Source: Chlorobiota bacterium (GTDB lineage: Bacteria > Bacteroidota > Ignavibacteria > Kapaibacteriales > UBA2268). Taken from it: 50,632 nucleotides of DNA. Shown piece by piece: positions 1-50,632 of the stretch (position 1 is its first letter; every line of letters begins with the position of its first letter). The position numbers were made by a program, and so were the translations under genes. A model generated the notes under the pieces. It had not been told where the DNA came from and did no database searches. It saw only the letters and a program-made list of their open reading frames with translations. Location: NCBI GenBank assembly GCA_041595255.1, contig JBFHKR010000003.1, positions 1-50,632 of the forward strand. Reading direction: 5' to 3'.

Positions 1-30
1 AATCCGTGATTCAGAAAAAGTGCTAAACTT

Positions 31-63
31 AAAAAAAAAGACACATACCGGGGTATGTGTCTT
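31..63 (-). terminator. Intrinsic terminator downstream of metK
   Basis: Perfect 26-bp palindrome AAGACACATACCCGGGTATGTGTCTT (38-63), preceded on + by an A-run (a U-tract on -), 26 nt past the metK stop. Confidence 0.8.
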
Positions 64-89
64 CATTTATTTATCTACTTTTTCTCTTA

Positions 90-1232
90 TTAAGCTAATT
101 CACGCTTAATTTGTTCGACCAAATCTAAACTTTCCCAAGGGAATATATCTCTTCCAAAATGCCCATAACTAGCAGTTTGTTGGAATATTGGTCTAGTCAA
201 ACCAAACTTTTGAATTATACCTTTTGGGGTCAAATCTACATTTCTCTTTATCCATTCTGAGATTTCGAATCGATTTAATTTGGATGTACCATGAGTATCA
301 ACAAAAATAGATAAAGGTCTATCTACTCCAATAGCATAAGCTAGTTGTATAGTACACTCATTAGCAACACCCGCAGCAACTATGTTCTTTGCCACATAAC
401 GTGCCGCGTAAGCCGCTGATCTATCTACTTTAGTGGAATCTTTACCAGAGAATGCACCGCCACCGTGAGGGGCTTTACCGCCGTAAGTATCTACTATTAT
501 CTTTCTACCTGTTAGACCTGTATCACCGTGAGGACCGCCTATTATAAATTGTCCAGTTGGGTTTACATGGTATTCTGTATCTTGTAACCATTCTTTTGGA
601 ATAATCTCATTGACAACATTATTGATCACATCTTCCTTAATTTGACTACTAGTTATACCAGGATCATGTTGAGTAGATAATACTATATTGTGAGCTCTGA
701 TGATCTTATTATCTTCGCCATATTCTAGTGTTATTTGTGCTTTAGAATCGGGGCGAAGGTAAGTCATCTTTTGTTTTGATTTTCTGATTTCAGCTAATTT
801 TAATAGCAATTTGTGAGAGTACATTAGTGCCGCTGGCATTAATTCTTCAGTCTCACGGGTAGCATATCCGAACATGATGCCTTGGTCACCAGCTCCGCCT
901 GTGTCCACTCCCATTGCTATATCTTCTGATTGTTTATTGAGTACATTGATTACACTACATGATTCTGCATCGAACCTATACTCACCTTTGGTATAACCAA
1001 TATCTCTGATTACTTGACGTGCGACTTCTGTGATATCTATGTAAGAGTTAGTGGTTACCTCTCCACCTACAACCAACATACCCGTAGCAGCAAAACACTC
1101 GCATGCTACTCTAGCATTTGGGTCTTCTGTTAATACTGCGTCTAATACTGCGTCACTTACTTGATCACAAACTTTATCGGGATGTCCTTCTGAAACTGAT
1201 TCGGAGGTAAAATGATAAACATTTTTACTCAT
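90..1232 (-). CDS. metK: S-adenosylmethionine synthetase
   Basis: Signature motifs [33 protein letters not shown] and GGGAFSGKD; 380 aa. Confidence 0.98.
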
Positions 1233-1267
1233 TAATATTCCTTATTCTTTTTATACCGCTATTATTA

Positions 1268-3571
1268 TTATTGAATTCTTACCTTTTGACCAACACGGAT
1301 TTTATTTGGGTTCAAACGGCTGTTTAATTTTACTATATTTTGTATTGAAACACCAAATTTATTTGCTATCGCAGCTAGTGTTTCACCTTTTCTTACTTTA
1401 TAATATTTAGGTGCATTCTTTACTGATTTAGGTGTAGATGAAGAACTACCTTTTCCAAATGACTCGTTCGTTACTTTAAGAGTAGATCCAGCGAAAACTG
1501 TATTTCCTCTTATTTTACTTTCGTTGATAGATTTCAACTCTCTTTCAGTCATACCATATCTAGCAGCTATAGTACTAACAGTTTCGCCTCTGCGAACTTT
1601 GTGGTATTTAGTTTCTTCTTTTACTGTTTTTACTTCATCTCTTTTAGCAATAGCTGTATTATTATAAGTTCTAACTTTTAATATTTGACCAGGATAGATA
1701 TTAGTTCCATCTAGTCTATTTAGTTCTTGCAAATCAGCAATAGATGTAGCATAATCACCAGCTATACGACCTAATGATTCACCTTTCTGTACATTATGTC
1801 TTACAATTATTGTTTGTGAAGCTTCTTGTGATTTATTTTCAGCTAGGTTCTCTACAGTTTTGTGAGCTACTATTAATTGTTGACCAACATTTAGGTTGTC
1901 ATCATGTCTTGAGATTCCGTTAAGTTCTTTTAGATAGCTCAAAGAGATTCCATATCTTCTTGCTATACTATATAAAGATTCACCCTTTCTTACTTCGTGG
2001 GTTATATCTTTAGTACCATCCATAGGATAATACGTACCAGTCTTTTCAGAAGATGAGTTAATCTCTGCGTATCTATCAGCAGAAATAGGAATTTTCAAAT
2101 TACTACCAGTACTAAGCTTTGATTTAGAACTACCCAAGTTGTTTAGCTGGACTAAATCTTCAGTTGTAACACCATATTTTACTGAAATTTTCGATAAAGT
2201 TTCGTATCTATCAACAGTATGAGTAACCCATGGCTGTTTTTCCGAATCTTTCAAATTAGCAAAATTCTTTGCAAACATTTCTGCCGATCCTTTAGGAATC
2301 TTCAGCTCGTATGAAGTTACATCGGGAGGTGTACATCCTTTTATTAGTTCTGGATTTAATGCCTGTAACTCTTCTTCCGTTATATTTGCACATTTTGCTA
2401 ATACGTCTAAGTTGACTGGTTCAAAAGTCGTATAAGTATCATATACAAATTCATCTTCCAATTCTAATTCATCAATATTATATCCGTATTGTTCCGGATT
2501 CATTGCTATAACAGCAGTAGCTATGTACAATGGGACATAATATCTAGTTTCTTTTGGTAATCTTTCTCTTAACTCCCAATAATTCGGATTTGATTTCCCA
2601 GTTCTTCTTATTGCTCTTCTGACACGACCTTGTCCACAGTTATATGAAGCAAGTGCCAAATGCCAATCACCAAATTCAGCATATAGTTCTTTTAGATAAC
2701 GCATAGCAGCGCGCGTAGATTTTTCAGGGTCTCTACGTTCATCAACCCAATACGAATCATTGTCATTTAGGCCAAAGTCACGACCTGTAGCTCTCATAAA
2801 TTGCCACAATCCAACAGCTTTAGCTTTCGAAAGCGCATTCGGATTCAAAGCACTTTCTATCATAGATAGATATACAATTTCTTCTGGCATATTTTCTTCT
2901 GCGGCGATTCTTTTCATCATCTTGAACCATTTGCCAGAACGTTCTAACCACTTACTGAAGAATTTCTTTGCTTTAGTTTGAGTCAGCCACTGTATGTTTT
3001 TCTCAACATATTCATTCATATCCATTGGTATCAGCAATGAATCAGGACCAACAAAAGGTAGAGTACTTTCATTTACAGAAACAAAATCTACTACTGGCAA
3101 GTCTAATAATTCAACACCTGTCATAGTCTGATCGTTTTCTAAATCACTAATCATTCTATCACGGACGATAAATAAAGGAGCATCTGCCTCTAATTTTGCA
3201 AAATCAGTAATATAGTACTCAAAATCTTCGATAATTGCATTAGATAACTCAATGAAATCATCGTTATATTCTATACCAGGATAACTAGCAATTTTATTCA
3301 ACTCATCTAAAGATTGAGAGAAAAATTCTGCTGATTTGGTTGAGTCTTTTCTTTGGATATAAATAAGGGCTGTAAGATATTTTCTTCTAGAACTTTCTAG
3401 AGAATTTTTTATACCTTTTTCATAATTTTCTTGTATTATGGGATATTTGTCAAGTACTGAGTACTCATCGGGGAACAAATAAATTTTGTTCGCATTGGGG
3501 ACAGCGGCAGTTGCCGTGACCGTAAGCCCTGCTATCAGGGCAGCTGTAAATAAACTGCAGATTAATCTCAT
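1268..3571 (-). CDS. mltD: Lytic murein transglycosylase D-like protein (SLT domain plus 5 clear LysM repeats)
   Basis: Signal peptide; SLT motifs IESALNPNALSKAKAVGLWQFM and ALASYNCG; five HxVxxGETLxxIAxxYG-type LysM repeats. Confidence 0.9.
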   Translation of the reverse strand: MRLICSLFTAALIAGLTVTATAAVPNANKIYLFPDEYSVLDKYPIIQENYEKGIKNSLESSRRKYLTALIYIQRKDSTKSAEFFSQSLDELNKIASYPGIEYNDDFIELSNAIIEDFEYYITDFAKLEADAPLFIVRDRMISDLENDQTMTGVELLDLPVVDFVSVNESTLPFVGPDSLLIPMDMNEYVEKNIQWLTQTKAKKFFSKWLERSGKWFKMMKRIAAEENMPEEIVYLSMIESALNPNALSKAKAVGLWQFMRATGRDFGLNDNDSYWVDERRDPEKSTRAAMRYLKELYAEFGDWHLALASYNCGQGRVRRAIRRTGKSNPNYWELRERLPKETRYYVPLYIATAVIAMNPEQYGYNIDELELEDEFVYDTYTTFEPVNLDVLAKCANITEEELQALNPELIKGCTPPDVTSYELKIPKGSAEMFAKNFANLKDSEKQPWVTHTVDRYETLSKISVKYGVTTEDLVQLNNLGSSKSKLSTGSNLKIPISADRYAEINSSSEKTGTYYPMDGTKDITHEVRKGESLYSIARRYGISLSYLKELNGISRHDDNLNVGQQLIVAHKTVENLAENKSQEASQTIIVRHNVQKGESLGRIAGDYATSIADLQELNRLDGTNIYPGQILKVRTYNNTAIAKRDEVKTVKEETKYHKVRRGETVSTIAARYGMTERELKSINESKIRGNTVFAGSTLKVTNESFGKGSSSSTPKSVKNAPKYYKVRKGETLAAIANKFGVSIQNIVKLNSRLNPNKIRVGQKVRIQ

Positions 3572-3767
3572 ATATAGATTCCGCTTTGTTAAGTAAATTC
3601 TTTCTATGCACTATACTTCGAGATTTAATTTAATACAAAAGTTTCTAAATACCAACTTCATTTTTTTATAAGTATAGCATTTTATGTACGAATTTGGATT
3701 AAAAAAGTTTTAATAATCTTTGGTATAATTAATGCTGTGAATTTTAATTCATAAATAGTATTAATTA

Positions 3768-3800
3768 TTTGTGTTTTTAATTTTAAATTTACTAAGTTTG
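3768..3800 (+). promoter_or_regulatory. Bacteroidota-type primary sigma promoter (TTTG-N21-TAAGTTTG)
   Basis: Matches the -33 TTTG / -7 TAnnTTTG consensus and ends 8 nt before the ATG at 3809. Confidence 0.5.
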
Positions 3801-3808
3801 AGTACTTT

Positions 3809-6724
3809 ATGATTAGATTTTCATTTTACATATCAATATTGTTAATATTCTTGTTGGAATCCACTTCTAATAGTGCATTTGGGCAATCGGCAGCTAGTCC
3901 ATCTAACTGGCTTTTTCCCAATGGGAACTATGCTGCTACTAAGAATAATCACAGGAAATCCTTTGATCAGTCTATTAGTAACTTCAAAATTAAGATAATC
4001 AATAATAGAATATCAGGCGATTTACAGCCATTGATTGGCAATTTGGTTGATAATGATAAAATTTCATCTGCTTTTCCTTATGCTCCTAACGAAATAGTAG
4101 TTGTATCAGGAAGAGAAATAATTATTCTAGATGGCGCAGGTCGTGTTTATACTAAAACTCTCGACAATAGCATATTGCCTATAAAAGGTGTGTCAATTCT
4201 CTTTGACTCACTTGCTACTGGTTACAAGCAAGATGTAAGTTCTCATGTTATTATGGCTTTAGAAACAATTGAAAGTGTAAGTGATGATTCGCTTGCTCAT
4301 AGTTATCTTGCTGGTTATGACAATAAAATTAGCCAGCTGGTACTTCATAAAAGATTGGCTATAGATATGAGGGATTACCCAGAGAATATCTACAATTCAA
4401 TTAGACCATTTTTCGGTAAATTAAGAAATAATAATATTCAAGTATTCTCAACTTTAGATATTTTTAATCCAAACGTAATTGATACTCTTGCAATAGAAGC
4501 ACCGTATCTGAGAGGATTGACTCATTTCAATTCTGCAATTGAGTTCCCGAACTTTCCATTGCCAGATATAGGGGATGATACTACTAATAGGGTAGAGCTT
4601 GCTAATAGGATTGGTATTGACCAACCATCTATTACACAATTAGCCAATGGTACCACTTTAGCATTTATGCCTACTGTTCCCGATACCTCTTTGAATTTGA
4701 ACATAATCAATAAACTTGGTGGTACGACTAATGCTTCAAATAGCTACTTGTATAGTTTTGATATTACAGGGGCTTCGATTGCTAATAATTTTGCTCCAAT
4801 AAATATCTCTGATAGCTTAAATGGTTCAAAACCTTACACTAGACCTTATGTAGTTGAATTGAATAATGGAAGTTTAACTCCACAGAAATATATATTACAA
4901 ACAGAGCAGTACCAAGGTGACGAAGGTTCCGAAGGAATATCAATGTTGCATCTTCTGGATATGAATGGTAATTTTATTACTACACCAAACGGTGCTATCC
5001 CCTCCTTTGTAGGTGATAGCAATCACTTTTGGTCAATTGCAGTAGGTGATTTAGATGGTATTGGTAATGAGTGGTTACCTTTTTTCCCAAATAATCCTGG
5101 AAAAGAAATAATTGCTACTCAAAGCTCAAGAAATTTTGCTCATGCTAATAGTAGAATATTTATTCTAAAATATGATGATACTAAAGTTATATCAAAGCCA
5201 ACTCCTCCTAATACGCAATTATTCCCTTTTGATACTATTGCAGCAGCTAGGATAAATGGTAGAGTTGTCGCAGTTAATGATATGGATAATGCTCCTGACG
5301 AAAAAGAAGAAATAGTTATAGTTGACGGCTCTAAACTTATGGTGCTCGGACTAAGAGATTATGAAGATCCTATGTATAGAGCTGGTAATCCTATGGACAC
5401 TCTTTATTATAAGGATTTTAACAAAGAAGATATATATGCTGTTGAAATAGCTGATATGGATGGAGATGGGTTAAACGATATAGTAGTGACTACATTCAAA
5501 GCTACTTATATAATAGGAACTCCACTTAGTAATGTATTGACATTACTAGAACCAACAAACCAATTAACACCCCCAAAAGAATATTGTCCAGGTGATAGTA
5601 TAGAGTTAATATGGGAGAATAAAATACTTGGAATTGGTACTATTGATATTGATTTTGTAGATATTACAGATACTTCAGCTATAGATACTATGGTGGTAAA
5701 GACACTCGTAACTAATGACAAAGATACAGTTAATACTAATATTATATTAGATAGTAATTTCATCGGAAAGGTTGGATTCTTTATTATAAAAAGTACAGTA
5801 GAGCCAGAAGAAATCAGAGATTCTTCAGCTACAATTAGAATACTAGATTTTGAATTGACTAACTTTATGATGTCTGATACAGTACTAACAGTAGGGGAGA
5901 CTCTTACTTTTGGTGGTGAGATAAATTGCTTCGATTCTGTTATAGTTGAGACTAGATATTTGGATTCAGCGTGGCAATATTTGACTACTATAGGTACAAC
6001 TAATGCTCCATTGTTTGGTTATATGGATACGATTCCTTGTTTACCTATATTTAGCTGTGATGCCATGGACTTGGATAGTGTGTATAATTATAGAATAACC
6101 GCTTACAAAAGTCTTTACAATAAGTTGTTGACAGAATTTGCATTAAAGGTAAAACCTGCGCCGTTCCCTATTAAAATTGAAATAGAAAATACCGTTGACC
6201 CAACACAGAGATTTAGCTGGGATCCTATGGACTTCCCTTATCCTTGTGATACTATTAGTATTATGAAAAGTTATAACAATGGTATAAGTTTTTCATTAGA
6301 AAGTAAAGTTAGCTTATCGTCTATGAGTTATAGTTGGCAAATACCGCTCGATGCACCCGATGATGTTATCTTTAGGTTTTGTTGCGAGAGTTCGTGTATG
6401 AGAACTGATACTTTACTTTCAGATATAGAGCCGAATTATATAAATGTAGTCGCTCCTAATCCTTTTGATCCAAGTAGTGAAGAAGTAAAATTTGTCTATA
6501 AAGTACCAAAATCAGGTAATATAACAATAAAAATATTAGACGAATCGAATAGAGAAGTAGTAACCATTGCTGATAAGCAATTTAGGGATGAATCATTCGC
6601 ACACGTAGATACGTGGAATGGCAGGATGCCAAGCGGAGACTTTGTTGCAAATGGATTATATTATTTATACATAGAGTTTCCTGATGGGAAACGAGAGTTT
6701 TACCCAATATATGTAAGAAGATAA
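3809..6724 (+). CDS. Secreted FG-GAP/VCBS-repeat protein with FlgD-Ig-like T9SS C-terminal sorting domain
   Basis: Signal peptide; Ca-binding-type repeats VGDLDG, VNDMDN and ADMDGDGLNDIVV; C-terminal PNPF...WNG...NGLYYLYI. Confidence 0.75.
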   Translation: MIRFSFYISILLIFLLESTSNSAFGQSAASPSNWLFPNGNYAATKNNHRKSFDQSISNFKIKIINNRISGDLQPLIGNLVDNDKISSAFPYAPNEIVVVSGREIIILDGAGRVYTKTLDNSILPIKGVSILFDSLATGYKQDVSSHVIMALETIESVSDDSLAHSYLAGYDNKISQLVLHKRLAIDMRDYPENIYNSIRPFFGKLRNNNIQVFSTLDIFNPNVIDTLAIEAPYLRGLTHFNSAIEFPNFPLPDIGDDTTNRVELANRIGIDQPSITQLANGTTLAFMPTVPDTSLNLNIINKLGGTTNASNSYLYSFDITGASIANNFAPINISDSLNGSKPYTRPYVVELNNGSLTPQKYILQTEQYQGDEGSEGISMLHLLDMNGNFITTPNGAIPSFVGDSNHFWSIAVGDLDGIGNEWLPFFPNNPGKEIIATQSSRNFAHANSRIFILKYDDTKVISKPTPPNTQLFPFDTIAAARINGRVVAVNDMDNAPDEKEEIVIVDGSKLMVLGLRDYEDPMYRAGNPMDTLYYKDFNKEDIYAVEIADMDGDGLNDIVVTTFKATYIIGTPLSNVLTLLEPTNQLTPPKEYCPGDSIELIWENKILGIGTIDIDFVDITDTSAIDTMVVKTLVTNDKDTVNTNIILDSNFIGKVGFFIIKSTVEPEEIRDSSATIRILDFELTNFMMSDTVLTVGETLTFGGEINCFDSVIVETRYLDSAWQYLTTIGTTNAPLFGYMDTIPCLPIFSCDAMDLDSVYNYRITAYKSLYNKLLTEFALKVKPAPFPIKIEIENTVDPTQRFSWDPMDFPYPCDTISIMKSYNNGISFSLESKVSLSSMSYSWQIPLDAPDDVIFRFCCESSCMRTDTLLSDIEPNYINVVAPNPFDPSSEEVKFVYKVPKSGNITIKILDESNREVVTIADKQFRDESFAHVDTWNGRMPSGDFVANGLYYLYIEFPDGKREFYPIYVRR

Positions 6725-6746
6725 ATTCAAATTAATAAGGTTTGCA

Positions 6747-7451
6747 ATGAGAGTTTTAATAATCGAAGATGAAATTAAGATAGCAACGTTCATGAAGAAC
6801 GGCTTAAAACAAGAAAGGTATGAGGTAGATCTAGAAACAAATGGTCGTGACGGACTAGAAAATGCTATGAATACCCAATATGACCTAATACTTTTAGATG
6901 TGATGCTACCCGGTATGAATGGGATTGATATACTAAAAGAATTAAGAGCTAATAACTATAATGTTCCAGTTATACTTATTTCTGCTTTAGACTCAACAGA
7001 GGACAGAGTAAACGGACTAGATTTTGGTGCTGACGACTATATTTCTAAGCCGTTCAGCTTCGATGAGTTAGCAGCTAGAATTAGAGCTATTTTACGTAGA
7101 ACTCAGAAACACAAATCTACTAAACTTCATGCCGGTGAAGTAACTTTAGATACTGTTACACACTTAGCTTACAGAGATAATAAAGAGATAGAGCTTACTA
7201 CCAAAGAATATTCGTTGCTGATGTTCCTTATGCTCCATAAGAATAAAGTTTTAACTAGAAACTCCATTACTCAAAACGTTTGGCGGGAAGATATAGATAA
7301 AGATTCGAATGTTATAGATGTTTACATCAAAAAACTAAGAAGTAAAATTGAGAAGAAAGGCACAAGACCAACCATACAGAGCATAAGGTCGGTCGGATAT
7401 CGACTACGTGACGACTCTGCATTGGAAGAGTTCAAAAATAAGGAAAAATAA
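6747..7451 (+). CDS. OmpR/PhoB-family response regulator (CusR-like)
   Basis: Receiver domain (IIEDE, LLDVMLPG, GADDYISKPF) plus winged-helix domain (LTTKEYSLL, NVIDVYIKKLRSKI, RSVGY). Confidence 0.95.
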   Translation: MRVLIIEDEIKIATFMKNGLKQERYEVDLETNGRDGLENAMNTQYDLILLDVMLPGMNGIDILKELRANNYNVPVILISALDSTEDRVNGLDFGADDYISKPFSFDELAARIRAILRRTQKHKSTKLHAGEVTLDTVTHLAYRDNKEIELTTKEYSLLMFLMLHKNKVLTRNSITQNVWREDIDKDSNVIDVYIKKLRSKIEKKGTRPTIQSIRSVGYRLRDDSALEEFKNKEK

Positions 7452-7459
7452 TCACAATA

Positions 7460-7490
7460 GAGCCATCGATAATAATCGGTGGTTTTTTTT
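7460..7490 (+). terminator. Intrinsic terminator after the response regulator
   Basis: GAGCCATCGAT-AATA-ATCGGTGGTTT hairpin with G-U pairs, followed by a T-run. Confidence 0.8.
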
Positions 7491-7753
7491 ATCATTTTAT
7501 TATATGATTAATAAAATTTTAAACTCAATCTTTGAATTAATAATATACTATAATAGCTGGATTCTAATCTTAATATTATTTTAAGTAAAAAAGCCTTTCT
7601 AAATTAAAAAATTGCATTTTACTTCAAATTATCAACAATTAACAAAAAATAATTTATTTAGCTAAAATAGTTCTATGATATTATATATCAGTTACTTATA
7701 TTGTATCTGATATTGTATCACATGTAAAAAAGTAAAAAAAAGTTGCATTTCTT

Positions 7754-7780
7754 TGAGACGTTTTTGCTGTTCATGTGTCT
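7754..7780 (+). promoter_or_regulatory. Putative ECF (autoregulatory) promoter TGAGAC-N16-TGTCT
   Basis: Resembles TGAAAC-N16-CGTCT ECF promoters and lies 21 nt upstream of the ECF sigma ATG, with an AGAGGA SD-like sequence between. Confidence 0.55.
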
Positions 7781-7801
7781 TTATAGTTAGAGGAATTACA
7801 A

Positions 7802-8371
7802 ATGGACAAAAAGTATAGTAAATATTCCGACTTAGAGTTGTTCAACTCACTAAGTGGAAATCAGCCCGAAGCCGAATTGGCTTTCGCGGAGCTATACTCG
7901 CGTTATTCGCAAAAGATATATGCGTATTGTCTAAGAGTAACTGGTAATAAAGAAGATGCTAATGACATCTTCCAAGAGACTTTTTTAAACTTCTTCAATT
8001 CGGCCAAATCAAAACCAACTATAACAAGTGTTTCGGGATTGATGATAACGATTGCTAGAAACTTATGTATAAATCATACAAGAAGTAAAAAAGTACATAT
8101 AGACTTGGAAGAGTACAATTTGCGTACGAATGACACTGGTTATGAGCAAAAAGAATTACTCGATTTGATCTCCAATGCACTAGAATTGTTGGAATTCGAA
8201 TACAAAGATGCATTTATATTGCGACAATATCACGGTTTTTCGTACAAAGAGATTGCCGAGATAACAAATGCACCAGAATCTACTATTAGAAATAGATTTT
8301 GGCGCGCTAAAGAAAAGATTAAGGAGATACTTGCTCCTTATTTACATGAGATATCAAATAATAATAATTGA
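7802..8371 (+). CDS. ECF-family RNA polymerase sigma-70 factor
   Basis: Region 2 (DANDIFQETFL, IARNLCINHTR) and region 4 (GFSYKEIAEIT...STIRNRFWRAK); 189 aa. Confidence 0.95.
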   Translation: MDKKYSKYSDLELFNSLSGNQPEAELAFAELYSRYSQKIYAYCLRVTGNKEDANDIFQETFLNFFNSAKSKPTITSVSGLMITIARNLCINHTRSKKVHIDLEEYNLRTNDTGYEQKELLDLISNALELLEFEYKDAFILRQYHGFSYKEIAEITNAPESTIRNRFWRAKEKIKEILAPYLHEISNNNN

Positions 8372-9621
8372 GTTTTAAAATGTCATATAACCAAATGATA
8401 CACGAATACTTGGACACAGGACTAAAGCAGCCACAAGAGGATGCACTGTTCCAAGCTTTAGCTGCTGATCAGACCTTACGAGGAGATTTTCACCAACAGC
8501 TAAGTATAATGAAAATAGCTGCAAATGATATGAATAGTATATCACCACCTATAGAGGCAACTAACGCGGTATTTAGTAGCTTGGGTTTTTCTGTCCCTTC
8601 TGGGGGAGCTCCAACTACGGTCGTAAGCGAATCTAGAAGAAAGCCTGGCGCTGCAATTTTTGCTTCTGCATCTGGGGTTGGTATTCTTAATATATTCAAA
8701 GACAACATGACCACTTTAGGATCAATCGCTGTTGCTGCTATGATATCTACTTTCTTGTTTATGACTTTTGATAGAGGAATACAAACAACTGACACAGAAA
8801 ATGTAGGTGTTACTTTAGCTCAGAATTACTATGATGATGCTTCTCATTCCAATTTACCTATTGTTAGTTCAGTTGATAATACTAAAGAAAATACTAGTAA
8901 CTACTCAAGAAATAATTCAAATTATCAATCTACTAAATCATCGTCTATACCACTAACTGCTTATAATAATACAACAGAAGAAGTTGCTTCTGAAAATTAT
9001 TTGGCTAATGAAGATATGGCGACTAATATAGAGCAAAAACCAAGTAAAGATATATTAAAGATAAATGATAATGGATATGCAATTGTAAAAGTCAACAGAC
9101 TTAGTACAAGCAATGCATCTGATTTGGGATTCCAAATGCCGAATTTTGTTTATGAAGAGAAAAGCGGTTTCGCATTAGAGTTACGTGGGGCAAATAACCC
9201 TAACGAAACTGCTTTACTCAATGATATGATGATAGGTGTAAACTTTGAGTTTATAGATGATTTTCATGCCGTAGGGCTTATCGGTAATGAACGCTATGTA
9301 GTGAGAGTGGCTAATCCACTCTCAGCTGGCGAAAAGGTTCAGTATTCTAATGAATCTGTGATCTCATTCATGGTTGGATTACGTTATGCACCAGATGAGC
9401 TAATACTCAATGGGCTTTTGGTGCCTTATGTTCAAGCAAGTGGCGGTGGTATTTCCAACGGGTTTGCAGGTGGATTCGAATCTGGACTAATACTAAATCT
9501 GAATAGTAATTACTCATTCTTAGTTGGTTACGGAAAGCAATTTGCAAAATATAACTTCGAAGGTAATCTATACAATACTAACAAAGATGGCATCAACTTA
9601 GGTTTGAGGTATTCTTTTTAA
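8368..9621 (+). CDS. Putative anti-sigma factor fused to a C-terminal outer-membrane beta-barrel (start may be ATG 8380)
   Basis: Directly follows the ECF gene. N-terminal helical MIHEYLD...LFQALAAD segment, single TM (LGSIAVAAMISTFLFMTF), S/N/T-rich linker, and amphipathic strands ending GINLGLRYSF (terminal Phe). Confidence 0.7.
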   Translation: MSFKMSYNQMIHEYLDTGLKQPQEDALFQALAADQTLRGDFHQQLSIMKIAANDMNSISPPIEATNAVFSSLGFSVPSGGAPTTVVSESRRKPGAAIFASASGVGILNIFKDNMTTLGSIAVAAMISTFLFMTFDRGIQTTDTENVGVTLAQNYYDDASHSNLPIVSSVDNTKENTSNYSRNNSNYQSTKSSSIPLTAYNNTTEEVASENYLANEDMATNIEQKPSKDILKINDNGYAIVKVNRLSTSNASDLGFQMPNFVYEEKSGFALELRGANNPNETALLNDMMIGVNFEFIDDFHAVGLIGNERYVVRVANPLSAGEKVQYSNESVISFMVGLRYAPDELILNGLLVPYVQASGGGISNGFAGGFESGLILNLNSNYSFLVGYGKQFAKYNFEGNLYNTNKDGINLGLRYSF

Positions 9622-9645
9622 AGTGCTAAGATTTAAATTATAAAT

Positions 9646-9676
9646 AAAAGGGAAAGTAAATAAAACTTTCCCTTTT
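9646..9676. terminator. Bidirectional terminator between convergent genes
   Basis: Perfect inverted repeat AAAAGGGAAAGT-N7-ACTTTCCCTTTT. Confidence 0.75.
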
Positions 9677-9702
9677 AAAATATTAATTATGAGCGTAATT
9701 TT

Positions 9703-10548
9703 TTAATCAATTAGCTTGAATGAAACTTTATGTGTAGTTTCACCAATTATTAATATCTGCTTACCGTTACTTAATTCTATATAATGCGGTTCAAACAGAG
9801 TTACTGTTAAATCATAAGTACCAGGAAAAGTAATATTATGAATAAAAGGAGTTAAATCAACACTTCCAGTATTATTTTGATACCAAGAAGTACCACTAAT
9901 AACTGTATCTGAAAGCAATCTATCTTGAAAACTATCCGTAGGTGAAATACTAATATAAGCTTTCGTTGCACTTGTGCTACCAGACCAACTTAAAATATAT
10001 CCTGATGATTTAGAAATAGTATCACCTCTAGTAAAATTATTAATTTGAACAGCCTGACCTAAAGATATACTATCAAGTATTTGGTCAAATTTATTACTAC
10101 CGTCTATTCTAATTAAATTTACTCCAGAACCGAATTTTAAGTCTGTTTCTACCAATTTTTTAGTTGGTTCATATTTCCCTTCTATTGATCCACTCAGCTG
10201 TATCTCATTTATGTAAAAATTTTGTGTGTCAAAAGGTTTGAAATTTGAATCGAATAGTCCGGCATTCAATGAGAGCGATGTAAATTCTTTATCAGTTGAA
10301 TCAGTAACACCATTTATTGTGTGGATAGAATAAACTTTTTCATACTCTTTTGTTAAAAAAACAATACCATTTAATGAGCCAATATCCCAATTATCAACGA
10401 CATCATCCAGGTGGTGATAACCAGTATTATCGAATAGTTTCGTAATATCCCTACTGTCTGGACTCGTTGAACTATCATCACTACAACTTACTATTGTTAA
10501 TGTAGTACCTAATATTATTAGCGCCACTATTAAAGATTTATTTTTCAA
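9703..10548 (-). CDS. Hypothetical lipoprotein
   Basis: Lipobox IVSC followed by acidic SDDSS; TTG start with upstream AGGTGG; 281 aa. Confidence 0.75.
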   Translation of the reverse strand: MKNKSLIVALIILGTTLTIVSCSDDSSTSPDSRDITKLFDNTGYHHLDDVVDNWDIGSLNGIVFLTKEYEKVYSIHTINGVTDSTDKEFTSLSLNAGLFDSNFKPFDTQNFYINEIQLSGSIEGKYEPTKKLVETDLKFGSGVNLIRIDGSNKFDQILDSISLGQAVQINNFTRGDTISKSSGYILSWSGSTSATKAYISISPTDSFQDRLLSDTVISGTSWYQNNTGSVDLTPFIHNITFPGTYDLTVTLFEPHYIELSNGKQILIIGETTHKVSFKLID

Positions 10549-10713
10549 TTTCCACCTATATTTTTAATTGAGCAACATTGGTATTTATAATCCATTTCGA
10601 TAGAAAAACGGCAACTCATAGAAAAAGTTACATTAATCAAAAATTGACAATTTTATTGAAATTGTAAGGAGGTATTCATTCTAGCAGTATTTAAAAGTTA
10701 ATATTGATTTTAA

Positions 10714-11493
10714 TTAGAATAATCGATTTATCTCTAGCATATCTCGTATTAACTTGACGTTGTGAACTCTAATAATATCCACTTTTGTAGATAATAATCT
10801 CTGATGTATCATTGCTGTATGTGCATCTCTATCGTTGGCATTTTCTATTCCGAAGAGCATATTAATAAATGCTTTTCGGCTAATGCCTAATAACTGCTTA
10901 CCCGTGATATCATTGAATATTTGAAGATGATTAAGTAATGCAACATTGTGGTCTAATGTTTTCCCAAACCCAATACCTACGTCAACGTAAACATTATCAA
11001 TGTCCTTCGCTAACTTGCTTTGAGTATTCAAAAAGCTATAAACATCATTTACTACATTTGCGTAATGCGGGCTATTCTGCATATCTTTAGGGGTTCCTTG
11101 TTTATGCATTATCACTAAATTGGCCTTGTATTCTTTGGCCAAATCAACAAAACGTGGTTCAGTTGTTAATCCACTGATATCATTTATAATTGTGGCTCCT
11201 TTATCTAGTGCTTGTTTAGCAACTTCATACTTGGTCGTATCAATTGATATTGCAATATCTGAGTTAACTTTTCTAATACCATCAATAACTGGTATCACTC
11301 TATTTAACTCATCATCTAGAGAAACACCTTCACTGCCCGGTCTAGTGCTCTCACCTCCAATGTCTATTATATCCGCACCATTACTAATCATTTCAAAAGC
11401 GTGTTGAAGTGCTAATTCTTTTGTTATATACTGTCCACCATCAGAAAAAGAATTTGGAGTAACGTTCAATATTCCCATTATTTTTGGTGTCAT
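10714..11493 (-). CDS. folP: Dihydropteroate synthase
   Basis: MGILNVTPNSFSDGG, DIGGESTRPG, GIGFGK, SRK and IIRVHNV motifs. Confidence 0.97.
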   Translation of the reverse strand: MTPKIMGILNVTPNSFSDGGQYITKELALQHAFEMISNGADIIDIGGESTRPGSEGVSLDDELNRVIPVIDGIRKVNSDIAISIDTTKYEVAKQALDKGATIINDISGLTTEPRFVDLAKEYKANLVIMHKQGTPKDMQNSPHYANVVNDVYSFLNTQSKLAKDIDNVYVDVGIGFGKTLDHNVALLNHLQIFNDITGKQLLGISRKAFINMLFGIENANDRDAHTAMIHQRLLSTKVDIIRVHNVKLIRDMLEINRLF

Positions 11494-12122
11494 TTTAGAT
11501 CTCCTGGGGCTAAGTAGCCGTCATTACGGATTATTTTCTCTATCTCTATTGCTTTGCTGACCGAGGGTTTTATCCGTTCTAGGTGTTCTTTGAGGTAAGC
11601 TAATCTCTGGTTCTCAGAGTTCATCTCTAATAAAAATTGCTTTTGCTTCCCGATTAATCCAACTTTTTGTGCAAAATAATAGCTAGCAAAACGACCAATC
11701 AAATCTTCTTTAGTTATCTGCTGAACTCTAAATACAGGTATTTTGTTAGTAATGAAATTAAATAATTCTATACAGTCGTCTAGCAATTTTTCAATTATTG
11801 GCTCAGCAATATCACTGATTATTTCAATTTCACCCTCTAAATACTTATTCTCATTTTCTTCATAAGATGTAAGTTTGAATTTATCACACCCAATGACGCT
11901 CAAATCTATTTTTCCATCTGGGTATTTTGTGAAAATATCATTTATTTTAGCTGTACAACCAATCTCCGCTATATCATTACCATTTGTAAAAATAATTCCA
12001 AACTTAGACTTATTTTCTATGCAATTATTGACTAGATTCTTATACCTATCCTCAAATATATGTAGTGGGTAGACTGACTCTGGAAAAAGCACTAGATTAA
12101 GTGGGAAAAGCCCTATTTTCAT
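11490..12122 (-). CDS. Lon protease N-terminal (substrate-binding) domain protein
   Basis: LFPLNLVLFP...PLHIFEDRY signature, no ATPase or protease domain; ATGA overlap with folP. Confidence 0.88.
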   Translation of the reverse strand: MKIGLFPLNLVLFPESVYPLHIFEDRYKNLVNNCIENKSKFGIIFTNGNDIAEIGCTAKINDIFTKYPDGKIDLSVIGCDKFKLTSYEENENKYLEGEIEIISDIAEPIIEKLLDDCIELFNFITNKIPVFRVQQITKEDLIGRFASYYFAQKVGLIGKQKQFLLEMNSENQRLAYLKEHLERIKPSVSKAIEIEKIIRNDGYLAPGDLK

Positions 12123-12359
12123 TGGTTAGTTTTTCTGTTTTATTATTTATTTCCCAAAATAAGGATTTTTTTATTTTTAACTTAGTTTTGTGGGAATTTA
12201 TAGAATTTTTAATCTACTATATAGATTCAAATATATTATGCAGGTTATATCTTTCAAACAATAAGTAAACCAAATCACGAACTATCAATAATTAACTTTA
12301 TCTTTACATAAGTTTAATTATATTTGTATTCTTATGTATAAACTATTAAAGGATAAAAA

Positions 12360-13358
12360 ATGAAAAAAATTACTATTTCCTTGCTAGCTTTTCTGGCACT
12401 TGTACTAATCTCATGTGGTGAAGATGGGCCCAAAGCCCCAGATGCTGGTGAGTTAACGACTTATACTGATGATGCTACTAAGTTCTCTGTAGACTACCCT
12501 AATAATTGGGAAGATAACAAAGTTGTCGGTAAACAATTCCAAGCATTTTCGATGCCCGAAGGTAAAGTGAGATTCACAACTTTCGATACTAAGGGTTTAC
12601 CTGTTGCAAGAATATCCTATACTGTTATGTTATTAGATTCTGGTCAAAATCTACAAAAAGCTTTAGATACAAGTAAAGTTTTCGAACCTGAAAACTATAC
12701 TGCGCCGGTAGATGTAAAAGTAGATGGTACTTCTGGGAAAAAAATATCATACGAATTCCCTCTATCAGACGGTATATTCAATGGTGAGATAATAGTAGCA
12801 ACTAAAGATAATAAGCTATACAATATTATAAAATTCGAAGCATTTGCCGGTACTATAGAGCAATATAGGTCTGCTTTTGACAATATGTTAAAATCAGTAA
12901 AACTGGGTTCTGCTCCTGAACAAAACGTTACACTTGGAGAAGCAGAAGAACTACCTCCACCATCTAATACAATGAAAACTGTAAAAGGAAATGGATACTC
13001 AATTTCTATTCCTGATAACTTCGAAGCAATTCAAAAAGGTGCTGCTACTATGTATGCTGGTGAAAGAAGAGGCGATTCTTACGTCTCTGTTTCGGCTAAT
13101 AAAACGAATTCTAAAAACCTAAAAGGCACAGCTGAAAAGAATGCAAAGGCTGTTGGTTCAGATAAAATAACTAAAATGAAAATTGGTGGACAAGAGGCAT
13201 ACATGGTATCGTATGATGCTACTGCTAAAATTCACAGAGATATTTATTATGTAATCAACAACGGTATGTTATACCAAATAGTTGTTGATTATTTCAAAGA
13301 TGAAGCTGATATATATAAATCTGTATTGACCAAATCAGCTACAAGTTTAAAATTCTAA
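12360..13358 (+). CDS. Lipoprotein with two PsbP/DcrB-like domains
   Basis: Lipobox LISC; two repeats of (F/Y)S(V/I)x(Y/I)PxN(W/F)...LY...F/Y..(ML/VL)xS. Confidence 0.65.
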   Translation: MKKITISLLAFLALVLISCGEDGPKAPDAGELTTYTDDATKFSVDYPNNWEDNKVVGKQFQAFSMPEGKVRFTTFDTKGLPVARISYTVMLLDSGQNLQKALDTSKVFEPENYTAPVDVKVDGTSGKKISYEFPLSDGIFNGEIIVATKDNKLYNIIKFEAFAGTIEQYRSAFDNMLKSVKLGSAPEQNVTLGEAEELPPPSNTMKTVKGNGYSISIPDNFEAIQKGAATMYAGERRGDSYVSVSANKTNSKNLKGTAEKNAKAVGSDKITKMKIGGQEAYMVSYDATAKIHRDIYYVINNGMLYQIVVDYFKDEADIYKSVLTKSATSLKF

Positions 13359-13382
13359 ACTTATTAAGATAAAACATCGTAT

Positions 13383-13418
13383 AAAAGCAGAGGGTTGAGT
13401 GCAATCCTCTGTTTTTTT
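13383..13418 (+). terminator. Intrinsic terminator
   Basis: GCAGAGGGTTG-AGTG-CAATCCTCTGT hairpin followed by a T-run. Confidence 0.85.
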
Positions 13419-13514
13419 ATATTATCTATAAATTCCACAAAAAAAAGAAAATCGAATTATTTACTTTAAATTGCAATCAAATACAAAGACAATATTCATA
13501 TTAATTTAAAAAGA

Positions 13515-15038
13515 ATGAAAAATCTGTTAGAACTCAACGCTTGGCAATCACTAAACGAACACTTCTTTAATATAAAGCATCTGAAGATGAAGGATATGTT
13601 CCAATATGATGAAGGTAGAGCGGAAAAATATACTTATGAATTGAATAATATATATTTTGATTTGAGTAAAAACAGAATTAATTTCGATACATTATCGTAT
13701 TTCGTAGATTTATCCAAATCACTAAAGTTTCATAACAGAATCCCCGAATTATTTAATGGAGAAAAAGTAAATAATACTGAGGACAGAGCGGCTTTGCACA
13801 CGGCACTCCGAGCTTATGAAAATATTCAATTCGAAGAAATCGACGAAGAGCGAACTGCATTTCTAGTGAAAGCTGAGGAAATAATAGCTAATAAGAAGAT
13901 TAAACATGTAGTTCAATTAGGAATAGGTGGCTCGTATATTGGTCCTAAGATGGTGAATGAGGCTCTAGATGCTTTTTCAAATAATAGATTTACTATAGAC
14001 TATATAGCAAATACTGATAATACAGATTTTAATAAAGTATTTAGCAAAATTGATTTAGAAAAGACAATATTTGTAGTTGCTTCAAAATCATTAAGTACAT
14101 CTGAAACACAATACAATTTGAGTAAAGTACTAAAGTTATTAGGGCTATTGCAACCAAATGAGCAATTTATCTGCCTAACAGCTAACCGTGAGCGAGCATT
14201 AGAAATTGGCTTCTCAGCAGACAATATTCTTACATTCTGTGACTCTATCGGCGGTAGGTATTCCCTTTGGTCATCTATTGGGTTCACTATCGCACTTAAT
14301 ATAGGTAAAGATAACTTCGAAGAGTTGCTGAAAGGTGCCGAAATAGCAGACAAACATTTCGCCGAAACGGAAGATTATTTCCATAATATTCCTTTTCTGT
14401 TAGCTTATATTAATGTTTGGTACCGTAATTTTTTCGACCTAAGAGCTAAAGCTAATATACCTTATTCTGATGCACTGAAGTATTTGCCCGAGTATTTGCA
14501 GCAGTTAGAAATGGAGAGTTTAGGAAAGATAATAGACAAGCAGGGCAACAAAGTAAGGTATGCTACTGGTGGTACTTTATTTGGAAATATTGGTACTAAC
14601 TGCCAACATTCCTTTTTTCAGATGCTTCATCAAGGCGTAGATATAATACCTGTAGATTTTATAGCAATTGCTGACTCTGATACTCGATTACTAGCTAATT
14701 GTTTTGCTCAATCTCGTGCTCTTATGATGGGACAAGAACTTTCTGAAGTAGAGGACGACGAAGTTACTGGCTACAATACGCATAAGTTCTTTCCGGGAAA
14801 TATACCTTCTAATATAATTATGTTTGATGAATTAACGCCTTCTACTCTTGGAACATTTTTAGCAATTCAAGAACACAAAGTATTCGTCCAATCAGTGATT
14901 TGGAATATTAATCCTTTTGATCAGTTTGGAGTTGAATTAGGTAAAACTATAGCAAAAGAAATTGAATCAAGCATATTAAAAAAAGAAAACCACTTCGATA
15001 GCTCTACTAATAATCTTATTAATAGAGTGAATCAATAA
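13515..15038 (+). CDS. pgi: Glucose-6-phosphate isomerase
   Basis: TEDRAALH, GIGGS, VASKS, GGRYSLWS, QQLEMES, QHSFFQ and FDQFGVELGK motifs. Confidence 0.97.
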   Translation: MKNLLELNAWQSLNEHFFNIKHLKMKDMFQYDEGRAEKYTYELNNIYFDLSKNRINFDTLSYFVDLSKSLKFHNRIPELFNGEKVNNTEDRAALHTALRAYENIQFEEIDEERTAFLVKAEEIIANKKIKHVVQLGIGGSYIGPKMVNEALDAFSNNRFTIDYIANTDNTDFNKVFSKIDLEKTIFVVASKSLSTSETQYNLSKVLKLLGLLQPNEQFICLTANRERALEIGFSADNILTFCDSIGGRYSLWSSIGFTIALNIGKDNFEELLKGAEIADKHFAETEDYFHNIPFLLAYINVWYRNFFDLRAKANIPYSDALKYLPEYLQQLEMESLGKIIDKQGNKVRYATGGTLFGNIGTNCQHSFFQMLHQGVDIIPVDFIAIADSDTRLLANCFAQSRALMMGQELSEVEDDEVTGYNTHKFFPGNIPSNIIMFDELTPSTLGTFLAIQEHKVFVQSVIWNINPFDQFGVELGKTIAKEIESSILKKENHFDSSTNNLINRVNQ

Positions 15039-15165
15039 AAAATCTGTGAGTTTTTTATTTGATGATTTTACTTTTCAGCTCGAAGAAAATGATTAGCTCT
15101 TAAATATTCTAAATATTCATTTTAAAAATCTTTCCCATTGCTAAAAATAATAGTTAATTTATACT

Positions 15166-16848
15166 ATGAAATTACTAACGACTCTAATTTTATTATATTT
15201 ATTGGCAACTGGATGTGCAAATATACAAAGTCCTCCCGGTGGGGCTGGTGATACTTTAGCACCAAATGTAGAATATACTGTACCTACAGATAGAACTATA
15301 AACTTCAGTGATGATGAAGTAACGATTGGGTTCGATGAATACATGAATAGAGGTAAAGTACTAGAGAATTTACGCATTACACCAGAAGTAAAAATGGATT
15401 TCGATTGGTCTGCCACTGACCTACATATTAAGTTCCAAGAACCACTACTCCAAAATACAACTTATGCGATAAATATAGGGACAGAATATACTGATTACTA
15501 TAACAATGCCCCGAAGAAAGGTTTTAGTATGATTTTCTCAACTGGTAGTCAATTAGATAGTGGAAGTATTTCTGGCCTACTATCAGCTGCAGATACTAAA
15601 GGTAAGTTCGTTTTTCTATATAAAGAGAAAGAAGGTGAATACCCTGATATGAGTACAACGCCGCCTGATTATTTTGTAAATACAGGTAGTTCAGGGGAGT
15701 TCCAATTTGTAGCATTAAAGCCAGGTAATTATAGATTGTTGGCTATAGATGATAAGTTCCAAAATCGACTATACGATGACCAAGTTGATAGTTATGGCAC
15801 AGCTTTGAGTGACATTACACTTACTGAAGATAGCTTGCAAGTTGCGGGTATAAATATTCATATAGGAGCCAAATCAGATTACCGAGGACCACAATTAGTT
15901 AGTGTAAATTCCCAATACAATGGTTTAGCAAATCTTTTATTCGATGAGAACTTAGACAAAAGAACTATTGTCAAAGAGAATTTCAAATTAACTTCTGGTG
16001 AAAAAGAAGTACAAATAATTGGAATTGGTACAAACATCAAAACTAGCTCAGAATTATTGCTTGTGTTCGATTCAAATTACGCAGGTAAAGAATTAGAAAT
16101 TAAAGTATCCAATATAGCTGACTCTACTGGTAATACAGTACAAGATACAGCTTCAAGCTTCAAATTTGTTGTTGATAGTACTTTTAATAAATCGGAATTT
16201 GTTATCAGTTCTACTAATTTGAATGATAGCACACAGAAAAATGTGAGCCCATTATTAAATGTAACATCAGAAAAACCAATTTTTAAGGTGAAATTCAGTA
16301 AAATTCCGGATATTAATTCTATTCAAAATTGTGCATATTTAGAATCGGATGGTGAAAAAATAGATTTAATATTGGTGAGTGATAATTTTATTGATTTTTA
16401 TTTTAAAACTGCAAATCCTATAAAAGAGAACACAGAGTACACACTTGTATTCGATACAAAGGATATAGTGGATGCTTGGGGGCAAAAATTAGTAAAAGAT
16501 ACGTTGTATAAAACTAAGTTTAAGACAAATTTTGCTCCGAAATATTCGAAAATAGGTGGTGATGTAAGTACGATCAACCCATGTAATGGCAAATTGGTAA
16601 TAAGGGCAATAAATACTAGCGATAATAGTAAATATAAGACTGTAGCAATAGAAGGTAAGTGGAGTTTCGAAAAAGTAACTGCAGGTAGTTATGTATTTGA
16701 GTTGTTTTGTGATAGCAATAATAATAGTGAATACGATTTCGGATTAGTAAATCCTTTTGAGTTTAGAGAAAAATATTCGAAAAGTAAACCATATACAGTT
16801 AGCGAGAATTGGGAATACAATGAGATAAAATTGATATTAGATGAATAA
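15166..16848 (+). CDS. Ig-like (Big_5) domain lipoprotein
   Basis: Lipobox ATGC followed by ANIQSPPGGAGD..P and FDEY, FSTG..D motifs typical of this FCB-group lipoprotein family. Confidence 0.75.
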   Translation: MKLLTTLILLYLLATGCANIQSPPGGAGDTLAPNVEYTVPTDRTINFSDDEVTIGFDEYMNRGKVLENLRITPEVKMDFDWSATDLHIKFQEPLLQNTTYAINIGTEYTDYYNNAPKKGFSMIFSTGSQLDSGSISGLLSAADTKGKFVFLYKEKEGEYPDMSTTPPDYFVNTGSSGEFQFVALKPGNYRLLAIDDKFQNRLYDDQVDSYGTALSDITLTEDSLQVAGINIHIGAKSDYRGPQLVSVNSQYNGLANLLFDENLDKRTIVKENFKLTSGEKEVQIIGIGTNIKTSSELLLVFDSNYAGKELEIKVSNIADSTGNTVQDTASSFKFVVDSTFNKSEFVISSTNLNDSTQKNVSPLLNVTSEKPIFKVKFSKIPDINSIQNCAYLESDGEKIDLILVSDNFIDFYFKTANPIKENTEYTLVFDTKDIVDAWGQKLVKDTLYKTKFKTNFAPKYSKIGGDVSTINPCNGKLVIRAINTSDNSKYKTVAIEGKWSFEKVTAGSYVFELFCDSNNNSEYDFGLVNPFEFREKYSKSKPYTVSENWEYNEIKLILDE

Positions 16849-18790
16849 AGTAATTTTACATATCATCCTGATGTTATTAGTGCAGACGATATTTGCATCG
16901 AATGTTATGTATTTGGAACCAATTAATGTAACTATCTTGAATACAGCTAATGATGAATTTGCTCCTTCATGGAATAATTATACAGCTACACTTTATTATA
17001 CTAGTAAAGTAGAGGGCACGGAAAAACTCTACACTTCTAATAAAAACGCTGATGGATTCTTTCAAGAAGGAAAATATTTGGATGCCCCAATTAATAAAGT
17101 ACATGAAAATATAAGTTATATTAATTTTTTATCAGAAGATAAAGCTTACTTTAGTTCATTTCTTCGATCAAAATCTCAACCTAGGCTTCAACTATTCTAT
17201 TCGAATTATCAGAAAAAAGCTTGGTCTGAGGGATTTCCAATAGAAGAATTTGCAAGCGATAAATTCGTAGGCCAAAGCAGTATTTCACCCGATAAAAATC
17301 AGATTGTCTTCACAGTACAGAGTAAAGATAGTGATTTAGATCTTATGGTTAGCTATAGGTTGGAAGATGGATCGTGGAGAGAGCCTATCTTACTAGAAAT
17401 AATGAATAGTATAGGGGATGAGATAACACCTCATTTTGCATCAGATGATACGCTTTATTTTGCTAGCAATGGTCAAGGAGGTCCCGGAGGATTCGATATA
17501 TATTTTTCTGTAAAATCGGAAGGTATTTGGCAAAGACCAAGTCCACTTTATGAACTCAATACCGAGTATGATGAATCAGATGTTTGTAGGCTACCAAATG
17601 GTGATATTCTATTTGCCAGTAACCGACCGGGTGGAGTAGGCGGCTTAGATATTTGGCTTGCTAGTAATAATAATTTACCTTCTAATTTGAGAGAGAATAC
17701 TAAGTTAGATATTAATCTACAAAGCTATATCACTAATATCATAGTCAACAATAACTATGAATATACAAACCTACCGGTTAGTAGTGTCTTTTTCTTAGAT
17801 GATAGTACTATGGAACTACAATCAAAACTCTTTGTTTACAAGTCATTGATAGATTTACAAAAAATAAATTCCATAGATGAATCATACACTAATAGTCTCA
17901 ATTATATAGGTCATAGGTTAGCACGTATCAAAAATGCTAAACTTAAAATTAAAGCACACTATCCTGGTTTACTAGAAATAGATACTACTTATAAACGAAA
18001 TTCGAAATATTATGCAGATCTGAATATAAAAAAAATACATGATTATCTGACCACAGAATTTCTTATCCCACCATCACAAATAGTGATAGAGTATGAGTTT
18101 TATCAAGATGATAAAAGGAAGCCTTCGATTTCACTATCATCTAGTGAAAATGAGATATTCGCACAAATGGAAATAAGAAAAGATAAGATAGAAGTAGAGC
18201 AAAAGCTACTTCCAATTGATGTAAGAATAGAACCTGCTGAAAACTTAAGCAACTGGTTAGCAGTGCTTAATCTAGCTGGTGAGGAGATTATAGTGTACGA
18301 AAATAAAGTAGTCAAAGATAGATTTACAATTGACTTAGTAAAGTATAAACATCAATTGTTTGAATCTGATTTCATGAATGTATTTATCAAAGCATACAGC
18401 TATGACGGTGATAGTACTATACAGGTAATACCTCATAGTGTAGAACATCATTTCTCAAAGAAACCTAAATTAGTAGTAGAAGGCTCTCAATACTATGACT
18501 ATAATTATATAATAGCAGGCAATGATCAAAATATAGAAAGTAATAACTATATCGCTACTTTGGAGAAAATATATAGCTCTATCTCTATGTGCAAGACAAT
18601 AGAGATAAGCTATAATAAAAGAAAAAAGTTTGCTGAATCACTCAGAGATAAATTACAATCAAAAATAGTAAACAATCAGCTTAATGTAAACATAATCAAA
18701 AGTAGCAAACGAACTAATGATACACAATTAGATGAAAATCTGATTATTATCAAAGTTGAGAAATTCCCTTCTAGATCATCTAATAATTGA
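16841..18790 (+). CDS. Secreted PD40 (TolB-like propeller) repeat protein, PorE-like without a clear OmpA domain
   Basis: Repeats DEITPHF..LYFASNGQGGPGGFDIY and LFASNRPGGVGGLDIW; signal peptide; overlaps the upstream gene by 8 nt. Confidence 0.75.
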   Translation: MNKVILHIILMLLVQTIFASNVMYLEPINVTILNTANDEFAPSWNNYTATLYYTSKVEGTEKLYTSNKNADGFFQEGKYLDAPINKVHENISYINFLSEDKAYFSSFLRSKSQPRLQLFYSNYQKKAWSEGFPIEEFASDKFVGQSSISPDKNQIVFTVQSKDSDLDLMVSYRLEDGSWREPILLEIMNSIGDEITPHFASDDTLYFASNGQGGPGGFDIYFSVKSEGIWQRPSPLYELNTEYDESDVCRLPNGDILFASNRPGGVGGLDIWLASNNNLPSNLRENTKLDINLQSYITNIIVNNNYEYTNLPVSSVFFLDDSTMELQSKLFVYKSLIDLQKINSIDESYTNSLNYIGHRLARIKNAKLKIKAHYPGLLEIDTTYKRNSKYYADLNIKKIHDYLTTEFLIPPSQIVIEYEFYQDDKRKPSISLSSSENEIFAQMEIRKDKIEVEQKLLPIDVRIEPAENLSNWLAVLNLAGEEIIVYENKVVKDRFTIDLVKYKHQLFESDFMNVFIKAYSYDGDSTIQVIPHSVEHHFSKKPKLVVEGSQYYDYNYIIAGNDQNIESNNYIATLEKIYSSISMCKTIEISYNKRKKFAESLRDKLQSKIVNNQLNVNIIKSSKRTNDTQLDENLIIIKVEKFPSRSSNN

Positions 18791-21529
18791 TATTTTTTTG
18801 ATAATAAACCTATCAGCAAATTCGATTTTCACTAGATAAATACCTTGATTCAAATTGTTTAAATTGAAACTATTGTCATCACTTTGCATTACAATTGAGC
18901 CATCTATTCTGTACACTTCGACTCCCTTGTATAATGAACTACTAATTTCAAAGCTATTATTTGAGGAGTTAAAATGAATATTATTGTCATAATCAATTTC
19001 CACTGAAGTTATATTGGAAGCACATTCTTTTAGAGATTCTGTAAGTGCTGTTTTATCTTCTCCACCAGCCACACATAGGTAGCAAGTCTTAGTCTCGAAT
19101 GGCGCAAATTCATTAGTAAATCGCATCCCAATTATGTTGAACATATCTCCAACTGTATCAGTTATATTGACCTTACCAAGTTTTAGTGAATTAGAGTAAA
19201 ATTCTGAATTTGTTGTTTGAGAAGTATAACCACCCGCTTGAGCAATTGCATCATCTTCGAATGAGTAAAATGCAGTCCCAAATACTTGGCTTGAGTCTTT
19301 ATGCCCAGTATAAATAGCAGAGAATTTTTCAAAAGGAATATTCTCCGGTCTTGCTTCTTCCATAAATCCAGTTACGTTTCTATCATATTGATATTCAACA
19401 CCCATATCCCAGTCAAATTCGTATCCTAGTGAATATTTACTACCTAAAGCTGCACTATCTGTCACATCAAGCTTTATTCTTACCCAGTGTCCTTGTTTGG
19501 GTAGTTCAACCGTTTGCTCTATTAAAGCCCTAGTTGGCTCAAATGGGTCACTTGTCATTATTGAACCAGAATAGCTAGGATTATAGAATGGCTTTACTGA
19601 CCTGAAGCTTCCATCCACGTTCGATAGAGGGAATGAAGCTATTACTATATTCTCATTTTCAACTAAGTATATACCACTAAAATGTAATGCGTCACCGTAG
19701 CTTTTGTCTATAAATCCCACTCCATCTCTTCTCCTTTTCTTACCATCTGTCGGTGCATAACCGAAAGTCCCTCTATCAGAAATCGAGAATTTAATATCCT
19801 GATTCTCAAATGTAGTTATAATAGGTATAGATTTATAATCATAAAGTATAAAGTCTTTATACCCATTACCATCTGTGATATCTAATCTGAAATTAATATA
19901 CTCATCATATTCATTAGTAATAATGTATTTAAATCCTGATATTGTTTTAGTTTCATTTGTTTTTAAATTCAAATTATTAAAAGTTGAATCTGTGAAAGTC
20001 AAGGGCTTGAATGAGTCAGGATAAGCAATTGAAAGATTCAAATTCAAATTATTTGCCTCTCCCAATACATTTTTTAGTACTAATTCTACATTGACAGTAT
20101 CACCCAAGAAAAATCTTTCTTGTTCTGCACCTGTCCTATCTTTGAGTATTACTTCTTCTATCATAATCCCAGGTATAGACATTGGGTCAGTCGTTACCAT
20201 TTTCAACATATTCAATCTGCCAGGAGTTATTTCTTTGTAAAAAGTTCTTTTATCACTGATATCATCAGTAGATTGTCTTACAAATTCTAGTACTTGAGTT
20301 GCGTTTAATTCTGGGTGTTGCCCTCTAGCAAGAGCTACTGCACCTGCTACAATAGGTGTTGAAAATGATGTCGCTGCTCCAGGGTTATCATATTTACCAT
20401 TAAGAGTAGTTGTATACTTACTTGCAGGTGCCATTATTCGAGTTTGTGGACCCAGCAAAGATACCGATAAAAAGCTATCGAAAGACGATACTACACCTAC
20501 ACCTAAAACACCTTTATAGCCAGAAGGATAAAATTTGGTAACTTGATCTTGTTTCTCTTGATTTCCACCAGCAGCAACAATTGCTACATCATTAGCGACA
20601 GCATAAGTAATAATCATTTGTTCAAGTTCTGAGTAAACACTCTCTTCACCCCAACTACAATTTAATACATTTATTCCTGTTCTTGCGGCAAATAATATTG
20701 ATTCATAACCAAATGCTGTATATCTAGTACCTAACTTCTCATTTCCAATTCTAATTGGGAATATTTTAGAATATCCGCCTATGCCGGCAACGCCAATTTC
20801 ATTATTGAAATCTGCTCCTGCTATACCAGCCGCTAGAGTACCATGATTATCTTGTATATAGGTATTTCCCCACAGTTGACCTGGAGTAGAACCATCTAGA
20901 TTAAAGCCGTTATAATCGTCAATAAAGCCATTATTATCATCATCTATATTATTGTTGGGTATTTCTTTATTATTAATTGCAATATTATCTCTTAAGTCGG
21001 GATGGAATTGATCTATTCCGTTGTCACTTATTCCTATTACTATATTCGAATCACCTGAATATATTTCCCATGCATCATAAGCTTTTATAAGAATAAGAGC
21101 ATCTTCTTGCTCAGCTATGTATTGGTCATTTGGAATAAAGGCTTGTAACTTTTGCAAACGATAAGGTTCAGCTATATCAATTTCTTTGTGGGTTTTCATC
21201 AGATATTGACAGAATTTATCTGGATTTTGGTCTCCCTCATAAGTAACTACATAAGTTCTTAGAACTGGTTCTTCTGCGTCTAATATTTCTTTGTATCTTG
21301 AATTATTTGAGGATTTATATTGTGTAGTTTTACCATATTTTAACGAAGCTTCCAAAGGTAATATTCGTCTAGAAATTTTGGCTTTTGATTGCTCCAATAA
21401 CCTATCTATAGTAATATCATCTTTATGAAACTCATTAAATCTCACCAAGACAGTATTATCTAAATATTCAGTAGCATTAGCACTAATTGAAAATAAGGAT
21501 AGCAGAAGTAGTATTCTAATTGTATTCAT
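18776..21529 (-). CDS. S8 (subtilisin-like) serine peptidase with T9SS C-terminal domain
   Basis: Triad motifs IGISDNGID, NHGTLAAG and ATSFSTPIVAG; oxyanion AAGGN; CTD ...LNQGIYLVKIE...KKISIIR. Confidence 0.9.
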   Translation of the reverse strand: MNTIRILLLLSLFSISANATEYLDNTVLVRFNEFHKDDITIDRLLEQSKAKISRRILPLEASLKYGKTTQYKSSNNSRYKEILDAEEPVLRTYVVTYEGDQNPDKFCQYLMKTHKEIDIAEPYRLQKLQAFIPNDQYIAEQEDALILIKAYDAWEIYSGDSNIVIGISDNGIDQFHPDLRDNIAINNKEIPNNNIDDDNNGFIDDYNGFNLDGSTPGQLWGNTYIQDNHGTLAAGIAGADFNNEIGVAGIGGYSKIFPIRIGNEKLGTRYTAFGYESILFAARTGINVLNCSWGEESVYSELEQMIITYAVANDVAIVAAGGNQEKQDQVTKFYPSGYKGVLGVGVVSSFDSFLSVSLLGPQTRIMAPASKYTTTLNGKYDNPGAATSFSTPIVAGAVALARGQHPELNATQVLEFVRQSTDDISDKRTFYKEITPGRLNMLKMVTTDPMSIPGIMIEEVILKDRTGAEQERFFLGDTVNVELVLKNVLGEANNLNLNLSIAYPDSFKPLTFTDSTFNNLNLKTNETKTISGFKYIITNEYDEYINFRLDITDGNGYKDFILYDYKSIPIITTFENQDIKFSISDRGTFGYAPTDGKKRRRDGVGFIDKSYGDALHFSGIYLVENENIVIASFPLSNVDGSFRSVKPFYNPSYSGSIMTSDPFEPTRALIEQTVELPKQGHWVRIKLDVTDSAALGSKYSLGYEFDWDMGVEYQYDRNVTGFMEEARPENIPFEKFSAIYTGHKDSSQVFGTAFYSFEDDAIAQAGGYTSQTTNSEFYSNSLKLGKVNITDTVGDMFNIIGMRFTNEFAPFETKTCYLCVAGGEDKTALTESLKECASNITSVEIDYDNNIHFNSSNNSFEISSSLYKGVEVYRIDGSIVMQSDDNSFNLNNLNQGIYLVKIEFADRFIIKKISIIR

Positions 21530-21563
21530 TTTAATTGCTTTTTTGTTATTATAATATATTTAA

Positions 21564-21592
21564 TAGACAATATAAGCAATCAAAAAGTAACA
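21564..21592 (-). promoter_or_regulatory. Putative ECF-type promoter for the S8 peptidase (TGTTAC-N17-TGTCTA)
   Basis: Shares the TG..AC, TTTTTG and TGTCT pattern of the element upstream of the ECF sigma gene; 34 nt upstream of the S8 ATG. Confidence 0.4.
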
Positions 21593-21604
21593 AAAGAATG
21601 GAAA

Positions 21605-23242
21605 TTAATTTATCATAATCTTTCTATGTATAGCCTTATTAGAGGAATGAATCTTTAAGAAGTAAATTCCAGTTCCAAAATTACTAGTATTTATAGATTT
21701 GATATTAGTATTCGAATCAATACTTAATATTCTTACTCCTATATAATTGAATATTTCTATATTTCTGATTATCTCTTTGCTTTCGATTTCAATTCTATCA
21801 TTTGATTGATTTATAAATAAATCTTTTATATCATCGAAATAAACTGATGTCTGATTATCATATAATTCACATGTAAAATCTGAACCCGACTCCAAATACC
21901 CCATAGGTATCAACTCTTTTCCTGCTAATGCTGGGTGTTCTTTAGAAATTCGTTCTACTCTAAATACTTGATTTACAGTAGTTACTTCACCTTGGTTTGT
22001 AATATTATCGTTCGATTTAGTTGGATTAACGTATTGCCAAACCTTTTGACCATCTCTATTAATTTCTGTGAACTTACCTTTAGCTCCTTCGCATATTAGT
22101 GTGTTCCCATTTGGTAATCTTTGTGAGCCTGATAAATGCATACTATAGAAATTCGAATCTGGTTGATCAATATAAGTCCAATAAGGGTGAGTTGGTCCAA
22201 ATCTATTATTCTTAAAAGCATAATTACCATCCTCATCTAACTCAGGTGCTATAATATGAATTGCTGAATAATTTTTACCTGCTTTGTTATTGAATACTAA
22301 TATTTTACCTCCATCAGGTAGACTGTCTGGAATCCAATGAGGATCATGTTGAGTTACAAGTCTGATATCATCTTCTGTTCCTTGTCCATAAGACATTGGG
22401 TTTCCCCAACGATAGAGTATATCACCACCATGTCCATATTTTCCACCTTTGTCTGTTCTAGCTTCAGCTGTAGTAGTAGAGTGGTCAATAATTATAACTT
22501 CGCCGAAATTATAATTGCTCAACATAATTTGGTCTAATCTTGGGTTATAATCAACTGAATTGAAATGGAGCCAATCTACACTATATAATCCTAATGTTGA
22601 ATAGTTTAAGTTAATTTTCCTTGGATTAGTTACATCGCCATAATTATCCTTTTCTTCAGAATAATCTTGTACATAGTGATCCCAAGAGTCCCATTCCCAG
22701 ACCACTTCACCACCTCCATTTATTAAATCTGGCTTTATCTCTATTAATTTCTCAGACCAAAGTTCAAGCATCTGAATCTCTCTACCTGCTTGTATAATCT
22801 CGTCTTGAGTATGTGAAACCCATACTAATGCCAGTATATTACCATTTGGCAAAGGTTCTATATCATGATGTTGACATTGAATACTATCAGAAATATAGTA
22901 CTCCCATATTATATTGCTTTCCCAATCTAACATTTGAATAAGACCTCCATTACCACCTGCTGTGAAATATGGATTATAGGTTCTTCCTGTCCTAAGCAGA
23001 ATCCCGTTATCTAATAAATAAGCTATATTACCAGGAGTTGTTGTGGAAGTCCATGAATGTACTTTTTCACCACAGTTATCAATTAGATATGTTGTTTTAC
23101 TTGCGGTTGGAGAGAATAATGTGTACCCATCGTAAGATTGAGGAGTATTAAAAAAGAGACCAACTGTTTGTTCTGAATATAAGTTATTCATTATCATAAT
23201 AGTTAAAACTATTAATACTATTTTTTTCATAATTAAGTCCAT
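21605..23242 (-). CDS. Aryl-sulfate sulfotransferase (ASST)-family protein with T9SS CTD, paralog 1 (likely start MKKIV at 23230)
   Basis: GYTLF, QHHDIE.LPNGN, DWLHFNS, QHDPHW and SGSQRLPNGNTLICEG motifs; CTD GIYFLKI. Confidence 0.85.
   Translation of the reverse strand: MDLIMKKIVLIVLTIMIMNNLYSEQTVGLFFNTPQSYDGYTLFSPTASKTTYLIDNCGEKVHSWTSTTTPGNIAYLLDNGILLRTGRTYNPYFTAGGNGGLIQMLDWESNIIWEYYISDSIQCQHHDIEPLPNGNILALVWVSHTQDEIIQAGREIQMLELWSEKLIEIKPDLINGGGEVVWEWDSWDHYVQDYSEEKDNYGDVTNPRKINLNYSTLGLYSVDWLHFNSVDYNPRLDQIMLSNYNFGEVIIIDHSTTTAEARTDKGGKYGHGGDILYRWGNPMSYGQGTEDDIRLVTQHDPHWIPDSLPDGGKILVFNNKAGKNYSAIHIIAPELDEDGNYAFKNNRFGPTHPYWTYIDQPDSNFYSMHLSGSQRLPNGNTLICEGAKGKFTEINRDGQKVWQYVNPTKSNDNITNQGEVTTVNQVFRVERISKEHPALAGKELIPMGYLESGSDFTCELYDNQTSVYFDDIKDLFINQSNDRIEIESKEIIRNIEIFNYIGVRILSIDSNTNIKSINTSNFGTGIYFLKIHSSNKAIHRKIMIN
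21650..21970. repeat. 321-bp direct repeat, copy 1 (pairs with 23771-24091)
   Basis: Ungapped manual alignment, 7 mismatches counted by eye. Confidence 0.9.
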
Positions 23243-23725
23243 GAAATCATATTTAGCAATGCTGTAACTTAATTATAATAACAGTTTAATCAATATTTCA
23301 TAAAATGAGGAATTTTTTAATTTTGTTACACTTTTTATAAAAATAAAGCCAAATTAATTTTACTATCAGTGATGTAAAGTAACAATTCATTTATATATTA
23401 TCATGTAACTAACTAGACCGTCTAATCTATATCTATAGACTCTATAATTAATTAGTTTTCACCAATGTTTCGGTATCTCACTCAAATGTAAGCAGTAGTG
23501 TATTTTCTTTGGAAAAAGAAATGGAGGTTCTTTCGTAAGTATTGACTATTAAATCAATTTTATTTTAAAAGATTAGGACTCAAGGAATAAAACCTTATAA
23601 TAAATTATAAATAAAGGGGATAGGTTGATATTTGTTCTGATCTTTCTGTTTTATAATTTTTATAAATAAATTGACTTTACTGTAAATTAAAATTCAATGA
23701 TAAAAAGTAACAAAAAAAATGAAAA

Positions 23726-25360
23726 TTATTTTAATATAACTTTACTAAATACCGTTTTGTTAAATAAATTAATCTTTAAGAAGTAAATTCCAGTTCCCAA
23801 ATTACTAGTATTTATAGATTTGATATTAGTATTCGAATCAATACTTAATATTCTTACTCCTATATAATTGAATATTTCTATATTTCTGATTATCTCATTA
23901 CTTTCGATTTCAATTCTATCATTTGATTGATTTATAAATAAATCTTTTATATCATCGAAATCAACTGATGTCTGATTATCATATAATTCACATGTAAAAT
24001 CTGAACCCGACTCCAAATACCCCATAGGTATTAACTCTTTTCCTGCTAATGCTGGGTGTTCGTTAGAAATTCGCTCTACTCTAAATACTTGGTTGCTATT
24101 ACTTGTCTCTCCTTGGTTTAGCAATAAGCCATTGAATCCTGAAGGACTTACATATTGCCATACTTTTTCTTTGTTAGGGTTAATCTCAGTGAATCTACCT
24201 ATCCAACCTTCACATAATAGAGTATTACCATTAGGAAGTCTTTGTGATCCGGAGAGATTTTTGCTATAAAAAGTTGTGTCTGGATTAGCTATATAATTCC
24301 AATATATATCATCTGGACCGAAATATCCATTTTTAATTATATAAGTTCCTTCACTGTCGATTGGAGGGTCGATGATTATTATTTCAGAGTAGTCTTTACT
24401 CCCATCTCCGGCGATATTATTAAATATCATTACTTTACCACCATCTGGCAGACTGTCTGGAATCCAATGTGGATCATGTTGGGTTACAAGTCTGATATCG
24501 TCTTCAGTTCCTTGTCCATAAGCAAGAGGGTTGCCCCATCTGTATAGTATATCTCCGCCGAAACCTGCTTTTCCACCTTTTCCTGTTTTAGCTTCTTCTG
24601 TTGTTGTAGAGTGGTCGATTATAAATACTTCGCCAAAATTGTGATTACTTAGCATTATCTGGTCTAATCTTGGATTATAATCAATAGAATTAAAATGCAA
24701 CCAATCTTTATTGTTAAATCCTCTAGTACTATAATTTAGGTTGATTTTTCTAGGGTTCGTAACATCACCAAAATTATCCAAAGCTTCTGAGTAATTTTGA
24801 ACATAGTGATCCCAAGTATCCCATTCCCATACTATTTCACCACTTCCATTAACAAAATCAGGCTTGACCTCAATTACTTTTTCGGACCATAATTCACTTG
24901 GTGATAATTCTCTTCCTGCCTGCTCTGCTTCTTCCTTTGTGTGTGTTGACCAAAGAAGTATAAGGACATTGCCATTTGGCAATGGTTCTATATCATGATG
25001 TTGGCATTGTGTTGAGTCAGAGATATTATATTCCCAAATTAGATTACTCTCCCAATCTAACATTTGAATTAACCCTCCGTTTCCACCAGCGTTGAATTTC
25101 GGATTAAATGCTTTGCCTGTTCTTAACAATGTACCATTTTCAAGTAAATAAACAGTGTTACCTGGAGTTGTATTAGTAACCCAATGATGCACTCTTTCGC
25201 CACAATTATCTATGAGGTAAGTAGTATCACTAGCGGCAGGTGCAAATAATGTATATCCATCGTATGATTGAGGTGTATTATAAAATAGACCAACTGTCTG
25301 TTGTGAATATAAATGAGAACTTATTAATAATATAAGTATACTCAAAATTACTTTTTTCAT
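23726..25360 (-). CDS. Aryl-sulfate sulfotransferase (ASST)-family protein with T9SS CTD, paralog 2
   Basis: Same motifs as paralog 1 and colinear with it over the full length. Confidence 0.85.
   Translation of the reverse strand: MKKVILSILILLISSHLYSQQTVGLFYNTPQSYDGYTLFAPAASDTTYLIDNCGERVHHWVTNTTPGNTVYLLENGTLLRTGKAFNPKFNAGGNGGLIQMLDWESNLIWEYNISDSTQCQHHDIEPLPNGNVLILLWSTHTKEEAEQAGRELSPSELWSEKVIEVKPDFVNGSGEIVWEWDTWDHYVQNYSEALDNFGDVTNPRKINLNYSTRGFNNKDWLHFNSIDYNPRLDQIMLSNHNFGEVFIIDHSTTTEEAKTGKGGKAGFGGDILYRWGNPLAYGQGTEDDIRLVTQHDPHWIPDSLPDGGKVMIFNNIAGDGSKDYSEIIIIDPPIDSEGTYIIKNGYFGPDDIYWNYIANPDTTFYSKNLSGSQRLPNGNTLLCEGWIGRFTEINPNKEKVWQYVSPSGFNGLLLNQGETSNSNQVFRVERISNEHPALAGKELIPMGYLESGSDFTCELYDNQTSVDFDDIKDLFINQSNDRIEIESNEIIRNIEIFNYIGVRILSIDSNTNIKSINTSNLGTGIYFLKINLFNKTVFSKVILK
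23771..24091. repeat. 321-bp direct repeat, copy 2 (pairs with 21650-21970)
   Basis: Ungapped manual alignment, 7 mismatches counted by eye. Confidence 0.9.
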
Positions 25361-25411
25361 TATTTACTCAGTGATTATATCTTAATACTTAAATATACTT
25401 TTTATGCGAGA

Positions 25412-27535
25412 TTAGTTACACACTAAAGTACATTTTATCTTTCCAGTTTTACTTTTACCCCAGATTTGTTTTTTCACAAATCCATGGCCTTCTATTTGTA
25501 CGGCTATTCCATTTGATTGGAGTACAGATATTGCTCTACGCATAGAAAAACCCAAAACATCATGCTTTATGTCTGTATCTAGAGTGGTTGTATCTATCTT
25601 CGCCAGTGGAAATCCAGTTGTTAGAACTAATTCTTCATTCCCCTTCACTAATTGACCAGGTTGAGGATATTGATTATATACGAATTTACCTTCTTCTATT
25701 TCCTCGTAGTCGAATTGATATTTAGATAATACTCTATTAGCTTCTGTTGCTTTCATACCAACTATATTTGGCATCAATATACTATCATTTTCAGCTTTTA
25801 GTAAGTTTTTAATATCATCGTATCCTTTCGAAAGCATCCAACGAGAAGCTATGTTCTTGAATATGGGAGCTGAGTTGAACCCACCGTATATACTACGTCG
25901 AGGGTTTTCTACTATTACTATCATAGCTATTTGAGGATTGTCAGCCGGGAAAAAACCTGCAAATGAAGCATTATAGTCACTTTTCGAATATCTTCCATTA
26001 GTGATTTTTTGAGATGTCCCTGTCTTTCCTGCAATTTTCATTCTTTCTATTTGAGCTCTTTTCCCTGACCCACTATCAACCACTCCTACAAGCAAATCTG
26101 TAACTCTTAGAGCCGTTTCTTTCGAAACCACTTGTCTTACTTTTTCGGGTTTATTTTGCTCTATTATTTCTCCAGTTGCTGTACTAATTTCTTTGATTAT
26201 AAACGGACGCATAAGGTTACCACCATTTGCTAGTGCAGCATAAGCATTAACAACTTGAAGTGGGGTAGAGTTTAATCCGTAGCCATGTCCCAAATATCTT
26301 TTAGTATTTGCGTGAAATTGCTTTGGCTTTGGAACATATCCGGATACTTCTCCAGGCAAATCAACATCAGTTGGTAATCCAAATCCAAAATCCCTAATAT
26401 ACTTATATAGAACTTCATTGGATAATCTATTTGCAACCTCTCCCATTATTATATTAGAGGAATTATGCATTGCTTCTCTAAAAGTTACTTTTCCCATACC
26501 ATGGACATCAGCTATTCTAGCGCCACCTTTATATACAGCTATCCCGTTATGTCCATTCAATACTTCATCTTCAGATACAACACCTTCTTCTATACCCATT
26601 GCTGCTGTTATCATTTTAAATGTAGAACCTGGTTCTAAAACATCAGTGATTCCTCTCAGACGCATTCCTTCATTCGAATTCTCATCAATGTGATATGGAT
26701 CAAACATGGGGTATGATGCTATAGCGAGTATCTCACCTGTCTGAGGACTCATTGCTATTACTGTACCAGCTTCAGCGAGTAATCGTTCCATACCAGTACG
26801 AAGCTCATATTCAACTATTCGTTGTAATTCGATATCAATTGTAAGCTGAATACTATTTCCGTGAACTGGTTCTACTACTGGCAAGTCAGGAGAAGGTCGT
26901 AACCTTCGTAATCCGTCGCGGTACATCTGCATAAATCCACTTCTGCCATGAAGTACAGAGTCATATTGCATCTCTAAGCCACTAATACCTTTGTTGTCAA
27001 TATTAGTGAATCCTATTATCTGCGAGCCGGTAGCTCTATAAGGGAAATTTCTTTTAGGTTCTTCTATTTTAAGCAGACCTTTTTCATTTAGAGGTAGTGT
27101 ATTCTTTAGTAAGTCTGGTGATACTCCTCTTTCTAACCATACGAAAGAACCTTTTGCTCTATTGATCTTAGATTTATATTTAGATGCTGGTTTACCTAAA
27201 TCTAATGACAGGGCATTGCAAAGTTTATTTACATTTACAAGCAAAGTAGGATCTACAGCTATTGAAATTGTCTTAAATGTAGTAGCTACAAGGTTACCAT
27301 TTCTATCATAGATATTACCTCTATCAGCACGCAAATCTATTTTTGACTCATGTTGTCTTTTCGCTATTGCTGTATATTTCTCGTTATCTAATATTTGGAC
27401 TGAAAACAACCTTACAACTACCATTACAAAGCCAAATAATATAAAACCCATCAGTGACCAAAATTTCCAAAACTTTCCTTTAGGTCCTTTATAGTCTTCG
27501 TTTTCTTCCCAATATGTATTAATCTTTGACTTCAT
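25412..27535 (-). CDS. ftsI: Cell division transpeptidase FtsI/PBP3 with PASTA domains
   Basis: N-terminal TM, RGNIYDRNG, GLE, SxxK (STFK), SxN (SSN), KTGT, and C-terminal PASTA (MPNIVGM). Confidence 0.93.
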   Translation of the reverse strand: MKSKINTYWEENEDYKGPKGKFWKFWSLMGFILFGFVMVVVRLFSVQILDNEKYTAIAKRQHESKIDLRADRGNIYDRNGNLVATTFKTISIAVDPTLLVNVNKLCNALSLDLGKPASKYKSKINRAKGSFVWLERGVSPDLLKNTLPLNEKGLLKIEEPKRNFPYRATGSQIIGFTNIDNKGISGLEMQYDSVLHGRSGFMQMYRDGLRRLRPSPDLPVVEPVHGNSIQLTIDIELQRIVEYELRTGMERLLAEAGTVIAMSPQTGEILAIASYPMFDPYHIDENSNEGMRLRGITDVLEPGSTFKMITAAMGIEEGVVSEDEVLNGHNGIAVYKGGARIADVHGMGKVTFREAMHNSSNIIMGEVANRLSNEVLYKYIRDFGFGLPTDVDLPGEVSGYVPKPKQFHANTKRYLGHGYGLNSTPLQVVNAYAALANGGNLMRPFIIKEISTATGEIIEQNKPEKVRQVVSKETALRVTDLLVGVVDSGSGKRAQIERMKIAGKTGTSQKITNGRYSKSDYNASFAGFFPADNPQIAMIVIVENPRRSIYGGFNSAPIFKNIASRWMLSKGYDDIKNLLKAENDSILMPNIVGMKATEANRVLSKYQFDYEEIEEGKFVYNQYPQPGQLVKGNEELVLTTGFPLAKIDTTTLDTDIKHDVLGFSMRRAISVLQSNGIAVQIEGHGFVKKQIWGKSKTGKIKCTLVCN

Positions 27536-27866
27536 ATTCCTCTATGAATAATGGAGCTTCATCTGATAGCGTCATATTCAAATTTTCAGTTGCTATTCGT
27601 ATAATTCTTTCTGGAGATTGTAATCTTTTTACTCTGCTATCCGTCATTTTTCTTTTATTTTCTAGATCATCTATTTTGCGTTCTAAATTACGAATCTCAC
27701 GAAGCAAAGCTGTAGTATCATTAACATTGCCAACGTATAAAACACCTGCTGCAGCTATTATAATTAGGTATAGTACTATAACCCAACGGTTTAGGTTGAG
27801 CCAGTTTCTAAAGAATTGGCTGATTTGTGACTTGCTGTTTTTGATATTTATGCCGTTTTTATCCAC
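27519..27866 (-). CDS. ftsL: Cell division protein FtsL-like
   Basis: 115 aa, single TM, leucine-zipper coiled coil, LQSPERIIRIA..L.M motif; overlaps the ftsI start. Confidence 0.85.
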   Translation of the reverse strand: MDKNGINIKNSKSQISQFFRNWLNLNRWVIVLYLIIIAAAGVLYVGNVNDTTALLREIRNLERKIDDLENKRKMTDSRVKRLQSPERIIRIATENLNMTLSDEAPLFIEEYEVKD

Positions 27867-28112
27867 TTATTTATGCTTCTCCCCCCGAAGAAGATATTTA
27901 TAATTGCAAAATATCAAATCAATCAGAACAAAAAAAATACTTTTTATTTTTGAAATAAGAAAAAAAGTTATAACTTGCCTTTGAACGAACACACCGAGTA
28001 TCCTATTTATTCAAAATAATAGACTTATTTTTCTACAAATCTCGCAGAAGTTCAATTCAAACTTAAAATTTCAATAAATGAATATTATAAATTATTTCTT
28101 TAAAAAGATGTT

Positions 28113-29498
28113 ATGAAACAACGAGACAATAGAAGACCGAAGAGGAAATTCTCTTCCGGAAGAGAAACAAGTGGTTATAAGAGAACTAGCCACATAACTC
28201 CATCACAAGCACCTCCTCCAGTTCCTATAATTGATATAGATGAACTTAAAACAAAAAAAATCTCCGAACTAAACGAAATATCCAAGTCCCTAGGGATTGC
28301 AGGTATTAGTGGACTCCGAAAACAAGACTTAATCTTAAAGATAGTAGAAGAACAGCGCAGTAAACGTGAACAATCTGCTAATGATGATGGTCTTTTGGCG
28401 AGCGGTGGCGTTTTAGAGGTATTACCTGATGGTTATGGGTTCCTTCGTTCCCAAAGTTATAATTACCTGCCCTCACCTGATGATATTTATGTCTCACCGT
28501 CTCAAATCAAAAGATTCGGAATGCAAACAGGTGACACTGTTACTGGTATGGTTCGCCCTCCAAAAGAAGCAGAAAGATTTTATGCATTACTCAAAGTTGA
28601 AACAATAAACTTTTCAGCTCCTGAAACTATACGAGACAGAATATTATTTGATAATCTAACTCCGCTTTATCCTGAAGAAAAGCTAAGCTTAGAATCTATT
28701 CCTACTGATTACTCAATGAGAATAGTAGATATGCTTTCTCCTATAGGTAAAGGGCAAAGAGGGCTAATAGTTGCACCTCCTAAATCAGGTAAAACTGTTA
28801 TTCTTCAAAAAATGGCTAATGCGATTGCGCGTAATCACCCTGAAGTAAAGCTAATAGTTTTACTTATAGATGAAAGACCAGAAGAAGTTACTGATATGGA
28901 ACGCTCTGTGAAAGCTGAAGTAGTAGCGTCTACATTTGATGAGCCACCAGAGAGACACGTACAAGTTGCAGAAATGGTAATCGAAAAATCTAAGAGATTG
29001 GTAGAGGCTGGCCAAGACGTAGTTATACTACTCGACTCTATTACTCGTCTAGCGCGTGCATATAATACAGTTATCCCTCATTCGGGCAAGATACTATCGG
29101 GTGGTGTGGATGCAAATGCATTGCATAAACCTAAGAGATTCTTTGGTGCCGCACGTAATATAGAAGGTGGTGGATCTCTTACAATAATAGCAACAACACT
29201 TATCGAAACAGGCTCTAAGATGGATGATGTAATCTTCGAGGAGTTCAAAGGTACTGGTAATATGGAGCTAGTATTAGATAGAAAAATTTCAAACAGAAGA
29301 GTTTATCCTGCTATTGAGGTTAATAAATCTGGTACTAGAAAAGAAGAATTACTAATAGAAGAAGATAAACTTCGTCGAATCTGGGTACTCCGTAAAGTAC
29401 TTAACGAAATGGAATCGGTACAAGCCGTTGAGTTTCTATTGGATAGATTGCGCAACACTGAGAACAATGATCAATTCCTAAATGGTCTTAACTCTTAA
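28113..29498 (+). CDS. rho: Transcription termination factor Rho
   Basis: [47 protein letters not shown] and EEFKGTGN motifs. Confidence 0.98.
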
Positions 29499-29523
29499 GT
29501 ACAAAGAAAAATCTATAAAATTG

Positions 29524-29552
29524 AAGGCTGTCCGAATAGGGCGGCCTTTTTT
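29524..29552 (+). terminator. Intrinsic terminator after rho (possibly bidirectional)
   Basis: AAGGCTGTCC-GAATA-GGGCGGCCTT hairpin followed by a T-run. Confidence 0.8.
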
Positions 29553-29558
29553 ATTAGA

Positions 29559-30164
29559 TTAGAAAATATACTGTATAAACCCACTAAATACCGAAAAGTC
29601 AATTAATGCGGTTAATACTAATCCCGCTATTGCTCCCCATAAATGAGCATTGTGGTTTACATTATCTTGCGATTTCTTATCGGCATACCAGCAATATACT
29701 AAGTAAAGAATTGCGAAAATTGGTGCTGGTATAGGTATAGGGAAAAACATTATATAAAGACTCATCTCTGGGTCGTAAAGTATATAACTAAACAATAAAC
29801 CAGAGATTGCTCCTGAAGCACCAAGGACTGCGTATCTTGGGTTGTTTTTGTTTTTTAAGTAAGTCGGTATATCAGCTAATATCATAGAGCCTAGATATAT
29901 AATTAAGAACTGTAACCCCCCTACATAACTCTCATAGTTAAATGCAAAGAAATAGAAGGTCATCATATTGAATCCTAAATGGAATAAATCTGCATGGATA
30001 AAGCCACTTGATATAAATCTATACCACTCTTTGTTCTCTTCTACAGCTACTGGTATTAGCATTAGTTTGTTGAAAAGCGATTGCCTTCTATATATTACGA
30101 ATAATGAAAGCAATATAGTAAATATAAAAATAGTAGTTGAGAATGGGGTTAAGTTAATATCCAT
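29559..30164 (-). CDS. Rhomboid-family intramembrane serine protease
   Basis: WYR, FIHADLFHLGFNM, GASG (catalytic Ser) and AHLWGAIAG (catalytic His). Confidence 0.95.
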   Translation of the reverse strand: MDINLTPFSTTIFIFTILLSLFVIYRRQSLFNKLMLIPVAVEENKEWYRFISSGFIHADLFHLGFNMMTFYFFAFNYESYVGGLQFLIIYLGSMILADIPTYLKNKNNPRYAVLGASGAISGLLFSYILYDPEMSLYIMFFPIPIPAPIFAILYLVYCWYADKKSQDNVNHNAHLWGAIAGLVLTALIDFSVFSGFIQYIF

Positions 30165-30166
30165 GT

Positions 30167-30769
30167 TTATTTTCGTTTATTTTCGTTCCAAGTTTTGTAT
30201 TTATTTTGTTGTATTTTTCTGTTTTTAGGTATTTCTCTTAAAGGTTCACATGGTTTTAAAGTCTCTTTTAACTCCTGAGGTAGTTGTTGATATAACTTAG
30301 TACCTTCTGTTTTCCAATCTAGCATTTGATCCGATACATCCTTGACTATTTTTGCAGGATTCCCCACAACTACCTTCCTATCAGGTATTATCATCTCTGC
30401 TGGTACGAAGCATAGAGCGCCAATAATACACCCGTCTCCTACTATAGCATTATCCATTACTACGGCATTCATACCGACTAAAGTATTTCTACCTATCTCT
30501 CCACCATGGATTATAGCTCCATGACCTATATGTGCCGATTCTTTAAGTAATACAGTTATCCCTGGAAACATATGAATAGTGCAATTCTCTTGCACATTGC
30601 AACCGTCTTCGATTACTATACCACCCCAATCACCTCTTATTGCTGCCCCAGGGCCTATATAAACATCTTTGCCAATTTTTACATTTCCTGTAACTGTAGC
30701 ATTAGGATGGATATAAGCTGATTCATCTATAACTGGGATGAATCCATCAAATTCGAAAATATTTGCCAT
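30167..30769 (-). CDS. Gamma-carbonic-anhydrase-like hexapeptide-repeat protein (PaaY/CaiE family)
   Basis: IRGDWG, NVQENCTIH and HIGHGAIIHG motifs; C-terminal PLRE...R tail as in PaaY. Confidence 0.88.
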   Translation of the reverse strand: MANIFEFDGFIPVIDESAYIHPNATVTGNVKIGKDVYIGPGAAIRGDWGGIVIEDGCNVQENCTIHMFPGITVLLKESAHIGHGAIIHGGEIGRNTLVGMNAVVMDNAIVGDGCIIGALCFVPAEMIIPDRKVVVGNPAKIVKDVSDQMLDWKTEGTKLYQQLPQELKETLKPCEPLREIPKNRKIQQNKYKTWNENKRK

Positions 30770-32034
30770 TATCTAGGTATAGTTATTGTTACTTTAGTTC
30801 CTTTGTCCAATTCACTTTCTATTTTCATATTGCCGCCTAGTAAATCCAAATTATGCTTGATAATAGATAAACCAAGTCCGGTACCTTGTACTAAACTTGA
30901 GATTTTGTCTTCTCTTTTAAAAGCTTCTGTTAGATTGTTAATATTCTCTTTAGCTATCCCAATTCCTCTATCCCTTACAGTGATTATACAATTGTAACCA
31001 TCTGCAATCATTTTTAGTTTAATTTTAGGTTTTTCGGAGGAATACTTTATAGCATTAGATAGTAAGTTGTTCACTATTTGATTACAAAGTACTTTGTCAG
31101 AATCTACAAATACGTTTCCTTCTGGTATTTCGAGTTTTACTACTTTATTATATGCTTTATTGTTTTCTACCAGTGTCTTTACTTCTTTACGAATATCAAA
31201 TACTTTTTTGGAAGCTTTTATTTCACCGTGCTCGAGTTTACCTATGTTAAGCACGTTTTCCATTAATGCTGTCATTGTATCTATTGACTTAGAGATTTTA
31301 TCTAAGTTTTTATAAAACTTTTCTTCGTCACTTCTTTCGTAAGATTTTTCTAATAAGAAAGTAGCAGATTGAATAATAGTTAAAGGAGTTCTGAATTCAT
31401 GAGAAACCATTGATATAAACTTAGTTTTCAGTTTATTTAATTCCATTTCATTAGCTAAGGCTTTCTCTATCTGACCTTTTACTACGTTCAGCTCTTTCTG
31501 AGATTCTAATCTCTTTAGATTTTCTTCTTGTAGGTCACTATTTATTTTTTCTAGTTCTTGAGTCCTTTTATCAACTTGTTCTTCAAGTTGCTTAATAATG
31601 TGTCCTACTTCTTCTTTTTTTGTATGACTAATCGTAACATCTTCTACTACTACGCAAAGTCCATAAACTGTGTTGTTTTCATCTATTAGAGGGAAGTAAG
31701 TATCTTTATAGTAAGATCTTTCTAGTGCTTCTTCGCCATATTGTTCTACTACTGTGAAATTCTCACCCACTAAAGCGCGGTCAAAGTTTCTTTTAGCTTT
31801 ATCTCTATCGTTTTCGATATGTATATAATCGAGTATATTGTGACCTAACTTAATATCTACAGCCCAAATATTGTTCATTATATAGCTATGTAGCTTATTA
31901 AAATATAGATAGTTATAGTTTTTGTCCAAAGCGAAAACTACAAGATTGGGATGGCAATCAAGAATATGAGATAGTATTGATGTATTTTTCATTTCATCTA
32001 ACATATATGCAATATATGGAATTAAATAATACAC
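30769..32034 (-). CDS. Cytoplasmic PAS-domain sensor histidine kinase (real start probably ATG at 31992)
   Basis: PAS-like N-terminus, coiled coil, H-box SHEFRTPL, N-box NLLSNAIKYS, G1 DRGIGI and G2 GTGLGL. Confidence 0.93.
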   Translation of the reverse strand: MYYLIPYIAYMLDEMKNTSILSHILDCHPNLVVFALDKNYNYLYFNKLHSYIMNNIWAVDIKLGHNILDYIHIENDRDKAKRNFDRALVGENFTVVEQYGEEALERSYYKDTYFPLIDENNTVYGLCVVVEDVTISHTKKEEVGHIIKQLEEQVDKRTQELEKINSDLQEENLKRLESQKELNVVKGQIEKALANEMELNKLKTKFISMVSHEFRTPLTIIQSATFLLEKSYERSDEEKFYKNLDKISKSIDTMTALMENVLNIGKLEHGEIKASKKVFDIRKEVKTLVENNKAYNKVVKLEIPEGNVFVDSDKVLCNQIVNNLLSNAIKYSSEKPKIKLKMIADGYNCIITVRDRGIGIAKENINNLTEAFKREDKISSLVQGTGLGLSIIKHNLDLLGGNMKIESELDKGTKVTITIPR

Positions 32035-32048
32035 AATACAGTAACAAT

Positions 32049-32131
32049 AAAAAAAAACGCCCCAAACCGAAGTTCAGGGCGCGTTTCAACAGGAGGACCT
32101 ATGAAATATAGGGGTTGTACTTCTCAGTACA
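32049..32131 (-). ncRNA. Putative trans-acting small RNA (~83 nt) with anti-SD core and intrinsic terminator
   Basis: Minus strand reads: UGUACU-GAGA-AGUACA hairpin, CCUAU-AUUUC-AUAGG hairpin, UCCUCCUGUU, then GCGCCCUGAAC-UUCG-GUUUGGGGCGU running into U9. A CGTCTA -10-like element lies just upstream. Confidence 0.65.
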
Positions 32132-32137
32132 TATATA

Positions 32138-32166
32138 TAGACGCATCTATATTGAGTTTAATTGTA
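32138..32166 (-). promoter_or_regulatory. ECF-type promoter of the putative sRNA (TACAAT-N17-CGTCTA)
   Basis: Canonical ECF -10 CGTCTA 6 nt before the 5' hairpin. The -35 is only a loose match to TGCAAC/TGTAAC; an A-tract lies upstream. Confidence 0.5.
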
Positions 32167-32192
32167 TGAAATTTAATTTTTTTTTAATTTTT

Positions 32193-32212
32193 TATGTCAA
32201 ATAAATGACATA
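32193..32212. promoter_or_regulatory. Perfect 7-6-7 palindrome TATGTCA-N6-TGACATA, candidate operator with CRP/FNR-family-like geometry
   Basis: Exact inverted repeat centred about 71.5 nt upstream of the inferred sRNA 5' end. Confidence 0.5.
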
Positions 32213-32260
32213 TTATAAACAATTTTTCAAATAGCCTTAAAATAAAGAACATAGGGTAAA

Positions 32261-33022
32261 TTACTTTACTGAAAACGACGCTGTAATTACAGCTTTTATT
32301 GTTTTTAATCGCGATTGGGTATCGAAACTACCATAATCAGACACTTCTGTAGAGTTTCTAGAAGTAATCTGGAATACACCCTGAGATGCACTTTGCAAAG
32401 TGCCTACTTCGCTATCAGTATTACCCGCTAATTTTTCAGCTCTTTCATATGCGTTTTTACTCGCTTCACCTAGCATTTCCAATTTCAAATCTTCTATTTT
32501 AGTATAAAAATATTGTGGCTCGAATGAGCTAATATTTACCCCTTGTTGAATCAAATCAGTAGCTTTTTGAGATATTTCTTCTACTTTATCCAAATTTTTA
32601 GATTGAAAAGAAATATTCATTGTCAATTCATAGCCTTCTAACTGATTAGTTTCACCATACCCATTGTCTTTTTGCTGATAAATCTCACGAGTATAAACTG
32701 CACTCAACTTTATATCTTTTTCTGATATACCGTTATCGCGTAGATATTTCATTGTTCTTGCTTTGAAATCATTTATTTGTGCATAGGCAGATGTCAAATC
32801 AGAAGACCTAGCTTTAAGTAGCGACATCCATTGTCCTAAATCTGATTCTATATCTTTTTGAGCATATCCCTTTACTTCAATAGAGTTTCTATGTGCGTTG
32901 TCTATGCGTTTCGCTTCTGTGAAATACCACCCAAGTAGCCATGCTCCTATTATTATTCCTACTGCAAGAAATAGACCTAGACCTGCAGCATTACTACCTT
33001 TCGAAATGTTTTTATTTTCCAT
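32261..33022 (-). CDS. SIMPL (DUF541) domain protein
   Basis: N-terminal TM, IEVKGYAQKDI.SD, YFYTKIEDLKLEML..A..NAYERA and GVFQIT motifs. Confidence 0.88.
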   Translation of the reverse strand: MENKNISKGSNAAGLGLFLAVGIIIGAWLLGWYFTEAKRIDNAHRNSIEVKGYAQKDIESDLGQWMSLLKARSSDLTSAYAQINDFKARTMKYLRDNGISEKDIKLSAVYTREIYQQKDNGYGETNQLEGYELTMNISFQSKNLDKVEEISQKATDLIQQGVNISSFEPQYFYTKIEDLKLEMLGEASKNAYERAEKLAGNTDSEVGTLQSASQGVFQITSRNSTEVSDYGSFDTQSRLKTIKAVITASFSVK

Positions 33023-33257
33023 TTTTTTATCCTGTTTAGTTTTATGGAAACTAATACGATTTTTAAGTTTTATTTGTTCGATAAATATTACAATTTCTTC
33101 TACATTAAAACTATTAAACTTTTATTAATAATTAGAATAAATTACTTAATATAATGCTTAGAAATATTCTATTTTAAATACTATCCATAGCAATACTTTG
33201 ATGAGTAAAAGCGTTTAGTCATTATTAATAATTAAGATTTTAAAATCAAATTTTATA

Positions 33258-34391
33258 ATGTTAAAACAAATACTGAAAATGATAGGATTGATTATTGGTT
33301 CTTTAGTAGTACTCATCGTAGTTGCAGGTGTGTTATTTCTAAATTTTAGTCCAGAGTTTGGAGGAAAGGCCTCAGATGAACAGTTAGAACAATACGGCAA
33401 ATCTGCGAATTTTAAAATTGACAAGTTTGTTAATAAGGAAGAAGTGAAACTCAGCTTTACGGCAGGACAATATGTAGAGATGATATTCAAATTCTTTGGC
33501 ACTCAGCCAAATGCAGTTCCAGATAAATCAATTCCAGTAATAAGCTTCGACTCTACTGAGATAGCCGTCTATGACTCGGATATTCCGAGATTAATATGGT
33601 TTGGACATTCAGCATTCTTACTACAAATTAGCGGGAAGAATATACTTATAGATCCTATGTTTGGTGATGTACCAGCTCCTCATCCATGGCTCGGTAAAAG
33701 CCGATTTAGTAAATCGTTACCAATCGAAATCGAAAAGCTACCATATATAGATGTCGTAATTCTATCACATGATCACTATGACCATCTCGATTATGGTTCC
33801 ATTAATAGACTGGCATCTAAAGTTAAGCAATTCTACACCCCATTAGGAGTTGGCAACCATCTTACTGCATGGGGAATAGATGCAAACAAAGTAAAAGAAC
33901 TAGATTGGTGGGACAAAGTTAATCTAGGCGAATTCACTTTCGTTTGTACTCCAGCCCAGCATTTTTCGGGGAGAGGGATTAGTGACAATGCTGCAACACT
34001 ATGGGCATCATGGGTGATCAAATCCGAAAATCATTCTATATTTTTTAGTGGGGACTCTGGTTACAATACCCACTTCAAGGAAATAGGGGAGAAGTATGGG
34101 CCTTTTGATATAGCTATGATAGAGTGTGGACAGTATAATGAGCAGTGGAAACAGATACATATGATGCCAGAAGAGACAGTATTAACCGGAATAGACTTAA
34201 AAGCAGAACTAATAATGCCAATTCATTGGGCAGCATTCAAGTTGGCTTTTCACACCTGGACTGATCCGATAGAAAGAGTAACTAAGAAAGCTAAGGAAAT
34301 GAACTTACCTATTACTACACCGATGATAGGTGAGCCAATAATATTAGATAAACAAAAAGTTTTTCCTAATAGCGAATGGTGGACTCGATAG
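33258..34391 (+). CDS. MBL-fold metallo-hydrolase (RomA/NAPE-PLD-like)
   Basis: WFGHS, SHDHYDHLD, PAQHFSGR, FFSGDSGY and PIHW motifs; N-terminal anchor. Confidence 0.92.
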   Translation: MLKQILKMIGLIIGSLVVLIVVAGVLFLNFSPEFGGKASDEQLEQYGKSANFKIDKFVNKEEVKLSFTAGQYVEMIFKFFGTQPNAVPDKSIPVISFDSTEIAVYDSDIPRLIWFGHSAFLLQISGKNILIDPMFGDVPAPHPWLGKSRFSKSLPIEIEKLPYIDVVILSHDHYDHLDYGSINRLASKVKQFYTPLGVGNHLTAWGIDANKVKELDWWDKVNLGEFTFVCTPAQHFSGRGISDNAATLWASWVIKSENHSIFFSGDSGYNTHFKEIGEKYGPFDIAMIECGQYNEQWKQIHMMPEETVLTGIDLKAELIMPIHWAAFKLAFHTWTDPIERVTKKAKEMNLPITTPMIGEPIILDKQKVFPNSEWWTR

Positions 34392-34443
34392 TTTATATTA
34401 TTTTAAGACTTGGATATTCTATTACTTTGCTTATATTTAACAG

Positions 34444-35718
34444 ATGAAAACAATTCTTATTTCTATATTATATATTCTTTCTTTGAATATAACTTATGCC
34501 TCTAATGAGATACTCTATGCCTCTATAGATGAGGGTATAGGGAGTTTTACAGCGGAGTATATCTCGACATTAGTCGAAGAAGCCGAAGATGGAAATTACG
34601 AAGCACTAATAATAACGCTAAATACTCCTGGTGGTTTACTCGATGCTACTAGGGATATAGTAAGTACATTCCTCGAATCGAGAGTACCGATTATAGTATA
34701 TGTGGCACCAGGTGGTGCAAGAGCAGGTTCTGCTGGTGTTTTCATCACATTGTCCGCTAATATTGCGGCTATGGCTCCTGGTACTAATATAGGTGCCGCT
34801 CACCCTGTCGGAGTAGGTGGGGAGTCAGGAGATAGCTCGGATGTTATGACTCAAAAAGTTACAAATGACGCTGCCGCTCTTATACGTTCTATCGCTAAGA
34901 AAAGAAAAAAGAATCAGGACTATGCGGAGCTAACAGTACGCCAATCGCTCTCTTACTCCGAGACGGAAGCTCTAGATAGCAACCTGATAGACCTAATAGC
35001 AAAAAATAGAAATGCTTTGCTAAAGGCAATTCATGGTATGCAAGTAGAGACAACGAATGGGCTAAAAACGTTAAATACGAAGAATGCTAAAATAATAGTT
35101 AGAGACAAAGATTGGAAAGAGGAACTACTTAGTTTTCTATCTGACCCTAATATTGCCTACATATTTATACTATTAACTATGTATGGTATTATGATAGAGT
35201 TATACAACCCAGGTGCTATTTTCCCTGGAGTAATTGGAGTTATGTCTGCTATTCTTGCAGGATTCTCATTACAAATGTTGCCTGTTAATTATGCAGGATT
35301 GGCACTTATGATAGTTGGTATCGTATTATTCATATTGGAAGTGAAAATTGTTTCTTTTGGTATGTTGACTATTGGGGGGCTCATTGCCTTTGTACTAGGT
35401 TCTATTATGTTAATTGATTCACCAGGTGATTTTATGCAAATTGGATTCGAAATTATTTTGGCTGCTACACTACTGACAGCCGGGCTATTCATAGGAATAG
35501 TAATGCTTGCAGTTAAGTCACAGAAAAAGAAAGTCGCCTCGGGGATTAGTACTCTCGTGGATAAAGAAGCAGTGGTAATAAACGAGATTACTCCTGAAAA
35601 AATGGGACAAGTAAAGGTAAGTGGTGAGATTTGGAGAGCTAAATCAAGTAGTTCACACCAGAAAAAAGATAGAGTTATAGTCAAATCAGTTGATGGTCTG
35701 ACTTTAGAAGTTGAATAG
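34444..35718 (+). CDS. nfeD: NfeD long form (ClpP-class serine protease, membrane domain, OB fold)
   Basis: LNTPGG, ARAGSAG (Ser), GTNIGAAHPV, KVTND (Lys), TM bundle and GQVKVSGEIWRA. Confidence 0.93.
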   Translation: MKTILISILYILSLNITYASNEILYASIDEGIGSFTAEYISTLVEEAEDGNYEALIITLNTPGGLLDATRDIVSTFLESRVPIIVYVAPGGARAGSAGVFITLSANIAAMAPGTNIGAAHPVGVGGESGDSSDVMTQKVTNDAAALIRSIAKKRKKNQDYAELTVRQSLSYSETEALDSNLIDLIAKNRNALLKAIHGMQVETTNGLKTLNTKNAKIIVRDKDWKEELLSFLSDPNIAYIFILLTMYGIMIELYNPGAIFPGVIGVMSAILAGFSLQMLPVNYAGLALMIVGIVLFILEVKIVSFGMLTIGGLIAFVLGSIMLIDSPGDFMQIGFEIILAATLLTAGLFIGIVMLAVKSQKKKVASGISTLVDKEAVVINEITPEKMGQVKVSGEIWRAKSSSSHQKKDRVIVKSVDGLTLEVE

Positions 35719-35747
35719 TATTGTTAAATAATTAATTAGAGGTCATA

Positions 35748-36560
35748 ATGGGTATTCCATTTATAGTAGTTCTATTTATTGGAGCGTTCTTATTTTTCTC
35801 CATGATCAAAGTACTTAATGAGTACGAACGTGGAGTTATATTCAGATTAGGTAAGCTGCAAGGGGTAAAAGGACCAGGTCTTATTATCCTAATTCCATTC
35901 ATAGATAAGATCATGAAAATCAGTTTGCGAACAGTCGTTCTCGACGTAGAATCACAAGATATAATAACAAGGGACAATGTATCGCTCAAAGTGAACGCTG
36001 TCCTTTATTTCAAAGTTGTTGCTCCTGATAAAGCAGTAATTGAAGTAGAAAACTACTTATATGCTACTAATCAATTAGCACAAACTACATTGCGTAGTAT
36101 AATCGGTCAATCGGAGCTGGACGAAGTGCTAGCAGAGAGAGATAAAATAAACGAAAAACTACAAGTGATTATCGATGAAGAAACCGAAAACTGGGGTATC
36201 AAAGTTACAGCAGTAGAAGTAAAACAAGTCGATTTACCATTAGAAATGCAACGTGCTATGGCGAAACAAGCAGAAGCGGAAAGAGAGAGACGTGCAAAAG
36301 TAATCAATGCAGAAGGTGAGTTCCAAGCGGCTCAGAAATAAACTGATGCAGCAAAGCAAATGCAAGATTACCCGATATCTTTACAGCTTCGTTATTTACA
36401 AACCCTAGGTGATATAGCAACTGAGAACAATTCGACAACTATATTCCCAATTCCAATTGATTTATTCAAACCATTTATAGATGGAATGAATAAAACAAAC
36501 TCAGAGAATGTAAGCAAAGTAGAAGCACAGATAAAAGACTATGGCGAATCGAAAAGTTAG
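35748..36560 (+). pseudogene. Stomatin/slipin (SPFH) gene interrupted by an in-frame TAA at 36339-36341
   Basis: [11 protein letters not shown]...[27 protein letters not shown], then TAA, then the same frame continues TDAAKQMQDYPISLQLRYLQTL...STTIFPIPIDL, the conserved slipin C-terminus. Confidence 0.8.
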
Positions 36561-36588
36561 GCTTTGAATATGAAATAGTGAGAAATTG

Positions 36589-36622
36589 AAAAGCTGCTCT
36601 CAAAAGGGCAGCTTTTTTTTTT
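36589..36622 (+). terminator. Intrinsic terminator after nfeD-stomatin
   Basis: AAAAGCTGCTCT-CAAA-AGGGCAGCTTTT hairpin followed by a long T-run. Confidence 0.85.
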
Positions 36623-36656
36623 GATTTGAACTGAATTCAAAGGACTTTGTCGATAT

Positions 36657-36871
36657 GTAGAGAAGTATTGCATACGTCTCTGAACACCCTATTAATACTG
36701 CCCTATGACTAAAGGTTTGTGGCTGCCACGCGTTGGGCGTAGGCAATCTCTTTTTGTAAGAATCATAATTTACAGAAATCGAATGAATTTATACTGTGTT
36801 TATTAATATTGAACACCCCGTCTCACGCCTAAGGCGTGATCCACCCCTCTTTCGCTACGCTTAAAGAGGGG
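36657..36871. repeat. Cluster of GC-rich REP/MITE-like hairpins
   Basis: GTAGAGAaGTAT-TGC-ATACgTCTCT (36657-36681); TGCCACGC-N5-GCGTaGGCA (36724-36745); TCACGCC-TAA-GGCGTGA (36823-36839); CCCCTCTTT-N10-AAAGAGGGG (36844-36871). Confidence 0.6.
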
Positions 36872-36905
36872 AATCTCTGGTTATCACGTAAAATGTTATA
36901 GGATT

Positions 36906-37535
36906 CTATTCATGATTTTTGATAATCTTGTCTATATTGAGTTTATAAATACTAGAATTCATAGGAGTTCTTAATTTACTAGATTCAACCCACAAATATA
37001 ATTCATTTGAATAAGTTAAATAATATTCAATACGTATTTCACCTAATTCATCTAAACTTATACTATATTCTTTATCATCTTTTTTAATCTCCAAATCATA
37101 AAATCTTTTTTCAAAATGTATTGGCCCAGTATGATCAATATCTATATTAATCTCATAAGCTGACTTCATATTGAAAGCTTTTGGCCAAATAGTACGGTTT
37201 GCAAATTTATGAAATTTTTCACTCCAAGTTATATCTCTTGAAGTCAATGAATCATCTATAAATTTATATTCAACTAGGTTACCTGACTCTCTATCAAATC
37301 TAAATATATTCTCAAAATATGTATGATTTAGGTTATCAAAATCATATTCCATTGTATAGTGTGTCAATATTAAATAATCATTCTCTATTAAAAGACCATC
37401 ACGATATTCAGCATAAAAATCAAATTTATATACCCAATCTATATCAGATTTTGTTAAATCAATATTAGTTGTTGAACAACTCAAACATAAAGCTAATACT
37501 AAATACATTAATAATCTATAAATCATAACCTTCAC
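36906..37535 (-). CDS. Hypothetical lipoprotein
   Basis: Hydrophobic N-terminus with CLSC lipobox; very AT-rich; overlaps or abuts the fic stop. Confidence 0.65.
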   Translation of the reverse strand: MKVMIYRLLMYLVLALCLSCSTTNIDLTKSDIDWVYKFDFYAEYRDGLLIENDYLILTHYTMEYDFDNLNHTYFENIFRFDRESGNLVEYKFIDDSLTSRDITWSEKFHKFANRTIWPKAFNMKSAYEINIDIDHTGPIHFEKRFYDLEIKKDDKEYSISLDELGEIRIEYYLTYSNELYLWVESSKLRTPMNSSIYKLNIDKIIKNHE

Positions 37536-38311
37536 TTTTCCTGTACCTCCACCGAATCAACTAACATATTTAAGAATGGTAAACATCTATCATAATCAAG
37601 CTCATAATAGTTTACTCCCAAATTAATATTATCATAGTAATTCGATTGGTATTCTTTGTAGTATTTCTCAGATTGTATGCCCCAAGCCATTTCGCCTATA
37701 TTCTGAGCTAAAAACCATTTTTCAAGCAATCTTGCGGCTCTACCATTTCCATCGGAGAATGGATGAATATGAACAAACACCAAATCTATCATAGAAGCAT
37801 GATAGAAAATTTCTTCAATTGTCAAGTCCAATATAAGAAGCTCAGAAATATCATCGAAGAACTCGTGCATTTTAGCCGGTACAAACTCCGGTTCTAATGC
37901 CAAATAAACAAGCCCATCAGAGTCGAAAACGCCCATCTTTTCATTTCTATATTCACCTTGTTTACTTTTGATTAGTAGGTTCTGAGCTAGTAATCTATGA
38001 GCGGCAAGAAAATTGTCTTGATTGAGCTTATTTGATTTTGCATACTGATAAGCTGCCACCAAATCATCAATCTCGTCCAGATCCTTATCTGGTTTAAATC
38101 TCTTTTTACTCAACTGCGAATTCATATAAGAGTTGAGGTCTATACTATTACCTTCTATATTAGACGAGAAAACCGCCGATGCTTGTATCCTATAACCCAA
38201 GTCAATATCGGAAGTGTTTGAATTTAATTCATTGATAATAGATTTCAAGTCTATACTTAGACATTTAGAATATTCATCAATATATTTTCTATTCGAAGGT
38301 ATCATAAACAC
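37532..38311 (-). CDS. Fic-domain protein (class II, N-terminal inhibitory motif)
   Basis: Canonical HPFSDGNGRAAR active-site motif and SSNIEGN inhibitory motif. Confidence 0.93.
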   Translation of the reverse strand: MFMIPSNRKYIDEYSKCLSIDLKSIINELNSNTSDIDLGYRIQASAVFSSNIEGNSIDLNSYMNSQLSKKRFKPDKDLDEIDDLVAAYQYAKSNKLNQDNFLAAHRLLAQNLLIKSKQGEYRNEKMGVFDSDGLVYLALEPEFVPAKMHEFFDDISELLILDLTIEEIFYHASMIDLVFVHIHPFSDGNGRAARLLEKWFLAQNIGEMAWGIQSEKYYKEYQSNYYDNINLGVNYYELDYDRCLPFLNMLVDSVEVQEK

Positions 38312-38416
38312 AATATAAGTTTTTTATATCAAAACTTACTCACCAATTTGCCCTTATATAATGCTAGGAATTAATTAAATTGCAAGATATAATTTAAACT
38401 AGGAAAAATTAATTTT

Positions 38417-39379
38417 ATGAAAAGAATATTAGTAACAGGAGCTTACGGTCAAATAGGAACCGAATTGGTAAACGAATTAAGAAAGAGATATGGTGGCGAA
38501 AATGTCATAGCTACAGATGTTAGAGACAATGCACCTTCTTTGATTGCAGACAACGGACCTAATGAAGTTCTTAATATAATGGACAAAACAGCTATAGATA
38601 GTGTGGTTGACAAATACAATATAGACACTATATTTCACATGGCGGCTTTGCTATCAGCTACTGGTGAGAAAGATCCTTTCCTTTGTTGGGATATAAATAT
38701 GAATGGTACTATCAATATCATCAAAACAACTATCGAGAAAAAAATCAAGAAAATATTCGTACCTAGCTCTATTGCTGTATGGGGACCGGGCGTAGAGACT
38801 ATCAATACTCCTCAAGAATCAGTATTACAACCGACCACTATGTACGGCGTGACTAAAGTTAGTGGCGAAATACTAAGCGACTATTTTGTTAAAAAGCAAG
38901 GGCTAGATATCCGTGGGCTTCGTTACCCAGGTATTATCTCATCAGAGACTTTACCGGGTGGCGGTACTACTGACTATGCCGTAGAGATATTCTATGAAGC
39001 AGTGAAACATCAGAAATATGATTGCTTCTTGAAGGAAGACGCTACTTTGCCAATGATGTATATGCCAGATTGTATAAAAGCTACTATAGATTTAATGGAA
39101 GCTGATTTTGATAGATTAAAGCATCATTCTAATTTCAATGTGGCTGCGGCAAGTTTCTCACCGGCTGAGTTAGCTGCAGAGATTAAAAAGCATATTCCAA
39201 ATTTTGAGATTACATACACTCCTGACTCCAGACAAAAGATAGCTGAATCGTGGCCACAGGTAATAGACGATAGCGCAGCTCGTGCAGAGTGGGATTGGTC
39301 ACATGAGTTTGATTTGGAAAAAATGACTAAAAATATGGTTGAAGTATTAACAGAAAAACATAAAAATGGCTTGATTTGA
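38417..39379 (+). CDS. tdh: SDR-type L-threonine 3-dehydrogenase (NAD-dependent epimerase/dehydratase fold)
   Basis: TGAYGQIG, LLSATGE, PSSIAVWG, TMYGVTK, GGGTTDYAV and LPMMYMPD match the GalE-like TDH subfamily. Confidence 0.85.
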   Translation: MKRILVTGAYGQIGTELVNELRKRYGGENVIATDVRDNAPSLIADNGPNEVLNIMDKTAIDSVVDKYNIDTIFHMAALLSATGEKDPFLCWDINMNGTINIIKTTIEKKIKKIFVPSSIAVWGPGVETINTPQESVLQPTTMYGVTKVSGEILSDYFVKKQGLDIRGLRYPGIISSETLPGGGTTDYAVEIFYEAVKHQKYDCFLKEDATLPMMYMPDCIKATIDLMEADFDRLKHHSNFNVAAASFSPAELAAEIKKHIPNFEITYTPDSRQKIAESWPQVIDDSAARAEWDWSHEFDLEKMTKNMVEVLTEKHKNGLI

Positions 39380-40890
39380 TTCCAGAAGTAAAAGATATTA
39401 GAATTATAATTGTTGCGGCAATTCTTCTGATACCGACTATTTTTTTTCCAGCATCATCGGATTTATCGGTGTTTATGCTAGGCGGGAAAGTAATAGCCAA
39501 TGGTGGTGAACTATTTAAAGATTTCTTTGATCTGAAAGCCCCTCTTACTTACTATTTCTTTGCAGTAGTCGACCTTCTAACTGGTGGCAATATAATAGCC
39601 ACTAGGATAGTTGATTATATTATTACAATTTCCTTTGTGATTAGTGCTAATTACATTCTATTCAATCTGAATATAGACAGAGCCATTCGTTGGATATTCT
39701 TAATAGGTTTTTCCGCGAGCTATGTTACTCTGAATCATAGTAATACTATGCAATGCGAGACTCTTACCTATTTGCCTATGATATGGTATTTCTATTATAT
39801 AATCAAACCCAATAGGAATTCGACCATAATCAAAGGGCTTTTGCTTGGCATAATTGTCTCGTTTAAGTATTCGTTGGGACTAGTTTTCCTAGCTGATATT
39901 ATATATAATTTAACTCAATCCAACTTCTCTTGGAAATTATTTAGGAACAAGGTATTAGAGCTCTCAATAGTATTGCTTTGTGTTTTCCTAAGTTTTATGC
40001 CTACAATAGCACAAGGTAACGCACATTACCTAGATGGATTATATGCTTATCTAGATAAATATAAGGCACACCCACCTATCAACTTAGGATTTATTAAAGA
40101 ATATTTGAAAGGACTAGGATACCTTTTCGGTGATTATTATTCATTACTATTCTCAGCGGCAGCAATATTTAGCGTGGTATTATTCCCTTTCAAAAAGAAT
40201 GAAAATCAAGATAAATTATTCAATTTTATTCTGCTCTTTTTTATTCTACTTTTCATCTCATTTCTGATAGAAAGAAAGCCAAATCTATACCAATTTAGCC
40301 GTGTGTACCCATTCTTGATAATGCTAAGTTCTTATGGACTATATTATCTTTATAAAAACATTACATTTAAAAACAAAATAGCGTTCACTTTCGTATTATT
40401 CTTTGCATTATTCCTTTCTCCATTACCGAGAGTAGTTAATACAATGAAAATTCCGATGGATTATTTCCGAAACAAAGAAAATTACATATTCAATTTTTCG
40501 CACGATGACGGAACTGGCAACTACCACGCTATGGCTAAACTAGAAGAATATACTAAACCTAAAGGCAAGAAATTTATCTACGTAAATTCGGGTAGCCATC
40601 AGTATTTGCGAAGGAGCGAAAGTTATTATAAATACCCTCTTTCTGCATTCTACCTAGGTGATTTTGACAACTATAGCATAGTAGATGAAGTAGCGAAGGA
40701 CATGGAAAAAGTTGATTATCTGATAATTCAGAATGATGATAACCACTATGCTAATTTCTTTAATCATCTTTCTAGTTATGATAATATGATGAGAATAAAT
40801 AGATTTAAAAATCTATTGGATGATGATTTCGAAATGGATACTTTACTAGACGGAAGATATTATATATACGACAGAAAGAAAGTAGAATGA
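39376..40890 (+). CDS. GT-C-fold polytopic glycosyltransferase (ArnT/PMT-like), paralog A
   Basis: Multi-TM protein with first-loop SSDLSVF..GG...DFFDLKAP, QCE, FKY and ERK motifs, plus a C-terminal soluble domain. Confidence 0.7.
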   Translation: MIPEVKDIRIIIVAAILLIPTIFFPASSDLSVFMLGGKVIANGGELFKDFFDLKAPLTYYFFAVVDLLTGGNIIATRIVDYIITISFVISANYILFNLNIDRAIRWIFLIGFSASYVTLNHSNTMQCETLTYLPMIWYFYYIIKPNRNSTIIKGLLLGIIVSFKYSLGLVFLADIIYNLTQSNFSWKLFRNKVLELSIVLLCVFLSFMPTIAQGNAHYLDGLYAYLDKYKAHPPINLGFIKEYLKGLGYLFGDYYSLLFSAAAIFSVVLFPFKKNENQDKLFNFILLFFILLFISFLIERKPNLYQFSRVYPFLIMLSSYGLYYLYKNITFKNKIAFTFVLFFALFLSPLPRVVNTMKIPMDYFRNKENYIFNFSHDDGTGNYHAMAKLEEYTKPKGKKFIYVNSGSHQYLRRSESYYKYPLSAFYLGDFDNYSIVDEVAKDMEKVDYLIIQNDDNHYANFFNHLSSYDNMMRINRFKNLLDDDFEMDTLLDGRYYIYDRKKVE

Positions 40891-42410
40891 TTCAAACCCC
40901 AGGTATAGATAAATCCCTGCTAAAGTATTTCATAACTGCTTTTGTTATACTTTTGCCTACTTTAGCGTTTCCTATATCGTCAGACCTTTCCGTGTTTATG
41001 CATGGAGGCAGTATAATTGCAAATGGTGGTGGGTTATTCAATGATTTCTATGATATAAAACCACCTCTAATCTATTATTTATTCGCAGGTATCAACTCTA
41101 TTTTTGGTGATAATGTAGTAGCATTCAGAGTATTCGACTTATTATATCAGATGTCATTTCTAGTTCTAACAGCATACCTGCTGACTAAGCTAGAAATTAA
41201 AACCAAGGTCATAAAAGCATTTCTGATTTTATTCCCTCTCAGCTATACTATTCTTAATTATAGAGATATATTCCAAACAGAATCATTAGCATTTATACCT
41301 CTAATAATATACTTCTATTATATGATTAAGAATGAAAATTCCTATAAGCAGCATATAATAATGGGTGTAGCCTTAGGCATTGCAATAGCATTCAAATATA
41401 CATTAGGAATAGTGTTCATTGGATATCTTTCATATTTTTTTAGAAATTCGGACCTAAGAAATTATACGAAAGTAGTTATTCAGATTTTAGTCGCTTTGTT
41501 CATAGTGTTTCTAAGTTTCTTACCTGTGATATTAGGAGGTAATATAAATGGATTTATAGATACAAATGTATATCTTGCTGAATATGCTAAATACCCCCCT
41601 TTGGGTGTAGATCTGGCTAAACAAATGATAGAGATACTAACACATAATTTCGGTTCACTAATTTCAGTTAGCTATTTATTTCTATTTGTAGTCGGTACTG
41701 TATTCTATAAAGATGAAAAACATCAAACTATAATGAAGTACTTACTTGTATTTAGTTTATTACTATTCTTATCTGTTCTGCTTGAAAGAAAAATTAATAT
41801 GTATCATATTACTAGATTTTACCCTTATTTTATGATAATTGTAAGTATCGGGTTAGTCCATGTAATAGAAAGATTCCATTTTCGCAAGAATCTATCAACT
41901 TTTGTTTTGGTATGTGTTTTTCTAATACTTAGTCCGCTACTTAGATTTGTGAATACATACAAGATTGCCTTTGATAGAGTTTTTAACTACGAATCTTATG
42001 CCTCATACTACACTAATGATATGCCTTTCACGATATTGGGGCAACATATAGCAATTGCAGATTATATCAATAAAAAAGGTGATCAGAAATTCCTATTTAT
42101 GAATACTGGTGGTAACCAAGCTGTTCACTATCTAGATTTCGATTATAGATACAAATTCCCGCATAGTGCATTTCACCTATCACCAAAGGCACCAATATCT
42201 TATAAAAAAGCTTTCGAAGAAGACTTGAACGATGCTAATATAATCGCAATAGACAGTAGTGATGATATATTTATGATCTTCCTTTCGGAAGGAAGTAGCT
42301 ACGACTTATTCTTTGGCGAAAAAGAATACAAGGATTATATTGAGCAATACTTTGAACTAGATACTATACTTTTGGATAGATACTTCATCTATGAGAGGAA
42401 AATCAAATGA
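40887..42410 (+). CDS. GT-C-fold polytopic glycosyltransferase (ArnT/PMT-like), paralog B
   Basis: SSDLSVF..GG...DFYDIKPP, QTE, FKY and ERK motifs; ATGA overlap with paralog A. Confidence 0.7.
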   Translation: MIQTPGIDKSLLKYFITAFVILLPTLAFPISSDLSVFMHGGSIIANGGGLFNDFYDIKPPLIYYLFAGINSIFGDNVVAFRVFDLLYQMSFLVLTAYLLTKLEIKTKVIKAFLILFPLSYTILNYRDIFQTESLAFIPLIIYFYYMIKNENSYKQHIIMGVALGIAIAFKYTLGIVFIGYLSYFFRNSDLRNYTKVVIQILVALFIVFLSFLPVILGGNINGFIDTNVYLAEYAKYPPLGVDLAKQMIEILTHNFGSLISVSYLFLFVVGTVFYKDEKHQTIMKYLLVFSLLLFLSVLLERKINMYHITRFYPYFMIIVSIGLVHVIERFHFRKNLSTFVLVCVFLILSPLLRFVNTYKIAFDRVFNYESYASYYTNDMPFTILGQHIAIADYINKKGDQKFLFMNTGGNQAVHYLDFDYRYKFPHSAFHLSPKAPISYKKAFEEDLNDANIIAIDSSDDIFMIFLSEGSSYDLFFGEKEYKDYIEQYFELDTILLDRYFIYERKIK

Positions 42411-43951
42411 AGTACTTCCAAGATAAATTTGACTACCTATTTCTAACATTAGGAATCCTGATTCTAAGTTTAACGGTGTTCTTTCCTGTCTCATCTGATA
42501 TGGCTACATTCATACAAGGCGGGATGATATTAAAGAATGGAGGGGCTTTATATGTTGATTATTTTGATGTTAAACCGCCGTTTGTTTATTATTTCTTCGA
42601 GTTTCTATACTCTATGTTTGGCAAGAATATTACTCTTTATAGATTATTTGATTTCTTTTATCAAACGGTTTTCCTACTATCGAGTATTTATATATTCAAT
42701 AAGCTAGAGTTTAACAAAACGGCTATTAGGTTATTCTCTGCGCTTATGCCTATGGTTTATGCTACACTTAGCTTTCCTCATACTTTTCAAGTAGAAAGTC
42801 TGTTGTTTTTACCTTTGGTCTGGTATTACTACTTAGGAAGCAAATCACAAACAGGGAAATACGATAATCTGTTAAAAGGAATACTACTAGGTATCGCTAT
42901 AAATCTGAAATATACTTTTGGAATTCTCCTATTAGCTGATGTTATCTATCTACTAATGCAAAGTAAGAGTATTCGTGCTATTGCTATACGTAGCGTAATC
43001 CAACTATTTATAGCATTTGTTGTTACTCTACTGCTCTTCTCCCCCGTTATATTATCATGGAACTTCCAATCTTTCATTGATTTTTTCAATTATATGAAAG
43101 AGTACAGTAATTATCCTACAGTTGGGTTTAGTTGGTTACAAACTATTATAAAATCGGGAACTTCTTTTTTCACTGGGCATTTCTCTATTGTTATGTTCAT
43201 TGCTGCAATTTATACAGTATTTCACATTGGATCAAAAGACAAAAAGTCAGTAAATATAACAAAGATAAATGGACTCATCATATTCGTATTAATTCTATTA
43301 GCTTCCGTTGTTATAGAAAGGAAAATGCTTATATACCATCAACAAAGAGTACTACCATTTCTAGTATTGCTTTCATCTTTAGGATTAGCGTTAATTTTAT
43401 CTGAAATAAGTAATTATAAGAAATACGCATTAGTGATAACACTACTTGTCATAACTATCTTTAGCCCAATTCCGAGGGTTATCAATTTACTAAAGTACCC
43501 TTTGAATATAATAGGACAAGATGAAAAAATATTCTATTCTACTCTGGTAGAGGGTGATGAAGGACATATACTTAGAAAGCACTTCGCAGTCGCTAGATAT
43601 ATAAATACTAATACAAATACAGACAAAGTACTACTTATAAATACCGGAGGCAATGAGATGATATGCTATTTCAATTTTGATTATAAGTATTCATTCCCTC
43701 AGTCGGCTTTCTATCTCAACGAGAAAGCACCCGAAAATCTGAAAGAAAAAGCATTTGACAATATAAAAGATTCTGAAGTTATAATACTTCAGAATAATGA
43801 TCAATCTCATATTATGTTCTTCAATGATGACACATCATTATCATCAATACAGAAGAATTTGGTAATTTGGGATTATATAGAAACAAATTTCAAACAAGAT
43901 ACTATAATAGAAGATAATTTTATAATCTACAGTAGAATTCCTTCTAATTAG
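42407..43951 (+). CDS. GT-C-fold polytopic glycosyltransferase (ArnT/PMT-like), paralog C
   Basis: SSDMATF..GG...DYFDVKPP, QVE, LKY and ERK motifs; ATGA overlap with paralog B. Confidence 0.7.
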   Translation: MKYFQDKFDYLFLTLGILILSLTVFFPVSSDMATFIQGGMILKNGGALYVDYFDVKPPFVYYFFEFLYSMFGKNITLYRLFDFFYQTVFLLSSIYIFNKLEFNKTAIRLFSALMPMVYATLSFPHTFQVESLLFLPLVWYYYLGSKSQTGKYDNLLKGILLGIAINLKYTFGILLLADVIYLLMQSKSIRAIAIRSVIQLFIAFVVTLLLFSPVILSWNFQSFIDFFNYMKEYSNYPTVGFSWLQTIIKSGTSFFTGHFSIVMFIAAIYTVFHIGSKDKKSVNITKINGLIIFVLILLASVVIERKMLIYHQQRVLPFLVLLSSLGLALILSEISNYKKYALVITLLVITIFSPIPRVINLLKYPLNIIGQDEKIFYSTLVEGDEGHILRKHFAVARYINTNTNTDKVLLINTGGNEMICYFNFDYKYSFPQSAFYLNEKAPENLKEKAFDNIKDSEVIILQNNDQSHIMFFNDDTSLSSIQKNLVIWDYIETNFKQDTIIEDNFIIYSRIPSN

Positions 43952-43971
43952 ACAAGAGCAGAAACTAGTTA

Positions 43972-45354
43972 ATGAATTTCTTATTTTACTTATTATATAT
44001 TCTTTACTTCGTAGGAGTATTCCAACTTTTCAATATTGGGAATTTTGGTATTTCACCTTCGTATCCTGTTATAGCTATTATCTATTTTCTATTTCTAGCC
44101 AAATTTCTTGCGAACAAAATCACAATTAACCTAAACCCGATTTATTGTGTTAGGTCTTTAGTATTGCTGCAGATAGCTGCAGGAGTATCATTTGTTTATG
44201 TTCTATCTGACTACAATGCTGAAAATACACAATTCATAAAAACTTATCTCCATTTTCTTTTTTTAACGGCTTTCCCACTCTTTTTAGGGTTATTTAAAAT
44301 TGAAAATAAAGTTTGGGTCAATATTTTTAAAATATGGTTGATACTTTCTATCCTAATAAATATATTTGGTATATACCAACTATTTGCTCGTGCATACGAT
44401 TTACCCTTAGCATGGATAGATTTGACTAATGCTAGTTTACAGGCACTAGAAGATACTAATGAACCTTACCAACAATTGAGTTTAAAGTTCAAAAACTTTT
44501 ATAGGGCTACATCTATATTTTCTGAACCTTCAGCTTTGGCAGGTTATAATCTTACAATAATTGGTTTTATGATTTACCCAATGTTCAAATCTGGGTCTAT
44601 GGCAATACTTAAGTCCAAGAAATTATTGAACTTCATCTTTGTACTAGCTGCACTCTCACTATTCGTTACTTTCTCATTGACTGGTGTATTGGGGTTATTC
44701 TTTTTGGCTGGTGCCTATTTTATATACAACAAAGGTATTAACTATAAGAGAATTTTTCAGATTTTAGTTGCTGTAGTTATACTTATAGTAATCGGTGATT
44801 TTTTTATTCTCAAATTTTTCGAAACAAGTTTACTTGAATTGTTTTATACTCGAATATCGAGTTTGTTAGGCTTAACAACTCATAGTATAGTAGGTGAATC
44901 ATTCGATACAAGAAGTAACAATTTTGCTAGTTCGGTGGAGCTATGGCTAAAAAGCCCAATCATAGGTATAGGATTAGGCCAAACAAAGCACTTAGGTGAA
45001 ATCGGATATAGTGATTTTGCAGTTATGCATTCTCTAATAGAGACTGGGATTATAGGTGGGTTAATATTCCTATCATTATTCTTTTTGAATATAGGCGAAT
45101 ACCTAAGTTTAAGGAGAAGTTTTGATAAGTTAAAACTTGAGACAGTTTATTTGTTAAATGCATCATTCTATGCATTGGTTATTTTGACTATGACTAATTT
45201 TATAACTAGTAACTCATTCGTCAGTTTTGCATTATGGTCAATGATGGGAGTTATATTTTCGATTTTAACGAACGCTAAAGTAGAATTGGGTTACGATACG
45301 AAACCTATTTGGTTTTTCAAAAACAAAGCCCATTCTAAAATAGAACAGGCTTGA
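43972..45354 (+). CDS. O-antigen ligase / Wzy polymerase-like membrane protein
   Basis: About 11-12 TMs; RATSIFSEPS, TFSLTG, SF.TR, PIIGIGLG and ETGIIG motifs (Wzy_C-like). Confidence 0.8.
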   Translation: MNFLFYLLYILYFVGVFQLFNIGNFGISPSYPVIAIIYFLFLAKFLANKITINLNPIYCVRSLVLLQIAAGVSFVYVLSDYNAENTQFIKTYLHFLFLTAFPLFLGLFKIENKVWVNIFKIWLILSILINIFGIYQLFARAYDLPLAWIDLTNASLQALEDTNEPYQQLSLKFKNFYRATSIFSEPSALAGYNLTIIGFMIYPMFKSGSMAILKSKKLLNFIFVLAALSLFVTFSLTGVLGLFFLAGAYFIYNKGINYKRIFQILVAVVILIVIGDFFILKFFETSLLELFYTRISSLLGLTTHSIVGESFDTRSNNFASSVELWLKSPIIGIGLGQTKHLGEIGYSDFAVMHSLIETGIIGGLIFLSLFFLNIGEYLSLRRSFDKLKLETVYLLNASFYALVILTMTNFITSNSFVSFALWSMMGVIFSILTNAKVELGYDTKPIWFFKNKAHSKIEQA

Positions 45355-45380
45355 TAATAATCTTAATCATCTTTTGAGAT

Positions 45381-46454
45381 TTATGAGCGAAAATCATTCA
45401 TGAATTTCACTAAAGCTTCAACTGATTCTACAGGGCAAGCGTTATAGATAGACGCTCTAACTCCACCAACAGAACGGTGACCTTTCAGACCAGACATATT
45501 CAGAGACTCAGCTTTTTTGATAAACTCTGCTTCTTTCTCTTCAGTTTCCAAGTTGAATGTAACATTCATAGTCGAGCGGTCATTTTTGTCAGCAACTGTG
45601 GCTTTGTAGAAACCATTTGAATTATCTATAGCATCATAAAGCAGTCCTGCTTTATAATCATTTCTTTTCTCAATAGCGTCTAATCCACCTTCTGATTTTA
45701 TCCATTTTAGTGTTTCATTAATAACAAAAACAGGAAATACCGCAGGTGTATTGAACATAGAGTCCGCTTCAATATGAGTTGAGTATTTTAACATAGTCAA
45801 ATTACCTTCTTTCTCAGCTTTTGCAGCCCATGATTTCTTGATAACAACAAGTGTAACACCTGAAGGTCCAATATTCTTTTGAGCTCCAGCATAAATCAAA
45901 TCAAATTTGGAGTAATCCATATTTCTACTGAATATGTCAGATGACATATCGCATATTAACGGAACATTACCTACATTTGGTATTTCTTTCACTCTAGTAC
46001 CATAAATCGTGTTATTAGTAGTGTAATGAACATAGTCTGCATTGGGATCAAAGTTAAATACTTTGGGTATATAGTTGAAATTTTTATCAGCTGAAGAAGC
46101 AGCAACATTAACATTTCCGACTAGTTTACCTTCGGCTAATGCTTTTTTAGCCCAAACTCCAGTATTGATATAATCAGCACTTGTTTTCAAGAAATTCAGT
46201 GGTATCATAGCAAACTGCATACTTGCTCCACCTCCCAAATAAAGTACAGTATAATCATCACTACTTAAATTCATCAATTCTAATACATTAGCACTAGTCT
46301 CATCGAAAAGTGCGACAATTTCCTTAGATCTGTGGCTCATCTCCATAACAGACATACCACATCCATTATACTCAATGCTAGCTTGCTTAGCAGCTTCTAA
46401 AACTGGTACAGGCAAAATTGCAGGGCCTGCACTAAAATTATGAATTCTATTCAT
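45381..46454 (-). CDS. serC: Phosphoserine aminotransferase
   Basis: NFSAGPA, EMSHRS, NNTIYG, DMSS, YAGAQKNIGP and GHRSVGGVRASIYNA motifs. Confidence 0.98.
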   Translation of the reverse strand: MNRIHNFSAGPAILPVPVLEAAKQASIEYNGCGMSVMEMSHRSKEIVALFDETSANVLELMNLSSDDYTVLYLGGGASMQFAMIPLNFLKTSADYINTGVWAKKALAEGKLVGNVNVAASSADKNFNYIPKVFNFDPNADYVHYTTNNTIYGTRVKEIPNVGNVPLICDMSSDIFSRNMDYSKFDLIYAGAQKNIGPSGVTLVVIKKSWAAKAEKEGNLTMLKYSTHIEADSMFNTPAVFPVFVINETLKWIKSEGGLDAIEKRNDYKAGLLYDAIDNSNGFYKATVADKNDRSTMNVTFNLETEEKEAEFIKKAESLNMSGLKGHRSVGGVRASIYNACPVESVEALVKFMNDFRS

Positions 46455-46593
46455 GATAAATTACCTTGGGTAAATATTTGACAATTAATATTACAAACTT
46501 AACACATATACTATTGATTGCGAAAATAATTGTATAAAGTAATTGAAAGTTGGAATTATACTCAAATCTATTGATAATATTGTTTCTTTTGGC

Positions 46594-46601
46594 TAACTTT
46601 G
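46594..46601 (+). promoter_or_regulatory. -7 element TAACTTTG upstream of serA
   Basis: Matches TAnnTTTG, with ATTG 20 nt upstream; 37 nt before the ATG. Confidence 0.45.
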
Positions 46602-46638
46602 GAATTAGTTGTTTGTCCACTAATTTATAATATAAGAT

Positions 46639-47544
46639 ATGAGAATATTAGCTAATGACGGACTGTCCCAAGAAGGGATTGATGTAATAAATAATGCTGG
46701 TATCGAATTAGATACACACCATATACCACAAGAAGAATTATTCGAAAAATTGAATGATTATGATGCCATTATAGTTAGATCAGCAACTACTGTTCGAAAA
46801 GAACTTATAGATGCAACTAATCTAAAAGTAATTGGTAGGGCTGGAGTCGGTATGGATAATATAGACGTGGACTACGCAAGGAGCAAAGGAATCTCAGTTG
46901 TTAATACACCAGGAGCTTCTTCTATATCTGTAGCTGAATTAGTTTTTGCGCATTTATTCTCACTTTGTAGATTTACGCACAGAAGCACTGCTGCAATGCA
47001 AAAAGGTGAGTGGCCTAAAAAAGAATTCACTGGAATCGAACTAACAGGTAAAACAATCGGTCTAATAGGCTATGGTAATATTTCAAAAGAAGTTGCCAAA
47101 AGAGCGCTTGGATTAGGTATGAAAGTTCAAGTTTTCAATAGATCTGCTGTCAATCCTGGAGAAGGTATAACGGTAGCACAAGATTTGGATACTTTACTAT
47201 CGACAAGTGATTTCGTATCTCTTCACATACCGCTAGACAAAGGAAAAGGTGCTACAATCGGTGAAATTGAATTAGCAAAAATGAAAGATGGAGCTATACT
47301 AATTAATTGTGCCCGTGGAGGTACTGTTGACGAATCAGCTTTATTAAATGCTCTCAATTCGGGTAAATTAGCTGGTGCAGGTATTGACGTTTGGGTTAAT
47401 GAACCATGTACTGAAGCACAAAAAGATTTGATAAATCATACGAATGTGAGTGCAACACCTCATATCGGGGGCTCTACTGACGAAGCTCAAGATAGAGTTG
47501 GGATAGAAATAGCTGAAAGAGTAGTAGCAGAATTAAAAAAATAA
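46639..47544 (+). CDS. serA: D-3-phosphoglycerate dehydrogenase (short form lacking ACT domain)
   Basis: VRSAT, GRAGVGMDNID, GYGNI, INCARGG and TPHIGGSTDEAQ motifs; lies between serC and DUF1015. Confidence 0.85.
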   Translation: MRILANDGLSQEGIDVINNAGIELDTHHIPQEELFEKLNDYDAIIVRSATTVRKELIDATNLKVIGRAGVGMDNIDVDYARSKGISVVNTPGASSISVAELVFAHLFSLCRFTHRSTAAMQKGEWPKKEFTGIELTGKTIGLIGYGNISKEVAKRALGLGMKVQVFNRSAVNPGEGITVAQDLDTLLSTSDFVSLHIPLDKGKGATIGEIELAKMKDGAILINCARGGTVDESALLNALNSGKLAGAGIDVWVNEPCTEAQKDLINHTNVSATPHIGGSTDEAQDRVGIEIAERVVAELKK

Positions 47545-47556
47545 AGGTAAATAATC

Positions 47557-48798
47557 ATGGCAATATTCAAACCATTCAAAGCATATAGACCTACTAGCAA
47601 TAAGGCAAAAGACGTAGCTGCTTACCCTTATGATGTTGTAAACTCAGAGGAAGCAAGAGAAATCGTGAAAGGGAATCCAGATTCATTTCTTAGAGTAGGT
47701 AAGCCCGAAGTTGACCTAGACCCAAATATTTCACTATATGACGAAAAAGTATATGCTAAAGGCAAGGAAAACTTAGATAGATTAATAAATGATGGTATTT
47801 TGGTTGAAGATATTTCACCATGCTATTACGTATATAGTCTAACTATGAACGGTCGTACTCAAAATGGATTAGTAGGCTGTGCGAGTGTAGAAGATTATTG
47901 GAACGATGTAATAAAAAAACACGAATATACTAGAAAACAAAAAGAACAAGACAGATGTGAGCATGTACGAGTTACCAATGCACACACTGGCCCAATCTTC
48001 TTAACTTACAAAGATGATAGAGATATTAATACTCTTATCAACGAAGTGAAGCGAAATGCACCTGACAATGACCATGTGGCTAATGACGGTATTCGTCATC
48101 AAACTTGGCTTATTGACAAAAAAGAAGATATTGACTTTATCCAAAATAGATTGGCAGATGTACCCAGCTTCTATGTAGCAGACGGTCACCATAGATCAGC
48201 AGCTGCAGCTATAGTTGGAAGAGAACGCAGAGAAGCAAATCCGAACCACACTGGCAATGAGAACTACAACCGATTTTTGGCAGTTTTATTCCCTGCAAGT
48301 GAGCTATATATAATGGATTACAATCGATTAGTTGTTGATTTGAATGGTAATAGTGTTTCTGAATTCTTGGATAAAGTATCTGAGAAATTTACAATTGAGA
48401 AATCTGACTCAAAAGTCTCACCTTCGAAGAAAGGTGAATTCGGTTTTTATAGCGAAGGCAATTGGTACAAACTTAATATCAAACCTGAATTAGTTAACTT
48501 GAATGATCCAGTTGAGTCTCTAGACGTTGCACTACTACAAAAACATGTACTTGACAATATTTTAGCAATTGAAGACCCACGTACTGACGACAGAATTGAT
48601 TTTGTTGGCGGTATAAGAGGATTAGAAGAATTAGTTAAAAGAGTAGACAGTGGTGAAATGAAAGCCGCAATTAGTATGTTCCCTACTTCTATCGAAGAGC
48701 TGATGAACATTGCCGATGCAGGGCGAGTAATGCCACCCAAATCAACTTGGTTCGAACCAAAGCTAAGAGACGGGCTGTTCGTTCATTTCTTGGACTAA
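47557..48798 (+). CDS. DUF1015-family protein
   Basis: PYDVV, IKKHE.TR, YVADGHHRSAAA and MPPKSTWFEPKLRDGL motifs. Confidence 0.92.
   Translation: MAIFKPFKAYRPTSNKAKDVAAYPYDVVNSEEAREIVKGNPDSFLRVGKPEVDLDPNISLYDEKVYAKGKENLDRLINDGILVEDISPCYYVYSLTMNGRTQNGLVGCASVEDYWNDVIKKHEYTRKQKEQDRCEHVRVTNAHTGPIFLTYKDDRDINTLINEVKRNAPDNDHVANDGIRHQTWLIDKKEDIDFIQNRLADVPSFYVADGHHRSAAAAIVGRERREANPNHTGNENYNRFLAVLFPASELYIMDYNRLVVDLNGNSVSEFLDKVSEKFTIEKSDSKVSPSKKGEFGFYSEGNWYKLNIKPELVNLNDPVESLDVALLQKHVLDNILAIEDPRTDDRIDFVGGIRGLEELVKRVDSGEMKAAISMFPTSIEELMNIADAGRVMPPKSTWFEPKLRDGLFVHFLD
48647..48798 (+). repeat. 152-bp direct repeat, copy 1 (3' end of DUF1015)
   Basis: Identical to 49782-49933 except for 3 substitutions. 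Confidence 0.95.
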
Positions 48799-48825
48799 TG
48801 TAAGCTAAACATAGAATTTAAAACG

Positions 48826-48855
48826 AAATCCCGACCAATTGGTTGGGATTTTTTT
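48826..48855 (+). terminator. Intrinsic terminator after DUF1015
   Basis: AAATCCCGACC-AATT-GGTTGGGATTT hairpin followed by a T-run. Confidence 0.85.
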
Positions 48856-48908
48856 GAAATTTCACTAACAACACAAAAGGCACAGATATAAGACTAAATC
48901 AGGCTTAT

Positions 48909-49796
48909 ATGATATGTATACTATATTGCATTAAAAAAAGTGATATGAAAATAAATACTGGTGTTATCGCATTTATAATTGTTCTACTGCTTATGCCAAT
49001 CGGACATATTATTATGTCATTTATTACTAAGAATTATTCACTAGATTATCAGATGCTCTTTGCTGGTGGGCTAGGCTTTTTAGGGGTATTAATTATATTA
49101 CTCAATAGTAGAACACAGAATGAGATTGTTTCTTCACTTTTTGGTCTGCTTGCTGGTATATTAATATGGACAGGTTGGGTTGAATTCGCATTCGTTTATT
49201 TTGCAGAGAGGTTAGGCATAAACCCTCTTTTGGTAGATGGTGAGATAGTAACTAGACCAGAATACCTGCTTATGATATCATCGGGAGGTTTAGTGTTTGC
49301 TTTACTTTCAGTTCTTATGGTTGATAGTACAACTAGATGCAATATGTTCCTTTGGTTTCAGAAAAGACTTAACTTAAAAATAACTAAAGTACCCTCTAAG
49401 AAAAACTATACTGCACTTACCGCTTTAGAGTCTATGATTATAATTTGGTTTTTCTATATTCTATTATTAGTTGTATATGATGATCATCTATTCGGAGATA
49501 AGCATATAGTAACATATGCTGTCTTTTTCCTCAGTTTGCTTTGGTCATTTTTTCTATTTAAAAATCTTTTACGTAAAAGGCATATGGGGAAAGCCATAAG
49601 ATATGCTATACCCACGGTAGTCATATTTTGGAATGCTGTGGAAATATTAGGAAGATGGAATTTCTTTGATGAGTTTTGGGTAGAGCCTAATAAATACTAT
49701 ATAGAATCAAGTATAATACTGCTTTGCTTTATAGTAATCTTTGTAAAAGTATTTATTGAAAAGTGTAATACAAGGAAGTTTACAGTGGTGAAATGA
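48909..49796 (+). CDS. Hypothetical polytopic membrane protein (likely start ATG 48945)
   Basis: About 8 hydrophobic segments with WTGWVEF, RPEYL, VEILGRW and EFWVEP; its stop codon lies inside repeat copy 2. Confidence 0.8.
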   Translation: MICILYCIKKSDMKINTGVIAFIIVLLLMPIGHIIMSFITKNYSLDYQMLFAGGLGFLGVLIILLNSRTQNEIVSSLFGLLAGILIWTGWVEFAFVYFAERLGINPLLVDGEIVTRPEYLLMISSGGLVFALLSVLMVDSTTRCNMFLWFQKRLNLKITKVPSKKNYTALTALESMIIIWFFYILLLVVYDDHLFGDKHIVTYAVFFLSLLWSFFLFKNLLRKRHMGKAIRYAIPTVVIFWNAVEILGRWNFFDEFWVEPNKYYIESSIILLCFIVIFVKVFIEKCNTRKFTVVK

Positions 49797-49933
49797 AAGC
49801 CGCAATTAGTATGTTCCCTACTTCTATCAAAGAGCTGATGAACATAGCTGATGCAGGGCGAGTAATGCCACCCAAATCAACTTGGTTCGAACCAAAGCTA
49901 AGAGACGGGCTGTTCGTTCATTTCTTGGACTAA
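49782..49933 (+). pseudogene. Duplicated 3' fragment of DUF1015 (152-bp direct repeat, copy 2; open 46-codon frame 49793-49933)
   Basis: Encodes MKAAISMFPTSIKELMNIADAGRVMPPKSTWFEPKLRDGLFVHFLD*. Confidence 0.9.
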
Positions 49934-49962
49934 GAGTCAGAGTAAAAATAGAGTATAAAATG

Positions 49963-49993
49963 AAAAACTCCCGCAGATTGAGTGGGAGTTTTT
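49963..49993. terminator. Bidirectional terminator
   Basis: AAAAACTCCCGC-N7-GTGGGAGTTTTT inverted repeat between convergent units. Confidence 0.8.
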
Positions 49994-50019
49994 GTTTATA
50001 TAGCAAAAGAATTGAAATG

Positions 50020-50632
50020 TTACTTCGTAACAATAAATTTTATATTTATACTATTTTCAGAGGTTTTTAAAACCAAATAGTGAATACCTGAACTTAAACC
50101 AATTGGTAGTTTAAATCTAGTAGCATCTCCTGAAACTTCCCAATTATATATTTTGATGGAAGAGCCAGTAACATCTACAATTTCAGCAGTTTCGATTGTA
50201 TTGCTAAATGATTTGATATTCAAATACTCATCAGAAGAATTGATAGGATTTGGATATGCAATTACATGATTAAACTCATGATTTTCTACGCTTGTAACCC
50301 CATTATTATATACAAATATTCCAATATTTGAAGTGATGAAAACTCTTCCTTTTGAATCTGAAACTATGTCAATTAATTGTGGTTTATTACCTTCTTCTTT
50401 ATTTTTCAAGCTGTTTAGAAACTTTATTGTATAATCACTTGACATTTCTGTTGTCTTGTAAAAAACTGAATTATCAAAGAAATTTACAATGCTAAAGTCT
50501 TCAATTTGAAAATTTTCATTAATGAAAATCAGATCATTTTCAAAAATAACCAACCAGCCATCATTAAACTTTGTAATTCCTTTAGCCGCGTCAAAAGCAT
50601 CATTAATTCGTGGGTAACCATCTTGATCTGTA
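50020..50632 (-). CDS. 3' part of a T9SS C-terminal-domain protein (runs off the window edge)
   Basis: Frame stays open to position 50632; TSV linker, YPNP and LSSGIHYLVL...KFIVTK CTD. Confidence 0.85.
   Translation of the reverse strand, partial: TDQDGYPRINDAFDAAKGITKFNDGWLVIFENDLIFINENFQIEDFSIVNFFDNSVFYKTTEMSSDYTIKFLNSLKNKEEGNKPQLIDIVSDSKGRVFITSNIGIFVYNNGVTSVENHEFNHVIAYPNPINSSDEYLNIKSFSNTIETAEIVDVTGSSIKIYNWEVSGDATRFKLPIGLSSGIHYLVLKTSENSINIKFIVTK

Follow-up and report, generated by a model that had tools for sequence, protein, structure and literature searches.

What is encoded in the AT-rich gap that separates the SIMPL/DUF541 gene at 32261-33022 from a kinase gene of the HisKA/HATPase type without a PAS domain (30769-32004, ATG at 32004; domains by Pfam), if anything is? 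The window, by which we mean the whole stretch of 50,632 nt that was analysed, belongs to a genome of 3.05 Mb with 32.9% GC that is 99.65% complete. Within the gap, the minus strand (32166-32049) carries a compact element that a first-pass annotation had described as a small RNA with an ECF promoter, acting as a stress-induced repressor of many mRNAs. The element is indeed a GC-richer island, as had been claimed, with 49% GC in 32057-32131, whereas the intergenic DNA on either side has 18% and 22%. We consider it likely that this island is a real RNA gene of about 85 nt, representing a new sRNA family of a familiar type. The best explanation taken as a whole, i.e. a free-standing, genus-restricted sRNA gene of a stress regulon whose product pairs in trans, commands slightly less than even confidence.

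Read along the minus strand, the element begins with a -35-like box, TACAAT (32161-32166, with CAAT as its core), which lies a fixed 17 nt from a -10-like box, CGTCT (32139-32143), of the ECF-type CGT/CGTC form; the spacer between the two varies in sequence. Seven nucleotides, ATATATA, lead from CGTCT to hairpin 1, UGUACU-GAGA-AGUACA, which has a GNRA loop (32116-32131; -5.3 kcal/mol), and an ACC linker leads on to hairpin 2, CCUAU-AUUUC-AUAGG (32098-32112; -2.4 kcal/mol). The loop and 3' arm of hairpin 2, UAUAUUUCAU, are antisense to AUGAAAUAUA. A core predicted to be single-stranded follows, UCCUCCUGUUGAAAC (DNA TCCTCCTGTTGAAAC; 32083-32097), and within it lies CCUCC, which we take to be the same letters as the anti-Shine-Dalgarno (anti-SD) of 16S rRNA. 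The element closes with an intrinsic terminator, GCGCCCTGAAC-TTCG-GTTTGGGGCGT, which has an 11-bp stem and a UUCG loop (32082-32057; -16.9 kcal/mol) and continues into a run of eight to nine U residues ending at 32049. The layout first described for this strand is correct in all its details, including the complement AACAGGAGGACCTATGAAA, of which TTTCATAGGTCCTCCTGTT is the reverse complement. An RNA of approximately 83-86 nt is predicted from these parts (32049-32134, minus strand); it would be transcribed from about 32134, a few bases past CGTCT, to the U-run at 32049, where the strong terminator would stop the polymerase.

Folding differs sharply between the two strands. For the minus strand the minimum is -34.3 kcal/mol (z = -4.19), which none of 200 shuffled sequences matched; the plus strand reaches -24.8 kcal/mol (z = -1.32), and 25 of its 200 shuffles did as well. 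As the first-pass annotation had noticed, G-U pairs contribute on the minus strand only: three pairs of the terminator stem, in the window's version, are of this kind. A scan for the terminator consensus found three sites where shuffled sequences gave 0.2, and the site with 11 pairs is the hairpin of this RNA. The terminator stem also shows the compensatory changes among relatives that the annotation had proposed to look for, with three pairs changed on both sides, four changed on one side, and 97.5% of the cells paired. In the same alignment of 12 sequences, 11 of them distinct and drawn from genomes of the genus and from metagenome homologues, hairpins 1 and 2 showed no covariation. Hairpin 2 is invariant across the 11 distinct sequences, and five pairs of hairpin 1 are invariant as well, with the outer pair broken in one metagenome homologue (L136). 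Because these two hairpins never covary, the argument for RNA structure there is a thermodynamic one. The energy minimum in fact contains an alternative second hairpin, UUUCAUAGG-UCCU-CCUGUUGAAA, whose -5.9 kcal/mol beats hairpin 2, and since neither region varies, the two foldings are indistinguishable.

The lack of covariation leaves some room for a reading without any functional RNA, in which the palindromes would be DNA operators and the terminator hairpin would serve the upstream gene only. The palindromes of hairpins 1 and 2 may have a role at the DNA level, and we found no other good terminator between the SIMPL stop codon and the element. A further palindrome, TGTC-N8-GACA (32195-32210, minus strand), is located upstream of the promoter motif and is a candidate regulator site; its GACA half is invariant, its TGTC half is present in nine of the ten genomes of the genus (CGTC in the tenth, G002), and three genomes have a 10-nt indel in the A/T-rich spacer next to it that preserves the helical phase. 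Nevertheless, we regard the absence of a functional RNA as very improbable, given the strand specificity of the fold and a conserved promoter-like motif at the right distance. Moreover, the gene upstream changes between genomes while the whole element stays, and an invariant block of 48 nt that includes a non-palindromic 15-mer far exceeds an operator.

That block is the body of the element, 48 nt from hairpin 1 to AAAC (alignment positions 10-57), and all aligned sequences have it in identical form, save for three substitutions in L136 and the deletion of a single C in three sequences. The protein encoded by the adjoining kinase gene is 53-81% identical within the genus and 67% identical in L136. 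The first-pass annotation had staked its reading on the persistence of the core and of the CGTC element in relatives, and both are kept, the core in 12 of 12 aligned sequences and CGTCT in the ten genomes and in the metagenome homologues aligned. Such extreme conservation suggests that the body is functionally dense, and coding potential does not appear to account for it. A mini-ORF on the plus strand stands behind a perfect AGGAGG-N5-ATG, with a length that ranges from 12 to 50 aa and a frame that is shifted in three of the 12 sequences; the minus strand, read from hairpin 1, gives ATG TAC TGA. Judged by these comparisons, the element is non-coding on both strands. A peptide gene on the opposite strand was ruled out, as neither the length nor the frame of the ORF is conserved, and the antisense RNA of a type I toxin-antitoxin system was ruled out as well, because there is no conserved small ORF on the opposite strand.

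A real transcript could still belong to the kinase gene rather than stand alone. As a 5' leader or attenuator, the RNA would be the first part of a transcript from the CGTCT promoter, and together with its terminator would gate read-through into an operon of genes for the kinase, a hexapeptide protein and a rhomboid protein. Indeed, the element is always co-oriented with this operon and directly upstream of it. The gene on its other side varies among the ten genomes of the genus: it is SIMPL in six, three have a protein of 144-145 aa that ends in GGGDLGGL..., and G006 has a remnant of the latter gene. Since the upstream gene differs between genomes, the element travels with the operon downstream. 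In G006 and on the metagenome contig L152 (possibly not independent records) the kinase gene is an internally deleted remnant while the RNA is perfectly kept and its terminator compensated. At the G006 locus (L009:1622-1940), as on L152, the N-terminal fragment of the kinase ends in a stop codon, the C-terminal end is in another frame, and the next gene is intact.

The kinase gene also appears to have a promoter of its own. The box TATATTGC (32016-32009, minus strand, within a feature at 32002-32016) lies outside the RNA and 4 nt before the ATG, as in leaderless mRNAs, and all ten genomes and L136 have a box of the form TA(T/A)ATTGC at 3-4 nt before the ATG (TAnnTTGC-N3/4-ATG). Promoters in the window's genome are of the Bacteroidota type, with 545 sense versus 381 antisense occurrences of TAnnTTTG and a peak 25-42 nt before ATGs; a secondary peak of TAnnTTTG/TAnnTTGY boxes, at 3-5 nt from the ATG, is what leaderless mRNAs would produce. 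In Flavobacterium psychrophilum, the TAnnTTGY box spans -12 to -5 (PMC9723704), so transcription of the kinase gene would start at its ATG. This fits the earlier proposal that TATATTGC is the kinase's own promoter and argues against a mere leader, even though the box is non-canonical, which counts in favour of a leader. The kinase box and the region upstream of the sRNA were also inspected by eye for Sigma-54 and canonical TAnnTTTG promoters, and both interpretations were rejected.

Six metatranscriptomic runs contain the locus, and four were examined as assembled contigs. All four have a contig that bridges the terminator into the kinase gene, and run X16 has contig cover across the entire gap, promoter included. 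In three separate studies a contig stops at 32112, 32114 or 32121, i.e. 11-22 nt downstream of the predicted 5' end, with no loose end. Both the bridging and the stops agree with a leader. The depth of these contigs is flat, 4-10 everywhere, and DNA carry-over is possible; at best, the contigs hint weakly at a start near 32125-32135 and at some read-through. The uncovered parts, 32122-32235 in run X17 and 32115-32234 in run X18, fall in very AT-rich DNA and were not counted as evidence. Against a leader stand the strength of the terminator and its U-run, and the body offers no convincing antiterminator: no partner for the terminator arms is apparent in it, and the arms vary freely while the body is constant. 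We therefore hold a leader to be unlikely. Because the RNA is intact where the kinase gene is degraded and the kinase gene has its own conserved box, which fits the leaderless class, the free-standing sRNA is favoured by the comparisons made here, in agreement with the stand-alone unit first proposed.

When might such an RNA be made? The motif xCAAT-N17-CGTCT upstream of the sRNA is conserved in the genomes of the genus and in L136 despite differing spacers, with AAAAT instead of ACAAT in the -35-like box of G004. A strict pattern, ATAMAAT-N15-18-CGTCT, found only the sRNA site in a promoter-like position, and relaxing it to CAAT was productive: the window's genome has 16 sites of the form CAAT-N16/17-CGTCT, of which four were called upstream of genes. 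Three precede the genes for the N-terminal part of ClpB, which is split in two, for HtpG and for a membrane protein of the Bax1-I/YccA type (Pfam), the last with CAAT-N17-CGTCT; the fourth is the site of this RNA, scored against the downstream kinase gene. The first two sites recur in relatives. TCAAT-N16-CGTCT precedes the N-terminal clpB half in nine of nine loci examined, each with a different spacer, and TCAAT-N16-CGT precedes htpG in ten of ten loci, reading CGTCT in six, CGTCA in one and CGTTA in three. Considering the CGTCT box by itself, we find it upstream of both clpB halves, htpG, lon, the Bax1-I gene and trxA, at 35-51 nt from the ATG, with less clear -35 parts in the case of the C-terminal ClpB half, Lon and thioredoxin. 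Unlike clpB and htpG, groES is preceded by a perfect CIRCE operator.

These distributions indicate, as far as motif positions can, a proteostasis-stress regulon under an ECF-like alternative sigma factor, which would read xCAAT-N16/17-CGTCT. Since clpB, htpG and the YccA-like gene share this motif with the RNA, its transcription would occur under heat or proteotoxic stress, and the first-pass claim that it is stress-induced gains support. We think it somewhat more probable than the contrary that the RNA is a member of this regulon. The motif xCAAT-N16/17-CGT(CT) provides a testable regulon hypothesis that links the RNA to clpB, htpG and other proteostasis genes.

The designation of the promoter as ECF, also made at the outset, holds in part. 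The -35 element of ECF promoters usually contains AAC and lies 16-18 nt from the -10 element. The -10 box CGTCT agrees with the CGT(C) expected of such promoters, whereas the -35 box, TACAAT or TCAAT, contains AAT in place of AAC. Furthermore, the genome has 17 genes of the sigma-70 family, five with (T/G)GTCT boxes upstream, and CAAT-N16/17-CGTCT was found upstream of none of these 17 loci. Roughly 14 sigma factors of this genome are of ECF size. SigR/SigH ECF promoters of actinobacteria (GGAAT-N18-GTT) control a regulon with thioredoxin, Clp and Lon. The likeness consists of AAT at the end of the -35 element, a distance of about 18 nt from there to a -10 element containing GT, and a regulon of proteostasis and thiol genes; here, clpB, htpG, lon and trxA have CGTCT boxes. 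The present motif differs in belonging to another phylum and in its -10 element, CGTCT, and we identified no SigR-like pair of sigma and anti-sigma factors. A further case is described in F. psychrophilum, where a CGT-box motif (SM6) is assigned to ECF sigma factors and precedes the putative sRNA Rfp11 (PMC9723704). SM6 genes there mostly concern type IX secretion (PMC9723704), whereas the motif described here precedes chaperone genes. The likeness of Rfp11 to the present RNA lies in the CGT box of its promoter.

Several minor observations concern the same promoters and the chaperone genes. A CAAT-N18-TGTCTA site lies 12 nt ahead of the ATG of hrcA. The CIRCE operator before groES is at C170:3437-3463, and groES also has a GGAGG Shine-Dalgarno (SD) sequence. 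Upstream of htpG (L167-L173) we see a conserved inverted repeat of the ATGCA...TGCAT type and an A-tract just upstream of TCAAT, an arrangement that parallels the palindrome and A-tract before the sRNA promoter with a different sequence. Scattered over the genome are 26 copies, at three or fewer mismatches, of a palindromic repeat that is about 21 nt long and has the core GAGACGTA...TACGTCTC; they often form tandem pairs in intergenic DNA (examples are position 36660 of the window, C38:6919, C46:9127-9292 and C69:9279-9318). This repeat contains CGTCTC and thus contaminates naive scans for CGTCT promoters.

What the RNA would do is the weakest step of the explanation. In outline, its near-invariant body would act in trans by pairing over the starts of translation. 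The candidates for this contact are the CCUCC stretch and the loop and arm UAUAUUUCAU, whose complement AUGAAAUAUA is a common start of genes for exported proteins here, and under stress some proteins would then be made in smaller amounts. The envelope-stress RNAs of the Sigma-E regulon in enterobacteria (MicA, RybB, MicL) provide the model: they are small, end in a terminator, have an ECF-type promoter and pair near the start codons of mRNAs for exported proteins. The RNA described here resembles them in its terminator, its ECF-like stress promoter and its working model. It differs from them in that it has no sequence or structure match in Rfam and another promoter motif, in that Hfq was not found in the genome, and in that its regulon partners are the cytoplasmic chaperones clpB and htpG, not envelope genes.

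The stronger form of the idea, a repressor with many targets that uses an anti-SD core, is not supported. Allowing at most 20 nt to the start codon, GGAGG precedes 37 of 2348 crude gene calls (1.6%) and AGGAG precedes 107; this Kapaibacteria-type lineage hardly uses SD sequences. We compared predicted duplexes of the exposed part of the RNA (duplexfold) over about 2340 crude start regions with internal and upstream controls, a crude test on home-made gene calls, and found no enrichment: 79 start windows reached -14 kcal/mol or lower, versus 71 and 63 control windows, and a second comparison of this kind gave a similar picture. A genome-wide search for an extended target site gave none beyond chance with exact 11-12-mers and their contexts, and fuzzy 14-16-mers gave 912 matches, again at chance level. 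The RNA shares with the CU-rich anti-SD sRNAs of Gram-positives, RsaE and RoxS, an exposed C/U-rich stretch complementary to GGAGG. Those RNAs have several C-rich motifs and act in SD-rich genomes, whereas a single CCUCC is present here, GGAGG is as rare as stated above, and no Rfam match links the families.

Two features of start regions could bear on pairing. Eighteen genes begin with ATGAAATATA, and 15 of them look exported, versus 29% of all genes; the few genes led by GGAGG include groES, flagellar-looking genes and many lipoproteins. We retain pairing with mRNA start regions as a tentative candidate, somewhat less probable than not. In a bolder version, the RNA would shut down the minority of mRNAs with GGAGG and/or exported proteins beginning with AUGAAAUAU in proteotoxic stress and without Hfq; it would then be an RNA directed against initiation regions, driven by a stress sigma factor, that joins the ribosome's own CCUCC to an anti-start-codon loop in a lineage that has nearly abandoned SD sequences. 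We deem this version improbable; if it were true, bacteria of the Bacteroidota type would have a novel way of triaging translation globally.

A serious rival to pairing arises from the conservation itself, because an invariance of 48 nt exceeds the need of a single seed. The RNA may be real and yet act by binding a protein or the ribosome, as a sponge, mimic or scaffold, rather than by pairing with mRNAs. Nearly the whole body is invariant and not just a short seed, target prediction gave no signal, and CCUCC has the letters of the 16S anti-SD. Moreover, a search of the genome, at 99.65% completeness, detected one protein with an RRM domain and no Hfq. On the other hand, the RNA has no repeated short motifs like those of known protein sponges, no protein gene is linked to it, and several overlapping seeds could also explain the invariance. 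We judge this alternative to be rather unlikely.

The few SD sequences of this genome invite some remarks of their own. The gene for ribosomal protein S21, rpsU (C28:17938-18099), has a long SD-like sequence, GAGAGGTGAT, and a GTG start; it was considered as a target and rejected, since this SD pairs poorly with the sRNA. In Bacteroidota, a retained SD of the rpsU type is reported likewise. Several of the 37 GGAGG genes, on contigs C43 and C119, look flagellar by eye, with N-termini like those of FliG, FliJ, hook protein and flagellin, and genes with an SD, rare as they are, may fall into functional groups.

How far does the element extend beyond this genome? It had been described as unannotated, and the Rfam 15 covariance models, run over the whole 50.6-kb window, gave no match at the gathering threshold. 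A permissive scan added six sub-threshold matches driven by the terminator, the best with 18.9 bits versus a threshold of 47. By BLASTN, the element occurs once in each of ten of ten genomes of the genus (metagenome-assembled genomes labelled Kapaibacteria/Ignavibacteriota) at 84-100% identity, and the genome to which the window belongs has no second copy. Covariance model R1 scores 112-120 bits in these genomes (119.7 bits for the copy in the window). BLASTN against 51 relatives outside the genus returned short AT-rich matches only (E of at least 0.0028). Among 130 genomes of the family, R1 found nothing above 33 bits in the 120 outside the genus, and the best ten of these matches, when aligned, consist mostly of generic terminators and of partial agreement with the core that is due to chance; in a phylum sample of 151 genomes, it found nothing above 32.3 bits in the 148 others. 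Of 39 loci on metagenome contigs that matched a sequence pattern, seven are true homologues with 92.8-118.8 bits. The remainder were set aside, 31 as coincidences in coding sequences and one (L123) as an unrelated GC-rich terminator. As far as these searches reach, the element appears to be confined to one genus of Kapaibacteria-type Bacteroidota.

This lineage is uncultured and yet common in wastewater and sediment. A full-text search found no paper on a regulatory RNA of Kapaibacteria or Ignavibacteria, the matches listed all being sRNA papers on unrelated matters. If confirmed, the RNA would provide a first handle on stress control by alternative sigma factors and on Hfq-independent riboregulation in these groups.

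Two further features of the genome were noticed in passing. A small class of genes with TAnnTTG(Y) or TAnnTTTG 3-5 nt before the ATG suggests leaderless mRNAs, and one other gene (contig C11, strand index 28389) shares the TTCCATATATTGCA of the kinase gene almost letter for letter. ClpB is encoded as two unlinked halves, at C1:51713-53023 and C18:5973-7292 (L157 and L161), one with the domains Clp_N, AAA and AAA_lid_9 (436 aa) and the other with AAA_2 and ClpB_D2-small (439 aa), each with CGTCT 35-40 nt before its ATG, and the N-terminal half is kept as a separate frame of 286-471 aa in nine genomes of the genus.
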